A DNA stretch of 64,000 bases from Eledone cirrhosa (Eukaryota). The first letter of the stretch is position 1, and each line of letters opens with the position of its first letter. The position numbers and the translations under genes are program-made. The stretch spans positions 224,130,001-224,194,000 of the forward strand of contig OZ024741.1 in the NCBI GenBank assembly GCA_964016885.1, written 5' to 3'. Positions 1 to 64,000 of the stretch are shown one piece after another. Below the pieces are notes generated by a model. The model did no database searches and was not told the DNA's origin. It worked only from the letters and a program-made list of their open reading frames with translations.

Positions 1-1300
<1,300 letters not shown>

Positions 1301-1460
1301 ATATATATATATATATATATATGATATTAATAAATGGAAACTATATTTATAAAACCATATTTATTTCATTATACATATTTCAGGGATACCAAATTAAATT
1401 ATGGTATGTCATGCATGACTTGGCAAACTATTTAGAACACTGGTTTAACCGCTTTACTTC

Positions 1461-1495
1461 CCTCCGAAGAAGAGATATTAACTCGAAAATTAAGG
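1461..1495 (+). ncRNA. Minimal type I hammerhead-like motif (U4C core variant) in a probable PLE pLTR
   Basis: CCT-CCGAAGA-A-GAG(ATATTAA)CTC-GAAA-AT-TA-AGG, then AATAAA at 1503; the segment is bounded by (TA)n. Confidence 0.5.
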
Positions 1496-1680
1496 ACATT
1501 TAAATAAATCTAAGGTAAAAGACAATATCTTTTGTCAACAATATCTTTTGCATTTGCATTCTTTATTCTATGTCCATACCTGCATTGTTTTGGCTTTATT
1601 ATACATATACAAACGTTTATACCTCATTACACAATGCTTCAAGTGAACTATAACCTCCTCTATATATATATATATATATA

Positions 1681-1867
1681 TAATATAGAAATGGCTTCTA
1701 CAGGACTAGAACTATTTCATTCGGGAGTAATCATCAGGAAGCCCGAATGATTTCTCCCAAATGAAATAGTTCTAGTCCTGTAGAAGCCATTTCTATATTA
1801 AATATTTATACTCTGCAATGTATTGAGTACCTTACTGTGATTACCACTGATTGAACTCGGGATAAAC
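1681..1867. mobile_element. Inverted (fold-back) PLE pLTR pair with 3' tail extension, in (TA)n
   Basis: Arms 1681-1734 and 1747-1800 are inverted repeats; the right arm continues ~65 bp into a tail that recurs at 34521-34590. Confidence 0.65.
1693..1743 (-). ncRNA. Type I hammerhead ribozyme motif
   Basis: Minus strand GGCTTC-CTGATGA-TTACTCCCGAAT-GAAA-TAG(TTCTAGTC)CTG-TA-GAAGCC: 6-bp helix I, intact core, GUA cleavage triplet, weak helix II. Confidence 0.6.
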
Positions 1868-1906
1868 ATATATATATATATATATTTATGTATATATATA
1901 TACACA

Positions 1907-2870
1907 CTAGCAGAAGTTCCTGCTATTGCCTGGGTTAAAGAAAATAATGAAATTTCATCCATACTAGGGTATATCTGAAACTTCTAATATAGCTGTTTCT
2001 TGTATATCTTTTAGTTGCAATATGATTTCATACTTTGTTTCTTTATTCCTTTCATATCTTGTCTGTGCTTGGATTTTCATATGATGATGAAATACAGTTG
2101 CAAATATTTTGGTTCTTCTTCTGAAAGTAGCTGAAGTGGTCCAATTGTATTGTAAACTACCCCTTGGATCTTGAAAGTGGGTATAAAGCCACCTTTATGA
2201 ATGACATTTACACCAAATGATGTCATTTGGAATGTATTATTGTACTTCTGGATATTTTGAAGAAAGTATCTTGATTCAGTAGATGTACCAATCAGTTGTA
2301 TCTGTCCGGGGTTCTGGTGGTTCAGGTAATCTTAATTAAACTTAATCTTTCCATTTAAACAGAACAATCCAGTTGATTCACCATTTCATTTTTTAGCACC
2401 ACAATTTGGACAAATTTTGTTCATTGGGGAAATTCGAATTAAAGGTTCTGAGGCATAGTATTGATAGCAACCTTTTAAAATCATAAATCTTCTGTTCTTG
2501 CTCTTTGTTCAGATAACCTTTGAGTTGTTTGAGCTTCGGTTTCTTCATGCCACCTTTGAGCTGCTCTATTTCTCTTCATTTGCAGTCTTGATGATTTTCG
2601 TACATCTGATTCTTCTTGATGAATAGTTGCTTCCATTGTCCTATATTCAGCAATCCTTTTTGATCTTTGTTCTTCTGACTCATTTTGCCTATATTTTACT
2701 GTTGCTTTTCTTTGTTTTTGGAGCCTTTGTTGTCTCTGCTCTTCACTATCATTCTCCTTTTGTAGCTGCTTTGTCATAGCTTTATGAAACTTTCTTCCAA
2801 ATGAAGGTCTATTCTTTGGGGACACTTTTTGCTTGCAGCTTCCAATGTCACTATTATTTATGTAAACATT
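1907..2870 (-). mobile_element. Internally deleted Helitron (N-terminal Rep/helicase region plus 3' end)
   Basis: Minus-strand translation gives ESEEQR..RL (STPR-like) repeats, then MNKICPNCGAK, YFLQNIQKYNNTFQMTSFG and GFIPTFKIQG..PKYLQLYF; terminates AACCCAGGCAATAGCAGG..CTAG at 1907; frameshifted. Confidence 0.85.
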
Positions 2871-4704
2871 TAAAATTTTTCTGTTACTCCGACACTACCA
2901 CCTTACAGGGGGGACTTGATGTTTTTTTTTATCATTGTACCAGCACGACCACTGCACAGGTTGGACTGGGTGTTTTTGATTATAGCATCGATACTACCAC
3001 CTTACAGGGTTAACTGGGTGTTTTTTATTATGGCACCATATAATGATAGATCCAATTTAAAGTAAGAACATTTGTAAGAGGAATGTAGTCAGTTTAATTG
3101 ATCCAGTCCTTGAGCCACACTTATTTTATTGACTCCAGAAGGATAAAACACAACACCCTATCCTGACAGGATTTAAACTTAGAACAATAGAAAGATTTGA
3201 ACTTAAACATTGCAAGGTATTTATTCTATCCAACACATTACCACTTCTGCCACTCCACCACCTTCTATCTAACAATAAATACATTGTATATACAAAATAT
3301 GTAGTGAATAACTGGTTATAGAATCATCATATATTATATTCTAATAGCTTATATAGTAACAGAAACCCATTAGACTGTTTTTAAATATTGAATTAAATTT
3401 AAATAAAAGTGAAACACCCAGAGTATGTTAATATATTTTAAAGTTCTGATGTTCAAATGTCTTCCTGTTCCATACCCATCTAGACTCACTTGATGCATAC
3501 ATCTATTTCTTCCCCAACACACCACTTTCACCCTCCCCTAATCCTCCTCCCTCTTTTCTCCCTCCTCTACCCCCCCCCAAAAAAAAAATTTCTGCCCCTC
3601 CTCCACCTCCTCCATCTTCTCCCCGTCTACCACCTTGCTCCCAGCAGACAACCACACCAAAATACCAATCACTTTGCCCAGTCTTTCATCTTCAGCAGTC
3701 TATCCCCCTGGGACCTCTGTCCCCACCCCTACACTGTCCAATCCCTACCCCCACCGCCACACACACCTCCAGTCAAAACCAAAATAATGTAAACATTAAT
3801 GGAAACATAACTAGAGTATGATGAACCTGTGTCTGCAAAAACAAAATAGTTATTAGAATTTTAGTGAAGAGGGCCTGCCTGAAAGATTGAAACTCACTTC
3901 TCTCTCTGTCTGCTTTTCTCTCTTTGTCTACTTGATTCTCTCTCTCTCTCTTCTATCTATCTATCTCTCACTCTCTCTCCTTTTCTCTCTTATTATGTCT
4001 GTCTGTTTCTCTCACTCAGTCTACCTGTCTGTTTCTCTGCCCCTCTGTCTTGCCTTATTTGTATGTCTACCTGTCTACACCCCCCCCCCCCCCCTCTCAC
4101 CCTCGCTCCTCCTTTCTCTCTCCTCTCTCTCTTTGCAGCACATTTTATAATTCATTTCTAACTTTTCATATTTTATAAACCAAGCAACCATATTTGAAGT
4201 GTTGAAGTAGCAGAATGGTTAGAGCTGTATTTATTCTGGTCAGTTCTTTGGAGTAGCAGAATGGTTAGAGCTGTATTTATTCTGGTCAGTTCTTTGGCTG
4301 AGTTTGAATTCCTCTGAAGTCAACTTGGTATTTCATCCTTCCAGGGTCGATAAAGAAGTGCAATAGAAATGGCAAAATTGTTTGAGCATCTAATGAGAAG
4401 CTTTGCAGTATTTATTCCTGATCTTTCCACTCTGAGTTCAAATCCCACCATGATTCACTGAGATCAGAGGTTCTCAAAGTGGGTGCTACAAAGGGGGTGC
4501 TGAGAAGGCCTAAGGGGGCAGGGGGGGGGGGGTCGGTAGAGATGATATAATAGTATATTAAATATCAAATGATACATATTATATATAAATATAGTGAAAT
4601 ATAAAATATAAAATATTTATTTATACATAGTATATATTATATTATGTAAACGGAAAAAAATGAAATGAAATGAAATTTCCCACTCTTAGTACGGCTGTTA
4701 CTTA

Positions 4705-5153
4705 AATATAAGTATGTATACGTACATGCATATATGTATACAGACGTACAGTAGTATGTATATATATATACATACATGCACACATATATATATATCTACG
4801 TATGGATTCACCGAACATTTATTATAATGCTCGGTGTGTTTCATTTTTTCAGTTTATCGTTTTCGGTACCCCGGCCGATTAACCCACTCGATATGCAAAT
4901 TGGGCTGACGATAGCTAATAAGCTTGAAACTAGTACAGCGTTCTTTTGTCAGTGTTGAACAAATGAGCAACGATGGTTGCTAGACACTGTACGGCTTAAT
5001 TCGGGATGTTTGTTTACAAACACACCGAGCATTATAATAAATGTTCGGTGAATCCATACATACATATATATATGTGTGCATGTATGTATATATATATACA
5101 TACTACTGTTTCGTCTGTATACATATATGTATGTACGTATACATACTTATATT
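4705..5153. repeat. Long internal inverted repeat (~136-bp arms, ~175-bp spacer)
   Basis: 4705-4841 is near-perfectly complementary to 5018-5153. Confidence 0.85.
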
Positions 5154-5162
5154 ATATGTGCA

Positions 5163-5340
5163 TTGGCAGTATCGGTAGAGGGTCGGACGCCATGCTTTCC
5201 AGCATAGTTACGTCCCTTTACGATCTGAGTTCAAATCCCGCCGAGGTTAACTTTGCCTTTCATCCTTACGGGGTCGATAAAATAAAGTACCAGTAATGCA
5301 CTGGGTAATTGCTGGCCTTGTGCCTAAAGTAGAAACAATT
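5163..5340 (+). mobile_element. tRNA-derived SINE family B (the dominant family in the window)
   Basis: TGGCAGTATCGG A box, GAGTTCAAATCC B box, body gcctttcatccttacggggtcgataaaataaagtaccag. Other copies at about 3070-3260(-), 4250-4456, 11535-11752, 11960-12125, 33265-33455, 36655-36830, 36897-37115, 38135-38295(-), 41297-41485(-), 41905-42125(-), 49485-49625(-), 51100-51260(-), 57420-57570, 61200-61540, 61978-62115, 62285-62472(-), 63900-63990(-). Confidence 0.88.
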
Positions 5341-6440
5341 ATTTATTATATATAAATTGATGATTTTATTTATTATATATTATTTACAATTTACGTGTAG
5401 ACAGGTCTCTCTGGAAAGCTGGGGGAGCGCTGATGCTATTACATGGCAGTAAGGAGTGGGGTGAGGGTGGGTGCAATGGTTCAAAAAGTTTGAGAACCTC
5501 TGACTTAGATGGTAGACTTAATCCATTGCCACTATGTGGCTTTGTTGCAACCATTTGGGTTATGCCTCCTTCTTTTCTAAAATAGTAGGCTGTAATTTGA
5601 GCAAGATTTAGCTGTTTTTTTTTCTAGCAGGTTGAATGACCACATAGTGGCAACTTAATGCAGAAAATAGAGAAAGCATTCGGAACTGTTAAATGCCACA
5701 AGCTGAAAAAAAAAATAGTTTACCAATAAGATTGTCATGGCTGGAATTATAAAAAGGATGGGTTGTTGGCTTGTATTGTAGATTTTTTTCCATGGAAGAG
5801 TTCAACTGTGGTAAAGTTAGGCTCATTCTATCTGGTGAAGGTTTTATCATCTGTTTGTTGTCATGGAGACCAGAGTGGATGTGGAGCAGTTTTATTCTGT
5901 TTGTTGTCATGGAGACCAGAGCGGGTGTGGAGCAGTTTTATCATCTGTTTGTTGTCATGGAGACAAGGGTGGGTGTGGGGCAGTTTTGTCATCTGGTTTA
6001 TCATCTGTTTGTTGTCATGGAGATTGGTAACAAGTCAAAGTGTCCGAAAGAAAACTACCATCTTCCTGCCAAAAACTTTTTTTTACCTCCTTCAGTAAGA
6101 GGCCTCATAACTTTTTTTTACCTCCAAGTAAGAGGCCTCATAACTTAACTAACACAGGGCCTCATTTGTCCTAAATCCAGCACTGTATCCAATATATCAT
6201 TTCTATTTTAAGATAATAAGGTGTGAGTTGTTATTTAAATCCAGCTCACACTGATTGAGCAGAATTATGATCAAAGAATTTTTAATAGTTAGGACTTCAT
6301 TACTCATCCTGTATTTTTTTGTTTATCTACAGAGCTGGACTAATCATTAAGCAGAATAACCACATGATTAGAGCATCAAGAGAAGACAGGAACCATTTTA
6401 TTCAAATTTAATAAATTTGTGATTCCACAACAAATTTTTC

Positions 6441-6471
<31 letters not shown>

Positions 6472-6706
6472 ACGATAATCTTTTAAGGGCATGAAAAGAA
6501 TTTAACCTGGCCCTATATATCTAGGATTACCTTGTCCAATGTTATGTCTCTGTTTTAAGACATATGGTGCTTTTTTGGTGAAATTTGAGGGAATCTAGCT
6601 ACTATTTCTATCAGACCGAGCTAGAAATATTTTATGTCTGTTCATAGCCCTTCCTTATCTCTAATGATTTGTTTGTAGAAAATATTTGACTAATATTATT
6701 AGTAGA

Positions 6707-6896
6707 TTAATTTAATAATGTTGGTACTCCTTTATCGTTAGTAATGTTACAGTGATGGTGAGTGGGGAAGTAAAGACATGATTGACCATGTCTTTGTCTT
6801 AAATTTACATTTCTGTTCAAGTGATTTATTTTTCATTATTTAGGCCACTTAATACCTTCGATATATCTCTGAAAAACACCTCTTCCATTTCTCTTC
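6707..6896. repeat. ~190-bp segment duplicated at 11762-11953
   Basis: Near-identical direct copy ~5 kb downstream. Confidence 0.85.
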
Positions 6897-7517
6897 TACT
6901 GTGAATCAACAACTAACATACACACACATACACACACGCACTCAAACAAGCCCCTCCCCCCTCACACACACACACATCTAGAATCTTAGAGTCACCCCCC
7001 CCCCCGCCAAACCCATCTTCTCCTCCTTTCCCCCCTATCTCCTTCTCTCTTTCTCTTCCTCCCACAACACCTCCTTCTATCTCTCTACTTTATTTTCTTC
7101 TTCTTTCCTAACCTAATGGATCTGATTGCCTATTGATGGACATTGATGGATACCTTTGATCAAGAAAGCCTAAGAAATAGAACACTTCCCCTTGTAAATA
7201 TATAGGAAGGATATTTACTTGCCTATCTATTTATGTATCAATATACCTGTATACATTTATATAATTATAAAATACAATATATATAAAGCATAAAATACTT
7301 TATATAAAATATATGAAGTATAAAATACAATTTATACACACACACATATATATATATACTTTTATTTTTTACTTATTTAGTCATTAGAGTGGGGCACCAC
7401 CTTCATTTAATCAATCATATCGACTCCAGTACTTATTTTATCAATCTCTTCTTTATGGTCAAACTGCTATGTTACAGCAGAGACACTGGCGCATACACAC
7501 ACATACACACATATATA

Positions 7518-7570
<53 letters not shown>

Positions 7571-7571
<1 letters not shown>

Positions 7572-8463
7572 CAAAGGAAATGTGGTAAGGAACCAGGTGG
7601 ACCATAACGCACCAAAGTACTCAATACTTAGGGTAGCAGTCCAGAATTAGCCGTCAAAACGGCTTGAGCTCAGCCGTCGGGGTCCTACTCGTTCCTATAT
7701 ATATATTTTGTAGAGGGACTGCCAGGTCAAACTTTGATCTGGTCGGTCTCTCAAAATATTCTACGCCTTTAGGCGAAATAGTTAAACAAAAAAAAAAGTT
7801 TTTTCTTGTTGAAAAGTCAATATTTTTTTTAAATGGCCGAAGCTTCTTCACCAAAATTCGAAGGAGGAAAGGGGAAGATGAACTTACAGCTTCCCCCTGC
7901 CACTGTCACAGTAGCAGAGGTCAAGAAGAAAGGTCAGCCAGAGGAAGAATTATCGAGTTTGGCCATTGCACGATATACCATTATTAATAATTATTAATTA
8001 ATCGTGCAATGCCTGTGCGTGAAGATATTTTTTAAAGTGAGGAAAGATTGTGCACTGAGCCAGTCCCACTCTCTGAGCGACAGTAGCTATCACCCGAAAA
8101 GAAGAAAAGATCAACATCATCGGTAACTACTGAGCTGCAGGTTTTAGATCGGAGTTAACCCAGTTTCCTGAGTTGCCTTCTCCTAGAAGAATACCCTGAC
8201 AAAGGCTAGGGGTCCTTCACTCCCAGTGGTTTAACCGCACGGTACATGTGTATATATATATTTATACAGTTTTGGATGGTCATTGACTCTTATGAGTTCT
8301 TCCGCCCTTTGTCAGGTTTTGTTTTTTGGCCTGCAGGGTGTCCAAAATCACCCTCCTCACCAAGTAAACTTGGTGGGGTTGCCGGTTTAGTAGCCGATGA
8401 CCCAACCATGCGACAGGTTGTACTGGGTTACATGTTACTAGTAGCACTCGAGAGTGACCCGAC
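7571..8463 (-). mobile_element. 5' leader of an RTE-related element followed by a CpG-rich, hairpin-rich extension
   Basis: 8006-8245 and 8270-8463 are homologous to 34070-34490; 7571-8005 contains several hairpins and abuts (TA)n. Confidence 0.6.
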
Positions 8464-8469
8464 ACACAC

Positions 8470-8578
<109 letters not shown>

Positions 8579-8689
8579 CAGGGTGGTTGTTAGAAAAGCG
8601 GAAAATTTGTGAAACTGCAATTTATTTTTACAAAGACTGATGTTACAAACATTACCTTCAAATTTTCTGCTTTTCCAGCGACCACCCTG
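8579..8689. mobile_element. Tc1/mariner-type MITE
   Basis: TIRs CAGGGTGGTTG / CGACCACCCTG inside a TA-rich context. Confidence 0.65.
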
Positions 8690-8704
8690 AATATATATAT
8701 ATAA

Positions 8705-8850
8705 GGTAAACAGAAATAACAAAACAAATAGCACAGTATATGGAAGGAATATATTAGTTTAACACTTGAAATAGCAGGAAAAGGGTCTTAATGCTTTGGA
8801 CGCTAGTCCTTCATCAGAAGAGAAATTAGAAGGATAGAAGGGACGGGTAG
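8705..8850 (-). mobile_element. PLE pLTR remnant with a decayed hammerhead
   Basis: Minus strand CTGATGA-A-GGAC(TAGC)GTCC-AAAG (GAAA lost) at 8786-8820; ends in (TA)n. Confidence 0.45.
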
Positions 8851-9019
8851 GGCAGATATGTTGAACATTTTTTAGAGAAAAATAACAGGTCCATTCATGT
8901 TGCCATCTCTTAGAAAACTGTTGATGCTGGCGTTTGTGTATGTGTATATATATAATTTTTTTTCATCATCATCATTTTTACGTCTGCTTTTCCATACTTA
9001 CATGGGTTGGACAGGTCTT

Positions 9020-10000
9020 TCTCAAAGAAAAGTGCATTTGTAGTACTATTCCCAGGCAGGAAACCAAACTGCATCTCATCTATTTTGACCCTTTCCCAAA
9101 TTAGCTGCGCTGTAACTCTTTCAGTCACTTTCATAACTTTGTCCATTAGTTTTATTCCTCTATAGTTGCTCCTTTCTAGAGCATCACTTTTGCCCTTGCA
9201 CCAGTCATTGGGTATGATTCCGACATGTATTACTTGATTTACTATACAGGTTATTAGTTTGACTCCTACCTCCCCTTGATGATTTTAGCATCTCAGCCTC
9301 TATTTCTGATGGTTCCACAGCTTTACCATTCTTCATCTCCCTGATTGCGTCTTTGACCCTAAAACTGTCAACTTCAATATTTGGTCCTTTCTTTGGGTAA
9401 GTTCGGGCTAGTTTCTCTTTCTCCCATTCATTTTTTACATCATCAGTCTCTCATAGTAGAATCAATGGTGCTAAGTGCGCCAACATCATTTCCAACACAT
9501 TTTTCTCCAACAACATCTTGATTCACCCTAACACACTGCCTTGGAATATGGAACACCATGCCTCTGGTCTTCATGTCTCATGACATTAGCAAATTTACTT
9601 TTTTCAGCCTCTCTCCAAGCTATGTATACCTGTCATCTAACTTTTTTCTTAGCTACTTGATACCGATCTCTTCTACCCCCATTTTTCCAGTCTTTCCATG
9701 CCTGTCTCTTGGTTTTAATGGCTGTATCTACTGTGCTGGTCTACTACCAGGTCACCCTCTGTCTGGCTGGCGCTTTACTCCAGCCACAAGTCTCGCTAGA
9801 AGTTCGTAAAAGGTTGTCACAAAAATTTCCAGTTGTCCTCTACATTGTATGTATCTAGCTTGTGATTCATCTCACTGAGTCCCCCTCCATTTTACTTTTT
9901 GTACACAGCATCCATCTACTCCTCTTCTCTCCAACAGTTCCACAATTTCACCTGATCTGCCTTTCAGGGTACCAACATTGAGGGTGGTAGTCCTGAGATT
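9020..10000 (-). mobile_element. Decayed RTE LINE (AP endonuclease start plus RT region, internally deleted)
   Basis: TLNVGTLKGRSGEIVELLERRGVDGCCVQKVKWRG and MDKVMKVTERV..IDEMQFGFLPGNSTTNALF. Confidence 0.85.
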
Positions 10001-10624
10001 TGTACCTTGATAGTTGTTGTTACTTCTTTGGTTAGAGGTTCTATGTACCTGAAAGGTAAAGTGGTTGAACAATTACTTGATGACAGTCAAGAGGTTCTCC
10101 CACATGGCTACTCTAGCCACCCCACTACCGTGCACAGTACTAACATCTACTCATGTTAGCCCTGTGTTCGCAACTAGTGGAAATAATATTGGTCATGCTT
10201 TTCAGTTTCATAATTTTGGCTGGGTTTTACTGGCTGGATGCCCTTTCTATCACCAGCCACTTTACAGCATGGGCTGGGCAAATTGTTCATGCCACCAGCA
10301 CTAGAGTTGTTGTCTTACCAGACTTAAGAGTCCTCTCCACTCTGTATCAGTTTTTATTTGGAGTGTCTACTCTCCTAGATGGGTAGCATTTACTAAGGCT
10401 TATGGATCCCACATCTGCTACAGGCAGTTGTTTTTACATTGGAGTCACTGCCTTCCTAGATGGGTTGTCTTCACTATCGTTTGTGGAGTCCATGTCTGCT
10501 CCATGCAGTCATTAAACAGTTCACAGAACAGCGAATTGACATTCATGATATAGGAAGATATGTATTGGTGGGTGTAAGTCTTCATGCATACATACATACA
10601 TACATACATACATACATACATACA

Positions 10625-10655
<31 letters not shown>

Positions 10656-10669
10656 GCATGCACGTATGT

Positions 10670-11172
10670 ATGGATAGGATGGAAGAAGATTAGAGAGCTA
10701 CTCCCACTGTTGACAACAGAAGGTTTCTCCCTATGTGCCAAAGGACGACTGTATGATATCTGTGTGTGAAGTATGATGCTGCATGGTAGTTAAACATGGG
10801 CTGTGACTGCAGAAAACATGTGTAGACTGGAGAGAAATGAAGCAGCCATGCTTCGTTGGATGTGCAATGTATATATGTAAAAAACAATAGAGCTTAGATG
10901 AACTAAGGGAGAAGCTGGGTTTAAGAGGAATCCGAGGTGGTGTGCAGGAGAGAAGACTGTGTTGGCCTGGAACTGTGATGGGCATGGATGATGATAGATG
11001 GGTGAAGAAATACTAGGAAATGCCATTGGAAGGAATCCGTAGTAGAGGTAGACCGAGAAAGACCTGGGCAGAGGTCGTGACACTGAGACTCACAGAGGTA
11101 ATGAAGAAGGAACACAGTTAGGGAAGGGATGCAAACATGAAGGAATGGACATAAAAACAACAATGATGATGA
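10670..11172 (+). mobile_element. Decayed RTE LINE 3' end
   Basis: IGWKKIRELLPLLTTEGFSLCAKGRLYD..RLERNEAAMLRWMCNV; (ATG)n tail. Confidence 0.85.
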
Positions 11173-11199
11173 TATATGTATATATATATTCTTGTTAGG

Positions 11200-11392
11200 C
11201 CTCAGTCAATTCCACAACAAGTATACTCTTAATGTAGTTCTCAGGGAGATTCAGTGTGTGACAAGGCTGATCCTTTAAATCACAAGAACGACACACTTTT
11301 GCCAGCTGAGTGGATTGGAGCATTGGGCCTTGCTGAAGGACATAGCAAGCCATCTTACAATCATGAGCTGAATACCCTAGCCCCTAAGCCAC
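11200..11392 (-). mobile_element. SINE family C fragment
   Basis: Homologous to 56735-56990. Confidence 0.55.
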
Positions 11393-11443
11393 ATGTTTTT
11401 TCACACACACACTCTGTCTCTCTCTCACACACACCTCAGAAAA

Positions 11444-11480
11444 TCCCCTGTTGATGGATGTGAAATCCGAAATATAGGGA
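11444..11480 (+). ncRNA. Minimal hammerhead-like motif with an A6U core change
   Basis: TCCC-CTGTTGA-T-GGAT(GTGAA)ATCC-GAAA-TA-TA-GGGA: all helices present, one core mismatch. Confidence 0.5.
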
Positions 11481-13070
11481 CTATTAAATCACTTCCAAGG
11501 TAACTCTATCTCATATTATTTTTTACATTTTTTAGGGTGGTGGATTGGCAGTATCGGTAGAGTATCAGACACCATGCTTTACAGCATAGAGTTACGGCCC
11601 TTTATGATCTGAGTTCAAATCCCGCCAAGGTTAACTTTGCCTCTCATCTTTACGAGGTCATTAAAATAAACTACCAGTCATGCACTGGGGTCTATTTAAT
11701 CGACTTTCCCCCCCAAAAAATTGCTGGCCTTGTGCCTATATAAGAAACCATTATTAGAAGGTTAATTTAATAATGTTGGTACTCCTTTATCGTTAGTAAT
11801 GTTACAGTGATGGTGAGTGGGGAAGTAAAGACATGATTGACCATGCCTTTGTCTTAAATTTCCATTTCTGTTCAAGTGATTTATTTTTTCATTATTTATG
11901 CCACTTAATACCTTCGATATATCTCTGATAAAAACCCTCTTCCATTTCTCTTCCCCTCCCAGAGAGTCGGACGCCATGCTTTCCAGCATAGTTACGTCCC
12001 TTTATGGTCTGAGTTCAAATCCCGTCGAGGTTAACTTTGCCTTTCATCCTTACAGGGTCGATAAAATAAAGTACCAGTAATGTACTGGATAATTGCTGGC
12101 CTTGTGCCTAAAGTAGAAACAATTATTTTTTACACTTTTCCTAGGTTCTTTTACGCTCTCTACGTCTCTTTCTATGCTGCCTCTTACATCTCTCTCTCAT
12201 TACCACCTGATTTTGTTATCTGGAGATTTACCCATCTGCATTGTTGAGGCTTCCAAAACGACTATTTTTAATATATATATACACATACATACATATTCAT
12301 CTCAGTTTTAGTAAAGCATGCCCTCCTTGGTTGAGGACACATTGGTTGATTGAATAGATGTGTCGTTCGTTAATAGATGTGTGTCATTAATGAAAAGATA
12401 TTGTGGCATTAAAAACCTATTAGAAAAAATAAAGCCCCCAATCTCTCCTGGTTTCCATCAGAAAGCTGTCAACTATTTTTTCCAGTAAATGGAGGCTTAT
12501 TGATTTTTGCGATAGTTGATTAGAAGTTATAGCTTTGCTTGATGTATTTTAATAACATCAGAAATGTTTACAATTTACTCAAATTTTTTTTCCTGGCTTA
12601 GGAAAAAATAAAAAAATGCTGTTATTTAATTTATTTATTTATTTATATATTTTTACTAAATGTTATATTGAAGAAATCATTTAATTTTATTCACAAATTC
12701 TACCACGATGTGTATGTTATGTTTTGTTTGTTCATATGTTTGTTTTTGTGATAGGATTTATTTATTAGTCATATCTTTGTTTTTGTTTCTATTTTATGTT
12801 ATATTAGAAAAGTTTAATTTGAAATGTCCACAAAAAAGAAAAGTCCTACAGGCTGTTGTGTGTTTGTCATTATAGGGAGATTGGTAGAAAATATATATAT
12901 ATATATATATCCAAGCCCTGGCTACCTTGAAAATAGTCTGGCACTGACATAGCAACAAATATTACTAATTGATTCAAATCTGATACTCAAATATGATACC
13001 ATGACACCATTGGCCTGAACTCAGTCTTCATATTGTCATTGCTAGATTGTTTGCAGTAACACTCACATAT

Positions 13071-13660
13071 TGGTGGTGGTACTGATGGTGGTAGTGGTGG
13101 TAGTGGAGTTGGTGGTGGAGTTAGTGGTGGTGGTTGTGGTGGTGCTGCTGATGGTGGTGGTGGAGGTGGTGGTGGTGCTGATGGTGGTAGTAGAGGTCTG
13201 GTGCTGCTAGCGGTGGTGGTGGTAGTGGAGGTCTGGTGGTAGTGGTGGTAGTGGAGGTCTGGTGCGGTTAGTGGTGATGTTTGTGGTGGTGGTGGTTGTG
13301 GTGGTGGTGCTGATGGTGGAGCTGGTGGTGTTGATGGTGGTAGTGGAGGTCTGGTGCTGCTAATGGTGGTGGTGGTAGTGGAGGTCTGGTGCTGCTGATG
13401 GTGGTGGTGGAGGTGGTGGTGCTGATGGTGGTAGTGGAGGTCTGATGCTGCTAGTGGTGATGGTGGTGTTGCTAGTGGAGGTCTGGTGTTGCTAGTGGTG
13501 GAGGTCAGGTGCTGCTAGTGGTGGTGGTGGTGGTGGGTCTACTGCTGTTAGTAAGCTAGTAAGTGTGGGTGGGGGTCTGATGCTGCTACTAGTTGTTGGG
13601 GTGGGGGTCTGGTGCTGCTGCTAGTTGTAGGGGTTATGGTGCTGCTAGTGGTTGTGGTCT
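13071..13660. repeat. Degenerate (GGT)n low-complexity tract
   Basis: GGT/GCT triplets with a recurring gtagtggaggtctggtgctgct unit. Confidence 0.9.
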
Positions 13661-14160
13661 GTAGTCACTGCTAGTGATGCAGGTTGCTCCTGATATATAT
13701 GATGATGCTAAATCACAAATTATGGTAAATTACAATAATTTTCTACTATTAATGAATGAATTCTCTCCCCTTTTTTCATATGCATTGAGACAGCTTATTA
13801 AAAAAGCAAAGTAAAATACCATGAAAGATGTAGTGTTTGCTGCAGCTGATGCTTTATAGAAACATCAGCACTTTTGATATCAAACTGCCTAAAACCACAC
13901 ATGGTTTTATGATACAAAACTGTTTCCTTTAATGTCTTTATATTCATCTAAAAACCTTCTATCATAATTTTATAGAAGATCTTTTGTTAAGTTATGTTCC
14001 AAATACCATCTTAATGACGAGAAAGTTAGTTACATTATTAAATCCCTCTGATACTTGATTATTTTCAAAGTTATTTTTAAATCATAGGCAGTGTCTTTCA
14101 TTAAAAAATGGCAACAAAAGAGTTAAATCATCCTCAGTATATGACTGGTACTATATTTTA

Positions 14161-14951
14161 AGCGGAAGTGTAGACGCCATGCAGCTCAGAAAATCACCGA
14201 TGCTGACTATGCGGATGATTTAGCGGTCCTCGCTGACTACCTTAAGGATGCAACATCACTACTTCGCAGCATCGAATCAGTTGCAAAGGAAATCGGACTC
14301 TATGTCAACGCAGGCAAAACAGAATATATTTGCCTGAACCAAGACTCCTCAGTTGGTATGCGAAGTCTAAACGGCGATATAATCAAGCAAGTTGACGACT
14401 TCAAATACCTGGGCAGCTATATCGCCTCCACAGAACATGATGTTAACATCAGACAGGGAAAAGCCTGGGGAGCATTGAATGCAATGGAAAAGATATGGAA
14501 ATCAAACCTGCCGGCCAAACTGAAAAGGAATTTCTTTAGAGCTGCTGTGGAATCTGTGCTTGTTTATGGCTCTATCACTTGGACGCTAACGTCGAAACTA
14601 CAGAAAAAGCTAGACGGGGCATACACACGTATGCTCCGCACTGCTTTAAACGTGTCTTGGAGGGAACACCCAACAAATAAGGATCTCTATCAGCAGGTCA
14701 ATACGTGGACAAAGACTCAGATTTGCTGGCCACTGTTGGCGCAGCAAGGAAGAAATAGCAGGTGATGTGTTGTTATGGAGTCCATCTCATGGAGCAAGAA
14801 ACGCTGGTCATCCCAAGAAGACATACGTCAAGCAACTTGAGGACGATACTGGATGCACTGCGGAAGAACTGGCAAATGCTATGAGAGACAGAGATGGATG
14901 GAGGAAACGTATCGTAGAAAGCCGAGGAAGCTCGACCTGATGATGCGGATA
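14161..14951 (+). mobile_element. 5'-truncated RTE LINE (RT C-terminal half) inserted into a family B SINE
   Basis: [54 protein letters not shown]; TSD ACTATATTTTA at 14150-14160 and 14952-14962. Confidence 0.92.
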
Positions 14952-15319
14952 ACTATATTTTATCAATCCTTGAAGGATGAAAGGCAAATTTGACCTTGGT
15001 GGGGAAAAAACTCTTGAATACCCACACATAACTAAAAGCGGACTAGGAGAAACTCTATAAATAAGAAATGAAGTGAACTGTCAGGGGAACAGTGTGTACA
15101 GAGTCTCGTTGTAGTCTCTTGTTGGTAGTTTGGAATTACACCTTGTAAATTAGCTTCAGTTTTACCCTCATTCTGTACAGATATACAAAACAGGTGTGTC
15201 ACCATTATAACAGTGGGATTTGAACTCATATAATAAAAAAGCTATTTCTAAATACTATAATATATTTTGTTTCAGCAATATGTTTATCCTGAATCCTGCT
15301 TTATTGCAACTTGCTGCTA

Positions 15320-16535
15320 AATAGACATCTTCGATATCACTTTGGACTTGTTTACCCAAGAGATACTCAACTTATTGGAAAGAAAGCAGTCAGAATCACA
15401 TGTTAATCACCTCACTTCTAAAACTAGCCACCAACCACCTTAAAAATGTGTTGGCTGTGGGTGGAAGTAGAATATCAAACTGATTTGCTGATAACAAAAC
15501 TTTCAATTGTGTTGCACAGATGTGCAACAAAGCCTTAAAAACTATTGGGTAGAAGTAAAAAACAAACAAACAAAAATATAAATAGAGGATTCCTACCTGA
15601 GAAAAATCATATACCCAGAAGAAGAAAAGGAAATATCTGTTTTTACTGGCCATACAATAGGGGGGGGGGGGGGGGGGGGGGGGGGAAGAGAGAGAGAGAA
15701 AAAAACCGAAAAATTGCCACAACATTTCTAGCCCTATTCAACAAACATTTCCCAGCTGAACACAAATGCTACACATTACTAGAAACAATATAAAAGGCAG
15801 TTTCAGTTGCATGTCAAATATGGGAAACAGAAAAAAAAAAACTAAAAAAAAATCCTTCCCTGATAATAAGATGCTAAAAAGAATGAACCCACTCAAAATC
15901 AGAATGTAACTGCAAAATCTCAAACCACTGTCCACTCAAAACTGAATTATTATGAAGAACTATTGCTTATAGTGTTATAGCACCAGCAAGCAACTATAAA
16001 GCAAAATAATGCTATACAAAACTTATGCAAAACACATTTATAAGCCATTATTCACAACATACTAGCTCCTTCTGAAACATGTATGATAAAAATGTGACAG
16101 CTTTGTCAAAGCATATTTGGTGACTAAAAGAGAAGACACACACAAACACATAAAAAAAAAAAATTATTATATTGAGATAAAAGGGTTCAGTCATTCAGCA
16201 TGCATAAATCTTGTACAAGGGTCACCAAGAAATGTAAAATTTGCTTGGCAGAAAAATATATCTTGATGGAAAAATTACAAATTACTCACTCAAAAACAAG
16301 AATTAATATAGAAATGCCACAAGATTTTAAAGAATTACAGCCAGATTGACAGTGCATAATTGAAAAACTGATCAGAAAGAAACATGCCAATATTACATGG
16401 CAAAAAAAACTTTGATAAAGCTTCCCTGACATCTATGAAATAACTACTTTATCTGAAGAAAACTATAGTACATGAGACATTTTGAGTAATAAATTACATT
16501 GGAACACCATCATCATCATGTTTGTTTTTACATAT
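15320..16535 (+). mobile_element. Decayed Penelope-like element (Neptune-like): RT thumb, linker, GIY-YIG endonuclease and pLTR
   Basis: Frameshifted motifs IDIFDITLDL, KIATTFLALFNKHFP, SFSCMSNM, ECNCKISNHCPL, QHTSSF..TALSKHIW, KKCKICLAEKYIL, KQELI.KC; decayed CTGAAGA at 16453 and AATAAA at 16488. Confidence 0.8.
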
Positions 16536-16633
16536 TTTCATGGGTTATGAAATATATAAACATGTGGGTGTGTAATACTCCTCCTCATCATGATCATCAG
16601 TGTTTTTACATTCATTTTTCCATGCTTGCATAG

Positions 16634-16634
<1 letters not shown>

Positions 16635-16721
<87 letters not shown>

Positions 16722-16789
16722 ATATATGTATATATATATACATTATATATATATATATATATATACATAATATATGTATATATATATAC

Positions 16790-16863
<74 letters not shown>

Positions 16864-16933
16864 ATATATGTATATATATATAAATTATATATATATATAT
16901 ATATATACATAATATATGTATATATATATATAC

Positions 16934-16970
<37 letters not shown>
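16635..16970. repeat. Interrupted (TA)n
   Basis: TA runs with a recurring cataatatatgtatatatatatacatta unit. Confidence 0.95.
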
Positions 16971-16974
<4 letters not shown>

Positions 16975-17043
16975 AAAAAGAGATGAAATCGAAAATGCAA
17001 CTGGAGTCTTATTTTTAAAAAAAATATATATATTTATTTGGTT

Positions 17044-17081
17044 TCTTTACCGGTTTCGCAGTTCTTCTGCTTTTCAAAAGG
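17044..17081 (-). ncRNA. Minimal type I hammerhead (U3-A8 variant), inverted copy
   Basis: Minus strand CTT-TTGAAAA-GCAG(AAGAA)CTGC-GAAA-CCGG-TA-AAG. Confidence 0.7.
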
Positions 17082-17118
17082 TGAGTTGAGATGGAGGGTC
17101 TGTCTCCATCTCAACTCA

Positions 17119-17156
17119 CCTTTTGAAAAGCAGAAGAACTGCGAAACCGGTAAAGG
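17119..17156 (+). ncRNA. Minimal type I hammerhead (U3-A8 variant) with palindromic CCGG helix III
   Basis: CCTT-TTGAAAA-GCAG(AAGAA)CTGC-GAAA-CCGG-TA-AAGG; AATAAA at 17162. Confidence 0.78.
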
Positions 17157-17315
17157 AACCAAATAAATATATATATTTTTAAAAAAAATAAGACTCCAGT
17201 TGCATTTTCGATTTCATCTCTTTTTCTTTATACTTTCACTCGTGTAGGACACCTCGGTTATTTTTCATTTTGTAAAAAAAACCTCACTTTCTAATATATA
17301 TATATATATATATAT

Positions 17316-17535
17316 CATCATCATCATCATCATCATCAACGTTTAACGTCCGTGTTCCACGCTTGCATGGGTTTGGACGGGGGTTTTCCCACTTGAAACA
17401 AGAGTGATTGTCTTGCTCGCATAGGACTATCTGGTGGGTTTTCTACAGCTGGATGCCCTTCCTAACACCAACCACATTTACAGTGTGGGTCTGGGAGGTT
17501 TTTACCGTGTTGCCTACATGGCCACATTACAGCGT
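17316..17535 (-). mobile_element. RTE 3' UTR fragment (same family as 1-507)
   Basis: Near-identical to 1-200, with a (CAT)n tail. Confidence 0.8.
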
Positions 17536-17549
17536 ATATATATATATTT

Positions 17550-18135
17550 ATAGTTTTGCAAGGTTTTTGATATGAAATCGTGTGTCGAAACAAATATAGT
17601 TATACTTGGGGAGGGTCATATTTGTGTAATATTGCCAGAATTAATAACAGAACACACTCACTGTTTGGTTGGTTTTCACTTCTGTGTCTTTTATATCGGT
17701 TAATTTAATTTATTCGGTCCTCAATGTTCCCATTGACTGACCAACAGTAAAAAATACAGATATAATATAGACACAAACACATATATATAGTCTAACAAAA
17801 TTCTTTCGTTGCACATCTGCAACATCGTCAGTGGTGCTATTATGTTTCCTCCTGTTGTATTGTATGCCTACGCCATCTTTATTTAGTCTGTTTATTTATC
17901 TATTTATTTTTTTGTCTTCTCTGCGCATGCGTTTGCATGTGTGTATAGTGTTTGATATATGTTCGTGTTTGGGTGACTGTGTATTGGTTATTGTATTCTA
18001 TCTTAGTTTACTAGTGTGTGTTTATATGTGTTTGTTGTTATTGTGCTTGTGCATGTATTTATTTATTTATTTATACTTCTCTTAGGTCAGTATTGTTTGT
18101 TTGGGTGTTGTTGTTATTTCATTAATTTTTGTTGG
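17550..18135 (-). mobile_element. PLE 3' region/pLTR, inverted relative to 18140-18672
   Basis: 18040-18130 is complementary to 18320-18400; tail motif atgaccctccc(c/a)aag shared with 18650; contains a hammerhead. Confidence 0.65.
17794..17835 (-). ncRNA. Type I hammerhead motif
   Basis: Minus strand CA-CTGACGA-T-GTTGCA(GATG)TGCAAC-GAAA-GAAT-TT-TG; helix I is weak. Confidence 0.6.
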
Positions 18136-18139
18136 TCTA

Positions 18140-18669
18140 TCAACACTGGGGGAACTAAAAGGACGAAAAAACGGTTCAGTACTATACGAACATGTCAGAC
18201 AACAACACAACGGTAACATAGACAACATAGAAATTAGAATATCTAAACAGAAATGACCCAGCAGATAGGCAAATCAGAGAGGCCAGCGAAATAGAACTTA
18301 GAAGGCCAAGGCTAAACAGAAAAAAATGAATGGAATAACAACAACACCCAAACAAACAGTATAAATAAATAAATACATACACAAACACAATAACAATATA
18401 TATATATATATAACAAAAACAAGTTGGCGTAGGACAGAACAAACGAGAGGCACAAAAACAAAGAAAAGAATCCCCAGTCACTGAAGAGGTCACAGAATGT
18501 GTGACGAAAGAACTTTGACAATATGTGAACAATCCTCTGGTTGTGGAACCAACCAACCAACCGGAAATTTATAAATTCCTAAATTTATAAATTTAATTTA
18601 TAATAAATTGAAGTGAAAGCAACTGGTGCGTGTGTTTCTTATTGGCAACATGACCCTCCCAAAGCATAA

Positions 18670-18672
<3 letters not shown>
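18140..18672 (+). mobile_element. 5'-truncated PLE: GIY-YIG C-terminus plus pLTR
   Basis: LGELKGRKNGSVLYEHVRQQHNG..(frameshift)RNDPADRQIREASEIELRRPRLNRK, then a hammerhead; ends at (TA)n. Confidence 0.75.
18477..18519 (+). ncRNA. Type I hammerhead motif
   Basis: GTCA-CTGAAGA-G-GTCACA(GAATG)TGTGAC-GAAA-GAAC-TT-TGAC. Confidence 0.72.
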
Positions 18673-18758
<86 letters not shown>

Positions 18759-18884
18759 TATGTATATATGCAAATATAAACCTATATAGGATATATTAAA
18801 TGTATATTAATATATGATCAAAGTAAACAGTACAAATATAAATACAAATACAATATATTAGAGTAAATTAATCAATATATACAT

Positions 18885-18937
<53 letters not shown>

Positions 18938-18995
18938 ATACATATATATGTGCTTATATTCATATATATATATATATGTATATATATATATGTGG

Positions 18996-19050
<55 letters not shown>

Positions 19051-19169
19051 TGTGTATATTCAAATGTATGTGTATATATATAAACATATATATATATATA
19101 TAAACTTATATATATGAGTCTATATACATACACATATATACACATATATATACATATATGTGTATATTC

Positions 19170-19234
<65 letters not shown>

Positions 19235-19565
19235 TGCACATAGTACAATTAAACATATGTTTTTATTGTTTTTATTATTTATTTATTTATTTTTCAAACC
19301 AATTCTGACAAAAACTGTTATTAATTACACAGCAATTAATTGTTTTATTATTTAATGTGATTTCCTCATTAATTCTTTTTGTCCTCTTAAAGACAGCACT
19401 TTCTCTTGTAAACCAATCTGTTTAGACTCTCCCCCACTCCACCCTTGGTCATCTCTTTTACTCACTCTGCCTGTCTCACTGTCCACCTGTCTGCCTGTCA
19501 ATCTCTCTGGCAATCTGATTTTCTGTCTGTCCGTCCATTCATTTGCCTGGTATCTGTCTGGCTGG

Positions 19566-19613
<48 letters not shown>

Positions 19614-19663
19614 ATGTATGTATGTATGAATGTATGAATGGATGGATGTCTATCAGTCTGTCT

Positions 19664-19664
<1 letters not shown>

Positions 19665-19696
<32 letters not shown>

Positions 19697-19702
19697 GTCA
19701 TC

Positions 19703-19734
<32 letters not shown>

Positions 19735-19862
19735 CATCATCATCGTCGTCACCATCATTGTGATTATCATATCATTATCATCATCTTATTGTCATCATCA
19801 CCATCCTCCTCCTCCTCCTCCTCCTCCTCCTCCTCATCATCATCATCATCATCATCATCATC

Positions 19863-19896
<34 letters not shown>

Positions 19897-19903
19897 CCAT
19901 CAC

Positions 19904-19943
<40 letters not shown>

Positions 19944-20010
19944 GTCGTCATCATCCTCACCATCATCACCACTTTATTGTCAGTATCTTCATCATCATCA
20001 TCATCATTAT
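19665..20010. repeat. (CAT)n/(CCT)n/(CAC)n compound microsatellite
   Basis: Direct observation; source of the poly-H/S/I ORFs. Confidence 0.97.
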
Positions 20011-20154
20011 TTAATGTCTAACTTTCATGCTAGCATGGGTTAGACGGGTTTGTCACACTTGAGGCAAGTTGGGTCGGGTGACTGACTCTTGCTCGTATAG
20101 GACTGTTTGTGGCTGGTTTTCTATGGCCGGGTGCTCTTCCTAGTGCCAACCTGC

Positions 20155-21170
20155 CTCTCTATTTGTCTGTCTATCTGGCTGTCTATCTGTTTGTCTATCT
20201 GGCTGTCTATCTGTTTGTCTATCTGTTTGTCTATCTGTTTCACTGTTTTTGTTTTTATATTTTTTACACGACTGTATGTAAAATCCCCGGCATGTCTTTG
20301 TATTGTCCCCTTTTCTTGTTGCGCCCTTGTGGCTAATAAAGAAATCTATCTGTTTCACTGTTTTTCAGTCTGGACATCTGTCTATCTTCTGTTTGTTTAT
20401 CTCTGTCTGCCTGCTTGTATGTCTGTCTGGCTGGCTGGTTGTCTGTCTGACTGTCTTTCTGACCCTCCATCTATCTGTCTGGCTGTCCACATGTCTATCT
20501 GGCTTTCAATGTGTCTGTATGGCTGTCAATGTCTGTCAGGCTGTCAATCTGTCCATCTGGCTGTCAATGTACCTGTTGGGCTGTCTATCTCTCTATTTAG
20601 ATGTCCACCAGTCTGCTAGGCTGTCCATCTGTCTGTCTACCTGCTTGTATGTATATATGGCTGTCCATGTGTCTGTCAGGTACTCCATATATCTGTCAGG
20701 CTGTCCATCTGTCTGTCAGGCTGTCCATCTCTCTATCAGGCTGTCCATCTGTCTCTCTGGAAATCCATCTGTCTGCCAGATGGTCCGTCTGCCTGTCTGG
20801 CTGTCCATCTGTCTGTCTGGCTATCCATCTGTCTATCATGTTGTCCATCTGTCTGTCACGCTGTCCCTGTACCTGTCTGGCTGTCCATCTGTCTGACAGG
20901 CTGTCCATCTGTCTGTCATGCTGTTCTATCTGTCTGTCTGTCCATCTGTCTGCCAGGCTGTCCATCTGTACCTGTCTGGCTATTCATTTGTCTGTCTGGC
21001 TGTCCATCTTTCTATCTGCCAAACTGTGCATCTGTCAGGCTGTCCACCTGTCTGCCAGGCTGTTTATCTGTCTGTTAGGCTATCTCTCTATCTCTCTGGC
21101 TATCCACCTGTCTGCCTGGCTGTCAGGCTGTCTATCTGCCAGTCAGGCTATCAATTTGTCTGCATGTCTA
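20155..21170. repeat. Degenerate TCTG-based repeat (ggctgtccatctgtctgtc units)
   Basis: Recurring ~20-bp degenerate unit. Confidence 0.85.
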
Positions 21171-21211
21171 CCTGTGAAGGTGTTTATGAACCCATATGCA
21201 ATATATTTATG

Positions 21212-21700
21212 TATCATCATCATGTTCCTACAACTGGTGTAGTAAGTCATTAGGGTGCCACTCTAGATGCTTTTGCAGTCAGCCATTGCCACTGGTCTCT
21301 ATTCTCCATCATGTGTAGAAGGGTCTCAGTGTTATGACCAGTCCAGTCATTGATGTTGTTGGACCAGAATTTTCTTTGTCTACCTCTCTTTTGCCCCCCC
21401 TCGACTGCCCTGAAAGATGGTTTTAGACAAGGAGTTGTGGTGGAATACATGACCATACTAGGTAAGCTTCTGTCTTTTCACCATCGCAAGGGGTGGTTCC
21501 AGTCTGCCAGAATATTTGTTAACTTGTTGCCTGACAAAGTTGCTTGTTTTGTACTCCATGTACAAGATGTTTAGCAACCTTCTGAGGCACTTGTTCTCGA
21601 ATGTCTGGACTCTGCGTTCCATATCAGCTGTAAAAGTCCAACTCTCTCACCAATACAAAAAGATTGAAGTCACCAGTGACTTGTACAATTTGAGCCTCAT
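21212..21700 (-). mobile_element. Decayed RTE LINE 3' end
   Basis: VEGGQKRGRQRKFWSNNINDWTG..MENRDQWQWL. Confidence 0.8.
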
Positions 21701-21742
21701 TGAAAAATATAAGAAACATAAACAACTCATGCTGTATTTTAA

Positions 21743-21955
21743 CCCTTTAACATTTCCATTACTCTATATTTACTATTGTATTTTCACAGTTTACCTTACA
21801 TAATATCTCACATAATCTCGAATCTATGAGATTTTGATATTATTTATTTTGAGAACAATACCTTAACATAAATATGAGTGGCAAGTTATGGTCAGTTTGA
21901 ACAGAAAGAGGTAAGAAAATTCTGGCCAGATGTGGCAGGTTTAAATGCTAAAGGG
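21743..21955. mobile_element. piggyBac-type MITE
   Basis: TTAA-CCCTTTA.CATTT ... TAAATGCTAAAGGG-TTAA; family members at 27906-28330, 35233-35422, 49042-49259 and a partial copy at 33053-33180. Confidence 0.8.
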
Positions 21956-22094
21956 TTAAGTTATTGTTTGGGATCTGTTGGTCTGCCTGTTTGTAAGTTT
22001 ATTTGTCTGGGCTGTGTGTCTGCCTGTTTGTCTATATGTCTATCACTCAGGCTGTCTGTCCCTTCTGTTTGTAAGTCTATTTGTCTAGCCTATC

Positions 22095-23700
22095 TGTCTG
22101 CCAGTTTGTCTGTATGTCTGTCTAGCCATCTGCTCATCTATCTGTAAGTGTATTTGTCTGGTCTGTCTGCCAGTTTGTCTGTATGTCTGTCTAGCCATCT
22201 GCTCATCTATCTCTAAGTGTATTTGTCTGGTCTGTCTGCCAGTTTGTCTGTATGTCTGTCTAGCCATCTGCTCAACTATCTGTAAGTGTATTTGTCTGGT
22301 CTGTCTGCCAGTTTGTCTGTATGTCTGTCTAGCCATCTGCTCATCTATCTGTAAGTGTATTTGTCTGGTCTGTCTGCCAGTTTGTCTGTATGTCTGTCTA
22401 GCCATCTGCTCATCTATCTCTAAGTGTATTTGTCTGGTCTGTCTGCCAGTTTGTCTGTATGTCTGTCTAGCCATCTGCTCATCTATCTGTAAGTGTATTT
22501 GTCTGGTCTGTCTGCCAGTTTGTCTGTATGTCTGTCTAGCCATCTGCTCATCTATCTGTAAGTGTATTTGTCTGGTCTGTCTGCCAGTTTGTCTGTATGT
22601 CTGTCTAGCCATCTGCTCACCTATCTGTAAGTGTATTTGTCTGGTCTGTCTGCCAGTTTGTCTGTATGTCTGTCTAGCCATCTGCTCATCTATCTGTAAG
22701 TGTATTTGTCTGGTCTGTCTGCCAGTTTGTCTGTATGTCTGTCTAGCCATCTGCTCATCTATCTGTAAGTGTATTTGTCTGGTCTGTCTGCCAGTTTGTC
22801 TGTATGTCTGTCTAGCCATCTGCTCACCTATCTGTAAGTGTATTTGTCTGGTCTGTCTGCCAGTTTGTCTGTATGTCTAGCCATCTGCTCACCTATCTGT
22901 AAGTGTATTTGTCTGGTCTGTCTGCCAGTTTGTCTGTATGTCTGTCTAGCCATCTGCTCACCTATCTGTAAGTGTATTTGTCTGGTCTGTCTGCCAGTTT
23001 GTCTGTATGTCTGTCTAGCCATCTGCTCATCTATCTGTAAGTGTATTTGTCTGGTCTGTCTGCCAGTTTGTCTGTATGTCTGTCTAGCCATCTGCTCATC
23101 TATCTGTAAGTGTATTTGTCTGGTCTGTCTGCCAGTTTGTCTGTATGTCTGTCTAGCCATCTGCTCATCTATCTCTAAGTGTATTTGTCTGGTCTGTCTG
23201 CCAGTTTGTCTGTATGTCTGTCTAGCCATCTGCTCATCTATCTGTAAGTGTATTTGTCTGGTCTGTCTGCCAGTTTGTCTGTATGTCTGTCTAGCCATCT
23301 GCTCATCTATCTGTAAGTGTATTTGTCTGGTCTGTCTGCCAGTTTGTCTGTATGTCTGTCTAGCCATCTGCTCACCTATCTGTAAGTGTATTTGTCTGGT
23401 CTGTCTGCCAGTTTGTCTGTATGTCTGTCTAGCCATCTGCTCATCTATCTGTAAGTGTATTTGTCTGGTCTGTCTGCCAGTTTGTCTGTATGTCTGTCTA
23501 GCCATCTGCTCACCTATCTGTAAGTGTATTTGTCTGGTCTGTCTGCCAGTTTGTCTGTATGTCTGTCTAGCCATCTGCTCATCTATCTGTAAGTGTATTT
23601 GTCTGGTCTGTCTGCCAGTTTGTCTGTATGTCTGTCTAGCCATCTGCTCATCTATCTGTATGTGTATTTGTCTGGTCTGTCTGCCAGTTTGTCTGTATGT
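22095..23700. repeat. Homogeneous 69-bp minisatellite, ~23 copies
   Basis: Unit atctgctcatctatctgtaagtgtatttgtctggtctgtctgccagtttgtctgtatgtctgtctagcc; matches the 23-aa periodicity in the ORF track. Confidence 0.97.
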
Positions 23701-23769
23701 CTGTCCGTCTTCCCATCTATCTAAGTCTATTTCTCTGATCTGTCTGTCTGTCAGTTTGTCCATATGTCT

Positions 23770-24290
23770 GTCTGGTCATCAGCCCATCTATCTGTAAGTC
23801 TATTTGTGTGACATGTCTGTCTGCCAGATTGTCTGTATGTCTGGCCGCCCATCAGCCCATCTATCTGTAAGGATATTTGTCTGACCTGTCTGTCTGCCAG
23901 ATTGTCTGTATGTCTGGCCGCCCATCAGCCCATCTATCTGTAAGGATATTTGTCTGACCTGTCTGTCTGCCAGATTGTCTGTATGTCTGGCCGCCCATCA
24001 GCCCATCTATCTGTAAGGATATTTGTCTGACCTGTCTGTCTGCCAGATTGTCTGTATGTCTGGCCGCCCATCAGCCCATCTATCTGTAAGGATATTTGTC
24101 TGACCTGTCTGTCTGCCAGATTGTCTGTATGTCTGGCCATCTGCTCATCTATCTGTAAGTCTATTTGTCTGACCTGTCTCTTTGTCAGTCAGTTTGTCAG
24201 TATGTCTGTCTGGTCATCTGCCCATCTATCTGTAAGTCATTTTGTCTGACCTATCTCTTTGTCTGCTAGTTTGTCTGTATGTCTATCACT
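23770..24290. repeat. Related 73-bp minisatellite (~4-5 clean copies plus decayed ones)
   Basis: atcagcccat recurs at 23851, 23924, 23997 and 24070. Confidence 0.92.
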
Positions 24291-24455
24291 CAGGCTGTCC
24301 CTTCTGTCTGTATGGGTATTTGTCTAGGCCTGTCTGTCTAACAATCTGACCATTTGTCTGGCTTTCCTTAAATCTATTTGTCTGCCTGACCGTCAGTCTG
24401 ATTATTTCCATCTCCACCTGTCTGACTCTATTTTCATTCAGCCATACATCTACCA

Positions 24456-24525
<70 letters not shown>

Positions 24526-24528
<3 letters not shown>

Positions 24529-25616
24529 CAAATTTTAGTACAGCATCAACGAAGCTTTTGGTAGCAGCCAAGCTAACGAATGCAGTTTCCGTGTGCAGCT
24601 AAGCACTCAACGGAGAATATTACCCCAGAGTTATAACATTACGTTAAGACAGCTTTGCAAATCAAATACAGCGACTGACAGACATGCCGCAGAGACCATA
24701 GCGACAAAAATAACTGAACTCAGGAAAAATGTTTGACTGACCTGGACCCTCGCGTAGACATTACATGCAGCACATAATGTATACCATACAATATACATCA
24801 CATATAACATACAACATCTCCGCTAGGTTTCTGTGAATCCAAAATCGACAAAATCCACTTGCAGGGGTCTTTAAGTTAATGGCTTTTGACGACGGAACAA
24901 AGGAATTTACTTCGTCAACAAGTTTTCCGTTCTGTTCCTCACGGGTGTGCATTCTAGTAATAAACACCGTAGAGGCACATGGTTCTCCCAAAGGTAACCC
25001 CCGTTTTGGCAGTCAATTCGAAATTTGGAACATCATCATCATCATCATTTCATTTTATGTCCACTTTTCCCTGCTTGCAAGGGTGGGACGGGAACTGATT
25101 CTGGCTTGATTTCTACAGCTGGATGCCCTTCCTAACACCAACCTCATTTACAGTGAGTGCTGGGTGCTTTTTTGCCGTGGCACCTCCACGACCACTTTGC
25201 AGTGGAATGATAGGGACCCAAGTCCCTATCATCTCATTTCTACAGCTGAGTAAACTGGAGCAATGTGAAATAAAGTGTCTTGCTCAAGGAAACAATACAT
25301 AACCCGGTCTGAGAATTGAACTCAAAACCTTTCGATTGCAAGGCCAATGCTCTAACCACTAAGCCATGTGCCTCCATGTATATATTCCCTTATACAAACC
25401 GAATTAAGCACTCAACTAGAAGTTATAAAACAAACATAAACAATTAATTAATCAATAGAATTGTCTAATTAAATTAATCAATTAATCGTTAATTCTAGGA
25501 GTTAATAATACAAATTTTAGTACAGCATCATCGAAGCTTTTGGTAGCAGCCAAGCTAACGAATGCAGTTTCGGTGTGCAGCTAAGCACTCAATGGAGAAT
25601 ATTACCCCAGAGTTAT
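24526..25616. repeat. ~110-bp direct repeats bracketing ~870 bp that contains a CpG-rich unique core and a SINE
   Basis: atacaaattttagtacagcatc...ccccagagttata at 24526-24634 and 25508-25616; the whole unit lies between (TA)n runs. Confidence 0.8.
25031..25376 (-). mobile_element. SINE family A, full length
   Basis: Reverse complement of 953-1300. Confidence 0.88.
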
Positions 25617-25632
25617 ATATATATATATATAT

Positions 25633-26455
25633 AAAGGGTTCTCACTAAAAATGAAAGGCAGGCTGTATGATGCCTGCATACGAACAGCAATGTTGCATGG
25701 CAGTGAGACCTGGGCATTGTGTGCAGAGGATATACGCAGACTGGAGAGGAATGAAGCTTGCATGCTCCGCTGGATGTGTAATAGTAATATACGTGAACGG
25801 CAAAGCATAAACGAACTAAGGGAGAAATTAGGAATAAGAGGGATCAGATGCTGTTTACTCGAGAGAAGACTACGTTGGTACGGTCACGTGATGGTCATGA
25901 AAGACGACAGCTGTATAAAAAAGTGCAGGGCAATAAAAATAGACGGTAGCCACGGAGTAGGCAGACCCAGAAAAACCTAGGACGACTTGATAAATTCCGA
26001 CCTCACACACTTACACCTCTCCAAGACAATGTCACTGGACCGAGATCTTTGGCGATACACAGTAATACAGAAGACCCGCCTTGCCTAAGTACAAAGCGAG
26101 ACCTACAGTCAGTAGGCACCTCTAACAAAATACACCCAGGCCCCACTACCCCCACCCCATCCACACCACCCCTTCCAATGTAAAGTTATGTTGGTGCCAC
26201 AACATCCAGTCCGAAACAAATGAGGGCGTGTAGGTGTCACGAAAAAAAAAACACACAGTCCACGCTGTAATGTGGCCGTGTAGGTAACACGGTAAAAACC
26301 TCCCAGTCCACACTGTGAATGTGGTTGGTGTTAGGAAGGGCATCCAGCCGTAGAAAACCCGCCAGACAGTCCTATACGAGCAAGTCAACCAATCTTGCCT
26401 CAAGTGGGAAAATTCCCGTCCAAACCCATGCTAGCGTGGAAGATGGACGTTAAAC

Positions 26456-26491
<36 letters not shown>
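25633..26491 (+). mobile_element. Young 5'-truncated RTE LINE (ORF C-terminus, 3' UTR, (ATG)n tail) in (TA)n
   Basis: KGRLYDACIRTAMLHGSETWAL..RRLERNEACMLRWMCN..RRLRWYGHV..GRPRKT, with one in-frame TAG at 25978 where W is expected; frame continues to ~26088. Confidence 0.92.
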
Positions 26492-26520
<29 letters not shown>

Positions 26521-26570
26521 AAGATTGAAGAATAACATGGTCGGCTGTACAACAAGGGGCTTTATTTCAA

Positions 26571-26666
26571 GTATTAACAATTGTTTCATTGATCAGGTGA
26601 GTCTAAAGGCTGCTAACCACTCGACCTTAAATACAGTGTTTACCTCTGATCAAATCATCGGAATAC
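26571..26666 (-). ncRNA. Type I hammerhead motif with long helix II and palindromic CAATTG helix III (U4C core variant)
   Basis: Minus strand GTATT-CCGATGA-T-TTGATCAG..49 nt..CTGATCAA-T-GAAA-CAATTG-TT-AATAC, then AATAAA; lies in a ~150-bp unit (26517-26667) between (TA)n runs. Confidence 0.65.
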
Positions 26667-27956
26667 TATATATATCATCATCATCATCATTGTTGTTTTA
26701 ACGTCTGCTTTCCCTGCTAGGAAGATATATATATATGTCTGCCAATCTATCTCTCTATCTACCTATCTGTCTAGCTCTCTATTAACAGAACTATCTATCC
26801 ATCCGGCTATTTATCCCTCTATCATTCTGCCCTCCCCCACATATACACAGTCACACCAATAATATCATACACACACACAATCACACCAATAATATACTGC
26901 CCCCCCCCCCCAGTCACACCAATAATATACCTCCCCCAACTCACACACAGTCACACCAATAATATACCTCTTCCCCACAGTCACACCAATACTATACCTC
27001 CCCACCACCACCAACACCACCATACACTATCATCACAACTGTTGTGATTCTTCCTTTTATCATTTACGATTTTTTTTTTTTTTACATCTGTTCTTCCTGA
27101 TTAAATCTCATCTATTTTCTTTGCAGAGACAAAATCAGAAGAATTTAATAGCTATAGCATGAAACATCATTTATTTGGTGGAAATGTCTTTTGGTATTTT
27201 TTTGGCAGCATGGCAGGATACACCGCTGTTTTGTATTTTTTTATTTTTTTTTTTTATGCAGAAGGAATGGTGGAAACGAAAGAATTTTGAATTTACTTGG
27301 CATCTTTCCTCTGTTTTGGATGACTTTCCCTCCAAAGAACATTTTATTGTCCTTCGTAGGAATCGTTTTTGGGTTGGGTTTATTTTACTTTATTTTTCCA
27401 TGATACAAGATTTTCTGGGTGTTTATTTTCTGCTTTTTGTATGTTTCAAATAAAGTTTTTTTCTTAATTAAACCTTATACAACATTACAACACACACACA
27501 CAGACAAACAAACACACACATACAGACAGAAAGACACACACGCACAGACGCACACATGCACAGACACACACACACACTTACTCATAGACACACACACACA
27601 AACACACAGACACAGACACACACCCATACAAACAGACACACACACACACACTCACTCACAGACACACACACACACATACAGACACACAGAACCACACACA
27701 CACATACACACACCCACATATAAAATGGTTGAAACTTCAATTTAGTGTTCATTAATTGATTTTAATTGAAAGTAGAATAAATTTTTAACCCATGGGTCAA
27801 CATTGTACAATCCCAGCTGGTCAACTAGATGGGATATCAGAATGTAAGCTTAAGAGTGAGTGGCTCATATCCTAGCACCAATGTTACCATGTGTCCATGA
27901 GTTAAACCTTTATCATTTACATTACTCTATATTTACTATTATATTTTCACGGTAAA

Positions 27957-28144
27957 GGGCGGTGGATTGGCAGTATCGGTAGAGGGTCGGATGCCATGCT
28001 TTGCAGCATAGAGTTATGGCCCTTTACGACCTGGGTTCAAATCCTGCCGAGGTTAACTTTGCCTTTCGTCCTTACGTGGTTGATAAAATAAAGTACCAGT
28101 AATGCTCTGGGGTAATTGCTGGCCTTGTGTCAAAAGTAGAAACA
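27957..28144 (+). mobile_element. SINE family B, full length, nested in the piggyBac-type MITE at 27906-28330
   Basis: 16-bp TSD ATATTTTCACGGTAAA at 27941-27956 and 28145-28160. Confidence 0.92.
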
Positions 28145-28516
28145 ATATTTTCACGGTAAACCCTTTACCTCACCTGATTATCTCACATAATATCGAATCT
28201 ATGAGATTTTGATATTATTTATTTTAAGAACAATACCTTAACAACAGTATGAGCAGCTGGTTACAGCTGGTTTCAATAGAAAGAGGTGAGAAAATTCTGG
28301 CCGGATACAGCTGGTTTAAATACTAAAGGGTTAAAACATTTAGTTCCTATTGGCCCAATTTACCTGGCAATAAATAAATAGCATTGGTAGTTACCTGTCA
28401 TTACTTAAATCATTAGGAGTACTACATATATAATGACTGTTTTTTTTATTTGCAGGTTTAAGTTTGGGCTTTACATATGGCTTGCTGTGGATAACAAGAA
28501 ATGTATGTCACATTTA

Positions 28517-28976
28517 TACCGGATATGCTCATATATAAGCCGAGAAATATCTGACAAAAAAAAAAATCGACTTATATTTGAGGTCAATATTTTGCTGCTT
28601 TTAACCAAGTCTAAAAATTTTATGTAAATGTAGTGCTAAAATGTTTTCGCTTTGGAGGTGAATATTATATCAGTTCACTTTCAAGGTGAAATTCGTATTT
28701 CCTATTGTTTTTATGTTTTGAATGAATATGGCCTTCAAAATGTTTGGAAATTGGCAAAAAATCATTATATAATGACAGTTAAAACATTTTAAATATCAAA
28801 ATATTAAAATTTCAAAAATATATTCTCCACTCCTGAGCATTTCAAATCTGCACCATCTAAACATGTGTTGATTACCTGCCTGAGCTTATATATGGGGTTT
28901 GGATTTTCCCCTATTTCTTAGACATAAAATAGGACTTCAGCTTATATTCAGATTGGCTTATATTCGAGTGTATATA
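28517..28976. mobile_element. pogo/Tc2-like MITE
   Basis: Degenerate TIRs TACCGGATATGCTCATATATAAGCCGA / TTGGCTTATATTCGAGTGTATATA. Confidence 0.55.
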
Positions 28977-29289
28977 TACATTTTTGAAATGATGAAATGT
29001 ATATATATGTATATATATATATCATCATTTTTTACGTCTGCTTTTCCCTGCTTGCAAGGATGGGACATATATATATATATATATTCATCATCATCATCAT
29101 CATTTTGTCTGCCTTGGTTTTCCTCTACTGCCATTACCTTCCACTGGGATTTCTTGGCACTTCTTCACCAAATCATTACCATCCATATGCATTACATGTC
29201 CATGCCAGCACAGTCTTCTCTTTTACACACTACATATGATTCTTCACACACAGTTTTTCTCATAGTTAGTGTGCAGGTTGATGAACATT

Positions 29290-30450
29290 AGGACATAATT
29301 CATTATAGTTCTTCAGACCATAACAGAGGAGTTTAAGAATAGTTGTCCATGGGAATTTATGTATACAGAATTAGTCAAAGATTTAGAGAGAAAATTTCAT
29401 ACCTGGAAGCAAAACTTAGAATCAAGAGACTTAAAAGTAAACCTAAGTCTAAAGTTTTAGTTAGCCGGGAAGAAGACAGGACACGACAATTGTCAGAAAA
29501 GTGGCTATGCTTGGTGTACAGAAAAGAAGTGAGTAGGAATTCAATATAGTGTAGCCATTGAAAAGTGGACACACAAAGAGATGTGGGATCATAGACAAGT
29601 TGATAGAGATGGTAGCCTTCATATCTGGTAGAAGAACTTGAGTAGTTAGCAGTAAGAAAACATGTGAAATAATTCCTTCTAAAGGCGACCTACAAGTTGT
29701 CGAGTTGTTATCTAGGAAACCGAATTAGTAATGGAGGCGGAAGTTCCAAAAACATACATACTAAAGTGAGCATAAAGAAGGAAAATGTTTAGAGAGATGT
29801 TTAGTTCAAGGCCAACAATGGTACTTTCTGTTAGTTCAGGGCCAGCAACAGTAGTGTCTGCTAGTTTAGGGCCAGTAATAGTAGTGTCTGCTAGTTCAGG
29901 GCCAGCAATTGAAGTACCTGCATAAAGACATCAGCATTAAGGTTTAAATAGTAGCTGGAATAAGAACTCTGTTGACAACAAAGGGATTTTCTGTATGAGC
30001 AAATGGTAGATAGTTTGATGCTTGCTTGAGAAGTATGATGTTGCATGGCAGTAAGAGACGTGTGATAAATGCAGAGGATATGTGGAGACTGGAGAGAAAT
30101 GAAGCGAATATGCTCCATTGGAAGCGTAATGTTAGCATGCATGAATGATAAGGCATGAATGAACTGAAAGAAGAGCTGAGAGGAATCAGATGTAATGTCC
30201 AAGAGAGAATGTTGCACTGGTATGGATATGTGACGCATATGAATAATGAATGCTAGGAGAATAAGTGCCAGATAATGCCAGTGGAAAGAAGGTGTAATAG
30301 AGGAATACTGAGAAAAAAAAACATGGCAGAAATGGTGAGAGCTGATCTAAAAAACTTTGAACCTCACAGAGAAGATAACAAAAAAATGCTATAAGTGGAA
30401 GGAGACTGTACTGGAAAGGACCCATACAACCCATGCAACTATGGAGATGA
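29290..30450 (+). mobile_element. Heavily decayed RTE LINE
   Basis: KWLCLVYRKEVSRNSI..KWTH cysteine-rich motif; ACLRSMMLHGSK..RLERNEANML. Confidence 0.75.
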
Positions 30451-30752
30451 GGATATAATGTGTATATATATATATATGAATGTATGTATAGTATATTTGG
30501 CAATATACTCTATGTTTAATTAAAAACATTTAGAAGACTATTCGCTATGAGTTTTAAAGTACTGACTATGTCACTTACTTATTCTCAGCAAAAGCAAAGA
30601 AGAGTGATCGACAGACTGTCTGTTTCTTGGTTGTTAGCATTTATCAAGACCACTCAATCCCTTGCTTCTGCCGAGATTTATAGAAGCTGGATTCTTATAG
30701 AATTCCAGTAATATTTAAGAGCTGATTAAACAGAGTGGTTGTTAGTCTAGCA

Positions 30753-30790
<38 letters not shown>

Positions 30791-30817
30791 AAAAGAGTCA
30801 GGAAACTGGCGGCTGAG

Positions 30818-30896
30818 CTCTGGCCATTTCGACAGTTAGATCCGAACTAAGCCACCAGTATTCGAACGGCGGGAATCTAGCTGAACTTATCAAGAG
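30818..30896 (-). ncRNA. Hammerhead-like motif (U3-A8 core, long helix II, defective cleavage site)
   Basis: Minus strand CTC-TTGATAA-G..CAG.TAGATTC..GGATCTA.CTG.C-GAAA-TGGC-CA-GAG; position 16.1 is C instead of U; unit 30789-30965 lies between (TA)n runs. Confidence 0.4.
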
Positions 30897-30997
30897 GTAC
30901 AGTCCATATATGGGCATGCAGTCAAAGCAAAAAAAGCAAAAAGAACCTAAGCAAAAAATCTTAAATATATATATATATATATATAATTGTTTCATAT

Positions 30998-31306
30998 AAT
31001 CGAAAGGTTGTGAGTTCAATTCTCAGACCAGGTGATGTGTTGTTTCCTTGAGCAAGACACTTTATTTCACATTGCTCCAGTTTACTCAGCTGTAGAAATG
31101 AGATGATAGGAACTGGGGTCCATATCATTCCACTGCAAAGTGGTCGTGGAGGTGCCATGGCAAAAAAGCACCCAGCACTCACTGTAAATGAGGTTGGTGT
31201 TAGGAAGGGCATCCAGCTGTAGAAATCAAGCCAGCATCAGTTTCCATCCCACCCTTGCAAGCAGGGAAAAGCGGACGTAAAATGAAATGATGAAATGATG
31301 ATGATG
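30998..31306 (+). mobile_element. SINE family A, 5'-truncated
   Basis: Matches 990-1300. Confidence 0.85.
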
Positions 31307-31513
31307 AATAATATATATATGTATGTCTGTGTATTTATATGTATGTGTATATATATATATAAACGCTTCAAGTACAGGAATATATGACATTTTTTGCGAT
31401 GCATGGTATTGCAGGCTATAGGCAAGTCCCTAGCAGAAATAAAAAGCCTTGTCCATGATACTCATGCTTAAGTATCAAGTAATGGCATTACTCAAAATTG
31501 AGTTGCAGCCATC

Positions 31514-31570
<57 letters not shown>

Positions 31571-32336
31571 TGGCTGTAGAATACTGCCTCAAGAAATCTT
31601 ATTCAGCCTATGCCAGCATTAAAAAAAAAATCACCAAAACAAACAACCATAAAAACGATGATTATAATTTGTAGTACTGATTTACTAGTATTTTTTTTCA
31701 CAAATATTTACAAATTTATCTTTATCTTTTAATTTCTTTACATTAGAAGTGGACATCAGCTACCCCTATGTCTTATGCAAATCTCTGAATTTGTATATCT
31801 ATCCAACTGTGACTAATATAGCACAACACTTATAACTGCAGAAAATAGAGCAGCAAATATTTTCAAAACAGGTATACATGACATAGAATTACGCGTATGT
31901 ACTTATACCAATTTACACTCAGATTCATCTCCATATAACAGTTGTATGTAACATTGACATTCATACACACCAAATACACACGCAAGCACACAATTCTTAC
32001 ATAGTCACATTAACACACGATACATATACAGGCTTATACATACATAACATACAACATATAAACAACACACATATACGGACATAAATATTTTTTGAGTGTT
32101 TCTCTAAAGAAACATGTCTCTATGTTTGTATGTATGTGTGTGTACATGTATTTATATCCATATATGTTTATATCTGTGTATTTATATATATGTGCGTATA
32201 TATATGCTCTCAAATACACACATAAAAAGGATATACAAGTTACATAAGTAGGCATGTATGTATGTATGTATGTATGTATGTATATATGTATGTATATATG
32301 TATGTATGTATATATGTATGTATGTTTGTATGTATG

Positions 32337-32370
<34 letters not shown>

Positions 32371-33857
32371 TGTATGTATGTATGTATGTGAGTGTGAATG
32401 TGTGTCTGTGTGAGACTGTCTGTCTCCTCTCATTGTCAGAAAGCTAGCTTTGACAAAACTGCAATATTTTTTATTCCATCCTGCATCATGTCTTATTCAT
32501 GGTTAAAAAGCAATTCTCCAAAGACTGCAAGTGAAATGTGACTGACCAGACATGTCTGTGATAGCTACGACAGACTTTCAAATTGATGTTAATGTGTATC
32601 TAGCGATTTATCAGGTGTAAACGATGGACAAGCGCTTCACAGCAATTTCTCAGATAGAGGGAGATCAAAGTTTTCGACAGCTGTCTGATGTATGTCATTT
32701 TTGAGGTAGTTTCCTCATTAATAATATTGATGTCTTCTGCACAAAACAGACTCATTTCATTATGCATAATTTAAAATATATATATAAAAAAAATGAGCTA
32801 AGGGAAATAACTCAATGAGGCCAATGACATGAATTTAGATCTACTAAATGACATATGTGACAAAAAAAAACAAAAAAAAAAAAAACAAACTAAAGTGCAC
32901 CACTGATATGAATTGAGATAAATAAGGCAATCTTTTTGATATCAAATCGTCTGAAATCGCCTCTGGTTTTATGATATAAAAAAATGTTTATTTAAGGCTT
33001 TATAATTATTTATACATAATTATTTATACATAATTTTATGCAAGAACCTTTGTTAACCCTTTAGTATTTAAAACTGCCGCCGTACCCAAGCAGAATTCTC
33101 TCACCTCTTTCTGCTTAAACCGGCTGTAACTAGCCACTCATACTGATGGTAAAATAAATAATATCAAAATCTCATTGATTACTTTTAAAATAATTTGAAA
33201 AGTAATCAAGAATTTGGAGGGATTTCGTAATAAAACTAACTGCTACATTATTAAGCTGATGGTGTTCATGGCAGAATTGTTAGAGTATCAGACAATATGC
33301 CACGTGACATTTGTTCCAGCACTTTATATTCTTAGTTCAAATCCCACCAAGGTTAACTTTGCCTTTCATCCTACCAATCAGTTAGTAGAGGTGATTTAAT
33401 TGATTTTCCCCTCCCCTCAGTTTGCTGGCTTTGTGCCTATATCAGAAACAATTATTAAGCTGGTGTTTGATGCATAACTTAATTGATCAAAACAGACTTA
33501 AGTTTGACATTGCTTCACTGATAAGCTCTAATAAGACTAAAACATGTCTGTAATTATCATGAAAATTAATTATGTGAAGTAACCCTATTGATACCACACC
33601 ACCTAAAACTGCCCCTGTTTCTATGATTAAAATTTGTTTACTTAAATTCCTTCCCTTATAATTTTATATATATATATATATATATAGTAATAATAATAAA
33701 TTTGAAGACTAAAATCCAAAGAGTGCTCGATAAGGATAAATATATATCAAATATAAGAACCGTAGAGCAAATATTTATTAAAATAACAGATTAAAGAATC
33801 GCTGCTTTCACCCTTAACGGGATCTTCTGAAACTATATAATTAATATATATATATAT

Positions 33858-34488
33858 ACATGGTGGCTGCCAACTCGTTTTCGAGTACGGCCACTACTTT
33901 ATATCCATGTAGGAGAACCCCTACCGATGCGCTGAACGAGTGTGACTTTTTAGTCCAGCCAGCGACTTGAAAACTCTGGTACAAACACTACACTTGTGAC
34001 AATTACTGACACATAGTGCTGGGCCCATGGTACCATGTGATGACAAGTGCAGAGAGATCTCCAGATACAAAGCAATGCCTGTGCCCTGAAGCTTTTATAG
34101 TGAGCAAAGGCACTGCACAAAGCCAGTCCCACTCTCTTAACCAAGATGATATTTACCAAAAAGAACAACAAGTCAACATCATTGGATACCATCAGGGCTG
34201 CAGGTGTTATATCAGAGTTTTCCTTCTCCTAGAATTCTGCCTTGACAAAGGCTAAGGGGTCATCTCTCCCGGTGATTTTGGATGGCCATTGACTCTTAAG
34301 AGCTCCTTTGCCCTTTGACAGGTTTTGTTTTTAGTCCTGCAGGATGTCCAAAGTCACCCTCCTCACCAAGAAACCTTGGTGGGGTTGCCAGTTTAGTCGC
34401 CAACGACCCGACCATGGGACAGGTTGTACTGGGATACATGTTACCAGTAGCACCAACTGGTGACCTGACACATACATACATACATACA

Positions 34489-34490
<2 letters not shown>
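33858..34490 (-). mobile_element. Apparently full-length (~630 bp) non-autonomous bipartite RTE derivative
   Basis: RTE-like 5' UTR (tctaggagaaggaaaactc) joined to an ORF C-terminus CHKCSVCTRVFKSLAGLKSHTRSAHR* and a short 3' UTR; copies at 48460-48750(-) and 58703-59090(+), all in TA/TACA repeats. Confidence 0.75.
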
Positions 34491-34523
<33 letters not shown>

Positions 34524-34657
34524 TAAATATTTATACTCTGCTATGTATTGAGTACCTTACTTCCTCTGATTGAACACAGGATAAACATATATCATCATCA
34601 TCATCATTTTACGTCCGCTTTTCCCTGCTTGCAAGGGTGGGATAATATATATGTATA

Positions 34658-34921
34658 GCCAGGGAGTGTAACTTGGAGTTACTGTAGGTTTACCCGGGTG
34701 AGCACTCGATGTTTAGGTTCACTTCAGTGTCGAGGTGTAGAGCTATACAGAGTATACACTCTGTATAGCTCTTGTAATGTTACAAGGGGTCTGACGAGCC
34801 GTGGATTACAGAGTCAGGTCAGATCGATACAGATCGAACCTTGAGCTGGTCAGTGGCGAAACGCGCGTCACCAACCAATAAACATAATGAAGGAGTAACC
34901 AATCGTCCTTGTTATCTTAGT

Positions 34922-34925
<4 letters not shown>
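34658..34925 (+). mobile_element. 268-bp ORF-less structured element carrying a hammerhead (solo pLTR or retrozyme-like)
   Basis: CpG-rich, several hairpins, intact hammerhead, AATAAA at 34877; flanked by (TA)n. Confidence 0.7.
34788..34872 (+). ncRNA. Type I hammerhead ribozyme with fully canonical core
   Basis: GGT-CTGACGA-GCC..54 nt..GGC-GAAA-CGCGCG-TC-ACC; predicted cleavage after GUC at 34869. Confidence 0.82.
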
Positions 34926-34969
<44 letters not shown>

Positions 34970-35232
34970 ACAGATTTCTGTAGTGTTCATCAACCAAATT
35001 TCACTCACAAGGTTATAGTAGAAAACACATCATGCCCAAGGTGCTACATAGTAGGTGTAAACTTGAAACCACATGGTTGAGAACTAGACTCCTTAACCAC
35101 ACAACCTTAAATGTACCTATTAATTCTCTTTTTTTATGTTTTTTTTTATTTTTCGGAAATACCCAAAAGACTGTTTTTCTTCACAGCAGCTGTCAAAATA
35201 TCTGGAGTATTCTTCTGGAATATAGAGTTTAA

Positions 35233-35422
35233 CCAGGAAGCATTTAAACCGGCCATATCCGGTCAGAATTCTCTCACTTACCTTAACATAAATCATATTT
35301 ATGTTAAGGTAAGGTTCTCAAAATAAATAATATCAAAATCTCATAGATTTGATATTAAGTGAGATAAAGCCTTTACCATGAAAATATAATAGTAAATATA
35401 GAGTAATGTAAATGTTAAAGGG
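35233..35422. mobile_element. piggyBac-type MITE (reverse orientation)
   Basis: TTAA flanks; homologous to 49042-49259. Confidence 0.75.
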
Positions 35423-35734
35423 TTAAGATATATATATATCTTTACATTACTTTGTTTTATGCGTGTAAAAAACTAGTTGCTGTTTAAACCTCCTTTTTTA
35501 TTTCATTCTTTTTTTCTTAGCTAGAAATTACTGTGTGACCCAATTTTGAATTGTCTACCCCACAGGCTTCAAGATGATGGAACACATGGAGGTGAAACCT
35601 CCATCATCTGCTTGATGGAGTTTGAGTTCTTAATTTCTTTCTCTCTCTCTCCTCCCTTTTCTTTCTCCCTCTCTCACTTTTTTTCTTTCTTCCAGTCCTT
35701 CTCTCTCTCTCTCACTTTTTTTCCTTCTTCCAGT

Positions 35735-35807
<73 letters not shown>

Positions 35808-36001
35808 GACACACACCTGAGATATTTCAGGAATTACTTTCATTGAAAAATGAATATACTCTGGCTGATTAGTTGCAATACTCTTTGAAATTGTTATCAA
35901 GAAATCAAACCAACTCAAAATTGATGCAGGGAAAAAATATATTTGTTCATTTGTTTCAGCCAATTTCTGTTGGTAACCATTTTTATTATTATCAGTATTA
36001 T

Positions 36002-36335
36002 AATTGTTTCCACTTTAGGCACAAGGCCAGCAATTACCCAGTGTATTACTGGTACTTTATTTTATCGACCCCCGTAAGGATGAAAGGCAAAGTTAACCTC
36101 GGCGGGATTTGAACTCAGAATGGCAAGGGCCGTAACTCAATGCATCAAAGCATGGTGGCCGGGCAGTACCGATACTGCCCGGCCACCATGCTTTGATGCA
36201 TTGAGTTACGTCCCTCTACGGTCTGAGTTCAAATCCCGCCGAGGTTCACTTTACCTTTCATCCTTACGGGGTCGATAAAATAAAGTACCAGTAATGCACT
36301 GGGTAATTGCTGGCCTTGTGCCAAAAGTAAAAACA
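36002..36335. mobile_element. Head-to-head fold-back dimer of SINE family B inside one TSD
   Basis: 17-bp TSD ATTATTATCAGTATTAT at 35985-36001 and 36336-36352; perfect 38-bp arms 36131-36168 / 36173-36210. Confidence 0.85.
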
Positions 36336-36365
36336 ATTATTATCAGTATTATTATTATGGTAGTG

Positions 36366-36650
36366 TGGAGGTGCTTGGCCTAGTGGTAAAGGTGTTGTAC
36401 TTACGTCTATAATGTTATTGGTTCGATTCCTTAGTTGGGTTGCATGTTGTATTCTGGAGTAAAACACTTAATTTCACATTACTCCAGTATACTCAGCTGA
36501 ATATGAGTAGCAGCAATAGTTAGGGGTTTAGCCCTGCAATGGACTGGCATCCTGTCCAGGAGGGAATCTTGTACTCTCTGTCTCTTCACACCATGAAACT
36601 GGAATAAGCACCGGCCTAATGAGCCTTAAATGGCTTAAGAGAGACTACTA
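36366..36650 (+). mobile_element. tRNA-derived SINE family D
   Basis: TGGCCTAGTGG A box and GGTTCGATTCC B box; head like family A but a different body (ccctgcaatggactggcatcctgtccagg). Confidence 0.7.
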
Positions 36651-38369
36651 CAGTAGTAGATTGGCAGTATTGGTAGAGTATTGGACAAAATGGTTTCCGG
36701 CATTTAACTACAACTTTCTATATTCTGAGGTCAACTTTATCCTTCATAATTCTGGGGTCGATAAAATAAAATACCAGTAAAGTTCTGGGGTTGATTTAAT
36801 TGATTTTTGTGCCTAAAGTAGAAATCAGTAGAAATCATTATTATGTTCTGAGTTCAAATTCCACCTAAATCAGAAACCAATATAATTGTTGTAATTAAAG
36901 GATTGGCAGAATCGGTAGAGCATCGGATAACATGCTTTATGGCATAGAGTTACGGCTCTTTACATTCTGAGTTCAAATCCTGCCACGGTTAGCTTTGCCT
37001 TTCATCCTTAAAGAGTCAATACAATAAAGTACCAGTACTGCACTGGGGTTGATTTAATCGACTTGCCTCTCCCCACCGAAAATTGTTGGCCTTGTGTCGT
37101 GTCTAAATCAGAAACCATACTTATTCATCCCTCCCCACCTCACATACATAACAAGACCTTTGTCTGGAAGGCAAGGGAAGTAAACTGAGCAGCAATCCTG
37201 TCTTTTCTAGAATAGAGATACCTAATAGAGAGACGAATATCTATTTATTTATTCTTTCTATGGTTCTTTGTTTTGTGTATGAGACAGCTGCTATTATGCA
37301 ATATCCCCTAACGATGGTGGGATTAGGGTGTGTAAGGTCCATATTCTCAGTTGGACAGAGATCTGGGTATTCACTCAGTATATGTTGAGCATTCTACTCT
37401 GGTAAATCATGCTGGCAGGCTGCTGATGGTTACATTGAATTGGCCAACACTGTGTAGCCGATTCAAGGATATCTACTCTGCCCAAGGGAGGTTAGTGCCA
37501 GAGGAGAAGGCTGTATTGGGTTAGGCATTTAGTTGGGTGGGTCAAGATGTCTTGCCAACTCTCCATGTCTGAAGCATGTTGAAATCTGAGTCTCACAGCT
37601 TTACTATCTTACAAAAGAAAGGGCAGCGTGACATCAAGTGTTGTTGACCTAGTAGCTGAGAATCTTCAGCTATGTCATGGAGTGAATGACTCGAGTCCAT
37701 TGAGGCTTTGGTTACCAACTAAAGTGCGTAATACTCTCTAAGAATCGATTCTATGGTGCTTGGTTAAGGAGTAAACTTCATAATCATGTGATTTCAGTTT
37801 CTATCACACTGTGTGGCTCCTTGGGCAAGTAAGTGCCTTCTACTATCGCCATGAGCCAACCAATACTTTGTGAGTGAAATTTGGGGATCACATTATATAC
37901 AATCACTCAGTACACTTCTGTAAAGTGGTTTATGATAGCAAGGGCTTTCAGCCATAAAAAACCTGCCAAACAAAGGATCAGGAAGACTCTTCAGCTATAC
38001 CAAGGACATGACATCTTCCCTGATGCATTAGCTATGAAATTAAAGTGAAATAACTACACGCAGATATCAAAATAAATTTGCAGACAGGGCACACCAAAAT
38101 TTACTATAGTAACCATATATCGTTTGCTAACATAGACAGAAAACCTCAAATTTTAGAGGAGTTAGTCAATTAAATTTAACTCAGAAATACGTAAGGCAAA
38201 GTTGATGGGATTTGAATTCAGACATAAAGAGCTGTAACTAAATACTGCAAGCTATTTTGTCCAATGTTTCACTGATTCTACCAATCTATTGCACATTTTT
38301 AAATAAGGATTTTAAGGGACTTTAAAAACTACAAAGGCTGCCATATATTGCTGACAACTTTATTTTATA

Positions 38370-38870
38370 TAGGTGACCTAATCAACAACAAAGGAGAGAG
38401 AAAGTTGCTTTGAGAGCATATTAGCCGGGATAAGAATAGGATGGGAAAAATTTAAAGAATTACTACTTATGTTGACAACAAAAGGTTTCTCCTTATTAAC
38501 AAAAGTGTTGGTTGTATGATGCTTGTTTGTGATGTGTGATGATGCATAGTAGTGAGATGTAGGCAGTGAATGCTGAGTATGTGCAAAGGCTGGAGAGAAA
38601 TGGAGTGAGCATGGATGAACTGAGAAAAAAACTGGGTATAACAAAAATCAGATCTGTGCAAAACTGCGCTGGTATAGACATGTGATATGCATGGATGGTG
38701 ATTGCTGGGTAAAGAGTGCAAAGAAAGGAAACCACTATAGAAGGAAACCACTATAGAGAAAGACCAGGGAAGATTTGGGTGGAGATGGTGAGAGCTGATC
38801 TCAAATCACTGAAACTCACAGAAGAGTTGACAAAGGAAGGCAATGAGTGGAGGGATGCTGTGCTGATATA
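38370..38870 (+). mobile_element. Decayed RTE LINE 3' end
   Basis: RIRIGWEKFKELLLMLTTKGFSL..GRPGKIW-like motifs. Confidence 0.75.
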
Positions 38871-40352
38871 AAACAACAATGGTGTTAGAGTTGAAGTAAG
38901 GGTTTGAGGAGACTGTAAAAACTATAATACTCTTTACTCCTATGTATTGCTGACATTTGCCTCAATGATCCATTTTGTGCTGCCTTCATTACAAATGGAA
39001 TGAAGATGATGCAAGAGTCATCTTTAGTTTTTTTTCTCATTGATTCTGTAATGTCTATCAATTTTTCATTCTCATCACGACCTTATTAGAAACAAAAGAC
39101 TGATTTCTGCACAGATTAGCAGATCAAAGAGCAACTTCCAGACAAATATTGTCATATTCTTGCTTTATATCAAACATTTAAGCAATCATCAAGTCTCTGA
39201 GAGCTAACATAAGTTGCACCGCAAACAGATTTTATCAGGAATTACAATGGCGTTTATAGTGTATGTCTGCATGTGTATGAATGTGTGTGTGTATATATAC
39301 GGATGTATATATGTGAGTGCATATATGTATGCATATATCCATGTGTATATGTGTGTGTATGTATGGACATGTATGTGTGTGTTTGTGCATATATGTGTGT
39401 ATGCTTGTGTGTGTATTGTCTGCATATTTGTTTCTATGTTTGTCTTTCTATCTGTCTGTCCGGTTGTCTCTCTATATATATGTTTTTCTTCTCTGTGTAT
39501 ATGTATGTATATATATATATATATGTGTATATGTGCATATATATACATACATGTATGTAAGGTGCTCATGCTGGAGACATGACAAAAGAGCACCTTGTCC
39601 ACCTTGTACAGTGGTTGTGTTGGTGACATGACAAAAAACACCCAGTCCACCCTGTAATGTGGTCATATTGGTGATATGACAAAATGCACCAGCCTACCCT
39701 ATAAAGTGATTATGTTACTGGCATGACAAAGAGCACCCAGTCCAGCCTGTCAAGTGGTCATGTTGGTGACACATTGAAAAAGTACCCAGACCAACCTGTC
39801 AGTTGGTTCTTTTGGTACCACAATAAAAACCATCCAGTCCACGTTATAAATGTGGTTGGCATTAGGAAGGGCATCAAATCATAGAAACCAAACCCTAAAC
39901 AGTTCTGTATGAGCAAAACATCGTCACCTGATCTGACTTGTCCTACAATGAGGCAACTTGTCTAACCTATGCTAGTGTGGAAAATGGACATTAGATAGAA
40001 ATGATGATGATGATAATGATATATGTATATATATTTTTACATATACATATACATGGTAAATACACAAAGAACAGCACATCTTCATCTTCATCACCATCAT
40101 CATCATTTTATGTCTGCACTGTTTAATATCTATACAAGTTGTCATGTGCTATGGCTATACTAATCATGTGACCATGTCTTGCTCGTGCACTTTGTTTTTA
40201 TGGCTGAATGCTTTTCCTAATGCCAATCACTTTACAGCATTTTATCATGACTCTGGTACTCCGACCTTACAGAGTGGACTGGGTGTTTGTTATCATGGCA
40301 CCAACACTGGGAAGACATTGCTGGGATATTTCATCATCATTATAACCATTTC

Positions 40353-41100
40353 ACAGTATCGGTAGAGGGTTGGACGCCATGCTTTGCAGCAAAGAGTTAC
40401 AGCCCCTTATGGTCTGAGTTCATATCCTGCTGAGGTTAACTTTGCCTTTCATCCTTACGGGGTCGATAAAATAAAGTACCATACATAAAATAAAGTTCAT
40501 ACTTGCATCTATTAGACGGGTCATCCATGTTATGAGACAAGTCTGGCCATGTGGCCACACTGTACCTTGCTCAAATGGAACAATATTGTGGCTGGGATTT
40601 TTACAGCTGGATGTCCTTCCTAACACCAACCAGATTTATAGTGCGGAACTGAGTAGCACTGTTATGAGGAGGCTCTGGCCAGTTGCTACAAGGAAAAGGG
40701 TGATGTTCTAGAAAGGGGCAACTAAAGAGGAATAAAACTAATGGACCAAGTTATGAAAGTGATGGAGAAAGTTCTAGTACATCTATAAGGATGAAAGGCA
40801 AAGTTAACCTTGGCGAGATTTGAACTCAGACCATAAAGGGGCATCACTCCATGCTGCAAAGTATGGCGTCTGACCTTCTACCGATATTGCCAATAGATGT
40901 GAAATAATTGTTTCTACTTTTGGCACAAGGCCAGCAATTATCCCAGTGTATTACTGGTACTTATTTTATCGACCCCTTAAGGATGAAAGGCAAAGTTAAC
41001 CTCGGCGAGATATGAACTCAGACCATAAAGGGCTGTAACTCTTTGCTGCAAAGCATGGCGTCCAACCCTCTACAACCCTCTACCGATACTGCCAATCCAA
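40353..41100. mobile_element. Cluster of family B SINEs (+ 40353-40480; - 40787-40893; - 40905-41100) around RTE scraps
   Basis: SINE bodies; TSD-like gatgtgaaataat on both sides of the last copy. Confidence 0.8.
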
Positions 41101-42774
41101 TGGATGTGAAATAATGATGATGATATATATATATGTATCCCAGTTTTTAAAATAGGTACAGGTACGTTGTATTCCTATGTGTCATAAGAGGCGAATAATA
41201 GGGTGAGCATCAGGAAAGCATCTGACTAAAACATTGTCTCAAAACATCTCATCCAACCCATGCCAGCATGGAAAAGTGGATATAAAAATTATGTTAATTG
41301 TTTCTATTTTTGACACAAGGCCAGCAATTACCCCAGTGCATTACTGGTGCTTTATTTTATTGACTCCGTAAGGATGTAAGGTAAAGTTAACCTCGGCGGG
41401 ATTTGAACCCAGAACGTAAAGGGCCACAACTCGATGTTGCAACGCATGGTGCCTGATGTTCTATTGATACTGCCAATCCACTGTCGTCCTTGTAATATGG
41501 TAATAATGATGAGGAGAAGGATGATATATACATGCATGTACCTATCTCTCTATCAAACAATTTATCTTGTCATTGGTCTTTCTTGCTCCCATCTCTGTCA
41601 ATTCCTCCATATTTATCTTCATCAAACTCACTGTCCGACTATGTATACACTTTATCTATCTATACACCTGTCTGTGGATCTAAAATCACAATTGTGTGCA
41701 AGAATTTTGCTCTTCTGCCAGGTTTTCAGTTTTAAAAAACATTCACATTTCTACTACATCATACAAATCTGTCCCACTTCAGACTCACACATGTGCACAT
41801 ACACACACACATGTGCACACAGACATGCACATGTGCGCACACAAACACACACACATGCGTGCACACACACACAAAACAAACTAAATCGTAAAATAGAACA
41901 AATAGCGATTTCTAATTTTGGGACAAGGCCAGCAATTTTGGAGCGGGATAAGTTGATTATGTTGACCCCAGTACTTAATTGGTGATTTATTTTATTAACC
42001 CTGGAAGGATAAAAGGCAAAGTTGACCTCAGCTGGATTTGAACTTAGAATGTAGAAAATCATAACTAAAAATACCACAGAGAATTTTGTTTGATGCTCTA
42101 CTAATGCTGCCAATTTATCTACCTCAATAATATAGCAAATAACAAAAAAAAAACAAAATTCAAAAGAAAAAAAAAACATGTGAATAAAGGAAGGAAATCC
42201 CTAGAACCATTTGAAACGGAAGGAAAAGACTGGCAGAATTGAGCAGAATGTCTCAAACAAATAATGAAAAACTTGGAAAAAACCTGGAAAAAAAAAGAAG
42301 AGACAAGATATAACCCTTCTCTCACACCATTAGTAAGATTGTGAATATTTGAGGAAAGAGAAAAGAGAAAAAACAACAATATTACTGTCTCAAAAGAGAG
42401 AAGAGTATGAAGGAATGGTGGATAGAAGAAAGAAAAATTCCAATATTGGACTGTGTGTATCGATAAATCAATGCTTTACTGTATGTTAATGTTGGCTTGG
42501 CTTCTGTTGTGTTGCTTTTCATACTTCTTTTTTATCTTCTTCTCTGCTGGCTTCACTCACTACTGAATACACTTGCTTTATCTTGAACACAGCTCTGTAG
42601 TGTTGAGCTGTGTGCTATGTTGCTGTTTGTGTGCTGGCTGTATTTGTATGGTGTATTGCTTCATACTACATTGTGTTCATTATGGTCTCTTGTACTGTTT
42701 GTTGGCTTTACTTACTTTTGAATTAGACTGGCCTTATCTCAACTATGCCTCTCAATAATGCTGGTTTGTTTTTA

Positions 42775-43697
42775 GTGTTGTGTGTTCTGTGTTGCTGGGG
42801 TGTGTTGTATGTTGTGTTGTGTGTTGTGTGTTGTGTGTTGTGTATTGTATGATGTGTGTTGTGTGTTGCTAGTGTGTTGTGTGTTACTGGTGTGATGTGT
42901 GTTGTGTGTTGCTAGTGTGTTGTGTGTTACTGGTGTGATGTGTGTTGTGTGTTGCTAGTGTGTTGTGTGTTGTGTATTGCTAGTGTGTTGTGTGTTGTGT
43001 GTTGTGTGTTACTGGTGTGATGTGTGTTGTGTGTTGCTAGTGTGTTGTGTGTTGTGTGTTGCTAGTGTGTTGTGTGTTACTGGTGTGATGTGTGTTGTCT
43101 GTTGCTAGTTTGTTGTGTGTTACTGATGTGATGTGTGTTGTGTGTTGCTAGTGTGTTGTGTGTTACTGGTGTGATGTGTGTTGTGTGTTGTGTGATGTGT
43201 GTTGCTGGTGTGTGTTGTGTATTGTGTGTTGCTGTTGCGTGTTGCTGGTGTGTGTTTTGTTGCTGGTGTGTTGTATGTTGCTGGTGTGTGTTGTGTGTTG
43301 CTGGTATGTGTTGTGTTGCTGGTGTGTTGTGTGTTGCTGGTTTGTGTTGTGTGTTGTGTCTTGCTGTTGTGTGTTGCTGGTGTGTGTTGTGTGTTGTGTG
43401 TTCCTGTTGTGTGTTGTGTGTTGTGTTGCTGGTGTGTTGTGTGTTGCTAGTGTGTGTTGTGTTGCTGGTGTGTGTTGTGTTGCTGGTGTGTGTTGTGTTG
43501 CTGGTGTGTTGTATGTTGTATGTTGCTGGTGTGTTGTGTGTTGTGTCTTGCTGTTGTGTGTTGTGTATTGCTGGCGTGTTGTGTGTTGTGTCTTGCTGTT
43601 GTGTGTTGTGTGTTGCTGGTGTGTGTTGTGTGTTGCTGGTGTGTTGTGTGTTGTGTGTTGCTGGTGTGTGTTGTATCTTGCTGTTGTGTGTTGTTGG
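42775..43697. repeat. Degenerate (GTTGTGT)n/TG-rich repeat
   Basis: Direct observation; source of the C/V-rich and T/H/Q-rich ORFs. Confidence 0.95.
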
Positions 43698-44962
43698 TTT
43701 CACAGGCTCCTAAATTATAGAGGTGTTCTCTCAACTATGCCTCTGTAATAATAACATACCTGCCAACCTCTAAAAGCCTAAACAGGGAGTACCATGGAAA
43801 AAAGGGCTCCAAAACGGGAACAAATGAGACAAAATGAGGAAATTTTACATAATGAAAGCTATACCCATTTTCACAAGAGAAGACATCTCTCACCTACCCT
43901 AAAGTGACTTGGATATCTCCTCATTGGACCGGGAGAGTTGATAGGTCCGTAATGATTATTTGGTGTGTTTGGTGTTCATGTTGTGTGTTGGCTTCACACA
44001 CTACTAAATTACACAAACACAACTTAATAATGTTAGTCATTGATGGAGTGTGTTGTGTGGAGTGTGTATTAGTAATGCATACATGTGGAGATGATGTCTG
44101 TTGGAGCTATACACATAGTGTATGTTTCATGTTGGTATTATGATGTTGCAGGTCTGGTATTTTTTTGTTTGTTTGTTTATGTGTTGATATAACCATGTTT
44201 ATAGGATGTGTTGTGGTTTGAGTACTGTGGACTAGACCTTAGTGTGCAGTAGTATCTGGAAGACCCAAAGCCTTCATATTGCAACAAAACTCTGAAGCAG
44301 TAGAATTACTACTATGTAGTTTGCCTTCTTTCATGTCTTATTCTTTTTATTTATTGTAACTTTCTTCTACTAAACCACTGGAAACCACCATTAGATTTAT
44401 AATACAAAGCTGTTTGTTCTAAAGATCAACCAAATGGATGTTAAATGATGATGATGATGACAATAGCGACGATGATGAGGATGATGATGATGATTATGAT
44501 GACGATGACACTGATGATAATAATGATGATGAGGAGGAAGAGGAGGATATTTATTTTTAAAAATCTTCCATCATAATTTTATGCCAGAACTGTTGTTAAG
44601 TTATGTTCCAAATGTTGGCTTGATAATGAGAAAGTTAGTTATAGTACTAAATTCCTCCAAATTCTTGATTATTTTCAAAAGGATAAACAATGTCTTTCAT
44701 TATAAATATGGTAATGTAAAGGTTAAATGACTTTGATTTATTATATAAAAACTTTACATGTGCTTATTGTTTTCTGGTCAAACCTTGATTTGGTTGGTAT
44801 AAAATATTGGTACCACCAATATTGTTTTCTTTTGACTGCTTAGAAATTGTATGCATATCTATATTTCCTATGTTTGAGGAGATGTACAAAAACAACACTG
44901 TCTTTTTTAATTTCTCTCTCTTTTTGTCTTTATTTTTGTGTGTGTCTCTCATTCTGGTTTAA

Positions 44963-45028
<66 letters not shown>

Positions 45029-45059
45029 TAGATAGATAGATAGATATAGTTCAAGGAGA

Positions 45060-45648
45060 CAACACACAGAGGTACAAAAAGTCTTATTAATGGTGTGTAA
45101 ACTGTGAGTGGAGGTAGGAATTAGCGGGTTGCGTCACCATGTGATGTAATATCCAGGGAGTACGTAACTGTGATCTCGGCTCTCTGCAGCCATTGAGTGT
45201 TTTTTCACATGTTTTTGTTAACAGCTCCTCAATTTTTGGCTGCCATTGAGTGATGGCCACAGCACAATGAACCAACCTGAAGTTTCTAGTCTGGCTGGGG
45301 AAAACTCAGTCAGAAGTATTTGGAATACTGCAACATGTGTGCAGAGATGAGATGATGTCACGTTCATGGGTTTTTGAGTGGCACAAAATGTTCAAAGACA
45401 TGTGCAGGAGCAGAAGGCCTTCAACAAACAGAACTGAGGCCAATGTTAAGCGTGTGAGGTAGGTGGTGCGTGGCAACTGTTGGCTGACTGTTAGACTGAT
45501 TACAAGTGAGCTGGGCATGAATAGTGATAGCTTTTGGAAGATTATCACCGAAGATTTGTGTATGTGGAAGATCTGTGTGAAGATGGTGTTGAAGCTGCTG
45601 AATGATGATCAGAGGGACCGGCATATGCAGGTGTGTAAGGATATCCTC
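45060..45648 (+). mobile_element. mariner transposon 5' fragment (transposase N-terminal HTH), decayed
   Basis: MNLKFLVWLGKT-like..MSRSWVFEWHKMFK..RPST.RTEANV..LTVRLITSELGM..KIITEDLCMWKICVKMVLKLLNDDQR. Confidence 0.85.
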
Positions 45649-45880
45649 CACCACCACCACCACCACTTGTCGACTACTGTCGAGATGATGGATCTCACTC
45701 TCATGCCCCAGAATCCCCTGTCCCCCATCGCTGCCCCCAGGTTCTGTCTGCTGATTCCCGTATCCCTAGAGATAACGCCAGGGAATGACAGCTTCCTACT
45801 CCTAGTCAGGCTGGAGTCAGGGTTCCAGAGCAAGAGAGCGGATATGATTTCATTGCTGGCACGGTGACATCCAGGAGTTT
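45648..45880 (-). mobile_element. RTE LINE 3' end with (TGG)n tail
   Basis: CHRASNEIISALLLWNP..ISRDTG..AAMGDRGFW. Confidence 0.75.
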
Positions 45881-46271
45881 TGCAAGACATCCTACTGCAA
45901 GCCAGAGACCATATTTGTAATTTGAGCAAACAGACAGTAGGTGGCAGGATGTTGAAATGGTAAATAGACAGAGCTAAAAAAACAAAGACAGGCTCATAAA
46001 GAATGAAAGAAATAGGGAGGGCAAGGAACAATATCAGGTAGTTAGAAGAGAAGCTAGATGCCAGGTGTACTAAGCAAGGAGAGATAAGAGCTTTAACAAT
46101 GTTCTGAAAGAGGTGTTTTGGTTTGCAAAGCAGTGTATGAATATGAATCATTTTCATGTGTTGGGAATGTGTGTGTACATAATGACCATGGTACATTCTG
46201 ACTTCACTGATACTGATAAAGAAAGTGATATAGAAATGATTTTACAGACGATTGCTAAATGAAAATAATTC

Positions 46272-46326
<55 letters not shown>

Positions 46327-46329
46327 TAC

Positions 46330-47648
46330 TCCAAGTAAACCAAGCAGGGGGACCAGCTATTGAAATTGACAGCTATATAGTCAAAATGGTTATTAAGAAT
46401 ATGAAAGCAGGGAAAGCAGCTGGATCATCAGGGAAATTCGCTGAGATGCTGAAGTAGGACACATACTAGTCAGTTGCATAGTCAATCAGATAGTACAGGA
46501 AGGTGTCATATCCAATGACTAGCAGAGCAATATCTTCATCAACTGCTACAAGGAAAATGGAGATTTTTACAAAGAAGAAACTACAGAGGCGTCAAATTAA
46601 TGGATCAAGTAATAAAAATAACAGAAAGAATTATAGCATAATTGATTAGGAAGAAAATTAGATTCGATGTATGCAGTTTTAGTTTGTGCCAGGACAGGAC
46701 ACTACTGATAGTATTGTTTCACAGATGGAAGTCTCCCTGTAGTGAGACAACTACAGTTTTTAGCAAAAAGTAAGCAACTATAGCTAGTACTTGTTGACCT
46801 AAAGAAGGCTTTTGACAGGTTATTACACTTTGTAGACTGGTGGTAAGTAAGGACACTAGGATAACAAGAATAGTTTGTGAGTGCTGTTCAAGTCACAAAC
46901 TAGGGGAAGATGAATAGTTTGTAAGAGCTGTGCAAGCTATATAGAGAAGTGTATGGTTTGTAAGAGTTGTGCAAGGCTCATATAGAAATGTCTGGTTTGT
47001 GAGAGCCGTGTGTGCTACATTCAGAGATGAATGGTTTATGAGAGCTGTGCAAGCTACATAGAGAAGTTAATGGTTTGTGAAAGCTGCATATATACCACAT
47101 ACACAGATGCTAACAGCAAGGTGATAGTTAGGAATAAGTTCAGTGAGGAGTTTAGCATATGTTTAGATATCCATTAAGGTTCTATTCTCAGCCTCCTCCT
47201 GTTCTGAAGACTATAACTGAGGAGTTTAAATCTGGCTGTTTGTAGGAACTTCTGTCTTCTGATGACCTGCTGTCAGTTGAAGAATTAAATTAATAAATTC
47301 TAGATCATCTTTATCATCATCACGATCAAAGTTTAAAGACTAGTTTCTATGCTTGTATGAGTTAGATTATGAGGCTAGACAAGTCAGGTAATTACATCTT
47401 CCTCGTACACTCTGTTTTTGGCTTAGTTTTCTACAATTGGATTCCCTTCCTAACATCAACCATCTTACAGTGTGTACTGGGAGGTTTTTATTGTGACTCT
47501 AGTTCTACCATCTTACAGGGTAGGAGCAAAATCTAGAATCCAAAGGATTCAGAAAAAAACTTAGGAAAAACTAAAACTTTAGTAGATAGGAAAGAAATAG
47601 CCTGTCTGGCATCTGGAAAATGGTCCTGCTCTCAATATGCAGAAAAAG
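46330..47648 (+). mobile_element. Decayed RTE LINE RT region
   Basis: KNMKAGKAAGSSG, RNYRGVKLMDQVIKITERII, LVLVDLKKAFDR, GSILSLLLF, SGKWSCSQ; many stops. Confidence 0.8.
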
Positions 47649-47649
47649 A

Positions 47650-47694
47650 GTTGTTGTTGTTGTCGTCGTCGTCGTCGTCGTCGTTGTTGTTGTT

Positions 47695-47751
<57 letters not shown>

Positions 47752-47820
47752 CTTCTTCTTCTTCTTCTTCTTCTTCTTCTTCTTCTCCTCCTCCTCCTCC
47801 TCCTCCTCCTCCTCCTCCCC
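47650..47820. repeat. Compound trinucleotide microsatellite (TTG/TCG/TTC/TCC)
   Basis: Direct observation. Confidence 0.97.
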
Positions 47821-47874
47821 CCCTCTTCCTTCTACCCCCCCTCCTCTGTTGAGAAGAGGGTTGTGGGGGGAAGA

Positions 47875-48205
47875 GTCCTCAAACACTCCTTCCTGTCAGA
47901 AGCAACCATCTCCAATTGATCCAACTGAGATTAGCTGAGCTCATGGATGTTATCCAACCATCTTCTTCAGAGTCTACCCCTGGGTCGGGTCTCTTTGTCA
48001 GTTCGTTTTACCCATAAAATCTGTCCAAATTTTTTTCTGAGACATTCTAACCACATGCCCATAATATCAGAGCTGTGACCTCTCAATTTGGAGAAGTAAC
48101 GGCTCTCTCTACCTGGAGTGACTCTCTGATTTCTGAGGTATGCACTCTATCAAGTAACATTACTCCAAAGACCCTTCAGAGGAACTCCATTTCGATCACT
48201 TGCTT
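47875..48205 (-). mobile_element. RTE LINE 3' fragment
   Basis: Minus strand encodes IERSQL.Y.GHVVRMS..KRTDKETRPRGRL.RRWLDNI-like motifs. Confidence 0.65.
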
Positions 48206-48459
48206 TCAAGCCTTGCACTGGACCAATCCCACTCCCTGAAGAACAGGTCAGCATCATTGACTGTCATCAAGTTGCAGGATTTACACAAGTTTTCCTTCTC
48301 CTAGAATGATGTTCTAAGAAGAACTTGGGGTCGCTTTCTCCTGGTGGGCTAACCATGCACTCAGGCACCAAATCAAATATTACCATGTCACCCACACATA
48401 CATTCATACATACATTCATACATACTTCATATAAACATACATACATTCATACATACATA

Positions 48460-48750
48460 CATGGTGGCTGCCAACTCGTTTTCGAGTATGGCCACTACCT
48501 TATATCCATGTAGGAGAACCCCTACCGATGCGCTGAACGAGTGTGACTTTTTAGTCCAGCCAGCGACTTGAAAACTCTGGTACAAACACTACACTTGTGA
48601 CAATTATTGACACATAGTGCTGGGCCCATGAAACCATGCGAGGACAAGTGCAGAGAGATCTCCAGATATAAAGCAATGCCTGTGCCGTGAAGCTTTTATA
48701 GTGAGCAAAGGCACTGCACAAAGCCAGTCCCACTCTCTTAACCAAGATGA
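48460..48750 (-). mobile_element. 5'-truncated copy of the bipartite RTE derivative
   Basis: Near-identical to 33858-34150. Confidence 0.85.
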
Positions 48751-49041
48751 TATATACATACATACATACATACATATATACATACATACATACATATATA
48801 CATACATACATACATATATACATACATACATACATACATAGACGTTAAACGATGCATACGTACACACATCCATACATACATAATCATACATGCATGTATG
48901 CACACATGCACATACACACATGCATGCACGTGCGCGTGCACACACACATATATAATTTAAATGCAGTTTAAATTATGTATCAATAACAATTGTTTTCAAA
49001 GAGTAAATATCTGTAATGTTTATACAAACCTATCTATTTAA

Positions 49042-49259
49042 CCCTTTAGCATTTACATTACTCTATATTTACTATTGTATTTTCACGGTAAAGGTTTTAC
49101 CTCACATAATTATCTCACATAATATCGAATCTATGAGATTTTGATATTTATTTTGAGAACAATGCCTTAACATAAGTATGAGCAGCCAGTTACAGCTGGT
49201 TTGAACAGAACGAGGTGAGAGAATTCTGGCCAGATACAGCCGGTTTAAATGCTAAAGGG
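49042..49259. mobile_element. piggyBac-type MITE (cleanest copy)
   Basis: TTAA TSDs at 49038-49041 and 49260-49263; TIR CCCTTTAGCATTTA / TAAATGCTAAAGGG. Confidence 0.88.
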
Positions 49260-51929
49260 TTAAGTGTATTTCAATAAAGATGTGCTACATGTCACTCTTC
49301 AATACATTTGAGATATATTGTATGTATGGTCCCATAACCCCTGATGCAGATCTAGAGGGTGCTTTCATGACATACAACATATTTTGGGTACTTTAAATTT
49401 GGCAGAGCCCACTCCGTCCCCAGGTCTGATCATGGGTGATTTCTTCGATAGAGAGAGGGAGGAAATGAGAACAAGTTATAGAGGAAGAATTGACTCCAGT
49501 ACTTGAAAGGTACTATTAATCAACCTTGAAAAGATGAAAGGCAAAGTTGACTATAGTGGGATTTGAACTTAGAGTGCAAAAGGCCAGAATGAATAGCACA
49601 AATCTAATGACTCTGCTAATTTGCTACTTTTTTCATTTGAGATATATTATGAAGTAAAAATTAGTTTTAAATGGAAATGGAAAGTGGGTCATGGGACTTG
49701 GTTTGCTAGAAAGAAGTAAAGCTCTGCAACTCAGCTCCAATGTTAGAATTCCTCTTTAAATGATTTGAAACCTTATTAAAACATCATTGAAATTGAACAG
49801 AATTTCTCAAGAAAAGTGGTGACTTAATGTATAAAGAACTGCTGTTGCAGTATCTTTTAGATCCCTGGCAATAAAAACGATTAGATTTGATATATTTCTG
49901 TTATCATTTAAAAAAGGAAAATTACTTTTAAAAAATGGAGAAGGGAGAAACTTTGGTTATATTTGAAAAATAATAAAATAAATCTAAAAATAAAATAGAA
50001 ACTCACGTTGGAAGTAAAAATTAGCGACTTGCCTTAAAAATTTGATAGAAAATTCTATTTTACCCATAGGAGTTTCTTGATTTTCTTTTTATTCTTTTCA
50101 AAACTTTCTCCACAATTTAATGATACAGAGTTATCGATATTATCCAGAGAGAAATTTTGGTAGATTTCTTAACATTAAGCTAATAATTGTGATATTGAGG
50201 GAAACACGGTAATATAGTGACATTTCTTTGTGGAAAACATTCAATGAATCATTTTGTATGTAACCCTTCAATTCTAAAATTGAAATTCTTTATGATTCTT
50301 TGATAAAAGCAGTAAAAGAAATGGAATTGAACTGATAACATTTAATAAGAAAAATAAACTGTTAGAATTGTATTTTATTCAAAGAAACTAAATTTGAACA
50401 GAGGAAAAAATATAAAACAAACATTAATGTTTGTATATGTGTGTGTGTTTGGCAGAATTTTAAAATTATTTACTGTTTACTGAAATTTTGCAAAAGATTT
50501 CGATTTTATTTATTTTCGTTTATTTATTTATTTCAATAAAAGTATAAGCATGTTATCTTTGTCAGTGAAACAAACATATTAACTATACATTGTTGAAAAT
50601 GAAACATTATTCGAGATAGCAAATTCTGTTAAGGGAAGATATATTAACCTCCCTGCCGCAGCAACCAACACATTATTCTCATTATTTACTTATATTTTCC
50701 ATACTTTCCTCTGAGATCCAATTAAAGTTTTTATCTTTTATTTGATATTGGTTTTACTTTTTGTCTAAGAAGAGGGGTGGCATACAGTAGTTAAGGTTTG
50801 AAAGTAGTAAACTATAAGTAGTGAATCTGATGTTTATTGAAGAGAATAGAGAGATAGTAATTGGGTGGTGGTAGTAGTGGTTATATAAACCAAAGGTAGA
50901 GTGTATAAGTGCTGATAGTGGTGGTATGTATATATGAACCAGTAACTCTTGTTGGAGTCATGCGGGTGATATCAAGACATACAGTATTCTTTGGGCATTT
51001 TAAACCTGGAGGAACCCATTACTTCTCCAGGTTTGAACACATCTGATTTCTTTCAGAGAAGGAGGGAGAGAGAGAGAGTGAGAAAGAGACACAGAGGAAG
51101 AATCGACCCCAGCACTGGACTAATACTTTTCTTATCTACCTTGAAAAGATGAAAGACAATGTTGACTTTGGTGGATTTTTAACCCAGAACATAGACAGCA
51201 GGAATGATTACCACAAGGCATTCTATCCAATGTTCTAATGATTCTGCCAATTCGCCACATCTAGTAGTGTTGGTTCTGATGGTAGTGGTGGTTATGGTGG
51301 TGGTCATGGTGGTGGTTGTGTTGGTGGCAGTGGTAGTGGTGGTAGTGATAATTATATAAACCAGAGGTTGAGTGGTGGTTGTAGAGGTGACTGGTGGCGG
51401 TTGTGTTGGTGGCAGTGGTAGTGGTGGTTGCATTGGTAATGGTGGTTGCAGTGGTAGTGATAGTTATACAAATCAGAGGTTGAGTGGTGGTTGTGGTGGT
51501 TTGGTGGTAGTGTTGATTATATAATCTAGAGTTAGAGAGTGGTACTAGTAGTGGTGGTAGTGATAGTTATATAAACCAAAGGTTGAGTGGTGGTTGTGTT
51601 GGTGGCAGTGGTGGTGGTGGTTGCAGTGCAAGCAATAATTATATAAACCAGAGGTTGAGTGGTGGTTGTGTTGGTGGCAGTGGTGGTGGTGGTGGTTGCA
51701 GTGCAAGCAATAATTATATAAACTAGAGGTTGAGTAGCTGCTGAAGTGAAGGTTGCTGTATAAACCCGAAGTTGATGGAGGTAATCTAGAAGTATAGTTA
51801 GTGAGGTGTAATTAAAAGTTGTGAACCACAGGTGAGTTAACGAGGTAGAGATTGATGGTAGTAAACCAGAGATACAGTAGCTGAGGTATATTAAGGTGAT
51901 GGTAGTAAACCAGATGTAGTGTAGGTGTT

Positions 51930-54728
51930 GATGGTAGTAAACCAGATGTAGTGTTAACAGAGGTGTTGATGGTTGTAAACCAGATGTAGTGTTAACAGAG
52001 GTGTTGATGGTTGTAAACCAGATGTAGTGTTAACAGAGGTGTTGATGGTAGTAAACCAGATGTAGTGTTAACAGTGGTGTTGGTAGTAAACCAGATGTAG
52101 TGTTAACAGAGGTGTTGATGGTAGTAAACCAGATGTAGTGTTAACAGTGGTGTTGGTAGTAAACCAGATGTAGTGTTAACAGTGGTGTTGATGGTAGTAA
52201 ACCAGATGTAGTGTTAACAGTGGTGTTGATGGTTGTAAACCAGATGTAGTGTTAACAGTGGTGTTGATGGTAGTAAACCAGATGTAGTGTTAACAGTGGT
52301 GTTGGTAGTAAACCAGATGTAGTGTTAACAGTGGTGTTGATGGTAGTAAACCAGATGTAGTGTTAACAGTGGTGTTGATGGTAGTAAACCAGATGTAGTG
52401 TTAACAGTGGTGTTGGTAGTAAACCAGATGTAGTGTTAACAGTGGTGTTGATGGTTGTAAACCAGATGTAGTGTTAACAGTGGTGTTGATGGTAGTAAAC
52501 CAGATGTAGTGTTAACAGTGGTGTTGGTAGTAAACCAGATGTAGTGTTAACAGTGGTGTTGATGGTAGTAAACCAGATGTAGTGTTAACAGTGGTGTTGA
52601 TGGTTGTAAACCAGATGTAGTGTTAACAGTGGTGTTGATGGTTGTAAACCAGATGTAGTGTTAACAGTGGTGTTGGTAGTAAACCAGATGTAGTGTTAAC
52701 AGTGGTGTTGATGGTAGTAAACCAGATGTAGTGTTAACAGTGGTGTTGATGGTAGTAAACCAGATGTAGTGTTAACAGTGGTGTTGATGGTAGTAAACCA
52801 GATGTAGTGTTAACAGTGGTGTTGATGGTAGTAAACCAGATGTAGTGTTAACAGTAGTGTTGATGGTAGTAAACCAGATGTAGTGTTAACAGTGGTGTTG
52901 ATGGTAGTAAACCAGATGTAGTGTTAATAGTGGTGTTGATGGTAGTAAACCAGATGTAGTGTTAACAGTGGTGTTGATGGTAGTAAACCAGATGTAGTGT
53001 TAATAGTGGTGTTGATGGTAGTAAACCAGATGTAGTGTTAACAGTGGTGTTGGTAGTAAACCAGATGTAGTGTTAACAGTGGTGTTGGTAGTAAACCAGA
53101 TGTAGTGTTAACAGTGGTGTTGGTAGTAAACCAGATGTAGTGTTAACAGTGGTGTTGATGGTTGTAAACCAGATGTAGTGTTAACAGTGGTGTTGATGGT
53201 AGTAAACCAGATGTAGTGTTAACAGTGGTGTTGATGGTAGTAAACCAGATGTAGTGTTAACAGTGGTGTTGATGGTAGTAAACCAGATGTAGTGTTAACA
53301 GTGGTGTTGGTAGTAAACCAGATGTAGTGTTAACAGTGGTGTTGATGGTAGTAAACCAGATGTAGTGTTAACAGTGGTGTTGATGGTAGTAAACCAGATG
53401 TAGTGTTAACAGTGGTGTTGATGGTAGTAAACCAGATGTAGTGTTAACAGTGGTGTTGATGGTAGTAAACCAGATGTAGTGTTAACAGTGGTGTTGGTAG
53501 TAAACCAGATGTAGTGTTAACAGTGGTGTTGATGGTAGTAAACCAGATGTAGTGTTAACAGTGGTGTTGATGGTAGTAAACCAGATGTAGTGTTAACAGT
53601 GGTGTTGATGGTAGTAAACCAGATGTAGTGTTAACAGTGGTGTTGATGGTAGTAAACCAGATGTAGTGTTAACAGTGGTGTTGATGGTAGTAAACCAGAT
53701 GTAGTGTTAATAGTGGTGTTGGTAGTAAACCAGATGTAGTGTTAACAGTGGTGTTGATGGTAGTAAACCAGATGTAGTGTTAACAGTGGTTTTGGTAGTA
53801 AACCAGATGTAGTGTTAACAGTGGTGTTGATGGTTGTAAACCAGATGTAGTGTAGCTGTTGATGGTTTTAAACCAGATGTAGAGTTAACAGTGGTGTTGA
53901 TGGTAGTAAACCAGATGTAGTGTTAACAGTGGTGTTGATGGTAGTAAACCAGATGTAGTGTTAACAGTGGTTTTGGTAGTAAACCAGATGTAGTGTTAAC
54001 AGTGGTATTGATGGTAGTAAACCAGATGTAGTGTTAACAGTGGTGTTGATGGTAGTAAACCAGATGTAGTGTTAACAGTGGTGTTGATGGTAGTAAACCA
54101 GATGTAGTGTTAACAGTGGTTTTGGTAGTAAACCAGATGTAGTGTTAACAGTGGTGTTGATGGTAGTAAACCAGATGTAGTGTTAACAGTGGTATTGATG
54201 GTAGTAAACCAGATGTAGTGTTAACAGTGGTGTTGATGGTCGTAAACTAGATGTAGTGTTAACAGTGGTGTTGATGGTAGTAAACCAGATGTAGTGTAGC
54301 TGTTGATGGTTTTAAACCAGATGTAGAGTTAACAGTGGTGTTGATGGTAGTAAACCAGATGTAGTGTTAACAGTGGCGTTGATGGTAGTAAACCAGATGT
54401 AGTGTTAACAGTGGTGTTGATGGTAGTAAACCAGATGTAGTGTTAACAGTGGTGTTGATGGTAGTAAACCAGATGTAGTGTAGCTGTTGATGGTTTTAAA
54501 CCAGATGTAGAGTTAACAGTGGTGTTGATGGTAGTAAACCAGATGTAGTGTTAACAGTGGTGTTGGTAGTAAACCAGATGTAGTGTTAACAGTGGTGTTG
54601 ATGGTAGTAAACCAGATGTAGTGTTAACAGTGGTGTTGATGGTAGTAAACCAGATGTAGTGTTAACAGTGGTGTTGATGGTAGTAAACCAGATGTAGTGT
54701 TAACAGTGGTGTTGATGGTAGTAAACCA
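51930..54728. repeat. 38-bp minisatellite (35-bp variant lacking GAT), ~75 copies
   Basis: Unit gatggtagtaaaccagatgtagtgttaacagtggtgtt; no unique spacers. Confidence 0.98.
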
Positions 54729-55779
54729 GTGGTGCACTTACTAAGGTATGGGATGTTGATAGTAAACCAGAGACAGAGTTACCTAAGTGGAGGATGGTGT
54801 TAGTGAACCAGTGGTACAGTAACTCATATGCAGATGATAGCTTAATGGGGAGGTGAATGATTGTGTTTGCCATGAAGATCAATTTGATGTGTTTAATGTT
54901 TTATTTGGTAAGATGAATTTTACCTGATAGCACACGGATAACATGTAGAAGAATCCTCAACAAAACATCATCCATCTCTTGTTATTTTGCATATTAACAA
55001 ATTCTGACAAAAGCAATATTTAGTATATAATAGTAGAGAAAAATAAATAGGTCTTTTTTGTTTGAAATAAAGTTTTTATATTTTGTCAGTAACTAATTTA
55101 GAAAGGATGTTCCAAATTGTTTCGGATACATGAAATTACATATTTATAATCAGACAACTAGATAATCAAGACTTGTTCTTCAGAGAATTTGATTAAAGAC
55201 TTTGGCATGAGGAAAAACATGAGGAAAAACAGAGATTTTTTTACTTTTAATTTGTGGGTTGAAATATTTTAAGAGTTTGAATTCAAAATAAGTGCAAAGA
55301 GATTGAATTTGTATGTACCCTTGGGATTGAGAGAGAAAGAGAGAGATAAGCTAGAAAAAGTGAGCTATGGATTAAATAGAGTAAAAAATGCACAGGTTGA
55401 CAGGTAGTCTGCCATGCTGGCCTAAGCCAATAGTGGTTAACACTGCTTACTTGATCATTTGCAACAATCTCAAAAGAAATGCTTGACAGTTGTCTATTTC
55501 ATGTTTAAACCAAATGACCACCTCCTGTAGTGTTTGATAATTTGGTGGGAATTTGTGTACCAAATTTACTTTTTTTTTCAGATGACAAAATGGTGATATA
55601 CAATTTTGCCACAATAGTAAACTAGACATACAGTTATTGAACTATGTGATAACAGTTGTAAAACGAAGGTACATTTAGGGTGGTAAGTCATGTTGGTAGT
55701 CTATCAGCAGTTGAGTTAGGAAAGTAAGGTTTAGAGTTTGTAGACTATTACTACAGTAAAAGATGCTCAGTACTAAATC

Positions 55780-55942
55780 ATATATGGGCAGCTTTTTTTA
55801 ACAGTGGGCCACATAGGATGTGGATCATCATAAGGTGGGTCGCACTTCTAACAAATTCACGACAATTTTAAAATCAGGCATGCCATTCAGAAAGCCAAAT
55901 GAGCCACATGTGGCTCACAGGCTGCAGTTTGCCCGTGAATGA
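55780..55942. mobile_element. Decayed hAT-like MITE (related copy at ~61030-61155)
   Basis: Shared ccattcagaaagccaaatg..cagtttgccc; degenerate TIRs. Confidence 0.45.
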
Positions 55943-56051
55943 TGGTAAGAATTAAACCAGTGGTACTGTTACTAAGGTATTAGTGATGGTAGAAAACCTG
56001 AGATAGAGTAACTGAATAATGGATTGGTGATAGTAATGGGCCCTTTGCCAA

Positions 56052-56270
56052 GTTACTACTGTTGTTGTTACTACTGTTGCTGTTACTACTGTTGCTATTA
56101 CTACTGTTGCTGTTACTACTGTTGCTGTTACTACTGTTGCTGTTACTACTGTTGCTGTTACTACTGTTGCTATTACTACTGTTGCTGTTACTACTGTTGC
56201 TGTTACTACTGTTGCTGTTACTACTGTTGCTGTTACTACTGTTGCTGTTACTACTGTTGCTATTACTACT
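56052..56270. repeat. 15-bp minisatellite (TTACTACTGTTGCTG)n, ~14 copies
   Basis: Direct observation. Confidence 0.97.
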
Positions 56271-56734
56271 GGTGAGGCACTAGATGACACTCCATTCCTA
56301 CCTTTCAATGATGCATGCTTAGATTTAGGTTTAGATTTAGAAAATAAAGTTTATAGAACCTTGTTGGCGTTAGGAAGGGCAGTTGGCATTAGGAAAGGCA
56401 TCTAGCCATAGAAAACCACCCAGAAACTCTTTTTTATATGAGTGAGACACGGTCACCCGACCCAACTTGCTTCTAATTGTGACAAACCCGTCTAACCCAT
56501 GCTAGCATGGAAGATAGACGTTAATTGACGATGATGATGATGAGAACCATACTGAAATATGTTCCTTGCAAAAGAGTGTCTGTCCAGAATGTTCTGAAAC
56601 TCCCTCACTCCATCTTCATTCCCTCCTCCAGTACTAAAGCCTGGCATTGAACCTCAGTGGTAACAAATGATTCAGTTACTTCTTAACTATTTGGTCATTC
56701 TGTATCCGTCATTGGATAATACCTCTAAGCAAAG

Positions 56735-56990
56735 GGTTAGGGTGTTAGGCTCACGATTATAAGATCATGAGTTCAATTCCTGAACAGGTGGCACATTGTG
56801 TTCTTGAGCAAAGCACTATATTTTACATTGTTTCAGTCCACTCAGCTGACAAAAACCAGTTGTACCTGTAATTCAAGGGACCAGCCTTTTCACATATTGT
56901 GTCATGCTGAATCTCCGAGAAGTACATTAAGGGTGCATGTGTCTGTGAAATACTCAGCCACCTATGCATTAATTTCACAAGGAGGTAACA
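56735..56990 (+). mobile_element. tRNA-derived SINE family C
   Basis: GAGTTCAATTCC B box, cttgagcaaagcact head and a distinct body. Confidence 0.65.
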
Positions 56991-57880
56991 AAAAATCACA
57001 TACTTCTAAGAAGACAAGATGGTCATTGATAGAATGCTATTTATTATAAGTGTGCTCAATCGGAATTAACGTGTGACTAAGCAACAACAACTGTTCATTA
57101 ACCCCTTTGTTATCAACCCACCTGAAACTGCCCTAGATTTATTATACAAAACTGTTCATTTTAAAACCTTCCATCATCATTTTATTTTATAAATTTCTAT
57201 CAAGATGAAAAATTTAGTTATTTTAAATTTCTCAAAAGGTTATTTTCAAAATTGATATTCAGTTCCAGATTCAGTGGCATTAAAACAAATCATTAAAAAA
57301 AATAATGTGCTTTTTTTTTAGAGGGCTACAGAAATGTAAATTAGGACATTAAATTTTGAAAATAATGATAACAAAGTTGTCATTGAAGGGATTTTATCCT
57401 GAAATTAAACATCTCCAGAGAAGGCGGTGAATTGGCAGAGTTATTAGAATGTTGGATTGGTATTCATTTCGGCTCTCTGCTCTCTGAGTTTAAATCCTGC
57501 CAGGGTTAACTTTGCCTTTCACACATTTGAAGTCAATAAAAAAGTACCAGTCTAGTACTGGGGTCGATTCTTCCTCTATCTCTTTTTCTCACTCTCTATC
57601 CTTCTCGGGAAGAAATCAGCTGAGTTCAGACATGAAATGACATAGGCTCTGCCAGGTTTTAAAATGTCTCAGAAATGCTGAATGACAATATGGTGCCCCT
57701 ACGAGTCCCTCAAAAGTTACAGGACCATGCATGCATGCACACATCTCCAAGGTAACATTCCAACATCTTAATCCTTATTTTTAGCGTTTAATGTCTTATT
57801 TGTATTGCTGTAGTTTCCTAAATACACACACATATACACACACACACACTCACACATTATTTTCTACACATTTTCTTTAC

Positions 57881-58067
57881 GGGCGGTGGATTGGCAGTAT
57901 CGGTAGAGGGTCGGACGCCATGCTTTGACGCATAGTGTTACGGCCCTTTTCATTCTGAGTTCAAATCCTGTCGAGGTTAACTTTGCCTTTCATCCTTACG
58001 GGGTCGATAAAATAAAGTACAAGTCATGTACTGGGTAATTGCTGGCCTTGTGCCAAAAGTAGAAACA
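57881..58067 (+). mobile_element. SINE family B, full length
   Basis: 17-bp TSD ATTATTTTCTACACATT at 57856-57872 and 58068-58084. Confidence 0.92.
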
Positions 58068-58084
58068 ATTATTTTCTACACATT

Positions 58085-58570
58085 ACACAATGCTTCAAGC
58101 AAACTTTATTGTTTATTTTTTGGAGGGGTCCAAAGGAAGGGGCAGTGCCCATGACCTTTGCAAGCCCTCCAAGGCTGGTGAGATTGATGCTGTTGTTTTT
58201 CTTAAACTGTTGTGAGTTGATGCCTGTATGAAAGACATAAGTAGGAGGGAATTCTAGAGAAGTGACAAGATGAAGAAAGATGTCACAAATCCAGTTCTGT
58301 CTATCTATCATAGCAGAATGTTGATGTACATTGTATGGCATTTCTGTTTATGGGGAGTGTGGAAAAAGAGTGTGCCTTCGTTGGTGCACTGAAATGTCTT
58401 TTGAAAGTGCACCAAAACAGGACCATAACACATACTGCGAGAGGCCCCCATTGTTGCAATGTCTGTGCAATAGTGTGCAAGTCCCTACCAGGACTAAAAA
58501 GCCACATCCGTGCTGCTCATGCTTAAGTATCAAGCAATAGCATTACTCGAAATTGAGTTGCAGCCATCAT
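58085..58570 (+). mobile_element. Decayed RTE 3' end with C-terminal zinc finger
   Basis: HCCNVCAIVCKSLPGLKSHIRAAHA*; the 3' UTR is also present at ~31410-31515. Confidence 0.7.
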
Positions 58571-58702
58571 GTATGTATATATGTATGTATGTATGTATGT
58601 ATATATGCATGTATGTATGTATGTATGTATGTATGTATGTATGTATGTATGTATGTATGTATGTATGTATGTATGTATGCATGCATGCATGCATGTATGT
58701 AT

Positions 58703-59090
58703 GTCAAGGCAGAATTCTAGGAGAAGGAAAACTCTGATATAACACCTGCAACTCTGATGGTATCCAATGATGTTGACTTGTTGTTCTTTTTGGTAAATAT
58801 CATCTTGGTTAAGAGAGTGGGACTGGCTTTGTGCAGTGCCTTTGCTCACTATAACAGCTTCACGGCACAGGCATTGCTTTATATCTGGAGATCTCTCTGC
58901 ACTTGTCATCACATGGTACTATGTGCCCAGCACTATGTGTCAATAATTGTCACAAGTGTAGTGTTTTTACCTGAGTTTTCAAGTCGCTGGCTGGACTAAA
59001 AAGTCACACTCGTTCAGCGCATCGGTAGGGGTTCTCCTACATGGATATAAAGTAGTGGCCGTACTCGAAAACGAGTTGGCAGCCACCATG
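58703..59090 (+). mobile_element. 5'-truncated copy of the bipartite RTE derivative in (TATG)n
   Basis: Reverse complement of 33858-34246. Confidence 0.85.
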
Positions 59091-59417
59091 TATGTATGTA
59101 TGTATGTATGTATGTATGTATGTATGTATGTATGTATATGTAAGTTTGTGTGTTTATGAATGTATGTATGTATGTATATATGTATGTATATGTAAGTTTG
59201 TGTGTTTATGAATGTATGTATATATGCATGTATGTATGTATGTATGTATGTATGTATGCATGTATGTATGCATGTGTGTATGTATGCATGTATGCATGTA
59301 TGTATGCATGTATGTATGTATGTATGCATGTATGCATGTATGTATGCATGTATGTATGGATGTGTGTATGTATGCATGTATGCATATATGTATGCATGTG
59401 TGTATGTATATATGTGT

Positions 59418-59730
59418 GAAGGTGCATGGCTTAGTGGTTAAAGTGTTGGGCTTGCAATTAAAAGGTTGTGAGTTCTATTCTTGGACCTGGTGATGCATTG
59501 TGTTCTTGAGCAAGACACTTTATTTCACGTTGCTCCAGTTTACTCAGTTGTGACGTCACTGGGGCCAAGCTGTATCAACCATTGCCTTTCCCTTGGACAA
59601 CATCGGTGGAGTGGAGAGTATGCATGGGCGACTGCTGGTCTTCCACAAACACACCTTGCCCAGGCTTATGCCTTGGAGGGAAACCTTTTAGGTGCAAAAC
59701 CATGATCACTAGTGACCGATGGGGGGCCTT
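59418..59730 (+). mobile_element. tRNA-derived SINE family E
   Basis: Same head as family A, different body; body copy on the minus strand at 63630-63785. Confidence 0.78.
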
Positions 59731-61854
59731 AATGTATGTATGTCTATAAATGCTTCCAGGAATCACAAGATATTGACAACGTTCAACTGAGGATTCAGTT
59801 GTCTTAAAATGACATTATGATAGATCTGTTGCCAGATATGATGATGCTAGTCTATCACAGGTTATATTTTTGAAAGTTCCAGAAAGTATTCCTCATTGCA
59901 TATTATCTCCTAATGCCCTGTGCCACATGAAACTATATTAGCCTGGCACTCTTGGATAGTACAAAACAGCATTATGACTGCATCACATTAAAAATTGAAG
60001 TATTTACTACAAATTTTCACAACAGTGTATCCACTAGTGAAGATACTATAAACATTTGAATTAACAAACTCGTTTTTAGATATTTTCTGTTAAATAATTG
60101 TCTTTATTGTAATATTGCAAATTTTCACAACAATCTATCCACTAATAAATATACTATAAACATTTGAATTAACAAACCCATTTTTATATATTTTCTGCTA
60201 AACCATTACAGGATGTTAAGAGTTAAGTCCCTAGACAAGAGTCATATTAAAATGATTGCTGCAAATATACACATATGACATAGGAGTTGGTAGTTAAAGA
60301 TTTTACTCACTTAGGAATATTGCCTTAGTCTAGATTCTTATATATGTGTGCAATTGCAGAATCATCTAACCTATACTCACACAAGAAAATATTAAAAACT
60401 ATTAAAATGAATATTCTTGTACATGATATACATAAAATAAGATGTATTGTCTAAGAGATGAAATTTAAGAGAAAATGCTTCATAATGTTTAACACAAAAA
60501 CATTTTTCAAAATTTTGCAAATATGGTAAGATTTTATCAACTTCTTTGAAAAAAAGGTTGTCTTTTGAACTTCATAGTAATCTTTGATGAAATCTTGTTA
60601 GTTAGCTTAAATGTTTAAATGTTTAATCATCATATCTCTGTCTTTTTTTTTTCTTTTTCTTTATTCCAACCAGTTTTGAAATGGTTCTCTTAACTAACAG
60701 TAAAGTTCTTTCTTCTTTGATATCAAGACTGATTTAACAGCAAAGTGCTGGAATTAGTGACTTAGGTTACTGAGTTTAAATATTCAATGAAATTTGCTGC
60801 TAACTCACCTGTTCAGACAAATAAACAAAATACTTCACCTCTAGGTGATTGCTTGGCATGCCAGAAATAGCAACCAAAACTCCTTCAAATAACAACCTGC
60901 TATCTTAAATAAAAGAGAAAGACATATTAGATATTGGTAATGGTAGATTCTCCTATAAACCAATGGTATACCTTTGTTCTTCATAGAGCTGCTCAATCAG
61001 GTTTGATTTTGTCTAAACCAAGCAGGACCAAAAAAGTGGGCCCCATGAGATATGATTCATCATACGATGGGCCACACAAGTAAAAAAATTCAAGGTAATT
61101 TTTTTGTTAGGTGTACCATTCAGAAAGCCAAATGTGTCACAGTTTGCCCATGATTAGTCTAAACAATAACAGCTATAGGAAGAGAATACAAATGACTAAC
61201 AGGATTGGGTGGCAGACAATCAAATGTAAGGTTAATCAAATGTAAGGTTAATCAAATGTAAGATTACAGCTCTTTTCGATCTGAGTTCAAATCCTGCCAA
61301 GGTTAGCTTTGCTTTTTATTATTACGGGGTTGATAAAATAAAGTACCAATCACGCACTGGGGTGGATTTAATCGAATTTCCCCTCTCCCCAAATTGCTGG
61401 CCTTGTGCCTATATAAGAAACCATTATTATGGGGTTGATAAAATAAAGTAATAAAGTACCAGTAATACACTGGGGTTGATTTAGTCAACTTTCCCCTCCC
61501 CCAAAATGTTTGCCCTTGTACCTAAATCAGAAACCAATACACTGCTGCAAAAACACTTAACTTTTAATTGATAAATATAACTAACTGCAAAAACCTCATT
61601 CTTCTAGATAACTGTGTGATGTAGAATCAAATAGTCTTCTTCTTCTTGTGTATGAGACTGTTGTTGTCTTAGGTTGTTGTCATTCACCTGATTGAGATCA
61701 GAGATCAGTGATCAGCTTTCAGGGACCACTGTGAGGAGGTTGATATCTTGGGCCCCGATGAAATAGTGATTTATTGGTTTGCTGTACTGAGCTCAATTCA
61801 TCTTGAAGGTAAAAACAACCTGCAATGATTTGAAGGTTTTGCTGAAGAGCATTA

Positions 61855-62830
61855 ATCCTTTCATTACCATATTTCTCATAAAAGACACTACCAATGATTG
61901 TCAAATAATTTTTTAAATAATCAAGAATTTGAGGGTTTAGAAATATAACTAACTGTCTCATTATTAAGCTGGTGTTTAGGGTGGTAGATTAGCAGAATTG
62001 GTTGAACATCAAATAAAATACCATTGCCATCTTTGTTCTGGCTCTCTACATTTTCAATTCAAGTTATGCCAAGGCCAACTTTGCCTTCTTGAGTTGATAA
62101 AATAAAGTACCAGTTGCTTTAACCATTGCATTACCATATTTCTAATGAAAAAAAAAACACTGCTTATGATTGTTAAATGATTTTGAAAATAATCAAGAAT
62201 TTGGTGGGATTTGGTAATATAACTAACTTTCTCATTATTAAGCTGGTGTCTGGAACATAGCTTAACGAAGGTTACTACACAAAATAATTGTTTCTATATT
62301 TGGCACAAGGCCAGCAATTATCCCAGTGCATTACTGGTACTTTATTTTATCGACCCCGTAAGGATGAAAGGCAAAGTTAACCGTGGCAGGATTTGAACTC
62401 AGACCGTAAAGAGACGTAACTCTATGCTTCAAAGGATGGTGTCCGTCCCTCTACTGATACTGCCAATCCACCGGACAAAATAATGACGGAATGTTAGATA
62501 AAAATAGACATTTCAACCCTTTTGTTACCATATTTCTCATGAAAGATATTCTATATTGTTCATCTTTAATGCTATTATCATTGAAGGTAGGTGATAATAA
62601 TAGTAGACATTATATTAACGTGGGTTAATTCTTTTATTACCATATTTCTAATCAAAGACACTGCTTATGATTTTCAAATAATTTAAAAAATAATCAAGAA
62701 TTTGGAAGGATTTAGTAATATAATTAACTTTCTCATTATTAAGTTGGTGTTTGGAATATAGCTTAACAAAGGCTCTTAAAATTATGAGGGAAGGTATTTA
62801 GATAAATCTTATATTTACAGTAAACAGGTT
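61855..62830. mobile_element. Stacked fragments of a second AT-rich MITE-like family interleaved with SINEs
   Basis: ttaccatatttct..ataatcaagaatttg..ctcattattaagctggtg repeated three times; opposite-strand copies at ~13870-14125 and ~44560-44725. Confidence 0.6.
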
Positions 62831-64000
62831 TGTATCATTTGAATCTCTTACATATGCTTCCATGCTCTATCATGTACATTTTACCCTGATACCAGAAATA
62901 ACGATGTTGTCATGTCATTGACACAACTAAAAGGTTCTCCCAACTCTTTGTTTGGCAAACTTACTATGACTGGATGCCCTCACTATCACCAACAACTTTA
63001 CAGCATGTACTGGGTTTATTTATTGTGTAGATCACTAACACTAGGGAGATTGTCATGTCCTTGACACAACTGAAGGATCCTCCAGACCCTTTATTTGACA
63101 ACAAACTTACTTACACAATAAAAAGAAATTAGTTCATAACCAAATAAATTATATATTTAAAAAAAAAAATAGGTAGGTTTGCAGAAATAATCTTAGCTAT
63201 CTAATTTGTTTTTATGTTAACTGATTTCAGCCATGGGTAGCTTTTCAAATTTACATTTCAAGATTACATTTGTGCTGAGAATGAATTTCCTAACACCAGT
63301 CACTGACCTGACTGAAGGACCCTAGCCACACTAGGGGAGGGGATGCCTTATTCAGATATAAAAATAGGAGGTGGGAGTTAAGTATGTTGACATGGATCTG
63401 ATAGGAGGGGGGGGAGGGTAATGTAGGAGGGAGTGGAGGGTAGTACAGTGCCGGCTCCTGAGGAAGGAAATACTTTGTTTTAAGGTAGACATGTCAGGAG
63501 GAGAGGTTTAAGATGGATGACAGATATTCTGTCATGGATGTAGTGGGATTTACCAGGATGATATGAGCAAGAAACTATGACAAAAATGGATTATAGAAGG
63601 AAGACACGTCTTGGAGGGCAGTAAAAATAGACCCCCTTCAGTCACAAATGACTATGGGATTTGTACCTAGAAAGTTTCACCTCCAAGGCCCAAGTCTGGG
63701 CAAGGTTGTTTGTGGAAGACCAACAGTCACCTATGCATACAAGCCTCCCCTCTCCACGCCACCGATGATGTCCAAGGGAAAGGCTAACTTGGACCAAAAG
63801 CTAACTTGGACCAAAAGGCAGAGAGTAATGTAGAAGAGAGTGGAGGGGTACAGTGATGTTGAAAGAAGATACTAAGGAATGGTGGTAGAGGGGTTGGGTA
63901 TGAGTGGGATTTGAGCTCAGAATGCAAAGAACCAGAACAAATAACGCATGGCATTTTACCTGATGTTCTAATGATTCTGCCAGTTCACTACTATATCAAT

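Follow-up and report, generated by a model that had tools for sequence, protein, structure and literature searches.

What kind of element is a 268-nt unit that carries no open reading frame, is rich in hairpins and contains every core base of a hammerhead ribozyme? Such a unit lies at 34658..34925 of the window analysed here, a stretch of 64,000 nt of the Eledone cirrhosa genome (contig OZ024741.1, positions 224,130,001 to 224,194,000 of assembly GCA_964016885.1), and an earlier note made from the letters alone had read it as a single young element, either a solo pLTR of a Penelope-like element (PLE) or a retrozyme. We suggest that it is, very probably, an inverted tail joined to the hammerhead-bearing pLTR end of a PLE with Hydra-clade motifs, made by two-site priming at a (TA)n target.

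The hammerhead motif is of type I and occupies 34788..34872 of the forward strand. Its stem I pairs GGT (34788-34790) with ACC (34870-34872) over 3 bp; the core CTGACGA (34791-34797) leads into an extended helix II of 60 nt (34798..34857), in which GCC/GGC closes a 54-nt insert and which a constrained fold resolves into stacked helical segments with a GAUC/GAUC hairpin cap. There follow GAAA (34858-34861), the palindromic helix III ACGCGCGT (34861..34868), which is the predicted dimer interface (self-duplex -13.3 kcal/mol), and GTC (34867-34869), with cleavage predicted after C34869. AATAAA at 34877..34882, on the same strand, is a putative poly(A) signal. CUGANGA, GAAA and UH are thus all present together with three helices, and inspection of the sequence confirmed each motif that the earlier note had listed, its three upstream hairpins included.

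Could the motif be a chance match? A structural scan that allowed helix II up to 80 nt found this single type I hammerhead candidate in the window and no second copy, and 30 Markov-shuffled windows gave one match in total, none with a palindromic helix III. A search with the Rfam hammerhead models, as the note had proposed, gave no hammerhead match at E<=1 in 33000-37000; the only hits there were hairpin-type miRNA models and other weak matches under the gathering score, the miRNA models being drawn by a near-perfect inverted repeat at 35990-36300. (That repeat is long, is centred near 36170 and stems from an inversion within a common repeat; 35830-36300 matches 71 of 218 sampled loci.) The Rfam result, the 3-bp stem I and a descriptor that needs a long insert are what a chance match would predict, and we give it next to no credence: such matches are rare in shuffles, the motif sits where other PLE hammerheads sit, and families about 70% alike preserve its core spacing, its helix II and its palindromic helix III. 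Since a long-armed hammerhead of this kind escapes both Rfam and short-loop descriptors, such motifs may be under-counted.

The long arm is the unusual part of the structure. Across 11 hand-picked sequences from the window's own and sister families, helix II comprises 22 pairs, with 88% of cells paired and 5 pairs changed on both sides. The corresponding test gave 88.5% paired cells against 83.3% in shuffles (0/500) and 26-38% when slid, with 8 of 28 pairs changing on both sides; the structure was derived from these same related sequences, so this support is suggestive and is not to be read as a probability. Compensatory changes between families occur in stems I, II and III, and helix III is palindromic or near-palindromic with other letters in the sister families. 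By comparison, none of the 26 Hydra hammerhead rows of File S2 in Craig et al. (2021, PMC8557442) has a loop II above 10 nt, as against the 54-nt structured insert here, the precedents for longer spacing in that source being two spike-moss PLE-X1 hammerheads (28-34 nt) and the 35-50-nt half-core spacers noted in Naiads. The minimal hammerheads of metazoan PLEs, as described in the consulted part of Cervera and de la Pena (2014, PMC4209133), share the short helix I and palindromic helix III but have a helix II of 6-8 bp in place of a 22-pair, multi-segment arm; they are mostly solitary or in close opposite-strand pairs, and have low activity as monomers.

In folding calculations on the window copy, stem I has a pairing probability below 0.1 in the monomer, and the modelled active monomer lies 8.5 kcal/mol above the minimum. 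The modelled active dimer, at -58.5 kcal/mol, compares with -57.4 for two free monomers and lies 6.5 above the best dimer. An active monomer is hence disfavoured by the model, and an active dimer plausible.

The 268-nt unit as a whole folds better than shuffles (z -3.3), and the 15-bp hairpin upstream of the ribozyme probably contributes to this score. That hairpin is absent from all 29 closest relatives, and the reason lies in how the unit was assembled. In copies chosen by motif alone, the ~100 nt that start the window unit are found in reversed orientation immediately after the ribozyme part; the unit is therefore composed of an inverted tail, a junction and a pLTR end, two pieces set head to head where one 268-bp element had been proposed. 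The inverted tail, on the reverse strand at 34659..34753, is the ~100 nt between reverse transcriptase (RT) start sites 1 and 2 and has 93% identity to the full-length copy at L141, where its counterpart is the stretch immediately 3' of the pLTR end; its site-2 end, at 34659, adjoins the target. The pLTR end, on the forward strand at 34780..34925, is 5'-truncated, runs from about -90 to site 1 (+56 from the cleavage site) and is 88-89% identical to both L141 pLTRs. Between them, exact-match dissection against natural copies (L101, L139, L156) resolves the inversion junction (34754..34782) into 19 nt of forward tail start (34754-34772) and ~12 nt of reverse-complemented pre-ribozyme UTR (34771-34782), and it is this composition that creates the 15-bp and 7-bp hairpins. 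The label of a hairpin-rich element thus holds for the GTAACT/AGTTAC stem, which belongs to the tail and is conserved, and lapses for the other upstream hairpins as RNA features, these being private to the copy. The placement between two (TA)n runs is likewise right on one side, where (TA)20 follows at 34926..34965 (the TATA at its start is likewise what the element itself has past site 1); on the left there is only a target remnant, a degenerate run of ~12 bp at 34645..34657. Nor is the copy young: of 150 positions, 8 (~5%) depart from the column majority of its subfamily, and two later sublineages exist. It carries no open reading frame and is most likely an inert fossil.

The family to which it belongs is large. 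A first look at the 3.0-Gb genome yielded 3373 candidates, and exact probes of 28 and 26 nt found 616 and 1486 matches, respectively (reversed controls, 0), which bears out the expectation of a multicopy family. Targeting of (TA)n is borne out as well, since (TA)n adjoins at least one end of all 29 closest copies fetched, as read by eye.

Longer copies identify the parent. One copy extends upstream into an AC-rich UTR, and in all 30 loci picked by that UTR the pLTR end lies directly downstream, 15 of them carrying the tail next in the same orientation. Upstream of the UTR, translations of L101, L116 and L137 read by eye give an endonuclease (EN) region with a CxCX5C linker, CxxC and CxH, and upstream of this again is an RT with RWR, DKT and YRDD; L139 and L141 have the order RT, EN, UTR, pLTR. 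Ten long loci include four with pLTR-ORF-pLTR, the distance from pLTR to pLTR being ~3.8 kb in L144 and the 3' UTR ~1 kb, and in longer copies the tail continues into the ORF's start. Nine homologues have 32-42% identity, the same motifs recurring in the four inspected, and ADKT and RWR in L139 align with their DKT and RWR/RWK. Pfam assigned no family to any of 7 translated stretches; the endonuclease was classed as GIY-YIG-type from eye-read motifs and its likeness to P0001-P0007. No complete unbroken ORF was met in a non-systematic look at the copies viewed. UTR, EN and RT thus stand upstream of the same pLTR, which is the linkage to PLE RT/GIY-YIG ORFs that the earlier note had asked about and which upholds its proposal that the hammerhead, with its palindromic helix III, belongs to the pLTR of a Penelope-like element.

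From these sequences we take the parent to be a (TA)n-targeting Penelope-like retrotransposon with Hydra-clade motifs, the clade call coming from motifs read by eye rather than from a tree. As defined in the main text of Craig et al. (2021, PMC8557442), the Hydra clade has a C-terminal EN, DKT, RW(K/R), CxCX5C and CxxC/CxH, and lacks CCHH, which is absent from our translations as well (by eye). Hydra-clade PLEs in that account resemble the parent in their EN/RT motifs, in inserting at (TA)n, and in having a 3' hammerhead, tails and copies that are inverted and 5'-truncated, and the loci studied here have the same PLE insertion structure, with pLTRs, an optional tail, 5' truncation and an inverted 5'-truncated copy. 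They differ from it in size (by tendency <3 kb, against ~3.8 kb with a ~1-kb 3' UTR) and in tail length (30-40 nt against ~100 nt), and Hydra-1_Obim, at 2.5 kb, has a hammerhead that differs from that of the window family; four motifs of the latter were not found in the supplement text of the same paper.

A genome search for GIY-YIG sequences gave 10596 candidates, of which 150 were scored and 20 loci fetched. The one locus with the pLTR nearby (L067) was rejected as parent because that pLTR is a separate insertion behind (TA)n beside a different PLE. The latter, at L067:370-2240 (+), is broken and has at its 3' end, near 2215-2250, a short hammerhead-like motif with a CCGG loop (by eye). A fixed 5' end at the EN linker, suggested by three copies, was also rejected, as most of 30 further copies continue into the RT. 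A second, AT-rich Hydra-like family, with broken RT and EN, lies beside the reference copy at L101:2500-4160 (+), and the window itself holds, at 15596-16268, a decayed Hydra-like linker/EN fragment with 24-31% identity to 6 of the 9 homologues.

A coding parent bears directly on whether the unit might be a non-LTR retrozyme, or another short, non-autonomous element, multiplying in units of 268 nt and possibly via circular RNA. Non-LTR retrozymes, as described in the consulted parts of Cervera and de la Pena (2020, PMC7229834) and Li et al. (2026, preprint 10.64898/2026.07.22.740005), are alike in their type I hammerhead, palindromic helix III, size and kinship with PLEs. The size of the unit fits, short copies far outnumber UTR-bearing ones (3373 vs 589 first-look candidates), and among 40 scored of the 3373 candidates 39 other places match the near-whole unit at 83-89%. 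These 39, however, were selected for likeness to the window's layout, and their junctions all differ. Copy ends are fixed at +60 and +158 instead of being permuted about the cleavage site. Retrozymes are tandem, head-to-tail and without a coding parent, the working definition in the preprint requiring two consecutive units, whereas what is seen here is a dispersed product of truncation and inversion that in longer copies is contiguous with an RT-EN ORF. The check for head-to-tail arrays (a minimum of two successive units, each having a complete hammerhead) found 0 in 68 loci; same-strand pairs in two of the 68 are one double inversion and one pair of different subfamilies, and an extra pair, at L276:795-1115, is a local duplication in which an inversion-type copy was tandemly duplicated together with its (TA)n flank. 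We regard the retrozyme reading as highly improbable, and return to that of a PLE fragment.

How, then, was the fragment made? The census of ends began from 70 loci in the C1 listing of exact 26-mer matches, a few listed places already sampled or adjacent having been skipped, and removal of 2 duplicates left 68 loci with 110 arms; an exact 26-mer favours young copies. Counted from the cleavage site, 48 of these arms end at site 1 (+58..65) and 51 at site 2 (+155..158), with 11 ending elsewhere, and the element has TA-rich bases just past both sites. The loci hold 37 head-to-head inversions, whose end classes used wider bins: 35 pair a site 1 end with a site 2 end, none pairs two ends alike, and 2, from one complex locus, are unclassed. 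Six further long inversions from another listing likewise have one arm of each kind, as judged by eye. The two arms overlap in 28 of the 35, by up to several hundred nt, and are without overlap in the other 7 and in the window copy.

We propose, from sequence comparison, that this one-of-each pairing is the genomic footprint of priming on both target strands, and that the element is likely to have been copied from two fixed start points at once. The RT-endonuclease would nick both strands of a (TA)n run and prime two cDNAs, one per fixed internal start site, each nick priming one site, probably aided by the TA-rich bases past both, and the two cDNAs would then be joined by template switching. 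Because arms overlap in 28 of 35 inversions, two templates are favoured, and most inversions would have used two RNAs. Given the same parentage, the inversions could also have arisen from a single RNA, through twin priming with strand displacement as in LINE-1, or from a fold-back repaired once the element had inserted; the window copy and the 7 inversions without overlap fit one-RNA twin priming equally well, and junctions carry short templated fold-backs. Overlaps of up to several hundred nt count against a single RNA, and post-insertion fold-back predicts two arms with the same end, of which none was seen among 37, so that this alternative deserves some weight but appears distinctly the less likely. 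Head-to-head inversions, we note, are apparently common in other repeats of this genome too.

Two-site priming on both strands has a biochemical counterpart. For Poseidon_Ac (PAc) of Anolis, the sections of Frangieh et al. (2024, PMC11167929) at hand report that both strands are cut and extended in vitro and that two internal RT starts define the tail. PAc is like the parent in having two RT start sites that bound the tail, AT-rich targets and a hammerhead near the ORF start; it differs in belonging to the Penelope/Poseidon clade and in start sites reported as non-homologous to the target, those of the window family both being next to TA-rich bases. Those sections contain no description of a one-of-each inversion rule for PAc.

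The 5' ends of arms are also clustered (39 of 110 in -120..-81 and 18 further upstream, partly read by eye), and 17 of 36 non-inverted arms have their 5' end in -125..-77. Subfamily variation accounts for the bunching of BLAST ends at -87 and -95. The clustering at -120..-81 suggests that short copies would derive from the 5' end of an mRNA that starts 0-40 nt upstream of the core; alternatively, AT-rich microhomology or alignment edges, and not a transcript start, could produce the pile-up. Near it, just upstream of the core, is a TCATT that we take to be initiator-like. A downstream promoter element at +28..+32, checked by eye, was discarded for its inconsistent fit across subfamilies.

The history of the core bears on whether the hammerhead works at all. 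Among 138 copies that span the motif the core is fully intact in 56, position 4 being C in 57 and position 6 being T in 47. Matched genome patterns gave 1054 matches for the U4C+A6U type against 549 for the intact type (controls, 0), exact core patterns favouring young copies, and 1186 for the older grade, which has C4 in 76 of 100 among the matches listed. A tree of 86 rows (53 subsampled from the 138, and 33 relatives), with sister family C as outgroup and a rough bootstrap, gives the order CUGA in family C, mostly CCGA in the older grade, CUGA in the window's grade, then CCGA and lastly CCGU; with this root the U4C+A6U copies form a derived clade nested among the others. Departure from the column majority amounts, in series, to 9.9%, 7.3%, 5.4% and 5.5%, the older values being inflated by the mixing of subfamilies, and to 2.8% in 12 hand-picked young CCGU arms. 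The youngest copies have lost bases of CUGA, but their GAAA and palindrome persist, as do almost all the pairs of helix II.

As we read these sequences, the lineage went on amplifying after losing two core bases. Because the U4C+A6U sublineage outnumbers intact cores, cleavage is probably dispensable for transposition. To cleave at all, the hammerhead of the window copy would need to dimerise or to be helped by a protein. Hammerhead mutants of PAc were without effect on insertion in vitro, according to the same sections of PMC11167929. One might hold, with the parentage unchanged, that the hammerhead is active and required, in dimeric or protein-assisted form, and that the mutants retain residual activity or are cut in trans. 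Several points speak against full dispensability: U4C and A6C hammerhead variants keep low activity in the account given in part of PMC3088659, an RNA with a mutant core might be cleaved in trans by an intact partner in a heterodimer, and the sublineages differ from one another by few substitutions. The window copy has an intact core, as does family C; compensatory changes between families run through stems I, II and III; the energy modelled for the active dimer roughly matches that of two free monomers; and position 4, mostly C in the older grade, reads U once more in the window's grade, which selection for activity could explain. Yet no neutral change is commoner than C-to-T at a CpG such as that of position 4, the older grade is dominated by U4C, and the U4C+A6U sublineage is both the youngest and the largest. 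Stem I is barely paired in the modelled monomer, and just 2 arms out of 110 begin no more than 5 nt from the cleavage site, a weak test since most sampled copies are core-mutant. A required ribozyme seems to us unlikely on balance, and we retain the reading in which cleavage is probably dispensable.

What the motif would do without cleavage is a matter for speculation, and we offer one possibility very tentatively: in this lineage the hammerhead may now be a non-catalytic scaffold for RNA dimerisation and RT loading. The helix III palindrome and the helix II arm would pair two transcripts for a dimeric RT-endonuclease, which would prime both (TA)n strands, one per start site. Such a scaffold, if real, would make sense of the one-of-each rule, of arms that overlap, and of the youngest copies, in which CUGA bases are gone but GAAA, the palindrome and helix II are retained.

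Stem I has its own variation. L228, L231, L238 and L273 represent a sub-lineage of the older grade, of U4C background, whose stem I reads ACT on its 3' side and, in a subset of copies, AGT on its 5' side, which from the sequences is possibly a compensatory change.

Sister family C (L240:1524-1760 (+); L239-L263, L279-L298) is our best candidate for an active long-armed ribozyme. It is young, ~3% from its column majority, gave 2157 first-look candidates, and combines the same long helix II with an intact CUGAGGA core, a 7-bp stem I and a C.A mismatch at the base of helix II; 2 of 20 of its loci have, ~1.2-1.3 kb upstream and in the same orientation, the end of a Hydra-like EN. Two diverged long-armed variants, at L241:1173-1290 (+) and L236:1454-1570 (+), have ACATATGT and ACATACGT, respectively, as helix III.

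The window copy itself is an ordinary fossil. The class to which it belongs, Penelope-like elements, is well known, and the hammerhead motif is a real feature. No description of the window family, of its long-armed hammerhead, of the one-of-each rule or of the core loss was found in the full-text literature searched, a scope separate from Repbase, Dfam and supplements, where the family may already be recorded, and the portion of PMC13282606 at hand mentions neither hammerhead, ribozyme nor Hydra. The role of PLE hammerheads and the origin of tails and inversions are described as open questions in the relevant sections of PMC8557442 and PMC11167929. The family constitutes a natural experiment, with dated sublineages of intact, U4C and U4C+A6U cores beside a young sister family of intact core, and with short insertions by the thousand that preserve, in their ends, a trace of how they were primed.

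Elsewhere in the window, a 206-aa open frame with YADD at 14145-14765 (+) is presumably a LINE RT fragment, and two homogeneous satellites occupy 22093-24248 (69 bp x 31, 95%) and 51897-54729 (38 bp x 76, 93%).
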